Origin: a virus
Taxonomy: Duplodnaviria > Caudoviricetes
Virus record (IMG/VR): IMGVR_UViG_3300011335_000496
Coordinates: 1 to 36,551 of that record
Length of the DNA: 36,551 nucleotides
Strand: one strand, 5' to 3'
This document shows positions 1-36,551 of this stretch, in pieces; position 1 is the stretch's first letter, and each line of letters opens with the position of its first letter. The notes under the pieces were generated by a model that worked only from the letters and a program-made list of their open reading frames with translations, had not been told where the DNA came from and made no database searches. Made by a program: the position numbers and the translations under genes.

Positions 1-35
1 GATAGCGAGCGATTGCGTGCCCTTGTGGTCGCTCC

Positions 36-512
36 TCATAGCTCCCCCCCTGCGTCCTTGTAGGCCTGTGCGATGGGGCGGGCTTCGTCGATGAATTCAG
101 AGCGTTGCTCGGGAGACCATTGATCGACCACCTTCTTTGCAATCCATTGTTTAGCAAGCACTATGTAATGATGCCAAGCCCTCTCTGGTCTAGGGGTGCT
201 GTTCTCGATAGGGTCGGGGAGGATGCCAGCCCAAAGAGCTAACTGCTTGAGTTGCCCCGGTGCTGGTGCGCTTAGGGTGGGTCTGGCTTTGGCTACCCGC
301 TCAAGTCTGCGGGCTTGCTCACCGTTTATTCCAGCGATGCTTAGGATGGTGTCGAGGTCTGCGTCCTCCTTGCGTGCTGAGGCTATGATGTCCCCAGCGT
401 CAGCGGCTAGAGATATGCACTCGCCCATATGCTCCACGGTCTCTTCCTTGGCCTTCTCTAATAGGGTGATGGTTTTCTTTAGCTCGATTCCTGTTTGCTT
501 GTCGTTGCTCAT
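36..512 (-). CDS. Hypothetical alpha-helical protein (weakly DUF3102-like)
   Basis: 158-aa ORF in the gene array; helical N-terminus with a LAADAGDIIASAR pattern. Confidence 0.6.
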   Translation of the reverse strand: MSNDKQTGIELKKTITLLEKAKEETVEHMGECISLAADAGDIIASARKEDADLDTILSIAGINGEQARRLERVAKARPTLSAPAPGQLKQLALWAGILPDPIENSTPRPERAWHHYIVLAKQWIAKKVVDQWSPEQRSEFIDEARPIAQAYKDAGGEL

Positions 513-529
513 TTTTGGGTGTCCTTGGG

Positions 530-820
530 TTATGCAAAGGCCTCGGCCAACTGCTCGGCCAACTCCTGTGCGGGTGGTTCGATCTCTACAAATCGTTCTG
601 CGTTAAAGCCCCTTTCACGATGGGGCGGGACGCTAGATGTGGGGTTGATAAGCCCTTCCAATAACACGGCCACCTCACCCGCCTCCCCCCTCCAATTTAC
701 CCCTACCTCCATAGATCGGATTTGGTAGATGCGGTCTTGGATGGGTAGTGCCTTGAATAGCTTGAGTGCCTCCGGTGGGAAGCGGTCATCCACACACACC
801 ACTTTGCTCCCTACCCTCAC
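530..820 (-). CDS. Hypothetical protein, SH3-like beta barrel
   Basis: GTG start overlapping the upstream TGA; MRVGSKVVCVDD...RF pattern typical of small phage proteins. Confidence 0.7.
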   Translation of the reverse strand: MRVGSKVVCVDDRFPPEALKLFKALPIQDRIYQIRSMEVGVNWRGEAGEVAVLLEGLINPTSSVPPHRERGFNAERFVEIEPPAQELAEQLAEAFA

Positions 821-1350
821 CGTTTTTTTCCTCCCTTTTTAATGCCCTTGGCGAACGCATCCTTGTTCCATTTGGGGCACTCTTTCCTACGCCTTTCGTG
901 GATTCGCTTGGCTCGCTCCTTGTAGATTTCCCTTACCCGCTCCGTCCGTTGGATGCGTAGGGTTAGCCCCGTGCGCTTGGTGAACTTGGATATTCTGGCT
1001 GAAAGGGCGGCTCTTGTGTAGGGCTTGCCAGTTGCGGGGTTCTCGAATCGGGCGGCCAAGCTGGTTAGGCTCTCGGGTGATCGGTTCGACATCGTGGCTA
1101 GAATCGCCTCGTCCAAGGTATCATCCCTCTTGTTCTTGAGGGTGGGATTGTCGGTCTGGCTTGATATGGTTTCCTCTACAATCTGCGTGAGCATCTTTGC
1201 CAACTGGTCGAGGCCAAGTGCGGGGTTCATCGCTTGCATTTGGGCGAGTCGTTCCCGCATCTGATCTTCTAGGGTGTCGATGGTCTCGGCCATATCTGGT
1301 GTATAGCTTGCCCTTATCGAATCCGCTGGGTCTTGTCCTTCGGCTTTCAT
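817..1350 (-). CDS. Putative HTH DNA-binding regulator
   Basis: ATGA-coupled; SLTSLAARF...TRAALSARISKF HTH-like segment and a basic C-terminus. Confidence 0.6.
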   Translation of the reverse strand: MKAEGQDPADSIRASYTPDMAETIDTLEDQMRERLAQMQAMNPALGLDQLAKMLTQIVEETISSQTDNPTLKNKRDDTLDEAILATMSNRSPESLTSLAARFENPATGKPYTRAALSARISKFTKRTGLTLRIQRTERVREIYKERAKRIHERRRKECPKWNKDAFAKGIKKGGKKR

Positions 1351-1496
1351 TTTACTAAGGCCGCCAATCTGATTATTCCGTCAGTCCAATCCTTGCGCTT
1401 CCGTTCCTTATATGCCTCTGCCAACGCTCCGAATCCTCGGTGGAGTCTTTTGGTCTTTGCCTTCTTGGGCTTCTCAAGATACCACGGCTTCTTCAT
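1347..1496 (-). CDS. Small basic protein (49 aa, MKKPWYLEKPKK...), not in the ORF track
   Basis: Translated by hand; ATGA overlaps at both ends fill the gap exactly. Confidence 0.7.
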   Translation of the reverse strand: MKKPWYLEKPKKAKTKRLHRGFGALAEAYKERKRKDWTDGIIRLAALVK

Positions 1497-1783
1497 TTGA
1501 TAGCGTCCCGCCATTGGCTTGTTCGCTTTGGCTTCTTTATCTCACCGTTTTCACTTAGGTATCTAGCGTGGTATTGGATAGCCCCTTGGCTTTTGTTTAG
1601 AGTCTCGGCGATGGTACGGGTCGGGATGCCGTTCACGATGAGCGTCTTTACAGCGTCTCGTAATAGCTCGATCTTGTCTTGGCGTTTGGTCGTTGCCATT
1701 AGGCTTTCTAGTTCCTCGGCCTTGTATCGCTCGCCAATAATTGTCTTGGCTTTTACCGATGAGGATATGAATGGTTCGCTCAT
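1493..1783 (-). CDS. HTH DNA-binding protein
   Basis: GIPTRTIAETLNKSQGAIQYHARYL is a classic HTH. Confidence 0.8.
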   Translation of the reverse strand: MSEPFISSSVKAKTIIGERYKAEELESLMATTKRQDKIELLRDAVKTLIVNGIPTRTIAETLNKSQGAIQYHARYLSENGEIKKPKRTSQWRDAIK

Positions 1784-2802
1784 AATAAAGTTATGGCTTT
1801 GAGGATTTCGTATGCGACTTGCGGGACGATGGCGTTGCCCAATCCTTTAATTCTGTCCACCCTATTGGATACCCCATGAGCCACTCGACCCATGCCGGAT
1901 TCAGCGAACCACTCCCCTTCATCTTTCCAAGTTCGGGGTGATTGCCCAGCATCACTTGCCTGTCGTTGCTCGTTGGAATTGGCCAGAGTCCCCTTGATGC
2001 TATTCTCCGAGCCACACGCCCCCCCTTGTCCAAACGCGCTAAGGATTCTGGATTCGTCCCGCAATCGTTCGCCTCCGATGCTCCCGGCGTGGGCCACATC
2101 ACAGACTCGTTTACTGCTCTCACTAAGCATCTGAACCGATTTTCCTTCGGATTCACATTTGCTGAATTGTCCATCGTTGGAGTTGGCCAAAGCTTCTTTT
2201 CCATTAAAACTACAACTCCACTTAACATCCCCGCAGTCCCATCCTTCCTCAACTGTCCCTTCCAGTCTCCTGCTATCGGAGTGGTCCATATTTCTTGCGA
2301 TAATCCAGACTCTATTCCTTCTGTGCGGGGCATCGACACCGCAAGCTGGAATAATGATCGGCTCGACTTCATATCCGCACGCTTCCAAATCAGAACACAC
2401 TTTGTCGAGTGCCAAGTTGATGATGCCAGCAACATTCTCACCAACGATCCAAGTTGGCCTTGCCTCTTGTATGACTCGGAGCATTTCTGGCCAGAGATAG
2501 CGGTCATCGTCCTTGCCTCGTTGCTTCCCGGCACAACTGAAAGGCTGGCAGGGAAATCCTCCTGTGAGAAGAGTGACTCCTCGGTATGCCGTGCCATCGA
2601 GTGCTTTGATATCTCCGTGGATTGGAACTTCTGGCCAGTGCTTTTTGATGACTGCTTGTGCGTATGGTTCGTTGTCGCAGAATCCAATCGTTCTGAATCC
2701 AGCCCATCGAGCGGCAAGAGCGAATCCCCCGATTCCGCTGAATAGATCGAGGTGGGTTGGTTCATTTGTTGTTGAGGTTATGTTCAAGATTTGTTGTGGC
2801 AA
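1780..2802 (-). CDS. DNA (cytosine-5)-methyltransferase, alpha chain
   Basis: Motif I DLFSGIGG, IV GGFPCQPFS, VI ENV, VIII HRRNRVWI, X LGNAIVP; no recognisable motif IX. Confidence 0.93.
   Translation of the reverse strand: MPQQILNITSTTNEPTHLDLFSGIGGFALAARWAGFRTIGFCDNEPYAQAVIKKHWPEVPIHGDIKALDGTAYRGVTLLTGGFPCQPFSCAGKQRGKDDDRYLWPEMLRVIQEARPTWIVGENVAGIINLALDKVCSDLEACGYEVEPIIIPACGVDAPHRRNRVWIIARNMDHSDSRRLEGTVEEGWDCGDVKWSCSFNGKEALANSNDGQFSKCESEGKSVQMLSESSKRVCDVAHAGSIGGERLRDESRILSAFGQGGACGSENSIKGTLANSNEQRQASDAGQSPRTWKDEGEWFAESGMGRVAHGVSNRVDRIKGLGNAIVPQVAYEILKAITLL
1791..2765 (-). CDS. Overlapping alternative-frame protein, probable beta chain of the C5-MTase (start may be the ATG at 2597)
   Basis: 324 stop-free codons inside the MTase; four W-[PT]-[TI]-P repeats; C-terminal LNPAWVEWLMGYPIGWT resembles motif IX. 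Confidence 0.7.
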   Translation of the reverse strand: MNQPTSIYSAESGDSLLPLDGLDSERLDSATTNHTHKQSSKSTGQKFQSTEISKHSMARHTEESLFSQEDFPASLSVVPGSNEARTMTAISGQKCSESYKRQGQLGSLVRMLLASSTWHSTKCVLIWKRADMKSSRSLFQLAVSMPRTEGIESGLSQEIWTTPIAGDWKGQLRKDGTAGMLSGVVVLMEKKLWPTPTMDNSANVNPKENRFRCLVRAVNESVMWPTPGASEANDCGTNPESLARLDKGGRVARRIASRGLWPIPTSNDRQVMLGNHPELGKMKGSGSLNPAWVEWLMGYPIGWTELKDWATPSSRKSHTKSSKP

Positions 2803-2819
2803 GTGCCATTTTTAGGTTG

Positions 2820-3080
2820 TTACAAATAATACTCCGCTACGCTTTTCCCGCTATTGGTCTTGATCGTGCGCTTGTATATGGGATGCCCCATCTTTTTGAG
2901 ATCGCATATGCGGCTGGCCAATCGAAAGCATCTGAACCATTCCAGAGCGTCGAGAGCCGTGATCGCTCGCCCTGTTTTCAAGTGGGCTAGGATTCTGGCG
3001 TTCTGGTCGTGGCCGTCACTCTGCTTTGGATGTGTGGTTCGGGCGAAGGGTAGCTCGTATTGTTCGGCAAGTAATATCAT
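2820..3080 (-). CDS. Winged-helix DNA-binding protein
   Basis: RILAHLKTGRAITALDAL...RLASRICDLKKMGHPI is a common phage wHTH pattern. Confidence 0.8.
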   Translation of the reverse strand: MILLAEQYELPFARTTHPKQSDGHDQNARILAHLKTGRAITALDALEWFRCFRLASRICDLKKMGHPIYKRTIKTNSGKSVAEYYL

Positions 3081-3577
3081 ACGAACATCCCTTTCTTACG
3101 CTTCCTCGTTAGACTCATTTTTCTAAGGATTGGGTTTCCATTAGATGCAACGAAGTCGTGGCGAGATGCATATTTGATGCTTGAGCGATGGCAATTCCAA
3201 GCCCTCGCCATCTCGTTTATATTTGCTCCAGCGGCAAGTTGGGTTTTCCATAAAGCCCACCTTTTCTTAACCACTTCGTATTTTCGGTTGCTTCCAGTTT
3301 TGGATTTCTTTATCCTTGGCAATAGCTCTCTTGGGATTTGCAGTAGGCTATCACCCCCTTCAATCTGATGTGTGATCGGTTTAAGGGGTATTGTGCGAGC
3401 AATTTCACCCATCATAGAGGCTAGTTTATCAATCTGGCCTCCATCCTCTTTTGCCTTGGCGATCATTCCCGCTAGTTGGGTGATCTGTGCGTCTTGCCCA
3501 GCCATCCTTTCCTCAAGCATCTTGATTCTGTGGATTGCGGCGGGTAAGGCTAGGTGAGCGGTTAGCATTGCGTTCAT
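3077..3577 (-). CDS. Coiled-coil plus C-terminal HTH protein
   Basis: Start reassigned to the ATGA overlap at 3577; GANINEMARAWNCHRSSIKYA HTH. Confidence 0.65.
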   Translation of the reverse strand: MNAMLTAHLALPAAIHRIKMLEERMAGQDAQITQLAGMIAKAKEDGGQIDKLASMMGEIARTIPLKPITHQIEGGDSLLQIPRELLPRIKKSKTGSNRKYEVVKKRWALWKTQLAAGANINEMARAWNCHRSSIKYASRHDFVASNGNPILRKMSLTRKRKKGMFV

Positions 3578-4350
3578 GGGCAACCAGCTTTCACCCAATC
3601 TTCTCTCCGAGCAAATCCCATCACCTTGTAGGTGGGCGGTGAGTAGCAACTGTTCCTATGGTTATCGTTCATTGGTTTGTTTTCCTTTTTGTTGGTGGTT
3701 TGATTCCGTCTCTGACAATTTCTGGCACACGCTCTCCAGTCTTTAACTGGGGTCTTGCCCCCAATCTTCCATCCGTTCGATTCATAGTAATCAAAAGCCG
3801 ACTCTGCATCCGTTGTCCCCCATCCGATCTCCTTACTATATGCCAACCATTCAACGCGCGTGGGGCGTAAGCCCTCTCTCTCTTTCTTGTTGTTACTATT
3901 GCTCTCATTCTGACTATTACTCTTACTATAACTCTTACTCTTATTATGTACGATGGATAGTTCATCTTTGGCTGATAGATGGGTCATAGATGGCTCATCT
4001 ATGGTGCATCTATGGGTCATCCTTGAGGCATAGCCCTCTGCCTTTTGGTTCATCTTCACCAGTCCTTTCTCTATACCAGCGTGATAGATAGCCCCATCTT
4101 TTCGGGTGAAAACACCAGCGGTTTCTAGTTCAGCGAGGAGGTTGGTCGCATCCTCCCCCACCATTCTCCCGATCTGTTCCGTGGTCGGGGTGATTCCGTT
4201 GATGATCAGCCGCCCTCCTTCGTTGGCTTTGTAGGCTAGGCATAGAAGGTGAATCCATAGCCCTTTAGCCCCAAGACTGACCAAGGCTAACTTCTCATTC
4301 GATAGCCAGCGGTTAGGCTCAAAGGCAAACCAGAAGTTGTCTCGCTTCAT
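3574..4350 (-). CDS. Phage replication initiator (lambda O/DnaD-like organisation)
   Basis: N-terminal W..D/N..L..VSLGAKGLWIHLLC wHTH, low-complexity linker, C-terminal AFDYYESNGWKIG...KDWRAC domain. Confidence 0.8.
   Translation of the reverse strand: MKRDNFWFAFEPNRWLSNEKLALVSLGAKGLWIHLLCLAYKANEGGRLIINGITPTTEQIGRMVGEDATNLLAELETAGVFTRKDGAIYHAGIEKGLVKMNQKAEGYASRMTHRCTIDEPSMTHLSAKDELSIVHNKSKSYSKSNSQNESNSNNKKEREGLRPTRVEWLAYSKEIGWGTTDAESAFDYYESNGWKIGGKTPVKDWRACARNCQRRNQTTNKKENKPMNDNHRNSCYSPPTYKVMGFARREDWVKAGCP
3893..4021. repeat. Probable replication origin: iteron-like ATAGATGG/CATCTATGG repeats next to an AT-rich (TTACTM)n tract
   Basis: gatagatgggtcatagatggctcatctatggtgcatctatgggtcatc and ttactcttactataactcttactctta, inside the initiator gene as in lambda O. 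Confidence 0.7.
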
Positions 4351-4553
4351 TTGCGCTTCTCCTTGTCCCGTTCCCGGTATGTCTTGGCTCGGGCTAGGAG
4401 TTCCTTCGTTACCTTGTGGGAGTAGTCTAGGTGTGTTCTTACATCCTTGAACGCTTCCCGCTGGGCTGGGGTTAGGCTTTGGAATAGTTCCTTCACTCGG
4501 CTTGCTAGGTTTTTGTGGAGGTCTCCAACGAGGGCTAGTCTTTTAACGCTCAT
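4347..4553 (-). CDS. Hypothetical protein
   Basis: 68 aa, ATGA-coupled to the initiator. Confidence 0.7.
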   Translation of the reverse strand: MSVKRLALVGDLHKNLASRVKELFQSLTPAQREAFKDVRTHLDYSHKVTKELLARAKTYRERDKEKRK

Positions 4554-4689
4554 CGTTCCACAACTTTCTTAGTTGATCCCAGCACAGGCCGAGCAAAAAT
4601 AGCACCCCAACAAAAACGCCTAATAAAAAGCCTATCAACATTCCAAGTTCGAGTAGCAACTTGGCGGTGGATAAAAGGAAACTTATCAT
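4543..4689 (-). CDS. Small membrane protein (48 aa, MISFLLSTAKLLLELGMLIGFLLGVFVGVLFLLGLCW...)
   Basis: Translated by hand; ATGA overlap with the upstream gene; one long hydrophobic helix. Confidence 0.7.
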   Translation of the reverse strand: MISFLLSTAKLLLELGMLIGFLLGVFVGVLFLLGLCWDQLRKLWNDER

Positions 4690-4922
4690 TTGGGTGAGGT
4701 CGGCCACGCCGCCCATAGGTTAACCCTCGTAGCCACCTGCCAGTCCCCGACATAAAATTTCTCATCAATGTACCGGCCTCCCAGTATTTCGCCGTCTCTA
4801 TCCAATAACACTTTTTCATAGTTCTCTGGTCTTTCTTTGGTTGAGTTCCACTGAATCATCGTCCACTTCACTTTCGGAATGTGAACATCAATCGACACTT
4901 GGGGGCAACCTCCGTATGGCAA
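4686..4922 (-). CDS. DUF551-like small phage protein (start uncertain)
   Basis: QWNSTKERPENYEKVLL...VNLWAAWP matches the W.S..ERP...V..W...P pattern. Confidence 0.65.
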   Translation of the reverse strand: MPYGGCPQVSIDVHIPKVKWTMIQWNSTKERPENYEKVLLDRDGEILGGRYIDEKFYVGDWQVATRVNLWAAWPTSPK

Positions 4923-5115
4923 GCACCACCTCGTTAAGCGTATCCTTCTGCACTTGATCTTCGATTCCGTCCGCTAGTTGCTGAACAAGTTCCGCACAAC
5001 GATTGCGTTCGTTGGCCTCTGCCATCCTCAAGCCCTCCCGCAGAATTGCGGAAAGGTCGGGGAGGAGAGTCGCCCCTATTGATAATGTCTTTGGGATATT
5101 AGAATGGAATTGCAT
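4888..5115 (-). CDS. Hypothetical protein
   Basis: 75 aa; ERNRCAELV...LAIRRL pattern common in phages. Confidence 0.65.
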   Translation of the reverse strand: MQFHSNIPKTLSIGATLLPDLSAILREGLRMAEANERNRCAELVQQLADGIEDQVQKDTLNEVVLAIRRLPPSVD

Positions 5116-5875
5116 CTTTTTTGTCCTCCTCGGCTAGTATCTCTGCAATGATTTGGTTTCTCACTAGGTCGTTGGTGTATGGCTTTCCATCGGCGGCGAG
5201 TTTCAGTTCTTGCTTGGCCAGCCAATCGAGATAGTCCAGCCCCTTACCACTTGGGAACTTGGCGATCTCTCGGAGGCTCGAACCCTTGTGCTTGCCGAAC
5301 TTCAAGACCATATCCCGCTTCTCTGTGGTTGGCGATTGTTCGCTGACCAGTTGAGCCGTGATCTCGGCGGCCTCCTCCTTCGTGATCTTGGCGGGAGGGG
5401 CTTCGTTCTTGATTGTGTTCAGCGGTTCGTTATCGAACCCGCCGTGAGGAACTTCTTCCGCCGGCGTTGTGCTCAAATTTCGGTCGATTAGCACGACCAC
5501 ATGTGCGAATGCAGACCGACAAGCCCGACTGATTGAACGAGTTTGAACCATAGCACGCCGTGCATAAACTGGACGCTGGCTCCACATTTGCTCATCGTCG
5601 CCCAAGAACCCTTCGGCTTGGGAAATGACTTGGCCTGTGTCCATCCTCTTCACTTCTCCAATACACCGATAGCCGTCCTCAAGCCTCTCAACATCTCTTG
5701 CGCTCGCTACGCATCCGTGTGCTACTGCGATGGCTTGCCAGCCTTCGACCCGCACATAATCCTTTTGGCCTATGCGCTGGCAAGTTTGCTTTACTATTTC
5801 TCGACAAGCTCCCGCCACATCAGTCGCTTGACGAATATGATTGGAGACTCCGTTGGTGGTTGTTACTAATTCCAT
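5099..5875 (-). CDS. ssDNA-annealing (recombination) protein with a C-terminal FGKHKG domain and an SSB-like tail
   Basis: KDYVRVEGWQ...AMVQTRSISRACRSAF SSAP-like core; LKFGKHKG..L.EI...YLDWL module; ends DAIPF; start set at ATG 5875 after AAAGGA. Confidence 0.7.
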   Translation of the reverse strand: MELVTTTNGVSNHIRQATDVAGACREIVKQTCQRIGQKDYVRVEGWQAIAVAHGCVASARDVERLEDGYRCIGEVKRMDTGQVISQAEGFLGDDEQMWSQRPVYARRAMVQTRSISRACRSAFAHVVVLIDRNLSTTPAEEVPHGGFDNEPLNTIKNEAPPAKITKEEAAEITAQLVSEQSPTTEKRDMVLKFGKHKGSSLREIAKFPSGKGLDYLDWLAKQELKLAADGKPYTNDLVRNQIIAEILAEEDKKDAIPF

Positions 5876-5894
5876 TTTGGTTATTCCTTTGGGT

Positions 5895-6071
5895 TCAATA
5901 GTTGGGGTTGCTGTTGTAATGTCCGTACTCCTCACGCTCTCGCCGAACTGAATCGGGGAAGCGCATGAAAGAAAAGTCTTTCTTTTGGTCATGCTCCGTG
6001 TCTGGTATGGACTCTGCTTTGATTTCCGTCTTTGGTTCTGTCTTTGCTTCTAGCTTCTTTGGTTTCTTCAT
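5895..6071 (-). CDS. Small charged protein (58 aa, MKKPKKLEAK...)
   Basis: Translated by hand; AAAAGGAACAACCA leader and ATGA overlap. Confidence 0.6.
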   Translation of the reverse strand: MKKPKKLEAKTEPKTEIKAESIPDTEHDQKKDFSFMRFPDSVRREREEYGHYNSNPNY

Positions 6072-6388
6072 TGGTTGTTCCTTTTATTTATGGTTTCTAC
6101 TATCGGGGAAATCCATTTGGCTGAGATGTCGTGGGAAGGGATTCGGAAAACTAGGATGCCCATTGATGAGGCGAGGTTGTATTTCTCCATATCATTAAGG
6201 AATCCAGTTGGCCTTGTATGTCTGCCTCTCGTCCATACCCCGCCCTCGAGTTCAACGCTTACACCAGAGGGGTGATAGTAATCGAATCTAAACCTTCTGC
6301 CATCACAAAACTTGTATTCCCTCACTAGCCCCCACCCACCAAGACTCTTAAAAAGAATCTCAAACTTAGCTGATGGGGTCATCTTCAT
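6068..6388 (-). CDS. PD-(D/E)xK restriction-like endonuclease (DUF559/Vsr-like)
   Basis: EYKF...RRFRFDY...VELEGGVW..GRH...D.EKYN.A...G..V.R. Confidence 0.85.
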   Translation of the reverse strand: MKMTPSAKFEILFKSLGGWGLVREYKFCDGRRFRFDYYHPSGVSVELEGGVWTRGRHTRPTGFLNDMEKYNLASSMGILVFRIPSHDISAKWISPIVETINKRNNQ

Positions 6389-6598
6389 TTAGTTACGCCC
6401 TGCCCAGTTGTTGCTTGGAATAGATTCTTCTTTGGGGCGGTTGCCCTCGGCCACAATCTTGTCCATCTTATCTAGCTCGGCGGCCACCCATAGATAAAAG
6501 TTCCGTCTCTCGTAGTTCTGTTGGTCGATGTGCTTTGCCAATAGCTTCACCCCTTGGAGAATGAGAAGCCCGAAGAAGATGCCGAGGCCAAAGATCAC
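6389..6598 (-). CDS. Membrane-anchored small protein
   Basis: GTGA overlap start; N-terminal TM IFGLGIFFGLLILQGV. Confidence 0.65.
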   Translation of the reverse strand: MIFGLGIFFGLLILQGVKLLAKHIDQQNYERRNFYLWVAAELDKMDKIVAEGNRPKEESIPSNNWAGRN

Positions 6599-7152
6599 CA
6601 GCGAATCCTCATCTTGTGCCACTCTGGTGAACAATAAGAAGGGTTAGAAATCCAAGGATATTTCTGATCGTCCTTGCTAACGAATCCTTCCCAAAGAACT
6701 TCCCCCGCCTTTTGATTCTGGTAGTCCATCTCTGCCCAGCAATCCTTGAGTTTGTGGTGGTCGAGGCGAGGCATCCGTAGGAGAGCGTTGGCCTTCACCT
6801 CGTAGGATGCGGGTTCGATCTCCTCGATGAGCTTGAGCCGTTCTGCAATCGGCTTCGGATTGGACGGGTCGAAAGCATCAATGAGAATAATCGTTCCCTT
6901 TGCCGTCCGTGTCCTCATCCCCATAATCTCTCCATCAATATATCGAGCCTTGATCTCGATTCCTTTTAGTCTCTCAAGAACTAACTCGGAGTTTTTGGCC
7001 TTCACGCCGTGGCGATTCATAACCAATCCAGTAGCTTGATCGAATAAGAACCGCCACCCATTCGCCTTAGGTTGGTGGATGTAGTCGGCGTACTCATCGC
7101 CGTAAACATTCCTTGCACAAGCAACTGGTCTTGCTGGTAGCGGGGATTTCAT
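6595..7152 (-). CDS. Minimal ATP-dependent ligase-like nucleotidyltransferase (adenylation domain only)
   Basis: Motif I QPKANGWR, III IDGEI, IIIa IDAF, IV EGFVSK, V WHKMR; the protein ends right after motif V. Confidence 0.8.
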   Translation of the reverse strand: MKSPLPARPVACARNVYGDEYADYIHQPKANGWRFLFDQATGLVMNRHGVKAKNSELVLERLKGIEIKARYIDGEIMGMRTRTAKGTIILIDAFDPSNPKPIAERLKLIEEIEPASYEVKANALLRMPRLDHHKLKDCWAEMDYQNQKAGEVLWEGFVSKDDQKYPWISNPSYCSPEWHKMRIRW

Positions 7153-7186
7153 TTGCGTATTATTGTTAGGATTTCTGGGATGGCAA
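7153..7186 (-). promoter_or_regulatory. Putative sigma70-type promoter giving a leaderless transcript
   Basis: TTGCCA-16 nt-AATAAT-6 nt-ATG(7152). Confidence 0.45.
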
Positions 7187-7189
7187 GGT

Positions 7190-7276
7190 TTATTTCAAGA
7201 CTATTTCAACGATGGCCAGCACCGAGCCAGCACCGATCACGAGGCCAGCAATATAGGAGAGGAGGAGTTTGTTCAT
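7190..7276 (-). CDS. 28-aa hydrophobic peptide (MNKLLLSYIAGLVIGAGSVLAIVEIVLK)
   Basis: Translated by hand; preceded by the conserved early-gene leader containing AAAGGA. Confidence 0.7.
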   Translation of the reverse strand: MNKLLLSYIAGLVIGAGSVLAIVEIVLK

Positions 7277-7305
7277 TTGGTTTGGTTTCCTTTCTTGGTT
7301 GGGGG

Positions 7306-7509
7306 TTACTGGCTGATGTGTTTGGTCGCTAGTTTTTGGGCAACTTGCAAGGCGGTGGGGGCTTCGTAGTAAATACCATCAAAGAAAGCGTAAAATACTT
7401 TCTTCCCTTTTCGACAAAGGTCGGCGATGACTGATGGGGTGTTGTCGATGGGGTAAAGATAAAGCTCTACGAGGTCATCAAACTTTTGGGAGTCGCTTAG
7501 GGTTGTCAT
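7306..7509 (-). CDS. Small early protein
   Basis: 67 aa, bounded by leader repeats. Confidence 0.75.
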   Translation of the reverse strand: MTTLSDSQKFDDLVELYLYPIDNTPSVIADLCRKGKKVFYAFFDGIYYEAPTALQVAQKLATKHISQ

Positions 7510-7529
7510 AGTTGTGGTTCTTTCTTGGG

Positions 7530-7799
7530 TTAGTTGGTTTCTAGGGTTTTCGCAAACAGCATCACGGCATTATGATCTTTGAGGATAAAGCTAAAGGAGT
7601 GACCACCATCAAAGGTAAATTGAGCCACCGCCAACTCACCCACCTTCGGGGTCTCACACTCGTTGGCAATCAGTACCTCTACTTTCTTCTCCCCTTGTTT
7701 GATATCCTTCCAAAATGCTGTGCAATTCCCGCCCGTTCCTCCTATGTGGAATCCATAATCTGCCATTGTTTTTTCGTATTTGTCTTGGGTGATTTTCAT
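7530..7799 (-). CDS. Small early protein
   Basis: Start reassigned to ATG 7799 after the leader repeat; GFHIGGTGGNCTAF motif. Confidence 0.75.
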   Translation of the reverse strand: MKITQDKYEKTMADYGFHIGGTGGNCTAFWKDIKQGEKKVEVLIANECETPKVGELAVAQFTFDGGHSFSFILKDHNAVMLFAKTLETN

Positions 7800-7833
7800 G
7801 TTTATTTTCTTTCTTTGGTTGGGGTTTCTTGTG

Positions 7834-8028
7834 CTACTCAAGGGAAATAATCAAATCAGTTAGTTGGTTTAGTCGGCCACCTGTAAATTCAGCAATATCT
7901 ACATCGTAAGTTCCGAGCCTTACAGAGGCCAACGCTTTCTTTGCCCTTGGAGTGCCTATCTCAATCAAGGCAACAAGGTCTTGTATCACTCTTTTTGTTT
8001 TCTCTTCTATTGTTATTGAGCTAGTCAT
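7834..8028 (-). CDS. Small early protein
   Basis: 64 aa after a leader repeat. Confidence 0.7.
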   Translation of the reverse strand: MTSSITIEEKTKRVIQDLVALIEIGTPRAKKALASVRLGTYDVDIAEFTGGRLNQLTDLIISLE

Positions 8029-8054
8029 GGTTGTGTTTCTTTCTTGGTTTGGGG

Positions 8055-8282
8055 TTAGCGTCCGTTAAGAAACTTGCAGAACTTGGAGTATTCGAGGGTC
8101 GGCATATACACCTCTCCAAGATCACCCACCTCGGTTGGGCGGGTCACTCGCACTTCGCCAAAGGTGGTTTCGATGTAGCAACTCTCAACCGCATTATCCT
8201 CGAAAACTTTTGATGCAATAGCACGAATCTGATTGAGGGTGGAGGGAAGGGTTTCCGTCTTTTCCGCTGTGGTCATTTGCAT
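8055..8282 (-). CDS. Small early protein, first gene after the early promoter
   Basis: 75 aa; ATG lies 6 nt after the -10 box. Confidence 0.7.
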   Translation of the reverse strand: MQMTTAEKTETLPSTLNQIRAIASKVFEDNAVESCYIETTFGEVRVTRPTEVGDLGEVYMPTLEYSKFCKFLNGR

Positions 8283-8335
8283 ATTGCGAATCTATACCAC
8301 CCCACCCACCTTGTCCATCTTTATTTTGCTTTATC
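8283..8335 (-). promoter_or_regulatory. Sigma70-type early promoter with a leaderless start
   Basis: A-rich UP-like tract, TGGACA(8317-8312)-17 nt-TAGATT(8294-8289)-6 nt-ATG. Confidence 0.7.
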
Positions 8336-8660
8336 TTGACGAATGTTTGTAACTCTTTGATGCTAGGGGCTTTGTGGGAGGGGGAATAAGGCGAAAGTAT
8401 GGGGTTCTGCGAAGGTATTGTTGCCTTGGCCCACCTTTCACCAGCTTCTTTTGATTCTTTTCTCCAGCGCAAACAATCGATTTGAACTTTCTTGTTTCCG
8501 CTTTTCCCTCTCGCATCATCTCGGCAATTATTCTTGAGGTTGTGCTAGGAGTTCGGTTGAAAAGTTTTGCGATCTCGTTTCTTGTTTGCCATCCGGGAGG
8601 AATTATTTCTTCTCCCTTTGTCGAGATATACTTTTCCAACGCCTTCACCCAGCCACTCAT
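8331..8660 (-). CDS. Winged-HTH protein
   Basis: Start at the TGATG overlap; TRNEIAKLFNRTPSTTSRIIAEM HTH. Confidence 0.75.
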   Translation of the reverse strand: MSGWVKALEKYISTKGEEIIPPGWQTRNEIAKLFNRTPSTTSRIIAEMMREGKAETRKFKSIVCAGEKNQKKLVKGGPRQQYLRRTPYFRLIPPPTKPLASKSYKHSSR

Positions 8661-9403
8661 CAAAAAGTTTTCATCTGCGTTGGCACGATGAACTTTCCGT
8701 TGCGCTCCTTGGCTTGAAATACATCGTGGCCGTGTTCGTGAATCAAGCCAAAAGCCCAGCCGTGTTGCCATCTCAAGCGCCTCATCTGCCCCCTCGTATA
8801 TGATGGGGTCTTGTTACAGCAACAGCCGATATTGTATGCCTCCCTAGAATCAAGGCTCACACTTTTGTAATAATCTATTGCGTGTGTGTGTCCAAATAAA
8901 ACTGCCCCTGCTCCATAAGCGTCTGCGTGTTGCTTCGCTCCGTGGAGACTGGCTCCATATCCATGAACGAAGGTGAGAGAACCATTCTGATATACTCCCG
9001 CCGTTGAATCGTAGGGGTACATCTTCCCCCTCGTCTCCTTCATTATGGTTTCGATATTGTTACACCCATCCAAAGCGTAGTCCCTCGCCACTCCACTTCG
9101 GACATTCGTACTCATATCAAAAATCCGTTCATCGTGGTTGCCCCTTAGAAAGATTCGCTCTTGTCCGAACTTAAAGAACGCTCGAATAAATTCCTCCCCC
9201 TCATCCCAATCTCTTTGAAGCGAAGAGGCTTGGTCGGTATCATCTGCCCCTCTGCGTATCGCTCGGAAGTCCCAGTTGTCTCCGAGGTTCACCACGAGAT
9301 CGGGCTTATAGTCGGCACAAAAAGCAAGCAAGGCTTTTACCGTTGTCGGGTCTTGTTCATCGCCGTGAACATCCCCTGCCGCCACAAACTTAATGGGCTT
9401 CAC
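8660..9403 (-). CDS. Calcineurin-like metallophosphoesterase
   Basis: GDVHG, LGDNWD, GNHDER, VHG and GHTH motifs. Confidence 0.92.
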   Translation of the reverse strand: MKPIKFVAAGDVHGDEQDPTTVKALLAFCADYKPDLVVNLGDNWDFRAIRRGADDTDQASSLQRDWDEGEEFIRAFFKFGQERIFLRGNHDERIFDMSTNVRSGVARDYALDGCNNIETIMKETRGKMYPYDSTAGVYQNGSLTFVHGYGASLHGAKQHADAYGAGAVLFGHTHAIDYYKSVSLDSREAYNIGCCCNKTPSYTRGQMRRLRWQHGWAFGLIHEHGHDVFQAKERNGKFIVPTQMKTF

Positions 9404-9744
9404 TTAATCCCGCCCATCATATCGAAGATGCGCTTGCACGAATCTCTTGCCGTGGTAGCGCACAAATCTTCGTCCTCCATTCCAAGCCTTGCCAGCTCTA
9501 AAATTATTTTAACTTGGCCACGAAGCGTCATAAGATAGGTCACTTGGTCGATTGATTCTTCTATGGCGTTCTCGGTTACTCGAATGGTGGGCATCGTCCA
9601 GAGGGGGCCAGCCTCGCCGTGTTGAGCTTGGCCTTTGCGATATTTAATTTCTATCGCTTCAATAGTTGCAAGTTGAATCTGGCTAAGGTGGTAGGCGTGT
9701 TTCTCCGTAAATTCGTTACTCGCCACAACCTTTAATCCTGTCAT
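9400..9744 (-). CDS. All-alpha protein, possibly a MazG-like NTP pyrophosphatase
   Basis: KYRKGQAQHG...ENAIEESIDQVTYL (EExxD) pattern. Confidence 0.45.
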   Translation of the reverse strand: MTGLKVVASNEFTEKHAYHLSQIQLATIEAIEIKYRKGQAQHGEAGPLWTMPTIRVTENAIEESIDQVTYLMTLRGQVKIILELARLGMEDEDLCATTARDSCKRIFDMMGGIK

Positions 9745-9748
9745 CTTT

Positions 9749-10252
9749 TTAACGACTAGCCCAAGGATTCTTTTTCACAATGCTTTTCTTTGGAATTACT
9801 TGGGCTTTCTGTGGGGTGACAAGTTCTCTCCATCCAGAAATCAATCCATCCTCAAGATGGGGTTCTTCCCATTCGAGATGCCGTAGCTGATACTTCTCCC
9901 CGATCTTTTGGCAGATAGCGTAGGTCTGTGAATCGTCCCACGATGCGTTGAATGAGCCAGTAGAACCGAGAGAGAGAGGAACATAGTCAATAGCGTGACT
10001 CCCCTTGCCTAGGTCAATATGGAGCGATTGCGGGGGGACTCCTCGGGCGTTGGTGACTTTCGTCCCAGCCTTTGTTCTGCCTTGGGCATATAGTTCCTCT
10101 TGCTCCGCTGGCGTTCTGGATGAGCAGTAGATGAGAACTGGAATCTTTTTGCTTATTAGTTCCGAGTACCAGCGGGAAACCCTGTCCCCGAAACTCGGCT
10201 CAAGGTTTTTAATATGCCCCCTCGATCTTTCAGAGGCTTCTTTGATCGTCAT
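9749..10252 (-). CDS. Endolysin, M15 family (L-Ala-D-Glu-type) peptidase
   Basis: RTPAEQEELYAQGRT..G.KVTNA, SLH, AID and EEPHLE; start at the ATGA overlap. Confidence 0.9.
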   Translation of the reverse strand: MTIKEASERSRGHIKNLEPSFGDRVSRWYSELISKKIPVLIYCSSRTPAEQEELYAQGRTKAGTKVTNARGVPPQSLHIDLGKGSHAIDYVPLSLGSTGSFNASWDDSQTYAICQKIGEKYQLRHLEWEEPHLEDGLISGWRELVTPQKAQVIPKKSIVKKNPWASR

Positions 10253-10488
10253 TTGTTTTCGGCTCTTGCTCTCCATCGTTCTTGTTCTGCGATGGCGTTG
10301 CTCAAGGCTTTAAGTGCCTTTGCGTACTGCTCACGAAACTCTGGGCGAACTAGGCCAAGACTTCGTTCTAATTTATCCCACTCCATAATCAGAGCGGGGA
10401 TGTCGGCGGGGGAAGGGGCGGTGTAGGTATAGTTTGTGGAAGCGCAAGAACTAAGGGCGAGTCCTCCACCAAGAATCAAGGTCAGCAT
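10249..10488 (-). CDS. Outer-membrane lipoprotein spanin (Rz1-like)
   Basis: MLTLILGGGLALSS-C lipobox; overlaps the 3' end of the i-spanin in another frame. Confidence 0.7.
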   Translation of the reverse strand: MLTLILGGGLALSSCASTNYTYTAPSPADIPALIMEWDKLERSLGLVRPEFREQYAKALKALSNAIAEQERWRARAENK

Positions 10489-10615
10489 CCCTAAGCCTAC
10501 GGCGATATTCAATTTCTGCATCATCTCTTTCAGTCCTAGTCTTAGCACGATTTTTAAGCCACCAGAAAAGGATTCCAACAACTCCTGCAAGCGAGGCAAT
10601 GGCGGCCTCAATCAT
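10451..10615 (-). CDS. Inner-membrane spanin (Rz-like), 54 aa
   Basis: Translated by hand: MIEAAIASLAGVVGILFWWLKNRAK... (N-terminal TM plus charged helix). Confidence 0.65.
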   Translation of the reverse strand: MIEAAIASLAGVVGILFWWLKNRAKTRTERDDAEIEYRRRLRDADLDSWWRTRP

Positions 10616-10618
10616 AAC

Positions 10619-10789
10619 CTACTTCTTCGAGAACTTGCTGAGGAACGAAACGATCTTGGTGAGGGTCGCTTCTGGCTCGTCACCCGGAATCAAAGAGGCA
10701 ACTGCGATTACGGCAGAGAGCAAGGCAACCAACGCACCCACCCACGCAAACACATCCTGAGATTGAACGAATGATAAGATTTGTTGCAT
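10619..10789 (-). CDS. Putative holin (56 aa)
   Basis: TM helix and basic KFSKK tail; first gene of the lysis cassette. Confidence 0.65.
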   Translation of the reverse strand: MQQILSFVQSQDVFAWVGALVALLSAVIAVASLIPGDEPEATLTKIVSFLSKFSKK

Positions 10790-10811
10790 ACCTTGAGGGG
10801 GTGTCAAAGGG

Positions 10812-11321
10812 CTAGGCTTCGTAAGTCCAGTAGCTAGCGGGCTCAATTACTCCGCTTGCGGGTCTATCGTCTCCCTCATCGCTTGGTCGATAGAGAGGAT
10901 AATTTTGCCCAAAGAAACTAAATGTTCCAACCAAAACATCAAACTCATCACCACCTATAGAGTTATATTCTCCAGTATCGCCCCTTATAAGAAAACTCGG
11001 AACAACTCCGTAGAGCGTGGGGCTAGCATAAGAATTCACATAAAAACCATCTAGGAAAAAGAGATTATCGAGATCGTTTGGAGAAAAGCCGTTACCACTA
11101 GCTCCGCTGTTATCGCAAACCAGATAAGTTTCATCTGTGGCGGTTTGAGTAAATGTTCTAGGAGAAATTGGAAACTCTGCGCTAGTAATTGTAATCGTCC
11201 AGCTTTTCACCCGCCAATATATTTCCATTGCATCTGCAAGCGATTGCGTGGCTAAAGCTGGAATTTCTGTAAGGCACGCTGGAAAATAACCGCTGTAGCT
11301 AGCGTGGAGAACTTTTGCCAT
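10812..11321 (-). CDS. Tail-associated hypothetical protein
   Basis: 169 aa directly after the fibre/baseplate gene. Confidence 0.6.
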   Translation of the reverse strand: MAKVLHASYSGYFPACLTEIPALATQSLADAMEIYWRVKSWTITITSAEFPISPRTFTQTATDETYLVCDNSGASGNGFSPNDLDNLFFLDGFYVNSYASPTLYGVVPSFLIRGDTGEYNSIGGDEFDVLVGTFSFFGQNYPLYRPSDEGDDRPASGVIEPASYWTYEA

Positions 11322-11350
11322 AGGATTTCGTTAGGGCTTACTGCCCCTGC

Positions 11351-12991
11351 TTAATATCCGATGACTGTGATTCGGTAGGTGGCTGTGTTTACATCCCTAG
11401 AAACGCTATCCGCATTTGTGCAAGAGAGGCACACGGTATTTGCTTTATATGCCACGCCTTGAATAACTGCCCCCGCTGAAACTGCCGATGGCAAGCCAAT
11501 CAAAACAATATCATTTACTGAAGCACCAGTAACTACTACATCCCGATAATGCTGATCGTTACCAGCCACCGAACCAAAACTTACCGAGGCAAGCGTTGTG
11601 ACGGTATAGGAAGATTGTGGAAGCACTCCGTAGCTAACTCCAGTTGCCAAAAGCCCAACATTGATTAGGCCAGAAACAACATTCCCATTTGCGGGTTGAG
11701 CCGTGACGGACGCTCCGTAGAATCCCATAGGAGTATTTGAAAAGGCAATGCCCGCCCCATAGCTAAGAACATTTGTTCCCGCTGAGTTATTGAGCGTCCT
11801 TGCTCCGTAATTAACCGCCGTTACTGAGGTCGCATCTCTCAATCCCCTCCCGCTAGCATTTACATTTGAAGTTGAGTCTTCTACGAATAGGGCATCCGCT
11901 TCGGCCTTGGTATAGTACGATGCTTGATCTGCGGGAACAACGCTTCCAGTAGTGATGAGATCACGCCTCACGGTGATTGAACTTTGAAGAACCGTCTTGG
12001 GTGTTCCCCCTTGGGTTAGTTCAATCTCGATTGTGGGTGTGATCGTGTCTGAACCAGCTTCCGCAAATAATTCGTCAAGCTCTGCCGTTGCGAGGGTGAC
12101 GGTTGTTTGTAAGAACGAGCCAAAGATAACTCCACTTGCATCTAGCGTGAGGGCGGTCGTTATGTTTTGCAGGCCAAGATCACGGACAAAAGAGATGCTA
12201 TAATTGCCAGAGTTGTTTCCAATATCTATGCTTATGTTGCCAGTACCAATTCCAGTAACTGCGCTCAACGCACCAGAAAAGGTTGTTGCGCTAGAACCAA
12301 TCGCAATCGCCGTGGTGCTATTTGCTCCATAATTAAAAACAACTGAGCCGCCTTCAGCGTCTGGGCCAACGGATAAGTTGTAAATCTCGTTTTGAGTTGC
12401 AGAACCATCTTGCAGTTTTGTTAGAGAAACAACCCCAGCGGTGGGCGATGCAACAAAAGTATCTGAATAAACAGCAGGATTACGAATCAGCTTTATGATT
12501 TGTTGGGCAGAAACTGAGGTAGCGGGGAAGCGTCTTGTATTTACGATGACGGAGCTAGTCGGAAATAGAGTGAAGGATGAGCCTCCAAAGGACATCGCAG
12601 AGTTAGCCGTTGCCGATGTGATGAGATACGAATTAGACTCTGCTCCGTAGGTTGTTACGGAAACGCTCGTACTTGCGATAGCAGAGATAGCATTATATAC
12701 ACAAACCGCCGTAGCATTGTAGGGGATGGCAAGAGAAGTGACAGAGTTTAGGACTAGCTTAAAACTGCCGTCACTTGGGCCGTCATCAATCCCGCCGATG
12801 CCTAGCTTTACGGACGATCCAACCGTGCTCAGATCACGCAAGAATCCATTCGTGTCCCTCTCTTGCAACCGCACTCTAAAATTGTAGGAGTCGTTCCTAG
12901 TGAATGTTGGCAGAGAACCATTCCGAGCCGCCCCAGAAGCAAGAAGCGTTCCATTCGTTACATCAATGTAAAAATCTATGCTTTGTGCCAT
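11351..12991 (-). CDS. Tail fibre/baseplate protein
   Basis: Ser/Thr/Gly-rich beta content; two related repeats (FKLVLNSVTSLAIPYNATA..VYNAIS and VVFNYGANSTTAIAIGSSA..FSGALS); start at ATG 12991. Confidence 0.75.
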   Translation of the reverse strand: MAQSIDFYIDVTNGTLLASGAARNGSLPTFTRNDSYNFRVRLQERDTNGFLRDLSTVGSSVKLGIGGIDDGPSDGSFKLVLNSVTSLAIPYNATAVCVYNAISAIASTSVSVTTYGAESNSYLITSATANSAMSFGGSSFTLFPTSSVIVNTRRFPATSVSAQQIIKLIRNPAVYSDTFVASPTAGVVSLTKLQDGSATQNEIYNLSVGPDAEGGSVVFNYGANSTTAIAIGSSATTFSGALSAVTGIGTGNISIDIGNNSGNYSISFVRDLGLQNITTALTLDASGVIFGSFLQTTVTLATAELDELFAEAGSDTITPTIEIELTQGGTPKTVLQSSITVRRDLITTGSVVPADQASYYTKAEADALFVEDSTSNVNASGRGLRDATSVTAVNYGARTLNNSAGTNVLSYGAGIAFSNTPMGFYGASVTAQPANGNVVSGLINVGLLATGVSYGVLPQSSYTVTTLASVSFGSVAGNDQHYRDVVVTGASVNDIVLIGLPSAVSAGAVIQGVAYKANTVCLSCTNADSVSRDVNTATYRITVIGY

Positions 12992-13013
12992 TTGAATACC
13001 TTCTATGTCAATC

Positions 13014-13259
13014 TCATTTGCCAAGCACAATTATTGTGTCTGGCGTTCCATTCGAGCAAACATTCAATGTTATTTCAGAAAATCCATCCGTGCCTACAAT
13101 CCCAGAACTAGAAATCTTAAATCCAGAATCTTCTTGTGTTATGTTTATTCCAGTTCCAGCAACAGGCTTCGTACATTCTATTCTCCGTATCAGTCTGTTA
13201 AAGAAACTTAGACCAAGCCTAGATGCTCCTGCTAGTTCGTTGAGTTGATTCTCTCTCAT
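13014..13259 (-). CDS. Small tail-tip protein
   Basis: Synteny; PVAGTGINITQ motif. Confidence 0.6.
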   Translation of the reverse strand: MRENQLNELAGASRLGLSFFNRLIRRIECTKPVAGTGINITQEDSGFKISSSGIVGTDGFSEITLNVCSNGTPDTIIVLGK

Positions 13260-13275
13260 AAATACTTAAACAAGA

Positions 13276-13917
13276 TTAAAAGATGTGGACTATCTGTTTT
13301 TCCGCATAAACTGTTCGTGCAACTAGAAACAATCCTCGCCTTTCACAACTAACAGATAGCGGGACATAGCCAAAATATCCAATAAAATAAGCATCACGCT
13401 GTTCATCTAAAAAGATTGGTCTGGGTTGTGCTGGCATCCTTGTTCCGTTAATAAATTCTGGCATCGGGCTTGTGCTATTAGCCCACAATCTGCCTCCTAA
13501 TCCAGAGGCTTGTGCGTTGCTTGAGATGAATTGTGTTTCAGTTATATCTGTAATATATTCTGCCTCGATTACAAGGGGCGGCCCATAAATCTCCGCACCC
13601 GGTGTTGGAATAAGCCGGACTATAGCTGGGGGTAATCCAGTCGATGAGGTTAGCCCAACATAAGTCACAAGTAGCTGAGTAATCCCACCATCCTCCTCTT
13701 CGCTCGCTACCGATTCGACAACCATCCTTGAATACTTTACAGAGGCAGAGGAGAACGAGGTGTGCGTTGTGTTCTTCTCTGGAATAATAGAGGCTCGGTT
13801 GCTTGTCTTAATCGCATAGGCCTCGATTATTGTTTCAAGTCCATTAGCCTCTTTGCTGAAGTTCTGCCTTTTAAGCACCTTCGTATTGATTGCCGACCCG
13901 ATAATATCTGTTGCCAT
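13276..13917 (-). CDS. Distal tail/hub-like protein
   Basis: Directly after the TMP; beta-rich. Confidence 0.6.
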   Translation of the reverse strand: MATDIIGSAINTKVLKRQNFSKEANGLETIIEAYAIKTSNRASIIPEKNTTHTSFSSASVKYSRMVVESVASEEEDGGITQLLVTYVGLTSSTGLPPAIVRLIPTPGAEIYGPPLVIEAEYITDITETQFISSNAQASGLGGRLWANSTSPMPEFINGTRMPAQPRPIFLDEQRDAYFIGYFGYVPLSVSCERRGLFLVARTVYAEKQIVHIF

Positions 13918-13921
13918 ATAT

Positions 13922-15265
13922 TTATTTAACCAGAGGAGCAGAACCCATTAAATCAACGAGCTTAGTTATTGCTTTAAGTACCTCGGCGGCTTGGTCTGGT
14001 GCTCCTGTACTCGGTACTCCCGCTGGTGCTCCGAAAGGGGTTTGGGTCATCATTCCGGCTCCTTGTTTTAGAAATCCGCTCTGCGCTCCTAGTGCGGCGA
14101 TTTGCGCTGGGTCAAGCCCAGTCATTCCCCCTTGAATCTGATTTGCTAGGCTGGGTGCTTCTCTTGCGGCTTGTTGAGCGGCCACCCTCTCCTTCATATC
14201 CTGCATCGTAAGTGGGGCTTGTCCCATCGCTTTTCTTTTTACATTCTCTTCTTCCGTCATCTTCCCGAACACCTTCTCTTGTGTCTTAAAATCTTCTTGC
14301 TTGTTTTCTCTTTGCCTTCGTTTCCTAGCCACATCAAGAGTTTGTTGACCTCCCTTGCTTGCTCCCAATAAGCCACCGCTTTGTGCCTGTGCTTTTTTAG
14401 CCTCATCAGCATTAGCCTTTTCGAGCTTTGTATTTGCAACAATTAAGGATGTTTGCTGTTCGTATAATGCGTTCGCATTTTTAGTTATTAAAAGTCTTTT
14501 GTTCTCGGAGTCTGCCAATCTATTTAAATCTGTTCTCTCTTGTTTTAAGACGGCAATCCTTGTTTCAATTTCATCAGTTAGCTGTGAGGCTAGGGCGACA
14601 TTTTTCCCAGTTATTCCCTCTTGTGCGTCTAGCTCTGCTCGTAGTCTGCGAGCATTTTTGGATGTGCTCTCCATCTCTTCCGATGTTTGCGTTGTAATTT
14701 CAAGTTCTCTTTGTCTAATTTTTAGAATCTCTTCTTGAATAACAAGCTGACTCTGCGCTGTTTTAAGTTCTCTCTCTGTATCCCCAAAGCCAAGATTGAT
14801 TCCAGTAAGTTTTTCTAGTCCACCCATTATCTTCCCCAATGAACCAAGCTGGGTGATCTTACCCTTTAGCTTTTCGGCTACATCTGCGGTTGCTTCTAAT
14901 CCCTTGCGAGCCTCTTCAACGCTTGTGCTTTTGAATGATGTTTCAAAGGCATCGGCTAGTGATTTCTGGGTTTCATAGTAATCTGTGGCCGAGTTTTTAA
15001 CTGCTTCCCCAAACTTGTTGACCGCCCCAACCGCCGCCGCTCCTATGATTCCCCCAACCCCTAGCCGAGCCAGTTGCATAAAGGAATGGGAGGCACTTGT
15101 TCCTGAGCTCCCTAGATGTAACAGGCTTTTGGCTAGTTGCTTAGTCGATGTTCCTGCACTATCAAAAGACTTAGATGTTTTTGTGGCCTCACGCTGGAGG
15201 TTCTTAAGGACGGGAGTTCCCTTTTTGTCATCAATCAGTACTTCTCCTTGAATCTTAAATCCCAT
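13922..15265 (-). CDS. Tape measure protein (short, 447 aa)
   Basis: Long helical Ala/Gly/Lys-rich protein downstream of the tail chaperones. Confidence 0.8.
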   Translation of the reverse strand: MGFKIQGEVLIDDKKGTPVLKNLQREATKTSKSFDSAGTSTKQLAKSLLHLGSSGTSASHSFMQLARLGVGGIIGAAAVGAVNKFGEAVKNSATDYYETQKSLADAFETSFKSTSVEEARKGLEATADVAEKLKGKITQLGSLGKIMGGLEKLTGINLGFGDTERELKTAQSQLVIQEEILKIRQRELEITTQTSEEMESTSKNARRLRAELDAQEGITGKNVALASQLTDEIETRIAVLKQERTDLNRLADSENKRLLITKNANALYEQQTSLIVANTKLEKANADEAKKAQAQSGGLLGASKGGQQTLDVARKRRQRENKQEDFKTQEKVFGKMTEEENVKRKAMGQAPLTMQDMKERVAAQQAAREAPSLANQIQGGMTGLDPAQIAALGAQSGFLKQGAGMMTQTPFGAPAGVPSTGAPDQAAEVLKAITKLVDLMGSAPLVK

Positions 15266-15266
15266 A

Positions 15267-16034
15267 TTACCCCTTGAGCTTGTCAGCTATTTCTTGATTC
15301 TTTCTCTCAATATATACCTTCATATCGTCTTCTTCTTCGTCCATCGCCATTTGCAGGCCGTGCCACGCACCACTCTTTGGCTTGTCTGCCCCATCAGCCG
15401 CATTACCAAATATGGCTCTGCATTTCCCAATTACTGCCAACGCCCCACCCCCAAAGTTTGCGCTTCCTTTGAGAACAGAGAACCGCTTTTCTAAGCCCTT
15501 AGATACTGCCTTCAGTTCAGCCACCATTGGCCCTTTGGTTAAAAATGATTTGAAAAGATTGTAGGCTGGAATCCACCCTGCGGAAATATACCCGCTAGAA
15601 GACATAGATGTTTTGACTAGCTTATTGTAGAACATACTGGCCGAACCGCTTCTTCCTTTATGACCTCTACCCGGCCCCGCTAGCGATCTTGGAAAGCTCT
15701 GGTAGAATCCCTTGTTCTTGCCCCTGCGTATTCTCCATGTCGCAATCTGAAAGGCTTCCTTCTTTCCAGAATACATTAGCTTTGGACTCTTTCTAAACTT
15801 AACAACCTCTTTCCCCTTTTTATTTGTGAAAACATACGATGATTGAATGACCTCTTCAGCCTTTAGGCTTTTTCTAATATCGTCTGTATCTGCTCTTTTT
15901 GTGTTCCGTTCTGCCATCGCTCGCATACAGATATTTGCCGCCCTGCGGTTTGTCTCATCAACATAGAACTTCCCAGACAACTCCATATATCTTTGGAGGG
16001 TTTTATTGAAATCTGTTGTATCTAAAACGATCAT
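15267..16034 (-). CDS. Basic neck/tail-completion-like protein (HK97 gp10/lambda Z-like)
   Basis: LDTTDFNKTLQRY N-terminus, very basic, helical C-terminus. Confidence 0.5.
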   Translation of the reverse strand: MIVLDTTDFNKTLQRYMELSGKFYVDETNRRAANICMRAMAERNTKRADTDDIRKSLKAEEVIQSSYVFTNKKGKEVVKFRKSPKLMYSGKKEAFQIATWRIRRGKNKGFYQSFPRSLAGPGRGHKGRSGSASMFYNKLVKTSMSSSGYISAGWIPAYNLFKSFLTKGPMVAELKAVSKGLEKRFSVLKGSANFGGGALAVIGKCRAIFGNAADGADKPKSGAWHGLQMAMDEEEDDMKVYIERKNQEIADKLKG

Positions 16035-16054
16035 AACTATTGGCCTTCGTCAAT

Positions 16055-16263
16055 TTATAGGTCGAGAAACTTTTCTATGCCCTTTATCTCTTCTTGGTTA
16101 AAGCTCGTCTTTAATCGGCAGTTCACACCCTCGCTCCAAAGGAAGGTGTGCCGTGCTTGAATGATTAGTTTTAGGGGAACTTGCCACATAATATAGTCAA
16201 TGCTCCATCCTGTTTTCTTTGCCAGCGTGAAGACCAACGCCGCCGTCCACGCTGGCGTTAGTC
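16055..16263 (-). CDS. -1 frameshift extension of the tail assembly chaperone (gpGT-like)
   Basis: Open frame RLTPAWTAALVFTLAKKTGWSIDYIMWQVPL follows the slippery site. Confidence 0.8.
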
Positions 16264-16635
16264 GTTTCCCGATGCTGTTGCCCCACTAGGAACAATCGTA
16301 ACCTCGCCCCTATTGGCTTCTTCAACAATGGTCTCAACAAGTTTAGAGGCAATAGATCGTTCTTCATCGTTCTTGTTTTCCATCCAGTCTAAAAGCCTTG
16401 ACCTAAACAGATTTTTATTCCAAGCAAGTTCGATAGCTGTCTGTCTATTTTTAGCGATCTGAATATGCATAAATATAAAAGCCCAAATAAAGAACATTGT
16501 GGTATCTTCATCGCTCCGTACTTGCAGTAAAAGCAGTCTGCTTCCCTCTGTATAGTCTGCGAGCTTTTCTCCGTTATAGAATTTTGCATTTGCTACAAAA
16601 GCTGAGTTTAGTTCTTCATCTAAGGATATATTCAT
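16258..16635 (-). CDS. Tail assembly chaperone (gpG-like)
   Basis: Between tail tube and TMP; ends ...S-G-N-D over G GGA AAC. Confidence 0.8.
   Translation of the reverse strand: MNISLDEELNSAFVANAKFYNGEKLADYTEGSRLLLLQVRSDEDTTMFFIWAFIFMHIQIAKNRQTAIELAWNKNLFRSRLLDWMENKNDEERSIASKLVETIVEEANRGEVTIVPSGATASGND
16264..16270 (-). other. Programmed -1 ribosomal frameshift site GGGAAAC
   Basis: X XXY YYZ heptamer in the correct phase just before the chaperone stop codon. Confidence 0.85.
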
Positions 16636-17012
16636 AAGTGCCGTAGCATCGCCCTTTTTTGATCTGAGGTTGCGTTTTCTGACACAAGCAAAGTTTGGCC
16701 TCCACGCTCAATAATGCGCACCGGGGTACAGCGCTTTACAAGCCCCAAAAGTGTGTCTCTATTTTCCAAGGCCGCCCTAACATATCGAATAGGGGATTCT
16801 TCGGGACACTTCATCTCACTCCACGGACATTCCATCTCTGCCCTTACCTCTGCCCCCTTGCCCCCTGCCTCGAACCAGAAAGTTACCTGCGACTCCCCAT
16901 TTTCTTTTATCGTTCGTGAAACTGGATCGAGCCTTCGGAGCTTGCCACCAGCCCCAGCCACGGCACTAGCCACCTTGATATTCGTCGTTCCCCAGTATGC
17001 AATACCTTCCAT
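16632..17012 (-). CDS. Hypothetical protein in the tail operon
   Basis: 126 aa, ATGA-coupled to the chaperone. Confidence 0.7.
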   Translation of the reverse strand: MEGIAYWGTTNIKVASAVAGAGGKLRRLDPVSRTIKENGESQVTFWFEAGGKGAEVRAEMECPWSEMKCPEESPIRYVRAALENRDTLLGLVKRCTPVRIIERGGQTLLVSENATSDQKRAMLRHL

Positions 17013-17046
17013 GAGATTAGGATTTCATTAGAAGCAACTTGCCTCT

Positions 17047-17394
17047 TTAGGTTACATTCGGATAGCCAGTCGCAGAAATGTCCAGAGTCACAAAAGCATC
17101 GTTGCTCTTGTTGAGGGTGATCGAATCAATGCGAGTCGTTCCAAGGGTGGTTGCGTTAGCTAGAGCAGACAAGGCCGCTCCTGCCGTCACATTGTAAGTG
17201 CCAGTAATGGCAACGGAGAGGGAGTAGGCAGTTGTGGGATTGAAATATCCAACCGCAACAATATCCCCGGAATTCGATCTTACCTCGTTCTTCTCAACGC
17301 TACGAGCTTCAGAGAAACTTTGAACCAATCCAATTCCAGCTTCGGCAGTTAGCCCAAACACAAGACCCGCCGTACCGATTGTGGCCGCTGGCAT
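17047..17394 (-). CDS. Major tail (tube) protein, minimal
   Basis: 115 aa, all-beta pattern (VQSFSE...EVR...GDIV...IDSITLNKSN...LDISATGY); position upstream of the chaperones. Confidence 0.7.
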   Translation of the reverse strand: MPAATIGTAGLVFGLTAEAGIGLVQSFSEARSVEKNEVRSNSGDIVAVGYFNPTTAYSLSVAITGTYNVTAGAALSALANATTLGTTRIDSITLNKSNDAFVTLDISATGYPNVT

Positions 17395-17395
17395 A

Positions 17396-17431
17396 TTAGC
17401 TCAAAACCTCAGAAAGTTTATAGTTGTTCAT
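17396..17431 (-). CDS. 11-aa leader ORF (MNNYKLSEVLS) directly upstream of the tail tube gene
   Basis: ATG 15 nt after TTGACA; TAA ends 1 nt before the tube ATG. Confidence 0.35.
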   Translation of the reverse strand: MNNYKLSEVLS

Positions 17432-17448
17432 AATGATGTTTGTGAGTG

Positions 17449-17697
17449 TCAAATATGCCTCCCGAGGAAGCGAGCTTTGATAAATTCCCATAGGGTAGAA
17501 CAGACTGCACCGGATATTAAGGCGACAAGCCATAGCTTAGTTTTGATGGTGTGAGCGTCAGTCTCTAGCTTTTGTAGCCTTAGATGATATTCGACAATCC
17601 CTAGTTGACTCTTCTCTAATAAACTAATCACCGTCCCCTGTCTTTCTTCGATTCTTGCAAGCCTCTCCCGCAAGTCGGCTATCTGGTCGCTACTCAC
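17449..17697 (-). CDS. Coiled-coil plus C-terminal TM protein (XhlA/holin-like)
   Basis: GTGA overlap start; RERLARIEE coiled coil; LWLVALISGAVCSTLW TM. Confidence 0.7.
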   Translation of the reverse strand: MSSDQIADLRERLARIEERQGTVISLLEKSQLGIVEYHLRLQKLETDAHTIKTKLWLVALISGAVCSTLWEFIKARFLGRHI

Positions 17698-17864
17698 TTC
17701 CACCAATCTGCCGAGTCTTTGGCTAGTCCTAGAATCGCTTTCTGGGCATCTGCAAGGCTCGTGGTGAGGTGAACCGCTGGCTCGCCGTCAATGTACCCCA
17801 ACGAGATGAATCCTTCGTCTAGGAGGTATTGTAGCACTTTACAGGCTTTTTGATCTTTGCTCAT
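17694..17864 (-). CDS. Small protein (56 aa, MSKDQKACKVLQYLLDEGFI...)
   Basis: Translated by hand; overlapping start/stop codons on both sides. Confidence 0.65.
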   Translation of the reverse strand: MSKDQKACKVLQYLLDEGFISLGYIDGEPAVHLTTSLADAQKAILGLAKDSADWWK

Positions 17865-17989
17865 TTGCTGGGCGTTTTACCCGCATCCTCAGCCGCCGAC
17901 ATATCCGAGTAGCGAACAGTCAAGGAATCCTTGACGGTTTCCTTTGGCGAGCAGGAGCAGAGGCAGATGGCGAGGAGGAGGAGGGGCAT
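17861..17989 (-). CDS. Small lipoprotein (42 aa, MPLLLLAICLCSCSPKE...)
   Basis: Translated by hand; hydrophobic signal and LCSC lipobox. Confidence 0.65.
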   Translation of the reverse strand: MPLLLLAICLCSCSPKETVKDSLTVRYSDMSAAEDAGKTPSK

Positions 17990-17990
17990 T

Positions 17991-18686
17991 TTAAGCACTA
18001 ACGCCAAGGCTTCGGCTATTTCCAGAACCCGCAAATCTAACCCAATCAGATATAATGTTCCTTGATGTTACTCCTAAAGTTTTTTGAATTTGAATTTGCG
18101 GGCAGACTTGAGTGGAAGGAAGATTCGTTGTATTTGTTGCAACCAAAACTCCGTTAATAAAGAACTGAACATTTGTTGTTCCGTTTACTCTTGTTAAAAA
18201 AGTGTTGTAAGAACCGTCTGCAACTGCGGCAACTCCTGTATCAGTAATTGTGCCGACTGACGCATTATATGTGTAGGCTTGCCAGTTTACATTATTGTTG
18301 TCGTAAAATAAGCCAGCCGCTCTAACCGTTGGAGCGGTTGTGCTGTCATAAGAACTATTAAATCCAGTAAAGATTCGATAACTATTTGTTCCGTCCGCTA
18401 GGGTCACAATCCTAAAATTTGAAGCAAATGATAACCTTGCCCATCCTGAATAAACATAGCCTATATTACCAGATAATGCTCCACCGCCAATCGCAGTTGC
18501 TCCAGTTGTTAGTGACCAAAACCCGCTCCTCGGTGGGTCGTTAACAGCAGTTTGTCCAGAACTTGTGCCAGCGTTTCTAGTGTCAGCGGTTAAAAAGTTG
18601 GGTGAATTATTATGTGTAAAATCATCAACAAAATCAAAATCTGATAAGTTGTTATACCAATTCGACTTAGCTCTAGTAAGAGGCAT
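17991..18686 (-). CDS. Lectin/ConA-like beta-sandwich virion protein (candidate receptor-binding protein)
   Basis: FVDDF...; NVQFFINGVLVATNTTNLP motif; more AT-rich than its neighbours. Confidence 0.65.
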   Translation of the reverse strand: MPLTRAKSNWYNNLSDFDFVDDFTHNNSPNFLTADTRNAGTSSGQTAVNDPPRSGFWSLTTGATAIGGGALSGNIGYVYSGWARLSFASNFRIVTLADGTNSYRIFTGFNSSYDSTTAPTVRAAGLFYDNNNVNWQAYTYNASVGTITDTGVAAVADGSYNTFLTRVNGTTNVQFFINGVLVATNTTNLPSTQVCPQIQIQKTLGVTSRNIISDWVRFAGSGNSRSLGVSA

Positions 18687-18696
18687 CGCCTACTCC

Positions 18697-19614
18697 TTAA
18701 TGACTGACCCAGCTAGCCGTGCCAGCCGTGGCGAAAAGTGCTGATAAAGTCGTGGTCGTAAAGTCGCACTCAAAATAATCCCCGCTGGATAAAGCCACCA
18801 TAAAACCACCCCCGAGCGTTGTTGCACTACTGCCAGCGTTCACGAATAGTTGCCCTGCTCCGAGGTTGTAGACGGTTGCCATCTTGCGGGCGACATTACC
18901 AGGGACGAGGGTGGCTGAGGTGAGTGAAGTAAAACTGCCCGAGGTGATGGCGGTGGATGAGATGGCAAGCGATGCGGTGACTGAACCAATCTGAGCCGTG
19001 CCAGCGACAAGGGCGGGAAGTGATCCGATGGTGACGCTGTTGCCAACCGTGACGGAGGAGATACTGACAGGAACCGTCCCACTGATGGATGCGGTGACGC
19101 TTCCAATCTGGGCTGTTCCTGCGGAAAGAGAGGCCGTCACCACGCCGATGCGGTTCGTGCCTGCGGGGAGGGCAGAGCCGATGGTGACTGTCCCAGAGAT
19201 ATTTAAAGGAGTGCCAGTAGTTCCGTGTTCTGTTCCAGCATCATTGATTAGGGCAACGCCAATTCGATTCCCGTTGCCAAAACCCTCTCCACTTGCACCA
19301 ATCTGAATTGGGACGAATGTATTTTCAAAAGATTCTTTCCCAAAAACATTCGCCGTCACCGTGCCATAGATCGGAAACGCATTATCGGAATCAACTGGGT
19401 CGCCCCCTTGAGTCACTCGCACATCAAAATTAGCTCCAGAATTGGCCGTAACTGTGCCAGAGATGGCGATACCACTTGAAACTGCCGAGAGAATGTCCGT
19501 CTTGGCTTGCGTTCCAAGGCTTACAACCGTGTGAGCAGTAATGTGTTGCCCACTCGAAAGGATGGTTGAAAGGGTGGTTGCTGTCTGCGTTCCGTCTAAA
19601 ATTGCTAAGGCCAT
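18697..19614 (-). CDS. Fibre/neck-appendage protein with internal repeats
   Basis: Repeats I[SY]GTVT x3 and AGTAQIGSVTAS x2; C-terminal RK.ATVYNLG...L..G domain. Confidence 0.7.
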   Translation of the reverse strand: MALAILDGTQTATTLSTILSSGQHITAHTVVSLGTQAKTDILSAVSSGIAISGTVTANSGANFDVRVTQGGDPVDSDNAFPIYGTVTANVFGKESFENTFVPIQIGASGEGFGNGNRIGVALINDAGTEHGTTGTPLNISGTVTIGSALPAGTNRIGVVTASLSAGTAQIGSVTASISGTVPVSISSVTVGNSVTIGSLPALVAGTAQIGSVTASLAISSTAITSGSFTSLTSATLVPGNVARKMATVYNLGAGQLFVNAGSSATTLGGGFMVALSSGDYFECDFTTTTLSALFATAGTASWVSH

Positions 19615-19629
19615 ATGGTAGTTCCTTTG

Positions 19630-20121
19630 TTAAATCACTCCGATATACATTGAGTTAAGTGCTTCTGAGAAGTCGAGATACCTAATCCCATCCTCAACCT
19701 CTGAGGGCGTACAGATAACGCTAATGGTCAAGCCCCTCTGCCATGCCCTTTTGTTGGCTCGAATAGATGGGCTTTGGCTACTGATTCTAGCCATATGAAT
19801 CTTTGTATCTAAAATTGTGTTCTGTATCTTGGTGGCTAGCGTAGGAGTTTCTGAATAGAACGCTTCAAAGATAGCGCAGTATTCAGAGTCAAAATCCTCT
19901 TGGCTTATCTTGGCCGCCGTGTCGGAGTAGTTCACCGCAACGCTCAAATCATAAACGCCCGTATAATTGCCTAGCATCTGACTATTTACAGAGGCAGAGA
20001 TTGTGACGAAGGGGAAGAGTCTAAGTCCAGTTCGGTTTGTCGTGTAAACATTCAGCCCAGAGATTCCAGCAAGCAAATCTCCGATAGCATCCTCTACATT
20101 AAATTGGGGGGTCTGGTTCAT
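19630..20121 (-). CDS. Tail terminator-like protein, paralog 2
   Basis: Aligns by eye with 20118..20534. Confidence 0.65.
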   Translation of the reverse strand: MNQTPQFNVEDAIGDLLAGISGLNVYTTNRTGLRLFPFVTISASVNSQMLGNYTGVYDLSVAVNYSDTAAKISQEDFDSEYCAIFEAFYSETPTLATKIQNTILDTKIHMARISSQSPSIRANKRAWQRGLTISVICTPSEVEDGIRYLDFSEALNSMYIGVI

Positions 20122-20534
20122 TTCTTTGCACTCGCTGTAATGTCTAGCGTTATAGCCCTATTCCAAGTTCTATTCCTTGCTTCGATAGCGTTGCTTTGAC
20201 CAGTTACCTTAGCCACATAACAAGTGATGTTGGTTGCCGTGGTTATATAGCTTGCAAGGTCGGGTGATCGGTAGAGTTGTTCTAGGATGTCATAGAACTT
20301 TGCATCAAAGGCGGTTCGGCTGATTGTGTCGGCTCTTTCGGTATAGGTAAGGGTGGCGGGGGTTTTGAATACTCCTGTGAATGGCCCAAGTTCTTCCCCT
20401 CCGATGCTCGCTTGAACTACGATGTTAGGCATCGTCCGAGCCGTGCCTCTCTCGCTCGTAAAGAAGTTAAGGCCAGTAATGCCAGAAACTGCGTTGAGCA
20501 GTCCGTTCTCAATCTCTCGTTCAATCGAGGCCAT
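20118..20534 (-). CDS. Tail terminator-like protein, paralog 1
   Basis: Size, synteny and an alpha/beta pattern like lambda gpU. Confidence 0.65.
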   Translation of the reverse strand: MASIEREIENGLLNAVSGITGLNFFTSERGTARTMPNIVVQASIGGEELGPFTGVFKTPATLTYTERADTISRTAFDAKFYDILEQLYRSPDLASYITTATNITCYVAKVTGQSNAIEARNRTWNRAITLDITASAKK

Positions 20535-20851
20535 TAGGTTGTTATATCGGCTAGTTCGATAGTATAGGAAACTCCATCTGTACTTTGGGAGAATCCCGCC
20601 ACCATTCGTTCTGTGCCAGAAACAGAGCAGAGCATACCTATTGTAGGAGCAGAGATAGAGGAAGCGGGAACGACAAGACTCTGAGTTATCCTTAGAATCT
20701 CCCCACCTATATCCAAGTCTGTTGCCGTGGTTAGATCGGTTACAGAGGCACAGACGGCGTTAGAACCCAATCCAGTAACGGACGAGTATAAGTCTTTTAT
20801 CATCCCGCTTAGATCGGAAAGGAAATAGGTTGTGTCAATCGAGCCAGCCAT
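20534..20851 (-). CDS. Head-closure/head-tail joining protein (FII-like)
   Basis: 105 aa beta pattern (APTIG....VSG..R.V......DG..Y.IEL); synteny. Confidence 0.65.
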   Translation of the reverse strand: MAGSIDTTYFLSDLSGMIKDLYSSVTGLGSNAVCASVTDLTTATDLDIGGEILRITQSLVVPASSISAPTIGMLCSVSGTERMVAGFSQSTDGVSYTIELADITT

Positions 20852-20866
20852 AAATCCAGCCTAGTG

Positions 20867-21538
20867 TCAATCCAGCTTTATCATTCCCTCAAAGTCGAAA
20901 ATGTTGTCAGCTTCCCACTCGTTCTTCTGGGGGAAGAATCCAGTGTTCTTTTCCTTCCTTACCGCTGAGGCCAAGATGATTGGGGTGCTATTGATCGCCC
21001 AGAACATATCTGCCCCTCGAATAGCCTTTGCCATGTCCTCAATGTTTGGGGCGGTGTAGGTAGAAAGCCCTTGGATTTTAATATCGGGCGGGGTCATAAC
21101 ATAGAAGTTTTCCTTGCCCATCTCAGCCCTTGCCTTTGTTATGATCTCAAGCGGGTTGTTGTAATACCCTTGGCTTATTCCAAAAGGAGCGACTAGGTTG
21201 TACTTCTCGGGAAGTTCCTTGGATGGCTTCTCATCCAGCTTGTCTAGGACGATGTTCGTCTTGTCTGCTCCTTTAATCTCGGCATGGCTGTAAACGAAGT
21301 CTGTCCAAGTCTTTTTGCTCTTTCGGTACTCCTCGTATTTGTTCGGCCATATCTCAAGGTCAATAATGTCTCCCTTGCTCCCCGCTTTTACATAGGAGAC
21401 AAGATCAAAGACAGAATGATATTGAGGCAAGCAATCAAAGAAAACCTCGTGGCCTTGGTCTGCTAGAAACTTTGCGGCGGGTAGGCATCGAAGGACATCC
21501 CCCAGCCTCTGCGAATATTTGATTGTCTTAGCACTCAT
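20867..21538 (-). CDS. Glycosyltransferase, GT-B (GT9-like)
   Basis: RLGDVL..LPA..FL...GHEV; AIRGADMFWAINS.PI.LASA. Confidence 0.7.
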   Translation of the reverse strand: MSAKTIKYSQRLGDVLRCLPAAKFLADQGHEVFFDCLPQYHSVFDLVSYVKAGSKGDIIDLEIWPNKYEEYRKSKKTWTDFVYSHAEIKGADKTNIVLDKLDEKPSKELPEKYNLVAPFGISQGYYNNPLEIITKARAEMGKENFYVMTPPDIKIQGLSTYTAPNIEDMAKAIRGADMFWAINSTPIILASAVRKEKNTGFFPQKNEWEADNIFDFEGMIKLD

Positions 21539-22295
21539 CAGCCACGCTTTTGTCCGTTATGAATGGCAAGTAATCCATCAGCCTAACTGGGCTTGTCGTT
21601 TGTTGTAGCCTTTCCCATCCTTCAACCAGTCCTTTGTACCCATAGAAATCCTGCTTAAATTGTACCTGTTCTTTCGTGGCGTAGGCGTAATGATCAAAGG
21701 TTAGACCCCAAGTTTCTGTGACTCCCCTCGGAATCATCAACGATTGAACATTCAGCTTGGGCGGTTCGTGGCTTGTGAAATGAATATCCCTTCCCCATCT
21801 CCACGCTCTGAACCACTCGTACCAGTTCGAGCCGAACCCCTCCCTAGTCACCACCTTCTTGTTTTGCCCTATATAATAATTGCAATGAAACTGCATCGCT
21901 CGTCCCTCTTCGCATCCTTTGAGATGTCCAAAAATAGCGTCTATCTGCTCGGCCTTCCACATCTCGTCACTATCAATCTGCATCACTACCCCTCCGTCCA
22001 CTCCTCGCAAGGCTTCGTTAATCATCGCCAGCTTCCCTTCAAAGGGTTTGGCTTGCCAATATACAGAGATGTTTTCCCCTCTAATGCTCTCAAGATATTC
22101 GTGTGTTCCGTCCACGCTTACAAAATTCTTATGGTATTTGTCGGGAATTTGCTTGCACCACCGAGTACATCCAAGAGGCTCGCTTACTCCCTCAACGATA
22201 TTCCATCTCCAAGGGATTTGTAGTTTCTTGAACTCTGCTAGGTGCTTCTCAATGTAGGGCATCCCATTGAGAACGATGGTGAAGATGGTCAGCAT
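21528..22295 (-). CDS. Glycosyltransferase, GT-A (GT2-like)
   Basis: FTIVLNG..YI, SVDGT.EYL, QIDSDE (DxD), FDHYAY. Confidence 0.85.
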   Translation of the reverse strand: MLTIFTIVLNGMPYIEKHLAEFKKLQIPWRWNIVEGVSEPLGCTRWCKQIPDKYHKNFVSVDGTHEYLESIRGENISVYWQAKPFEGKLAMINEALRGVDGGVVMQIDSDEMWKAEQIDAIFGHLKGCEEGRAMQFHCNYYIGQNKKVVTREGFGSNWYEWFRAWRWGRDIHFTSHEPPKLNVQSLMIPRGVTETWGLTFDHYAYATKEQVQFKQDFYGYKGLVEGWERLQQTTSPVRLMDYLPFITDKSVADEC

Positions 22296-22801
22296 TTTAG
22301 TCGGCCATAAATAACGCTTATCTCTGAGCAGAAAGAAACAGAGTCATATCGGTAACACTCAAACCCAATAGACTCGAACCAAGCTATAAATTCCTTTAGC
22401 CATAAATCAGAATAGTGAAGCTCAATAGCGATCTCCTTTAGTGTCCCTACATCTGCAATCTGCAACATCCTTGATTCCTCCCCCTCTATGTCGCATTTGA
22501 TATGAGTTATTAAGTTTTCCTTAATCAGTCCTTGGATTTGCTCTGATGATTCTATCCTTTGGCACAAGAATTTGCTCTCTGGATATTGCTTGGCCAGAGA
22601 TTCAATGTCCCCTTGGTTTGTGTCTATCCCTATGTAGAGCTCTGGCTTTTGTGATAGGAAGTATTTTGCTGTGCCGTTACCCTCTTGCCTTTCTGCCTCC
22701 GTCCAGAATCCACACCCCAAGTCTAGGACTCTTCCACCCTTAGCGTTGAGATGCTCCCAATGAATCTGCGGAGCTTCCGAATCTATTGCTCCCTTGGTCA
22801 T
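22289..22801 (-). CDS. Class I SAM-dependent methyltransferase (FkbM-like)
   Basis: VLDLGCG, IGID, IKCDIEGEE, IAIELH. Confidence 0.8.
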   Translation of the reverse strand: MTKGAIDSEAPQIHWEHLNAKGGRVLDLGCGFWTEAERQEGNGTAKYFLSQKPELYIGIDTNQGDIESLAKQYPESKFLCQRIESSEQIQGLIKENLITHIKCDIEGEESRMLQIADVGTLKEIAIELHYSDLWLKEFIAWFESIGFECYRYDSVSFCSEISVIYGRLKC

Positions 22802-23406
22802 AATTGGAAGATGGCCGCCCCATTCCTACAAGCCATATCGTCCCATAGCAGGGTTGCGGTTCGCTTTAGCCTTTCATAATTTGCGTAGTTCTTAATGTCG
22901 TTCACATCGTCCAAGGCTATGATTGCTTTCTCTGCTAGGAATGGTCGGACGCAACGCAGTTCTGATTCCCCAGAGAAAGGCGAGCCATCAATCAATACAA
23001 AGTTAAAATCTGCATTATGCTCAAAGTGAACATCCTCGATTGCGCTTGTCTTGTACTGGTAGGCGGTTTCAAGACATACATTGTGCCAGCCCAAGACTTG
23101 CTCTAGCGGGTACTGGTTAAGGTTGGTTTTGGTTGTTTGATAAAACTCTTCAATATCTTTCTTGTTCAGCCATAGGCTAGACAGGGTGGCTGTTCCATTG
23201 ATTGCTACTCCCCCTCTAGCAGATAGGTTCATTGAATGGCGGCCTATGCGGTCGGGATGATTCTCGATGCTGAATAGCTTCTTGGTTTTGATACATTGCG
23301 TGGAGCCGTCCCCTGTTCCCCCTCCAATCTCTAGCCCTACATCTAGCCCCTCGCTATATTTTTGAAGGGCTTGGCCGAATGAGTCGTTGCTAGTTATTTC
23401 TTGCAT
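22798..23406 (-). CDS. Class I SAM-dependent methyltransferase
   Basis: LEIGGGTGDGST, FSIE, VLIDG, IALDD. Confidence 0.8.
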   Translation of the reverse strand: MQEITSNDSFGQALQKYSEGLDVGLEIGGGTGDGSTQCIKTKKLFSIENHPDRIGRHSMNLSARGGVAINGTATLSSLWLNKKDIEEFYQTTKTNLNQYPLEQVLGWHNVCLETAYQYKTSAIEDVHFEHNADFNFVLIDGSPFSGESELRCVRPFLAEKAIIALDDVNDIKNYANYERLKRTATLLWDDMACRNGAAIFQL

Positions 23407-23648
23407 TTTGCCATCTCTACTAATGCCTTCTTAATCACATATTCAATCACCGCCTCAGGGTCTTGCTTCAACGCAAGCATCCCAGCTTCATACAATTCCT
23501 TCTTGGCTTTTTCGTCATAGGTAATATCGACATTCACGAACTTATTTTTGCAAGGGCGAGACTTGCCAAAGGTGATTATACCAAGCCCCTTGGTACTCTC
23601 TCCCTTTTTAGCTTTTCTACATCCAATTATTTGCTTTGCGCTTTTCAT
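23394..23648 (-). CDS. Small basic hypothetical protein
   Basis: Fills the gap between the GT and the MTase; start uncertain. Confidence 0.55.
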   Translation of the reverse strand: MKSAKQIIGCRKAKKGESTKGLGIITFGKSRPCKNKFVNVDITYDEKAKKELYEAGMLALKQDPEAVIEYVIKKALVEMAKCKK

Positions 23649-25269
23649 ATATTGCTTTCCCTTTCTCATAGAACTCTGGCTTATTATGATTCTTTAGCTG
23701 TTCGTCTGGGTTGCCCCCTGCAAACATAGGATTCTCGTGTTTGAATTGGATATGTCGAGCCTCAACTATTACTTGGTCTTGATATGCCCTGTCCGTGTGC
23801 TCGTTGTCTCCGTAAATACCATCGCTCTCTTGGTAGTCGGGGTGGAACATATGCCCTTGCTTCTTTAGCCTATCCTTTGTCAGAATCGCCATACAGAGCA
23901 GTTTGTCCGTCCTAAGCCCATCTGATACCGCTAGCACCTTCTCTGCCTTTGTATCCCCAATAGCGGTCGAAATTAGGGCATCCCAATGGCGGGGAGGAGT
24001 CCAATCATCCGACATTTGAATAATGATGTCCCCCTTGGCTATTTTTGCCCCTGCGTTCCAAGCATTAACGATTCCACCCGGATTCACTCGAATAGCTTGG
24101 TGCGGGGTGTAATCCACCTTCTCATCCTCATCCACCATAAACAACCACTCAACTTCTAGGGGTTTCTCAGCCAAGCACAACCATTGCCAGCGTCTTTGCC
24201 AAGCGATCTGCTGTCTGCCTCTAGTGGCGTGAATCACGCTTATTTTGGGGGCGGGTCTGCACTTGCGAATCTTTTCTGCCTCGCCTAGTTCCCCTACACA
24301 AACTGCGGCTGTCTCGTAAATATCCATCGCTTGCCAGTTGTAAACTGCTTCTACTAGATTCCAGTAGTGGAGTTTAGGGCGAGCAAGTGCCATCGCTGTC
24401 CTTGCCGCTCCGTAGGTTTTAATCCAATTCCCTTTCCCTGCCCAATGATTTGCAATATAAAAATAAGCCTCTCTCCTGTCTGGTTGTAGCCCTACCGCTT
24501 GCCCTAACCAAGAGAGCCTGTCGCTATCACCCACTATCCTCCCTAGATTGCAAAGCACATCGTAGCGGAGCGTGTCCTCTAGCTCTGGGAAAGATAAGGC
24601 TCGCATACTCGAATCAATGCACTTGTCGATTTGATTGCTTAGAAAGTATTCTTGGGCTTGGTAGTATAGACAATGCGGGGCAGTAGAAAGGGAGTCGGCC
24701 AATATGTTGAAGTTCCTTTCAGCACTTTTGGGCTTGTACCCATCGGGCTTGTGGATTCTGAAAATCTTATCCACCCCAATCGTCTTGTTCGGTTCTTTAG
24801 TGAGAAGCATCTCGTGAACTCGATTTTTCCAATAACAAGTTCCCTTCTTGCTTATCTCTTCTCGGAGGGGGATTAGGCCAGCGTTATCGACATTATATTT
24901 TAACGCCACTAAGTGAGCGTCTTTCTCGATGGCAAGGGCAATAGCCTCCTCGATCACCTTCTCCCCATCCTCGGCCATTACATCGTCAGCATCTACCCAT
25001 AAAGCCCACTCACAATCACAAGCCTCTAGCGCAGTATTCCTAGCCGTTGCGAAGTCGTCTATGTGTTCCCAATCAGTTCTTTTATTCTGGTAATGAACGA
25101 CTCTAGCACCGAGAGAAAGTGCGATCTCCTCCGTCTTGTCTGCCTTAGCTGACCCCCGAGCCATACATACAACAACTTCTTTTGAGATGGGCTTAAATGA
25201 TTCAATACAACGCTGGATGTATTTTTCTTCATTGCCAGCTATGAGGTAAACAGAAAGAGGATATTTCAT
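23617..25269 (-). CDS. Bifunctional glycosyltransferase GT2-TPR-GT2
   Basis: N-terminal LSVYLIAGNEE..I..C, DFATARN, WVDADD, RVHE; TPR-like helices; second GT KISVIHATRGR, MSDD. Confidence 0.9.
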   Translation of the reverse strand: MKYPLSVYLIAGNEEKYIQRCIESFKPISKEVVVCMARGSAKADKTEEIALSLGARVVHYQNKRTDWEHIDDFATARNTALEACDCEWALWVDADDVMAEDGEKVIEEAIALAIEKDAHLVALKYNVDNAGLIPLREEISKKGTCYWKNRVHEMLLTKEPNKTIGVDKIFRIHKPDGYKPKSAERNFNILADSLSTAPHCLYYQAQEYFLSNQIDKCIDSSMRALSFPELEDTLRYDVLCNLGRIVGDSDRLSWLGQAVGLQPDRREAYFYIANHWAGKGNWIKTYGAARTAMALARPKLHYWNLVEAVYNWQAMDIYETAAVCVGELGEAEKIRKCRPAPKISVIHATRGRQQIAWQRRWQWLCLAEKPLEVEWLFMVDEDEKVDYTPHQAIRVNPGGIVNAWNAGAKIAKGDIIIQMSDDWTPPRHWDALISTAIGDTKAEKVLAVSDGLRTDKLLCMAILTKDRLKKQGHMFHPDYQESDGIYGDNEHTDRAYQDQVIVEARHIQFKHENPMFAGGNPDEQLKNHNKPEFYEKGKAIYEKRKANNWM

Positions 25270-25317
25270 TAAGGATTTCAGTTGTTAAGGATTTCTTAAG
25301 TCATAGGGATGTCAATT

Positions 25318-25358
25318 AAAAAGAAAAGGGGGGAGTAGGCTTTCACCCGCTCCCCCCA
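25318..25358 (-). terminator. Rho-independent terminator after the major capsid gene
   Basis: GGGGGGAGCGGGT-GAAA-GCCTACTCCCCCC followed by TTTTCTTTTT. Confidence 0.9.
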
Positions 25359-25382
25359 TTTCAAGGAATCAACCACCAATCT

Positions 25383-26354
25383 TTATGCGAAGTTTGTGGT
25401 GATGCGAACAGCGGCGTTCGGATCAATCACCACTTCATCCGTATTCATACGAACCCGGAGCACTTGGCTACGGCGAGCTTCGTCACGATAGCTCTCTGAG
25501 ACGAATCCACCAGCCGCATCGCCAGTCCAGACCAAGGTGCGACCAATTCCACCAGCGGTGAACTCACCGCCAGAGACTTGACCCACAATGATTTTAGTGT
25601 CTGGAACAACGAACGAACCAGTATAGCTCTTGTTCTTGCCAGCGGTGTTGTAAGCCGCACGACCAATCAAGAGGTTCTGCACACCGAGAGCCGCCGCAAT
25701 CTCCGCTTCGGAGAGCAAGCGAGCACCTGTGCTAGAAATCACTCCGAAGAATTGATTTTGCAAGAGTGTCGAACGACGAATCAACTCAAACACATTAGCC
25801 GACATCGCAACGCAATTTGACTCATACCCATATTGGGCGAGGGCCAACTTGGCGGCCGCCACATCACGAGCGATATCCACCGTTGCAACTAACGCTTGGG
25901 TGTAGGCAACTGCACGAGTTTGATCAGCAATGGTGAAGGGAGTCGAGCTAGCCCAGAGAAGATCGGCCACCCGTTTCTCGTGGGAGAGTTTCAACTGACG
26001 AAGCAAGAACTTTGCTGTTTCGCTCTCGTATGAGAAGAAACGATTTAAGTCAGCGGAAGCATCATCAGGAAGCAATTCTTCCAGTCCGAATTCCGAAGTT
26101 GCAAAATTTGCCGAGCTAAAAGAACGAATTCCTCTGCTGTAGTTAGAACCACTCTCACGATTGAGAGCGTTGTTGCTGAGGAGTTCGCCAGCCGCCAACT
26201 GCACTTTCAAATATGTTCCAGCTTTCGCATCAACATTTTGAAGGGGCAATAATTGCGACCCGATCAAACCCACATCCGCTTGAGGAGCTTCGATCAACGC
26301 TTGGCTGATGTCCGCCCGAATAGTTGCTCCGCTTCCGCCGTTAATAAATGCCAT
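25383..26354 (-). CDS. Major capsid protein (HK97 fold, lambda gpE-like)
   Basis: 323 aa after the protease and decoration genes; LKLSHEKRVADLL; ESYRDE..RS.VLRVR; strong terminator follows. Confidence 0.88.
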   Translation of the reverse strand: MAFINGGSGATIRADISQALIEAPQADVGLIGSQLLPLQNVDAKAGTYLKVQLAAGELLSNNALNRESGSNYSRGIRSFSSANFATSEFGLEELLPDDASADLNRFFSYESETAKFLLRQLKLSHEKRVADLLWASSTPFTIADQTRAVAYTQALVATVDIARDVAAAKLALAQYGYESNCVAMSANVFELIRRSTLLQNQFFGVISSTGARLLSEAEIAAALGVQNLLIGRAAYNTAGKNKSYTGSFVVPDTKIIVGQVSGGEFTAGGIGRTLVWTGDAAGGFVSESYRDEARRSQVLRVRMNTDEVVIDPNAAVRITTNFA

Positions 26355-26383
26355 ATATTTTAGTCTTTCTTTGTTAGGTTAAA

Positions 26384-26746
26384 TTACTGGGTGAGGGGAA
26401 CCGCAATTTCAACAACCGCATCTGCCGCTCCACCTTCAAGGGCAACTCCGACGATGCCAAGATTGGCCGCCGCAGTTGTCACAAGACCACCGCCAGTCGT
26501 GGCAACCAAGCCACCAATAGCAATAGCCGTTTCGCAATTAGCGAAGAAGGTCGGGTAAAAGAGTTTAACTGAGCCGACTTCAGAGGCGGCCACATCGGTT
26601 AGGGTGGAGCCGACACAACGAGCCGAGCCAGAGACAGCCGCGCGAGCCGTGCCGTCAGTATGAATTTCCACTAAGCGATAAGCACAGATCGCAGTAGCAG
26701 AAAAGGTGAAGGTGCGAGTTGCACCGCCGTCGATATTGGTTGCCAT
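26384..26746 (-). CDS. Head decoration/cement protein
   Basis: 120 aa Ala/Gly-rich; IVGVALE..AAD.VVEI pattern; between scaffold and MCP. Confidence 0.8.
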   Translation of the reverse strand: MATNIDGGATRTFTFSATAICAYRLVEIHTDGTARAAVSGSARCVGSTLTDVAASEVGSVKLFYPTFFANCETAIAIGGLVATTGGGLVTTAAANLGIVGVALEGGAADAVVEIAVPLTQ

Positions 26747-26764
26747 ATATTTTAATCCTTTTTC

Positions 26765-27178
26765 TTAGAGTTTGAAAATACCACGAGTCAAAGCCTCGGT
26801 GTATTCTTTGGGGTTTGATAGCATCACGGCTTTCATGGCCTTGAGCTTAGAAGTTCCGTAATCGCTATGGGCGGCCACGAGTGCTTCAAAATTCTTGGGT
26901 TCGTCTTTCTTTTCGGAAGGAACTTCAATGGAGGGCGAGGCGGGAATGGGCTTAATGCCAAACTCAGTCAGCACTTTTTTCACCACCGCACTCATCTCTT
27001 CATCCTTCTTATCTTCGGAGGGTTCAACCTCAACGGAGATTTCGGGGGCGGGAGTTTCGGAGGGCTTATCAGAGGCCATCTCCTCTTTCTTCATTTCATC
27101 CTTGGGTTTCATCGAATCTTCAATGGCCGCTAGGCGAACCTTGATATCTTCGATATCTTTCATGTAATTGTTTTCCAT
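26765..27178 (-). CDS. Nested in-frame scaffold protein (Nu3-like), 137 aa
   Basis: Internal ATG (MENNY...) preceded by TTGACA-AAAAGGA-TAAAACTAAT. Confidence 0.65.
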   Translation of the reverse strand: MENNYMKDIEDIKVRLAAIEDSMKPKDEMKKEEMASDKPSETPAPEISVEVEPSEDKKDEEMSAVVKKVLTEFGIKPIPASPSIEVPSEKKDEPKNFEALVAAHSDYGTSKLKAMKAVMLSNPKEYTEALTRGIFKL

Positions 27179-27850
27179 ATTAGTTTTATCCTTTTTGTCA
27201 AGTGGTGCATCCTCTACAACAGCTTGTGGAATTGTCCCCTTGATAGTATCGCCACCAGAAACATATCCAAGTTTTGCCATAAACTTAACCATTTCCTCGA
27301 AGAGTCCGTTGGTGGCCGCTGGCGAGGATACAAGATCAGCCGAGGCAATGCTCTGGGGTCTGATGTAGTCCTTCCCATCAATCGTCTCGCTCTCGTTCAC
27401 AAAGGCTAGGGAAACGCCGAACTGGTCGGGGGCTTCGCTGGCCATCTCTTTGATAAGGCCATAATGAGGAGAGTTGCGGAGTAGTCGGAGATCAGCCACT
27501 AGCTTGTCCCCTTCAATGCGAGGATTCCTTAAAAAGCCGACAACCGCCTCCAATCCAGAACCGTGATTCATCTTTGCTTTAGTTCCATTCTTGGCACTTT
27601 CCATAAGTTTAAGGGCAGTTTCTAGGCTTGTTTTATCCACGAAAAGGTCGTGTCCTTTAGCCTCTCCCACCTCTAAAATGCTCACCCCACCTAGCTCCAT
27701 CTCTTCCATCTCCTCATCCCGATAAGTAGAATAGGCTACGGCTGAACGCTGGGATTCCTCTGGAAAGTCGCTGATGGCTTGCTCGTCTCCCATAAAGCGG
27801 GAAACAAAATCTTTCTCTGATTCGTCGGCACTAGGAATTGGTAGGGGCAT
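26765..27850 (-). CDS. Prohead protease/scaffold protein
   Basis: GEAKGH, MNH, FGVS and ADLVSSPAAT protease-like motifs; acidic C-terminal scaffold. Confidence 0.8.
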   Translation of the reverse strand: MPLPIPSADESEKDFVSRFMGDEQAISDFPEESQRSAVAYSTYRDEEMEEMELGGVSILEVGEAKGHDLFVDKTSLETALKLMESAKNGTKAKMNHGSGLEAVVGFLRNPRIEGDKLVADLRLLRNSPHYGLIKEMASEAPDQFGVSLAFVNESETIDGKDYIRPQSIASADLVSSPAATNGLFEEMVKFMAKLGYVSGGDTIKGTIPQAVVEDAPLDKKDKTNMENNYMKDIEDIKVRLAAIEDSMKPKDEMKKEEMASDKPSETPAPEISVEVEPSEDKKDEEMSAVVKKVLTEFGIKPIPASPSIEVPSEKKDEPKNFEALVAAHSDYGTSKLKAMKAVMLSNPKEYTEALTRGIFKL

Positions 27851-27866
27851 AAATCCCTACCTTATG

Positions 27867-30800
27867 TCAAAGGAGATCGCCGTCCGCTTCTCGATATGAC
27901 TTCTTGACTTCACCGCCACCCGCCATCTTCAAGAACTTGTTGACTCTAGCCATCGCCCAAGCGTTGCGTGAGTTGGGCTTGCCCCCGCTGATGGTGGGTC
28001 GGAAGCTGGTCGAGAACGCCCCTGCTCCCCTTCGGAATACTTTCTTCAATGCTCCGATGCTAGGTGCGTTTTTGTTGGGGTGATCTTTCTTGAACTCGGC
28101 GATCTTGTTCTTCAAGGCTTCCTCGTTCTGCTCTGAAATCTCAATATCCCCAGCCTTGCTCCGGGTGGATGCCGTGCCTTCGGGGTTCTCCTTCGAGCCT
28201 TTGATTCGTTCCTTGGGAGGGGCGGGGGTTTGGGAGACTGGTCGGGCTAGTTCTTCTTTCTTGTCTGTGATCGGGCCACCAACAATCCAAGCATCACAAG
28301 TCCTTTTAGATGCACACTTAAAGTCAAAAATCTCGCAGTAGCCAAGATCGCCACCAATCGCTACTTCGTTCGCATCCTCTCCAATCCCCTTCTTGATACA
28401 TCCTAGAATCTTGTTCCTCTGATCAAAGGCCGCACAATTACCACAAAGCATCTTCTTTGCCGTGGGTACATCCCCCTGAAATTCGCCTGCCTTGGCTTTC
28501 CAGTAGTCCTCGTTAGGTTCGTTAGGATTGGCTGGGCCATAGTTCGCGTCGTCCACGGCTGTCTGCCTATTGGCTAGGTTGGTCTTTACATCTTGCGTTG
28601 CGATTGGACAAGAGGCTGGTTCGGCCAGTTCTTTCTTGTCCCTAGATTCCATCTGACCAACTACTTTTTTTGCCCAAGAATAGCCAGCATCCCCACCCCA
28701 TCCGTTCCACGCTTGCCAGCCCTTTCCTTGCTCCCCAAAGGTAGAGCCTTTCTTGTCCACTTCGTGCCTATCGAAAAAGGCTTTCATTCTTTTGATGGTG
28801 TCGGGTGATAGCTTCACCCCATTTTGTAAGTCTCTAGCCCTAGCAAGCCCAACAGGGGTCATTCCCCTTTGGCTGGGTGGTTTCGTCTCCCGCACTTCTA
28901 AGGCTCTTTTAGCGGCATCCCTAGCCCCTTGCGGGGGGCTGAAATCAATCCCCTCGTATTTGCCCAACTCAATGCCACCCATCATTCCGGCAATCAGCAT
29001 CTTAATTTCGTTCTGGTTTAGCTCTCGGACTACTGCTGTTTCGGTACTTAAATTATACTCTTTCAATACATTCTGCGGAACTTTCTTTCCTGCTTTTAGT
29101 GCATCCCTAACAATCTCTTCGTGATCTTTTTCTTTGCTCGCTAGTGTTCCGATGTATTTAGCCATCCGCTTTGCCGAGATTTCTTCTGGGTCGTTTTCAT
29201 ACATTTTATTAAAGTCGCCATCTCCACTAATAATTTTTTTAATATCTGCTTTCTTGATTTCCCTGCCAGTTGCCCTTCTCATTTGATGTGCAGATTCCTC
29301 GTAGAGCGTCCCAACCATTTGTGAATTTGGGTTAATAAAGATTGCTGGTTTTCCTTCAAATGTTCCAGAAGCACCGTCGAAAACAAAATCTTCGCCAGTC
29401 TTTATTCTTTCCCCTTTAACTACTGGGGTTCTCATAACCATCACTGGCACATCTAAAACTGGTTTTAGTAATTCTCTAGTTTTTTCGCCGTGAATTAAAT
29501 CACCAACATTTCCAATAATAGTTCCATCTTTTTGATTTTCTGCATCAATAAACTTTCTTGAAATTTGAGGGTGGAAAAATTCTTTCTTTGTAAGTTTCCA
29601 CAATTCAGGCGATTTAGTGCTTGCTTTGTTTGATTTGTCTATTTTTTCCTCACCCTCACCCCCTGCACAAGTATTCCCATCTTTGAATCCTCCGCTACCA
29701 GTCCCGCAATCTAGGCTTTTGAATGTTTTTTTAACTGGGCCTATTCTTCCCCTTTTAACTAAACTAGCCCTTAACTCTTTTGCCTCTTTCTCTACTCCAT
29801 CAATCGAATCTTTAATATTTTGTGGAAGTTTTGAATATCCTTCCTTATCAAATCTTTTCATTCCATTAAGTTCTGCAAAACTTTCTGTTACCGTTCGGTC
29901 TGCGGTTGATTCATCCCATACCTCACCTATCGAATACTTTATTCTTGTTCGTTTTGCCACCTCCTCGATTACCTTGGGATTGGCCTTTATTGCTTGAGTA
30001 AAGTTCCCCTTGGTCTCTTCCTTTGCGCCATCCCATATTCCGTGTCCAATTTCGTGATGTATTAGCCTATTAAATCCGTGCTTAACTCTATATTCGTCAC
30101 CAGAGGCGGCTATGGCCTCTGATGTTTTTGTGTGAATAATAAGATTGTTTTTGTTGTGCGCTCCATAATATGTAAAGCCAGACGGGGTTTTAGATGTTCC
30201 CCTAACCTCTATGTTATCTATTCCAGCGGTTCGCATCGCCTCGATTGTTTCTGGTTCAGACAATGCTTTTTCAAGGTCTGCCTTGGTTTTCTTTCCTAAT
30301 CTTTTTACTGCTCCGGGCGCTCCTTTTTGTAGTCCCCCCTCAGCGTCAGTTATTGTGAAGTCCCCTATTTTTGCTCTGACTCCCCTTCCATCCTCTGTAA
30401 ATTCTTGCCCATTATCCCCCCATTTTTGACCCGGTAAAACTTCTGGTGCAATTTCAACCTTTGCATTTTTAATTGATGGTTTTCCGCCACCCACCTCTCC
30501 TCCATCGCCACCGCCAGAGCAAGTATTTCCCGGCTTGAATCCACCAGAACCAGTTCCGCAATCTTCTAATTCCTTACTTTTTTTTTGAGTAGGTAATTCT
30601 ATTTCTGACTCGTCTATTGGCAATTCATCTTCTCTATCATCTTTTTGCAATTCTTCGGATGATGGCTCAATAGGTTCTTCTGGCGTGGCCTCATCGCCTC
30701 CACCTTCATCCTCGCCCTCTTCTGGCTTGTCGTTCTTTGTGGCTACTGCTTGGGGTGCGGGTGTTGGAAATTGTGGCTGAGGCGGTGTGGGTGTAACAAT

Positions 30801-32234
30801 ATCGGAAATGGTTTCTGGGGCTACGCCATACTTCTGTGCCAAGTCCTTAATCAGCTTGGCCTCAATCGCCCTCTGCCTCATTGCGCTCTCGAAGTCTTGG
30901 CCACGCTCGGCGTAGATGTCGGCGGCGGTGCGGAGTCCTGTCTTAAACTCGGATATGGCCGAGGCTGATTCTCTGCCCAAATCAATAGAGACATTCGCCC
31001 CGAAATTAAAGATGCCCTTGGTAGTTCTGCTTCCAGCGTTGTTCTCAATCAATCCCCTTGCAACTGCATCGGCAATTACGATGTTCTTAATTGGGCGAAG
31101 CACTTTATCGTCTAGGAGTTTCTGATATCTGCGGAAAGTTCTCCCCGCTTGTTGCATCTCAAGGCGAGCGGTCGGGCCACTCATAGCGGAAGGGTCAACG
31201 GCGAAGCTGTAAGGGATGCCCACTCCTAAGCAAATGTTGCGGAGTAGAATCTTGTGGAACTCTGCGAACGCTCCGCTTGGTCTGTTCGGGCCATCGGGGA
31301 ACTGAATCGTTTCTCCCGGTTCGAGATAACTGACCTTGCCCGATTCCATAGTTTCTAACTTGATTGCTTGGTTATCAAAATTGGTATCGGAGGTCAGATC
31401 ACTCAAGTCGGAAGCATTGTTGTTGTTTCTGAGAACGATTGCACTCTGCGAACTCGCTACCTTAGCTGACATCTTTTCAAAATTGATTATGTCGTAAATG
31501 TCTTGTGCATCGTTAATTGCAGTATGGAAAGCCGAGATGCCCCTGTACTGGTCGATGCGGAGCGGGTCGTATAGGTGGAACGCTTGGCTTGCGCTTACCT
31601 TTTGTTGGAAGGTGTAGGCGTTTCCGATAGATCGTGCGAAAATATCGTAGGCAGTAGGAGCACCAGTCTCTTGATCTATATGGATGCCCCCGATTAGATC
31701 GCTAGTGGTATAAACTTGGAAGGGGTTGCCGAGTCGATCTGCTTCGATGCCTTGTAGTTTTAGATCGCCATTGTTGTCTCTAATTAAAACGAATAAAAAG
31801 TCGCCGTCTCGGAGCATCGACATAACCGCAACTTGCATAAGGGTTGAGCCTGTATGCCTCGTTGAGATGTCGCAGTTATCCCACCATTCAGACCAGAACG
31901 ATTCGACATCTGTATTGACCGCTGGCTCGCTTGTTCGGGCTTGGTAAGAAACATTCGCCGCCGTGTGCGAGGCAAACTTCATTAGGATAGATCGAACTAG
32001 CCCAACATTCTCGGCCAAGTCCCTGCTCCGCTTCATTAGTTCAATACGATCATATCCAGTCCGATAGCTCTCTGCACCCTGCAACACGCTCGGGCCTTTG
32101 CGCTCCCGATTGTACTTGGTCGCATCGTAGTTGAAATGGGTCAGCTTTGCCCTTGCAATCGCTCTCTCAACTCCCGCTTGTGGGTTGACCAAGGCCACGG
32201 CTCGGTCGATTAGGTTAAGGGATATTTTCTTCAC
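27867..32234 (-). CDS. Lambda-family portal protein fused to about 950 aa of extra domains
   Basis: First ~480 aa are lambda gpB-like (RSRDLAEN, LRDGD, IEADRL, R.DQ.RG, YLEPGE); then a linker and five modules. Confidence 0.9.
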   Translation of the reverse strand: MKKISLNLIDRAVALVNPQAGVERAIARAKLTHFNYDATKYNRERKGPSVLQGAESYRTGYDRIELMKRSRDLAENVGLVRSILMKFASHTAANVSYQARTSEPAVNTDVESFWSEWWDNCDISTRHTGSTLMQVAVMSMLRDGDFLFVLIRDNNGDLKLQGIEADRLGNPFQVYTTSDLIGGIHIDQETGAPTAYDIFARSIGNAYTFQQKVSASQAFHLYDPLRIDQYRGISAFHTAINDAQDIYDIINFEKMSAKVASSQSAIVLRNNNNASDLSDLTSDTNFDNQAIKLETMESGKVSYLEPGETIQFPDGPNRPSGAFAEFHKILLRNICLGVGIPYSFAVDPSAMSGPTARLEMQQAGRTFRRYQKLLDDKVLRPIKNIVIADAVARGLIENNAGSRTTKGIFNFGANVSIDLGRESASAISEFKTGLRTAADIYAERGQDFESAMRQRAIEAKLIKDLAQKYGVAPETISDIVTPTPPQPQFPTPAPQAVATKNDKPEEGEDEGGGDEATPEEPIEPSSEELQKDDREDELPIDESEIELPTQKKSKELEDCGTGSGGFKPGNTCSGGGDGGEVGGGKPSIKNAKVEIAPEVLPGQKWGDNGQEFTEDGRGVRAKIGDFTITDAEGGLQKGAPGAVKRLGKKTKADLEKALSEPETIEAMRTAGIDNIEVRGTSKTPSGFTYYGAHNKNNLIIHTKTSEAIAASGDEYRVKHGFNRLIHHEIGHGIWDGAKEETKGNFTQAIKANPKVIEEVAKRTRIKYSIGEVWDESTADRTVTESFAELNGMKRFDKEGYSKLPQNIKDSIDGVEKEAKELRASLVKRGRIGPVKKTFKSLDCGTGSGGFKDGNTCAGGEGEEKIDKSNKASTKSPELWKLTKKEFFHPQISRKFIDAENQKDGTIIGNVGDLIHGEKTRELLKPVLDVPVMVMRTPVVKGERIKTGEDFVFDGASGTFEGKPAIFINPNSQMVGTLYEESAHQMRRATGREIKKADIKKIISGDGDFNKMYENDPEEISAKRMAKYIGTLASKEKDHEEIVRDALKAGKKVPQNVLKEYNLSTETAVVRELNQNEIKMLIAGMMGGIELGKYEGIDFSPPQGARDAAKRALEVRETKPPSQRGMTPVGLARARDLQNGVKLSPDTIKRMKAFFDRHEVDKKGSTFGEQGKGWQAWNGWGGDAGYSWAKKVVGQMESRDKKELAEPASCPIATQDVKTNLANRQTAVDDANYGPANPNEPNEDYWKAKAGEFQGDVPTAKKMLCGNCAAFDQRNKILGCIKKGIGEDANEVAIGGDLGYCEIFDFKCASKRTCDAWIVGGPITDKKEELARPVSQTPAPPKERIKGSKENPEGTASTRSKAGDIEISEQNEEALKNKIAEFKKDHPNKNAPSIGALKKVFRRGAGAFSTSFRPTISGGKPNSRNAWAMARVNKFLKMAGGGEVKKSYREADGDLL
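29659..30563 (-). repeat. Direct repeat pair encoding DCGTGSGGFK[PD]GNTC[SA]GG
   Basis: Copies at about 30511-30563 and 29659-29711, each heading one inserted domain. Confidence 0.9.
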
Positions 32235-32467
32235 GGGCCAAATTTTGCGTAGGTTGTACGAATCCTTGTGCCACTTATATTTTGAATGGCAAGCGTTAGT
32301 TCGGCAATCGTGGACGAAACTTCGCTGAGGTTCGCCCTTGAGAAAGAGCGTCCCGCTATCGAATACGAGCTACCCGCCACCGCAATAGCTTCAAGACAAG
32401 TGACATATTTATCACGAAGAGAAGTAAGGGTGGCTAAGGGTAGCCCAATGAAATCACCCTTCGCCAT
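32231..32467 (-). CDS. Head-tail joining protein (gpW-like)
   Basis: GSSYSIAGRSFSRANL; between terL and portal; GAGGAGG SD. Confidence 0.85.
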   Translation of the reverse strand: MAKGDFIGLPLATLTSLRDKYVTCLEAIAVAGSSYSIAGRSFSRANLSEVSSTIAELTLAIQNISGTRIRTTYAKFGP

Positions 32468-34244
32468 TGATTTCCTCCTCTGTCAAACTTGCGGGTGATA
32501 CTTGCAAGAGCTTGTATAGGCCAGCCCCTACTATATTCATACATTCACAATCGAGCAAATGGTTCTGCTTCCCGATTTGCTTCCAGACCATCCTTGTCCT
32601 TCCAGTTAACGGGTTCTTCACCGCTACCTTAACCTCTGCTCGAATATGAGTGTGCCAAACTTCGGGAGCGTCATCGGCCACGAATCCTTCGGAGTGGAGG
32701 AGGTTCGAGAATATGTCTTTTATACTAGGGTTAGACCACCGCCAAACTGGACATAGCCTCCACTTCCACCCAATCCTAGATTGCCCTGCCTTACCCGATA
32801 AGGGGTCTCCATTAGAGATTCTTGCAAAGGGTCGGGTGACTTTCTTTTCATTCACAATCTCTGAGAAGGAGGAGCGATCTGAACCAACCAAAGCAATCCA
32901 GCCGTGCAAGCAACATTGATAATAGACATCTCGTGTCTGATCGCCCGAATCTATAAATACCATCTTGGGCAGTACCTTGAACTCGTCTGCCTTTGCTTCT
33001 ATATCGCCCCAAGTTTCAAGGCGGCCAGCCCACACCATCCGAGACTTGCCTTCATCGTTATACGCTCGAACCAGTACCCAAGTATGAAAGCCGCCAGACT
33101 CCTGCACATCGACGCTCATCACGCACTTCTCGCCCTCTCTAACCTTGCCCATCTTGTAGCCTCCCGCCTTGATCTCGATTCGTTCCTGTTCGTGTTCTAA
33201 CCAAGGCTCGGCCAAGACTCGATTGATAAAATCTTGCAAGCCCACGATTCCCGCATACTTATCTTGTAAGAACTTCACCGCCAAGCTCCCAAATGTTACC
33301 CAAGGAGCATACAAACCATTGAGGTGATAGGAGCGTCTGGCTGGCTCGCCATTAGGATTAGTTGCCCTCCACTCTCCCCCTCGAAGCATAGCGGTTTTTT
33401 GTCCATCTGTGATTGGCTTCTTGCATCCTTCACACTCGTAATAGGCTGAGGATTTTACTAGGGCGAAGTCATAGACGCTATCCTCTAGCTTTGCTTTGTC
33501 ATCCCACTTGATCTGTCCCCATATAAGTTTCTGTTTCAATCCACAATGCGGACAAGGCACAAAGAAGAAGCGCATATCCCCTTTAAGCCATTCGCTCCAT
33601 ATCGTACTATCTGCCGTGGTTGGCGTGCTAGTGGTTATGATTAGATGGTTCGGGTAGGTGCTGACTCTGGCCTCTGCCAGTTGCAACGCTCCCGCCTCTG
33701 TTTTGCTTGACCCTGCCTCTGGATATTTGTCCACCTCATCGAGCATCAAAAGGGAAACAGACCTAGAGGCAAGATTGGCGGGGCTGTTGCTTCCTACAAA
33801 CCAAAGACTCATCTTTCTAAAATGCTGTTCGAGAATCTTGATCTTGTCTGTGTTGTCGGGCTTTTCTTTGGCTAGGGCTGGGCAATCATCAATCATTGGC
33901 AACCATCGAGTTTCGGAGAACGATCTTGCGAGAGCCTCGGAGGGCATCACCCAAAGGGCGGGACAAGGCCGCTCGGCCAGTCGATAGGCTAGGCCAGCTA
34001 GAATCGTTGTAGTCTTGGATGTCTGCGCTCCCCAGACTAGGCACACCCGCCGAACTGAATCATCCCCAAAAGCCTCAAGCGGTTCTCTCACATAGGCAGT
34101 GAGGTTGGTTGAGTATGCCCCCGGTATGTTCGTCACCCTCGCTGATAGCGTAAGGTTTTTCTCTGCCCATTCTGGAATTGAAAGATGCTCTCTGGGCTTG
34201 AATAGTTCCCTAGTGAATCCGTTGATTTCCGCAAGCGGGTTCAT
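32454..34244 (-). CDS. terL: Terminase large subunit (lambda GpA family)
   Basis: Walker A WGAQTSKTT, Walker B LMLDEVD, TSTPT, CPHC/CEGC, nuclease VDVQ/DSG/NHLLDC. Confidence 0.96.
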   Translation of the reverse strand: MNPLAEINGFTRELFKPREHLSIPEWAEKNLTLSARVTNIPGAYSTNLTAYVREPLEAFGDDSVRRVCLVWGAQTSKTTTILAGLAYRLAERPCPALWVMPSEALARSFSETRWLPMIDDCPALAKEKPDNTDKIKILEQHFRKMSLWFVGSNSPANLASRSVSLLMLDEVDKYPEAGSSKTEAGALQLAEARVSTYPNHLIITTSTPTTADSTIWSEWLKGDMRFFFVPCPHCGLKQKLIWGQIKWDDKAKLEDSVYDFALVKSSAYYECEGCKKPITDGQKTAMLRGGEWRATNPNGEPARRSYHLNGLYAPWVTFGSLAVKFLQDKYAGIVGLQDFINRVLAEPWLEHEQERIEIKAGGYKMGKVREGEKCVMSVDVQESGGFHTWVLVRAYNDEGKSRMVWAGRLETWGDIEAKADEFKVLPKMVFIDSGDQTRDVYYQCCLHGWIALVGSDRSSFSEIVNEKKVTRPFARISNGDPLSGKAGQSRIGWKWRLCPVWRWSNPSIKDIFSNLLHSEGFVADDAPEVWHTHIRAEVKVAVKNPLTGRTRMVWKQIGKQNHLLDCECMNIVGAGLYKLLQVSPASLTEEEINGEG

Positions 34245-34525
34245 CTCTTAACCATATAATCTTTTGCATACGCCCACGCTGGGTTCATATGAATCTTATG
34301 GTGGCAATCGAAGCACACCGCCAAGAAGAACTCGGACTCATTGAGCCTGTCCCCGAATCTCCCTCGCCTATGGTGAACTTGGCTAGCTACGCTAGAACAG
34401 ACTTGGCAAAGGGGATTGAGCGTTAAAAACTGCACCCGCACTTCCTTGTAAACATCGTTCTGCAACTTCCTTTTCTTGGACACTCGGCGTAGCGGGGTCT
34501 TGCGTTTTAGTGGGGAGCGTTTCAT
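34241..34525 (-). CDS. HNH endonuclease-like protein
   Basis: CQVC...VHH...N...AVCFDCHHKIH. Confidence 0.85.
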   Translation of the reverse strand: MKRSPLKRKTPLRRVSKKRKLQNDVYKEVRVQFLTLNPLCQVCSSVASQVHHRRGRFGDRLNESEFFLAVCFDCHHKIHMNPAWAYAKDYMVKR

Positions 34526-34596
34526 TCGTCGAATTGCGAAAGGCTAAGGCCAAGGATTGATATGGCAACCAGCAAAAGAAGGAAGCACTCGTTCAT
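34522..34596 (-). CDS. 24-aa hydrophobic peptide (MNECFLLLLVAISILGLSLSQFDE)
   Basis: Translated by hand; ATGA overlaps on both sides. Confidence 0.55.
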   Translation of the reverse strand: MNECFLLLLVAISILGLSLSQFDE

Positions 34597-34730
34597 TTGT
34601 TAATCCACTTCCCAATACACTCAAACAGCGTGACGATCAGATAGGTGAGGATGATAAAACCCCAGAACGCCACATTAAGAATCACGACTGCAAGCACTAT
34701 CCCCACGGCTATTTTTAATGCTAGTATCAT
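34593..34730 (-). CDS. Small membrane protein (45 aa, MILALKIAVG...)
   Basis: ATGA overlap with terS; almost entirely hydrophobic. Confidence 0.65.
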   Translation of the reverse strand: MILALKIAVGIVLAVVILNVAFWGFIILTYLIVTLFECIGKWINK

Positions 34731-35326
34731 TTGAACTCGCCCTCGGCCTTCTGGATGGTGATAAAGATTTGATCTACCCCTTCTTGAATCGCCACCTTCG
34801 CGCACTCCGGGTCGGAGGGATTGGCTCGGGCTGAAAGAGAGGAGGGCATAGCGTCCATTAGGTTGCGGATTGCTCCAAACCAAGTTGTGATAAACTCCCG
34901 CACTTCGTCCATTCTAATCGTCTGCCTTGTCGTTTCCTCATACCTAGCGTGTTCCATTTCGGCTTCTGATACTCGCTTCTTGGCTTCGCCCCATCCATTG
35001 ATTGCAGACCGCATCGCAACTGGATTCTCGGCGTTCTTTGCTTTCACCACTAGATCGTAGGCGGCCACTTCTATTTTCTTTGACCTCTCCAATCTTCCCA
35101 AGGAATTTACCAATCTGAATGAGCTTGCGTCTAATTCTTTCTGTGGCTCGGAGGACGGCAACGATTTCGGAAGGGTGGGGCTGAAGGTGCTTACCCTTGT
35201 TTGATTTGCCAGCCTCCATCGTTGAGCGTCCGATTCGGAAGTGAGAGGCATCCCCCGCTTTACCATCCTTGAGAGTTGCCCCTTGTCTATGCCCCATTTT
35301 TCTCGGAGTTCTTTTTGCGTAATCAT
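34727..35326 (-). CDS. terS: Terminase small subunit (Nu1-like)
   Basis: N-terminal wHTH ITQKEL..KWGIDKGQLSRMVKRGMP plus coiled coil; upstream of terL. Confidence 0.85.
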   Translation of the reverse strand: MITQKELREKWGIDKGQLSRMVKRGMPLTSESDAQRWRLANQTRVSTFSPTLPKSLPSSEPQKELDASSFRLVNSLGRLERSKKIEVAAYDLVVKAKNAENPVAMRSAINGWGEAKKRVSEAEMEHARYEETTRQTIRMDEVREFITTWFGAIRNLMDAMPSSLSARANPSDPECAKVAIQEGVDQIFITIQKAEGEFK

Positions 35327-35359
35327 TGGCTAGGGCTATGGCAGAGGGATAGTCCTCGT

Positions 35360-36481
35360 TCATTTGGCAAGCGTGGCCTTCTTGTTGGTGAGGTTTTCCC
35401 ATCGCTTCACTATCACATCGCAGTAGTTGGGACTGATTTCAATAATTCTGGCCTGTTTCTTCATTCTTTCGCAAGCCAATACAGTTCCGCCAGACCCACC
35501 AAAAAAATCTATAACTATTTTTTTATCGGTATGAGATTTCAAGCAATATTCTATTAGTTCAGTTGGTTTAATTGTTGGATGAAATTTCTGTATTTCTCTT
35601 TTGCATTCGAAAACATTCGACCCATAAAAAGGATTCCCGTTGTCTCCCCAATACCAGATAAATTCGTGACAAGGTTCATATCTGTGCATTCTGTGTTGAA
35701 TTGGTTTAATCCAAACAATGCAATTCTTGGGGCTTCCTAGTTCTGATGTTGCGCCTAAAAACTTTTTTGCAGTTTTAGAGTCGCCACAAATATAGGCGGT
35801 GTCTACTCTAACATTTGCGATTGCGTCTTTAATGACTTGTGCAAATTCATCTCCATCGTTTTCTATCGATTCCCCATTTGATTTTTTAACATAGTTAAAT
35901 CCATATGGGGGATCGGTGAAAACCATATCTGCTTTTTCCCCATTCATCAGTTTCGCTACATCTTCTGCTTTTGTTGAGTCCCCACAAAGCACCCTATGTT
36001 CCCCAAGAAGCCACAAGTCACCCAGCTTGGTAATCGCATCCACCGGAACCTCTGGCACTTCGTCCTCCTCTATTGGATGCACGGATTCCATCATTTCGGC
36101 GATTTCATCCATAGCAAAACCCGTTACTTCCATATCTAGATCGCCTGTGTCGATTTCCTCTAGGATGTCTTTGAGCATAGGCATATCAAACTCTCCGCTT
36201 AGTTTGTTCAATGCGATGTTGGCCGCCTTCTCCTTCTGCTCGCTAAGATCGACCGCCCACACTTCCACCTCGGTCTTGCCCATCGCTTGATAAACTTTGA
36301 GCCTTTGATGGCCTCCAACCACATTTCCAGTTCGAGCGTTCCAAGTGATCGGCTGAATATTTCCAAACTCAGCGAGGCTTTTTGTTAGCCTTCCCATCGA
36401 CTCATCGCTGATGGTTCGTGGGTTGTATTTTGATGGTGAGATTTCAATGATTTTTTTAATTAGCAAGCAAGGGTAGTTCAT
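35360..36481 (-). CDS. ParB/Srx-domain plus N6-adenine/N4-cytosine DNA methyltransferase
   Basis: YNPR...VVGGHQRL ParB; HRVLCGDS, VFTDPPY, HPTIKP, DFFGGSG. Confidence 0.93.
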   Translation of the reverse strand: MNYPCLLIKKIIEISPSKYNPRTISDESMGRLTKSLAEFGNIQPITWNARTGNVVGGHQRLKVYQAMGKTEVEVWAVDLSEQKEKAANIALNKLSGEFDMPMLKDILEEIDTGDLDMEVTGFAMDEIAEMMESVHPIEEDEVPEVPVDAITKLGDLWLLGEHRVLCGDSTKAEDVAKLMNGEKADMVFTDPPYGFNYVKKSNGESIENDGDEFAQVIKDAIANVRVDTAYICGDSKTAKKFLGATSELGSPKNCIVWIKPIQHRMHRYEPCHEFIWYWGDNGNPFYGSNVFECKREIQKFHPTIKPTELIEYCLKSHTDKKIVIDFFGGSGGTVLACERMKKQARIIEISPNYCDVIVKRWENLTNKKATLAK

Positions 36482-36551
36482 CTTTTCTTAATCCTTTGTT
36501 GATGCAAGAGTTTCTAAGTCAACTCGCACAAAATAATCGCGCCTCGGAACC

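Follow-up and report, generated by a model that had tools for sequence, protein, structure and literature searches.

The stretch of DNA analysed here, referred to throughout as the window, is a virus record of 36,551 bases that carries terminase, portal and major head genes. Flanked by a winged-helix gene (3080-2820) and a helix-turn-helix gene (1783-1493), in a neighbourhood of small minus-strand genes, lie two long reading frames, alpha and beta, that overlap in different frames and whose features are collected in Table 1. The runs that best match the window are mostly labelled as river, lake or freshwater metagenomes, and contigs matching the locus itself also occur in runs X5 and X6. The RNA runs contained only small shares of the window's words (0.04-0.16).

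Two overlapping reading frames

Alpha is a chain of 340 residues with a TTG start at 2802 and a second in-frame TTG at 2787, and is likely, from its sequence, to be the catalytic chain of a C5 cytosine DNA methyltransferase. The Pfam match to PF00145 covers residues 18-175 only and the alignment to M.HhaI (E 1.6e-16) spans motifs I-VIII, with motif X (LGNAIVPQVAYEIL) at the C-terminal end. Of the motifs that mark members of PF00145, I, IV (PC), VI (ENV), VIII and X are intact and in order. The PHROGs family to which alpha is assigned, phrog_363, is labelled DNA methyltransferase, and the predicted structure of the I-VIII part of a relative has M.HaeIII and M.HhaI as fold matches. A preliminary description of the locus had reported motifs I, IV, VI, VIII and X in this frame and no motif IX. 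This is borne out, since alpha contains motifs I-VIII and X without IX, and canonical motif IX was found in alpha at none of the 62 loci parsed from a search with alpha (see below).

The missing motif has a counterpart in beta, where a segment resembling motif IX (LNPAWVEWLMGYPIGWT) is under selection and is predicted to pack on motif X. No significant profile match to canonical motif IX was obtained for this segment, either by hhalign to the SPR enzyme or by profile search of solved structures. Beta is assigned to phrog_1008, also labelled DNA methyltransferase (E 2.5e-43), and has no family match in Pfam. It comprises an unconstrained N-terminal part, a predicted docking element, four cassettes and the IX-like segment. 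The preliminary description had this frame stop-free for 324 codons and ending in the IX-like sequence. The length is confirmed (2765-1791) and the segment is present, but beta runs on for 18 residues past ...GWT, over alpha's motif X. A terminal WATP in this tail was considered as the head of a fifth cassette and rejected as a by-product of alpha's LGNA codons (beta pN/pS is 1.05 there). Chance is excluded as the source of the overlap by recoding: in 20,000 trials each, no synonymous recoding of alpha preserved the 324 open codons of beta, and no such recoding of beta kept alpha free of stops across the cassettes. The longest stop-free +1 stretch in each of 14 other window genes was 36-104 codons. 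An exact match of either window protein was sought in the protein collection and none was found.

All four cassette heads lie where the preliminary description had placed them (WTTP 2288-2277, LWPTP 2192-2178, MWPTP 2099-2085 and LWPIP 1988-1974). Its statement that each is followed by about 30 unrelated residues holds insofar as the bodies are unrelated to each other; they are not unique, as cassettes 2, 3 and 4 have relatives elsewhere. Cassette 1 had no clear relative among 272 fetched proteins. To judge by its shortened sequence, cassette 4 may be inactive. No stand-alone cassette gene was found elsewhere in the window genome.

Table 1. Positions of the two reading frames and their features in the window
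Feature	Position	Strand	Basis
Alpha ORF, predicted C5 DNA methyltransferase catalytic chain	1780..2802	minus	PF00145 (E 2e-42); phrog_363; M.HhaI (E 1.6e-16)
Alpha motif I (FSGIGG), SAM binding	2725..2742	minus	sequence; M.HhaI alignment
Alpha motif IV (GFPCQPFS), catalytic cysteine	2536..2559	minus	M.HhaI alignment; P-C-Q invariant in relatives
Alpha motif VI (ENV)	2431..2439	minus	invariant in 86 sequences
Alpha motif VIII (HRRNRVW)	2305..2325	minus	alignment of relatives
Alpha motif X	1801..1842	minus	alignment of relatives; alpha pN/pS 0.18
Beta ORF (324 aa, ATG)	1791..2765	minus, +1 frame of alpha	phrog_1008 (E 2.5e-43); frame-wise selection; recoding test
Beta element over alpha motifs VI-VIII, predicted helix and beta-hairpin docking on alpha	2337..2459	minus	beta pN/pS 0.52 (VI-VII); hairpin pLDDT 75-87; interface residues 4-44 of chain 2
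Cassette 1 (WTTP head, 33 aa)	2190..2288	minus	precisely absent from a natural variant: joint 2186-2286 skips 99 bases, run X6
Cassette 2 (WPTP head, 31 aa)	2097..2189	minus	recurs in other phages at several array positions; 77-88% DNA identity over ~100 bases, 8 loci; beta pN/pS 0.09
Cassette 3 (WPTP head, 37 aa)	1986..2096	minus	diverged relatives only
Cassette 4 (WPIP head, 27 aa)	1905..1985	minus	resembles internally shortened form of a common cassette
Motif-IX-like segment in beta	1854..1904	minus	invariant L, P, M, G; beta pN/pS 0.36; model packs segment on motif X

Conservation, selection and predicted pairing of the two frames

The two-frame reading of the preliminary description supposed that both frames stay open in homologues, and this was found in each collection of relatives. 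A search with beta as query gave 597 confirmed viral loci, of which 80 were kept. The IX-like motif was present in 74 of these, and motifs IV and X were found by pattern match in a single alpha ORF in 72. The remaining eight comprise five frameshifted loci, two (L017 and L022) in which alpha meets a stop ahead of motif X, and one truncated at its contig end. In order to avoid selecting for beta, a second search used the N-terminal half of alpha as query and gave 80 loci, 62 of which could be parsed from motif VIII to motif X (18 unparsed). Over this interval the alpha frame is stop-free in 60, the +1 frame in 54 and the third frame in 5; three of the eight loci with stops in the +1 frame are poly-G frameshifts. 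Bacterial and archaeal genome contigs from many phyla provided a further 80 loci, which after removal of 22 unparsed and 3 duplicates left 55 distinct, with both frames open in 54. The viral, metagenome and genome sets of loci overlap in part. At E <= 0.001, 31,491 protein clusters matched a profile of the cassettes and the IX-like segment. The top 150 of these matches carry 1-10 heads each, with IX alone in 137, IV and IX in 2, and IX followed by X on one chain in 8 (7 recognised by pattern and 1 by eye). On these sequence comparisons the two-frame methyltransferase is real and widespread. In many close relatives the two chains start four bases apart, at ATGAATG or GTGAATG. In the window and its nearest kin (L001, L081-L084 and L087) the ATG of beta is kept and the only starts for alpha are the upstream TTG codons.

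Selection was measured as pooled pairwise pN/pS over 63 colinear cores, in which the pairs are not independent of one another. Alpha is the constrained frame over motifs I-III (alpha 0.16, beta 1.38), motifs IV-V (0.23 and 1.17), motif VIII (0.18 and 0.81) and motif X (0.18 and 1.05). Over motifs VI-VII the values are 0.39 for alpha and 0.52 for beta, and over the IX stretch they are 0.78 and 0.36. The cassettes were assessed in 17 families with at least three distinct members, filtered at 70% identity, a set that covers cassette 2 of the window. In these families beta pN/pS is 0.04-0.29 and alpha pN/pS 0.95-5.95 (undefined for alpha in one), and of the pooled changes 357 fall on beta's third codon position and 84 on alpha's. 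Where pN/pS exceeds 1 in the free frame, this results from the overlap and gives no sign of positive selection. Purifying selection thus acts on alpha over the catalytic motifs and on beta over the cassettes and motif IX. The N-terminal 95 or so codons of beta (pN/pS 1.2-1.4) show no constraint of their own and therefore look like a passenger, while the element over motifs VI-VIII, the cassettes and the IX-like segment are maintained.

A physical association of the chains is predicted by modelling. A complex of alpha (327 residues) with the last 211 residues of beta gave an ipSAE of 0.86 versus 0.00 for the best of three controls, the mark used being reached by 116 of 157 solved pairs and by 2 of 215 mismatched pairs. 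Separate runs agree in at least 55% of contacts, with a pLDDT of at least 48 for the partner chain. The surest predicted contacts join VEWLMG of beta to motif X of alpha, as would be expected of a motif IX, and residues 4-44 of the beta chain also touch alpha; the cassettes are absent from the confident interface residues. Beta is thus predicted to dock on alpha with IX against X and a helix and hairpin against VII-VIII. The score may reflect the likeness of alpha and beta, as two halves, to solved single-chain enzymes. The predicted docking element fits the finding that N-terminal deletions of the beta chain of M.EcoHK31I weaken association of its chains (accessible text of PMC2836561). Modelled alone with AlphaFold2, beta has a mean pLDDT of 60.5 and a pTM of 0.23, with unstructured cassettes at about 50-60. 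In a natural frameshift fusion from L009 only the I-VIII part was folded and cassette pLDDT was below 50.

A shuffled array of cassettes

Parsing of 151 distinct loci, 140 of them in frame, gave 313 cassettes (median 41 residues) in 130 families, which were formed by single-linkage clustering, so that family 5 joins two unrelated cassettes through an unsplit double cassette (L202). The consensus is W-P-T-P-x-A-x-D followed by a loop rich in G, K and R and then L-x-x-x-V-x-M. The in-frame loci hold one cassette in 30 cases, two in 47, three in 59, four in 3 and none in 1. Both number and order vary by in-frame changes; variation of unit number by in-frame indels was a check suggested in the preliminary description. 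Among 91 pairs of loci with at least 95% identical core DNA the array differs in 78 and is the same in 13, and 20 pairs have no cassette in common; the window and L081 have cores that are 96.9% identical and a single common cassette. Arrays therefore change faster than the core. Copies of cassette 2 occur in eight other loci in first, middle or last place, and their DNA matches stop near the cassette borders. The DNA of the cassette head is strongly conserved and would be a suitable point of recombination. A low-depth contig in run X6 (depth 3.7, 61 letters on its short side) joins 2186 to 2286 and so drops exactly cassette 1 in frame, and a contig in run X10 has 731 other letters in place of the whole gene (1783-2822).

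The preliminary description regarded alpha as merely kept open across the cassettes. For loci of the window type this stands, since alpha shows no amino-acid constraint there, but it fails in a group of close relatives whose alpha chain contains one of the cassettes. In 17 of 213 distinct loci a run of G follows closely on motif VIII, before the first cassette in 15 (10-12 G) and inside it in 2; the window lacks such a run. Loci with the run are in frame in 9 cases and out of frame in 8, and those without it are in frame in 194 of 196. Among 120 homologous proteins, 73 have a matching glycine run, and these end with IX (32), with X (24) or with neither (17). In run X12, contigs with 10 G and with 11 G come from slightly different strains. 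The tract may act as a frame switch in some lineages, although sequencing error in G runs is possible. A one-base offset of the first cassette in this poly-G group places it in the alpha frame when both chains are complete (L003, L088, L099, L103, L165 and L197). Seven distinct copies of the alpha-read cassette differ by 10 synonymous and 0 non-synonymous changes in the W-P-T-P frame, a conservation which suggests that a cassette can act from either chain.

Function of the cassettes and comparison with known systems

That the two overlapping frames make two chains of one methyltransferase we consider very probable. What the cassettes do is a separate matter. The target-recognition domain of C5 methyltransferases sits between motifs VIII and IX (PMC5944983, in its accessible part), which is where the cassettes are located, and alpha offers no constrained alternative for recognition. 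A profile of the seven positions after T-P, with the head excluded, puts windows beginning T-L, T-I or T-V at the top for six enzymes, those of SPR, rho11s, H2 and phi3T and two related ones, and in third place for a seventh. Five distinct such sites in the SPR, phi3T and rho11s enzymes, which we take to be the TL dipeptides of the Bacillus phage recognition domains, rank 3/205, 1/205, 4/205, 1/176 and 2/269 by this profile, the sites having been picked after a first profile ranking and the source enzymes being related to each other. Such ranks were reached by 0 of 1,500 column permutations and by 0 of 7 shifted profiles, and the result was little affected when the first column was masked; certain other T-[LIV] windows came low in the ranking. 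In two cassettes the dipeptide is T-L or T-I instead of T-P. Alignment of the cassette and IX profile with the SPR enzyme by hhalign was not significant (probability 0.3), profile searches of solved structures with three beta alignments (A2, A4 and A7) returned chance matches only and no methyltransferase, and a fold search with the model of beta alone found nothing at E <= 0.001. A conserved TL dipeptide is mentioned in the accessible part of PMC2790894, where loop 1 of M.HhaI is given as more important than loop 2. The Bacillus enzymes have about 25 residues before TL in each repeat, and single-cassette betas have little variable sequence before T-P; together with the weight of loop 1 in M.HhaI this indicates that the anatomy of a cassette is not identical to theirs. 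Of the swappable target-recognition cassettes proposed by the preliminary description, the swapping is thus observed, and the case for recognition draws on position, selection and a short motif likeness. On this basis we judge it likely that the cassettes are recognition units, and somewhat less so, at rather better than even chances, that several specificities are provided at once.

The genome bears marks of restriction. Palindromes are avoided (observed/expected: ACGT 0/69, GCWGC 0/61, CCWGG 1/44, GGWCC 1/35, CGCG 8/81 and CATG 16/115), and non-palindromic 4-mers have a median observed/expected of 1.02. Strong palindrome avoidance is a mark of hosts rich in restriction systems; it shows restriction pressure and cannot name the targets of the enzyme. 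No restriction endonuclease was recognised among 34 scanned window proteins, and an orphan enzyme with several changing specificities would fit an anti-restriction role.

The best explanation as a whole, to which we give moderate confidence, is a two-chain C5 enzyme in which the exchangeable cassettes of beta are alternative recognition units. One mRNA would yield both chains from nearby starts. The catalytic motifs lie in alpha; beta would contribute motif IX together with the four exchangeable cassettes, each probably an alternative DNA-recognition unit. One cassette at a time would be engaged, its T-P placed where the TL of ordinary recognition domains sits and the loop behind it reading the major groove. 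Methylation of several target sequences would then permit escape from several host restriction enzymes. New arrays would arise by recombination at the shared head sequence, and alpha would have to stay stop-free across every inserted cassette in order to reach motif X.

A two-chain enzyme could also have a single active cassette at any time, for example the one next to motif IX, with the others a silent store used after recombination. Silent recognition domains are known from Bacillus phage enzymes, most loci here work with one to three cassettes (30 of 140 with one), and cassette 4 of the window looks shortened. Yet the final place in the array is taken by family 0 in none of 21 cases and by family 1 in 1 of 18, and their beta pN/pS values are 0.19 and 0.23 respectively; inner cassettes are therefore maintained too, and we regard a silent store as unlikely. 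The cassettes might instead be basic, flexible modules for non-specific DNA affinity or for binding of host or phage proteins, in an enzyme with one relaxed specificity. In favour of this, G, K and R abound in the cassette bodies, every model leaves them unstructured, and relaxed CC specificity has been reported for large phage C5 enzymes (PMC5537653). There are, however, at least 130 distinct families, each tightly conserved, the cassettes stand at the recognition-domain position (PMC5944983, accessible part) in a TL-like context, and alpha has no constrained region able to supply recognition, all of which makes such modules improbable. A third possibility is cooperation between adjacent cassettes, in which a recognition unit is made up of one cassette's tail and the following cassette's head and has its specificity set by the junctions. 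In its favour, TL lies inside each Bacillus repeat with sequence on both sides, and exchange here occurs at the T-P head; but single-cassette genes are common, and the same cassette is found alone, first, in the middle or last with different neighbours, so that junction units seem quite improbable. Programmed ribosomal frameshifting between the frames, giving one polypeptide, might be suspected from the slippery G runs after motif VIII in relatives and from the window alpha having TTG starts only while the ATG belongs to beta. We consider it very improbable: two opposite shifts would be needed to collect I-VIII, IX and X, alpha would not need an open frame across the cassettes and yet has one, the two chains of relatives start separately in tandem, a G run is missing from the window at the relevant place, and M.EcoHK31I is described as being made as two chains (PMC2836561, accessible text). 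An accidental or artefactual second frame is possible for the unconstrained N-terminal part of beta and is refuted for the cassettes and motif IX by the recodings, by conservation in the viral, metagenome and genome collections, by selection in beta and by the matching contigs of runs X5 and X6, and as an account of the whole frame is extremely improbable.

With recognition cassettes on a two-chain enzyme as the preferred reading, a broader proposal may be made tentatively, at less than even chances: a combinatorial anti-restriction system in which a very large phage family draws on a common stock of DNA-reading cassettes, 30-50 residues long and each specific for a target of its own. Recombination at the shared head would insert them into the overprinted frame, up to about ten per chain; they would work from either chain, and in some lineages slippage of a poly-G tract would turn them on or off or move them between chains. 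No smaller portable specificity module would then be known for any DNA methyltransferase. Should each cassette have its own target, the family would amount to a collection, supplied by nature, of compact modules that set the specificity of cytosine methyltransferases; these could find use in engineering methylation and could help to explain how phages keep pace with hosts carrying many restriction systems. The locus is also a clear case of two overlapping genes that carry the selective constraint in different segments, even as modules come and go in one of the two. A further implication is that many annotated phage methyltransferase genes would be half an enzyme, and that cloning alpha with recoded codons would destroy beta.

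The nearest known layout is that of M.EcoHK31I from E. coli HK31 (YGGCCR), an alpha/beta C5 methyltransferase with beta nested in alpha and made as two chains (accessible texts of PMC2836561 and PMC3404938). In both systems beta lies wholly within alpha in another frame, alpha carries I-VIII and X and beta carries IX. The same texts describe the recognition domain of M.EcoHK31I in alpha, with one specificity, whereas the variable region of the window alpha is unconstrained and a shuffled array lies in beta; only in relatives with an alpha-read cassette is there a candidate for recognition in alpha. Here, moreover, both chains start together and the gene is an orphan in a phage, the two systems being compared by description; M.EcoHK31I was not recognised in plasmid searches. 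The comparison raises the question of whether the recognition domain of M.EcoHK31I has been assigned to the right chain. M.AquI (CYCGRG) is a two-polypeptide C5 methyltransferase (PMC3404938, accessible text), and the 8 of the best 150 beta relatives with cassettes, IX and X on one chain have an AquI-type split; in the window, by contrast, motif X belongs to alpha, inside which beta is encoded in a different frame.

The enzymes of Bacillus phages SPR (K02124.1), phi3T (M13488.1), rho11s (X05242.1) and H2 (M72412.1) have tandem recognition domains on one chain (PMC8936443, accessible text). They share with the window enzyme a phage origin, tandem exchangeable units of about 30-50 residues between VIII and IX and similar residues after T-L or T-P. 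They differ in being single polypeptides in one frame and in having TL inside the repeat rather than T-P at its head; they have no significant profile match to the cassettes, and their multispecificity has been shown, whereas that of the window enzyme is proposed. The preliminary description suggested that the window enzyme may combine the EcoHK31I layout with tandem recognition domains: the nested frame and the tandem units are there, but the layout is not identical to that of M.EcoHK31I, with its recognition domain in alpha. In Paenibacillus phage Bloom both overlapping genes (BLOOM_56/57) are annotated as DNA cytosine methyltransferases and the second has three WxTP heads; the accessible text of the Paenibacillus phage survey (PMC6070908) contains no discussion of overlap or cassettes. 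The accessible parts of that survey and of PMC10460002, PMC11954522 and PMC3025963 contain nothing on nested methyltransferase genes, and no description of shuffled cassettes in a nested frame was found in the open-access literature as far as its texts are accessible. Nesting in two frames is thus already known from M.EcoHK31I and the tandem arrangement of recognition domains from SPR and phi3T, each separately, and both genes are annotated in some phages; what is new, as far as the open-access literature shows, is a shuffled and selected array of cassettes within the nested frame.

A poly-G tract and the reading frames

In relatives of the methyltransferase gene, drawn from viral, metagenome and genome collections, a poly-G tract of 10-12 bases was found whose length sets the frames of the two overlapping chains, alpha and beta. 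The tract lies approximately 29 bases past the start of motif VIII in loci L001, L003, L005, L009, L011, L084, L088, L095, L099-L101, L103, L165, L197 and L201, and a tract is also present in L210 and L216. The frames were broken in 8 of the 17 loci that carry the tract, compared with 2 of the 196 that do not. This arrangement looks like phase variation, although the out-of-frame loci may instead be the product of sequencing error. A G run of 9-10 bases was also seen within the first of the WPTP-headed cassettes, the proposed DNA-recognition units of beta, in L006, L104, L207 and L212, all four of which are in frame.

In L003 (2978-3080) and its relatives the first cassette is shifted by one base and is hence read in alpha when both chains are complete. 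In its own frame this offset cassette shows 10 synonymous and no non-synonymous changes. In L001 a 5-base duplication together with one additional G returns the first cassette to beta.

The methyltransferase locus and its genome

In a related phage from sequencing run X10, 731 different bases replace the whole methyltransferase gene (window 1783-2822), and the gene is therefore a replaceable module. A long frame on the opposite strand beneath alpha and beta is probably a by-product. Palindromes are extremely avoided across the window (1-36551), with ACGT absent where 69 were expected, GCWGC absent (61 expected) and CCWGG and GGWCC each present once (44 and 35 expected, respectively).

The portal protein carries approximately 900 additional residues beyond the portal domain, with weak matches to phrog_2859 and DUF5824. 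The two glycosyltransferase genes possibly serve capsid glycosylation.

Features of the window
Feature	Position	Strand	Remark
Stop-free frame, 267 codons	1942-2745	+	beneath alpha and beta genes
Two glycosyltransferase-family-2 genes	21528-25269	-	immediately after major head gene
Portal protein, 1,455 aa	27867-32234	-	
Second methyltransferase (ParB-like domain + N6/N4 methylase)	35360-36481	-	adjoins small terminase gene

Division of motifs between chains

Natural proteins also occur in which the cassettes, motif IX and motif X all lie on a single chain, a split of the M.AquI type (P0136, P0137, P0147, P0155, P0200, P0225, P0229 and P0252), while in P0215 one chain holds motifs IV-VI, the cassettes and motif IX. 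In P0130 and P0155 the stretch preceding the first cassette was judged by eye to share a W-x-x-x-G pattern with that part of the M.EcoHK31I beta chain which is readable from the published primers.

Follow-up and report, generated by a model that had tools for sequence, protein, structure and literature searches.

The portal gene of the virus analysed here encodes a single chain in which a lambda-family portal domain is followed by five passenger modules, each preceded by a Leu residue (L556, L841, L1090, L1203 and L1329). The two variable modules open with a shared 15-residue peptide, tag T1, which recurs in the head genes of many other phages, and the residue before it follows the head lineage of the phage. 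We propose, with a probability of roughly 0.6, that the portal ring loads this string into the head, that the prohead protease frees the modules, that the tag stays on the N-terminus of the variable cassettes, and that these cassettes are ejected.

The sequence examined is a complete virus record of 36,551 bases, hereafter the window, and all of its features given below lie on the minus strand. The portal polyprotein open reading frame (ORF; 27867..32234) has a GTG start and encodes 1,455 aa. Residues 1-480 (30795..32234) form the portal domain: PF05136 matches residues 61-371 with 174.7 bits against a curated cut-off of 32.9 (E 3.9e-51), phrog_21 matches at E 3e-56, and TIGR01539 gives 122 bits (E 1.8e-35), below its own cut-off of 172.7. 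Together with the adjoining terminase large subunit of the lambda gpA type (32454..34244; PF05876 and PF20454), this places the protein in the lambda portal family and agrees with the first-pass annotation, which had read a lambda-type portal of about 480 aa fused to passengers. The terminase and a head-tail adaptor lie upstream of the portal ORF; the likely protease-scaffold gene and the major capsid gene (25383..26354; phrog_1005, E 5e-26) lie downstream.

The first-pass annotation had allowed that assembly might have joined separate genes. A contig from run X1, possibly the source of the record, covers 27779-31197, and one from run X2, belonging to another study, covers 28959-30866, from the start of module A through both zincin-like modules and the linker to the portal end, each without a single difference; the comparison took in 4 of the 20 listed runs, and no single piece spans the whole portal gene. 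The fusion of portal to modules A, B and C was found again in independent contigs. These contigs bridge the junctions of the chain and rule out an assembly error or chimera. Chance or decayed sequence is ruled out by the dN/dS values against relatives (portal 0.10, Z1 0.075, Z2 0.035 and 0.042, A 0.10, B 0.035, C 0.078): every module is under purifying selection.

A search of GTDB genomes returned 0 relatives, and the phage has no known cultured member or host; no integrase was seen among the window ORFs scanned. Between the capsid and tail genes (20867-25269) lie two glycosyltransferase genes, methyltransferase-like genes and one further gene, a block possibly serving virion glycosylation. 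By reading, 13922-17394 encodes a small siphovirus-like tail, with a tube-like protein of 115 aa and a tape-measure-like protein whose 447 aa would mean a short tail; these tail genes gave no significant family matches.

Behind the portal domain, the chain runs through an acidic, Pro-rich linker (aa 481-557, 30564..30794, net charge -17), tag-Z1, tag-Z2, a short segment H, and modules A, B and C. The linker ends at K-E-L↓E-D, the arrow marking a predicted prohead-protease cut. Tag T1 (DCGTGSGGFKxGNTC, 15 residues) opens each of the two zincin-like cassettes, at aa 558-572 (30519..30563) and, directly after K-S-L, at aa 842-856 (29667..29711), and the two copies are 75% identical over 56 nt. 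The tag copies, the short helix before module A and the Leu before every module start were all absent from the first-pass annotation.

All motifs quoted in that annotation were recovered at the positions it gives. Cassette Z1 (29712..30518) contains HEIGH (within HHEIGHG, 30039-30059) and a downstream E-S-F-A-E (within TESFAE, 29871-29888); cassette Z2 (29025..29666) reads EESAH, with Glu for the first His (YEESAH, 29286-29303), and a downstream EEISA (YENDPEEISA, 29172-29201). Neither has a match in Pfam, PHROGs or NCBIfam, and a fold model of Z1 and Z2 from a 6-sequence alignment was unusable (pLDDT 35.8; no structural match at E<=0.001), so that the zincin-like assignment of both rests on motifs. 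The two zincin domains claimed earlier thus stand as motifs, the second of them lacking the first His, and have found no family or fold behind them. A profile of other tagged zincins reached Z1 at E 4 only and did not detect Z2; homologue searches with Z1 yielded only 2 and 7 close proteins, and its ESM Atlas neighbours lie at 0.93-0.94, one neighbour cluster having 12% ATLF members. GC is 0.38 at 29001-30000 as against 0.48-0.52 in the adjoining kilobases, and GC3, low in Z1, is 0.20-0.40 over most of the cassettes as against 0.40-0.70 in the portal and A-B-C, which suggests a recent arrival of the cassettes.

Related portals bore out the expectation of variable cargo. The best 80 loci of 251 candidate stretches, with portals 77-98% identical, comprised 66 complete at the 3' end, 13 truncated and 1 without a portal end. 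All 66 complete portals carry tails, of 342-1044 aa and in 13 architectures, with module A in 65, C in 41, B in 29 and a tag of any kind in 36 (T1 in 15; T2, RDCGxxxGGxFxxxNxC, in 23). On these closely similar portals, the 47 tagged cassettes fall into 16 clusters, including several zincins, ADP-ribosyltransferase (ART)-like proteins, two ParB-like proteins (by motif only) and a coiled coil. Six of the 47 match, at E<=1.3e-5, an ART profile built locally from Pfam-confirmed phage ARTs, and one relative (L074) combines an ART-like cassette (E 1.3e-5) with a ParB-like one, identified by motif, in a single chain. Z2 stands mid-chain in the window and in L291, and at the C-terminus in L013, L014 and L293-L295. 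In L072/L111 and L272 the H-A block is encoded as a separate gene behind the portal, so that fusion to the portal is not the sole arrangement. Two other tail modules recur: a short helical one, LNGAQVSS...AFP, stands directly behind the portal in many relatives (L006-L010 and others) and in unrelated HK97-type portals (also L093 and L126) and is absent in the window; another reads EGYxQDQAVAIA.

The remainder of the chain is of a different character. Segment H (28965..29024; KMLIxGMMGG) is short and conserved and ends in I-E-L before module A. Module A (28626..28964) is basic (pI 9.8) and all-helical, has a conserved R-H and W-x-x-W-G-G-D, and matches phrog_2859 at E 1.6e-22; the motifs quoted for it are PPQGARDAAKRAL (28899-28937) and AWNGWGGDAG (28683-28712). 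Module B (28248..28625) starts after K-E-L, resembles high potential iron-sulfur proteins (HiPIPs) and has seven conserved Cys, with CGNC at 28434-28445 and RTCDAW at 28287-28304. Module C (27867..28247), which starts after E-E-L, is again basic (pI 10.1) and helical, contains LKKVFRRGAGAF (28014-28049) and WAMARVNKFL (27930-27959), and is DUF5824-like, with a PF19141 match (E 6.6e-5, 23.5 bits) below the cut-off of 25. The A-B-C model has a mean pLDDT of 81. No module of the three has a sequence match in the PDB, and A and C are not similar to each other (hhalign probability 0.2). Among the fold-search matches listed, no solved fold reached Z>=8 for modules A and C (best Z 6.4), and as these matches mostly cover module C, module A was barely tested. 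Modules A and C possibly bind DNA.

Together, A, B and C match 5,193 clusters at 50% identity, and in BFVD they match mostly portals, proteases and XkdF proteins. Their carriers include portal, MuF, protease and capsid genes and range from haloviruses to cyanophages: module A, then C, stands at the N-terminus of a capsid-protein fusion in Roseobacter phage CRP-701, a module of A/B/C type at the N-terminus of a likely protease in Vibrio phage 1.122.A, another within a portal-MuF fusion in HRTV-28, and all three occur in head genes of DSL-LC01. Conserved and found on protease, MuF and capsid fusions of many phages, the three have the appearance of general head passengers. In the window, effector character is confined to the two tagged modules, and the several effectors suggested in the first-pass annotation are reduced accordingly to two, the last three of its five modules being widespread and conserved. 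In PaBG, a module of this type forms a lone gene: module A stands by itself among jumbo-phage replication genes, annotated as a putative DNA-binding protein (L086, KF147891.1, 3992-4324), and may thus also work outside the head. In the cultured actinophage DSL-LC01 (L082, OQ999401.1, 4169-22167), the head cluster spans 20 kb and shows an RDxxGK/RF-type tag and TA-A-type junctions; it also encodes a 3,290-aa protein and a protease that ends in a second HiPIP of classical appearance. Synechococcus phages S-CBS1 and S-CBS3 are further cultured carriers of these modules. Read by eye, the predicted cut residue is R in CRP-701, K in HRTV-28 (a Halorubrum phage) and A in DSL-LC01.

Module B probably binds a [4Fe-4S] cluster. 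Homologues are annotated as high potential iron-sulfur proteins; among 78 sequences, all seven Cys are conserved in at least 92%, and C61, C64, C97 and C110, in C-x2-C ... C ... C spacing, in 99-100%. By HiPIP spacing, these four would be the cluster ligands. In a Foldseek search with the three-module model, HiPIPs took ranks 3-5 and further places below (E 1.6-4; TM-scores by target no higher than 0.62), and none appeared among the 50 VIA matches listed. Across relatives, module B has been gained and lost between two E-L-A junctions.

Tag T1 is not confined to this lineage. A pattern search of the viral collection found 139 loci, with some 400 viral stretches estimated in all, and we examined the flanks of 80 of the 139. 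Pfam identified a carrier in 34 of 57 non-redundant tag ORFs: HK97-type portals (18), lambda-type portals (11), a Mu portal (1), MuF (2) and S78 proteases (2); 2 more are proteases of the same type as the protein encoded at 26765-27850. No carrier domain was seen in the other 21, several of which are stand-alone genes of the head cluster, and most of those with scanned neighbours (one representative per neighbour cluster) adjoin portal, protease, MuF or capsid genes. Behind the tags we find ART, ART-PolyVal, PARP-like and zeta-toxin-like domains. For three orthologous cargo domains, T1 leads in L151 and a second peptide, YDPSQxRDxSGKWT, leads in L132, which indicates that tags are interchangeable. 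The polyproteins concerned (L132:1059-5087(-) and L151:2-2833(-)) stand alone behind the portal and contain four or five tagged cassettes with PARP-like or zeta-toxin-like domains, the two tags alternating before orthologous cargo, and module B. In eight loci (L088, L089, L101, L110, L123, L131, L144 and L157), the protease and capsid genes flank a gene for a stand-alone tag protein that opens with a longer basic leader and has Gly, not the lineage residue, ahead of the tag. A likeness of the tags to small-terminase DNA-binding motifs was not borne out, with no Pfam match and no useful phage match.

A link between these peptides and head maturation is suggested by the residue ahead of the tag. 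Counted in a window 2-4 residues before the first Cys of the tag, it is L/F in 15/15 distinct contexts of the window's lineage and K/R in 21/21 of HK97-portal phages, although Fisher values overstate the case, as the lineages are few and related and the three-residue window was chosen after looking. The HK97 capsid protein is cut after Lys at the junction before its mature N-arm, and in 30 loci with an HK97-type capsid protein we compared the tag residue with the residue at this delta-domain junction. The two agree in 21 of the 30, as K with K in 5 and R with R in 16; in the other 9, Gly stands right before the tag in 8, and L128 cannot be read. Likewise, in five lineages module A and the tag are preceded by matching residues: K (L093, L105, L109, L134), E (L090, L140, L149), A (L126), F (L137) and L/F (the window's clade), L143 not being readable. 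By eye, proteases and scaffolds of those phages also show the lineage residue at junction-like places.

The candidate processing enzyme is encoded next to the portal gene, at 26765..27850, as a likely prohead protease-scaffold fusion whose short N-terminal module ends M-E-L↓G-G. This assignment comes through homologues: the protein is 44% identical to one (L159; E 3e-32) that matches phrog_15531 at E 0.0027, and 33% identical to another (L140; E 2e-11) that matches phrog_976 and phrog_207, all three families being head maturation proteases. The protein itself has no direct family match in profile searches, no Pfam domain appears in the 120 homologues listed, and hhalign against S78 proteases, with shallow profiles, gave nothing. 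The protease-scaffold also takes a passenger, the N-terminal module MPLPIPS...QRSAVAY; in other phages, the protease/scaffold junction holds an inserted T1-tagged cassette (L104:4407-5324, L142:4407-5906) or a small CWEGY...C module (L127:2-1159, L135:3234-4331).

In the reading we favour, these elements form one pathway. The C-terminus of a portal faces the capsid interior, and prohead proteases act within the prohead. As portals are 12-mers (PMC10052503), the dodecamer would place up to 12 copies of the passenger string within the head; twelve tails, at ~1.27 MDa, would take up 2-4% of a head assumed to be 50-60 nm. The protease encoded next door would cut at K/E-E-L and related sites, after Leu or Phe, so that each variable cassette would begin with its tag once freed. 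A tag left on the cargo by the predicted cut would act after cleavage, in retention, DNA tethering or ejection, and not as a removable loading signal. Ejection would follow, the tagged cassettes acting on the host at an early stage of infection, with A, B and C as long-standing head passengers, B with a probable [4Fe-4S] cluster and A and C possibly DNA-binding. Precedents exist for parts of the scheme, in accounts of the SPN3US portal being cut by its prohead protease (PMC10052503) and of T4 head proteins being cut and then delivered to the host (PMC9026906). Against it counts the general expectation, voiced in one of the same sources, that cut propeptides leave the head (PMC10052503). The nine loci outside the capsid-junction rule, the separate H-A genes, the 21 tag ORFs with no carrier domain, the assignment of the protease through homologues and the lack of family matches for Z1 and Z2 count against it as well.

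Three other explanations of the string have to be weighed. The modules might be loaded and cut but act in or on the particle, in DNA condensation, assembly or protection from oxidation, and never be ejected. Modules A and C, basic and strongly conserved, would suit such a role. So would the spread of A, B and C over proteases and capsid fusions of phages as far apart as haloviruses and cyanophages, which is broader than a host-specific weapon would reach, and the 25 and 30 kDa cassettes could probably get through a channel of ~30 Å (PMC9026906) only in unfolded form. The tagged slots, however, contain ADP-ribosyltransferases, zeta-toxin-like kinases and a PARP-like domain, all expected to have their substrates in a cell, and these slots turn over fast, like conflict proteins. 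We consider this unlikely for the string as a whole, although it may well apply to A, B and C alongside delivery of the cassettes.

Slightly less likely still, in our judgement, is that the string protects the packaging machinery against host defence while late assembly is under way in the infected cell and is trimmed or expelled at maturation, with the head genes supplying only timing and place. Iyer 2022 names an alternative of this kind for head-linked ARTs (PMC9503650), propeptides usually leave the head (PMC10052503), and split and stand-alone forms do occur; yet the chain would have no need of sites matched to the head protease unless it met that enzyme, which is active within the prohead, and folded domains of 13-30 kDa would not easily leave the shell. 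It is improbable, and the reading we would give up most readily, that the tag is mainly a DNA recombination handle by which cassettes hop between head genes, the zincins and not the prohead protease processing the chain. The 75% identity of the two tag copies over 56 nt, the gain and loss of module B between E-L-A junctions and the metallopeptidase self-processing proposed by Iyer 2017 (PMC5512222) all fit a handle of this kind. However, most related portals have no zincin and show the same junction residues, a tag of different sequence stands before the same cargo, and the junction residue tracks the head lineage and not the cargo.

We prefer ejection of tagged cassettes freed by the prohead protease. 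If the tag and cut site work as proposed here, sequence alone would suffice to recognize injected phage proteins, and the residue before the tag would give the specificity of uncharacterized prohead proteases. How head proteins are selected and ejected has been worked out in detail in few phages, and a 15-residue peptide would make the question testable; modules A-C, present in cultured phages, can be tested now. An iron-sulfur module within a capsid would be unexpected. A tentative generalization, which we ourselves would doubt more than believe, is that many tailed phages share a head-cargo grammar of carrier (portal, MuF, protease or scaffold), lineage-matched protease site and short interchangeable retention or ejection tag on the freed cargo, and that this phage would deliver a counted dose of 12 copies per enzyme together with a [4Fe-4S] module and two ancient small domains.

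Effector domains fused to portal or MuF proteins have been published before (PMC5512222, PMC9503650, PMC5576092), and Iyer 2017 and 2022 describe PBECR, 2H, InPase, Nudix and ART domains on portals and propose packaging and injection (PMC5512222, PMC9503650). In the main texts that literature searches covered, neither the tags nor the lineage-matched sites nor modules A-C were described, although supplementary lists may contain such architectures, and no paper came up on Pfam neighbours of A-C or HiPIPs with phage portals. Among known systems, the portal chain fits the polyvalent proteins of Iyer 2017 only in part. That class comprises late-gene proteins with 2-15 domains, among them zincin-like, ART and ParB domains (PMC5512222); here the portal and five modules lie between terminase and protease/capsid genes, with the latter two cargo types in relatives. 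Polyvalent metallopeptidases pair an HExxH-type helix with a Glu motif on the next helix, along with a three-stranded sheet (PMC5512222), and of the cassettes Z1 has both motifs and Z2 reads EExxH, in a model of pLDDT 35.8. Of the unrelated enzymes typical of the class, only zincin-like and HiPIP-like modules can be named in the window. Where Iyer 2017 proposes self-processing by metallopeptidases, prohead-protease sites are predicted here before each module, and the main-text passages of Iyer 2017 and 2022 describe no leading tag, lineage-matched protease site or modules A-C.

MuF polymorphic toxins, as presented by Jamet et al. 2017 (PMC5576092), likewise place variable C-terminal metallopeptidase or ART domains on a head protein of the packaging module, with delivery proposed to occur together with the DNA. 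The portals studied here show the same pattern of variable toxin-type domains on a constant head carrier, in 16 cassette clusters. MuF toxins belong to temperate phages or prophages; the window ORFs scanned show no integrase, and GTDB genomes hold no relative. No MuF domain, however, appears among Pfam matches at E<=0.1 on the chain, whose N-terminus is a portal, so that it is not a MuF toxin; its carrier, the portal itself, would be present in 12 copies as against 1-2 for SPP1 gp7, its cassettes are both mid-chain and terminal with several per chain, and the next gene is a protease. With the internal proteins and Alt of T4 and the head proteins of SPN3US, it shares cargo cut, here by prediction, by a prohead protease at a phage-specific residue (PMC9026906, PMC10052503). 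In the T4 accounts, a capsid targeting sequence precedes the cut and is removed, whereas here the conserved tag follows the lineage-specific residue and the predicted cut and would stay, and loading would proceed by covalent fusion to the portal C-terminus. Module B resembles HiPIPs in its C-x2-C ... C ... C-x2-W pattern and matches the structures of several of them weakly, and it differs in three further conserved Cys, an N-terminal extension, a phage head-protein setting and the lack of a significant match. What this locus adds to these systems is the agreement between tag residue and capsid junction across lineages, the exchange of tags before the same cargo, and a HiPIP-like passenger.
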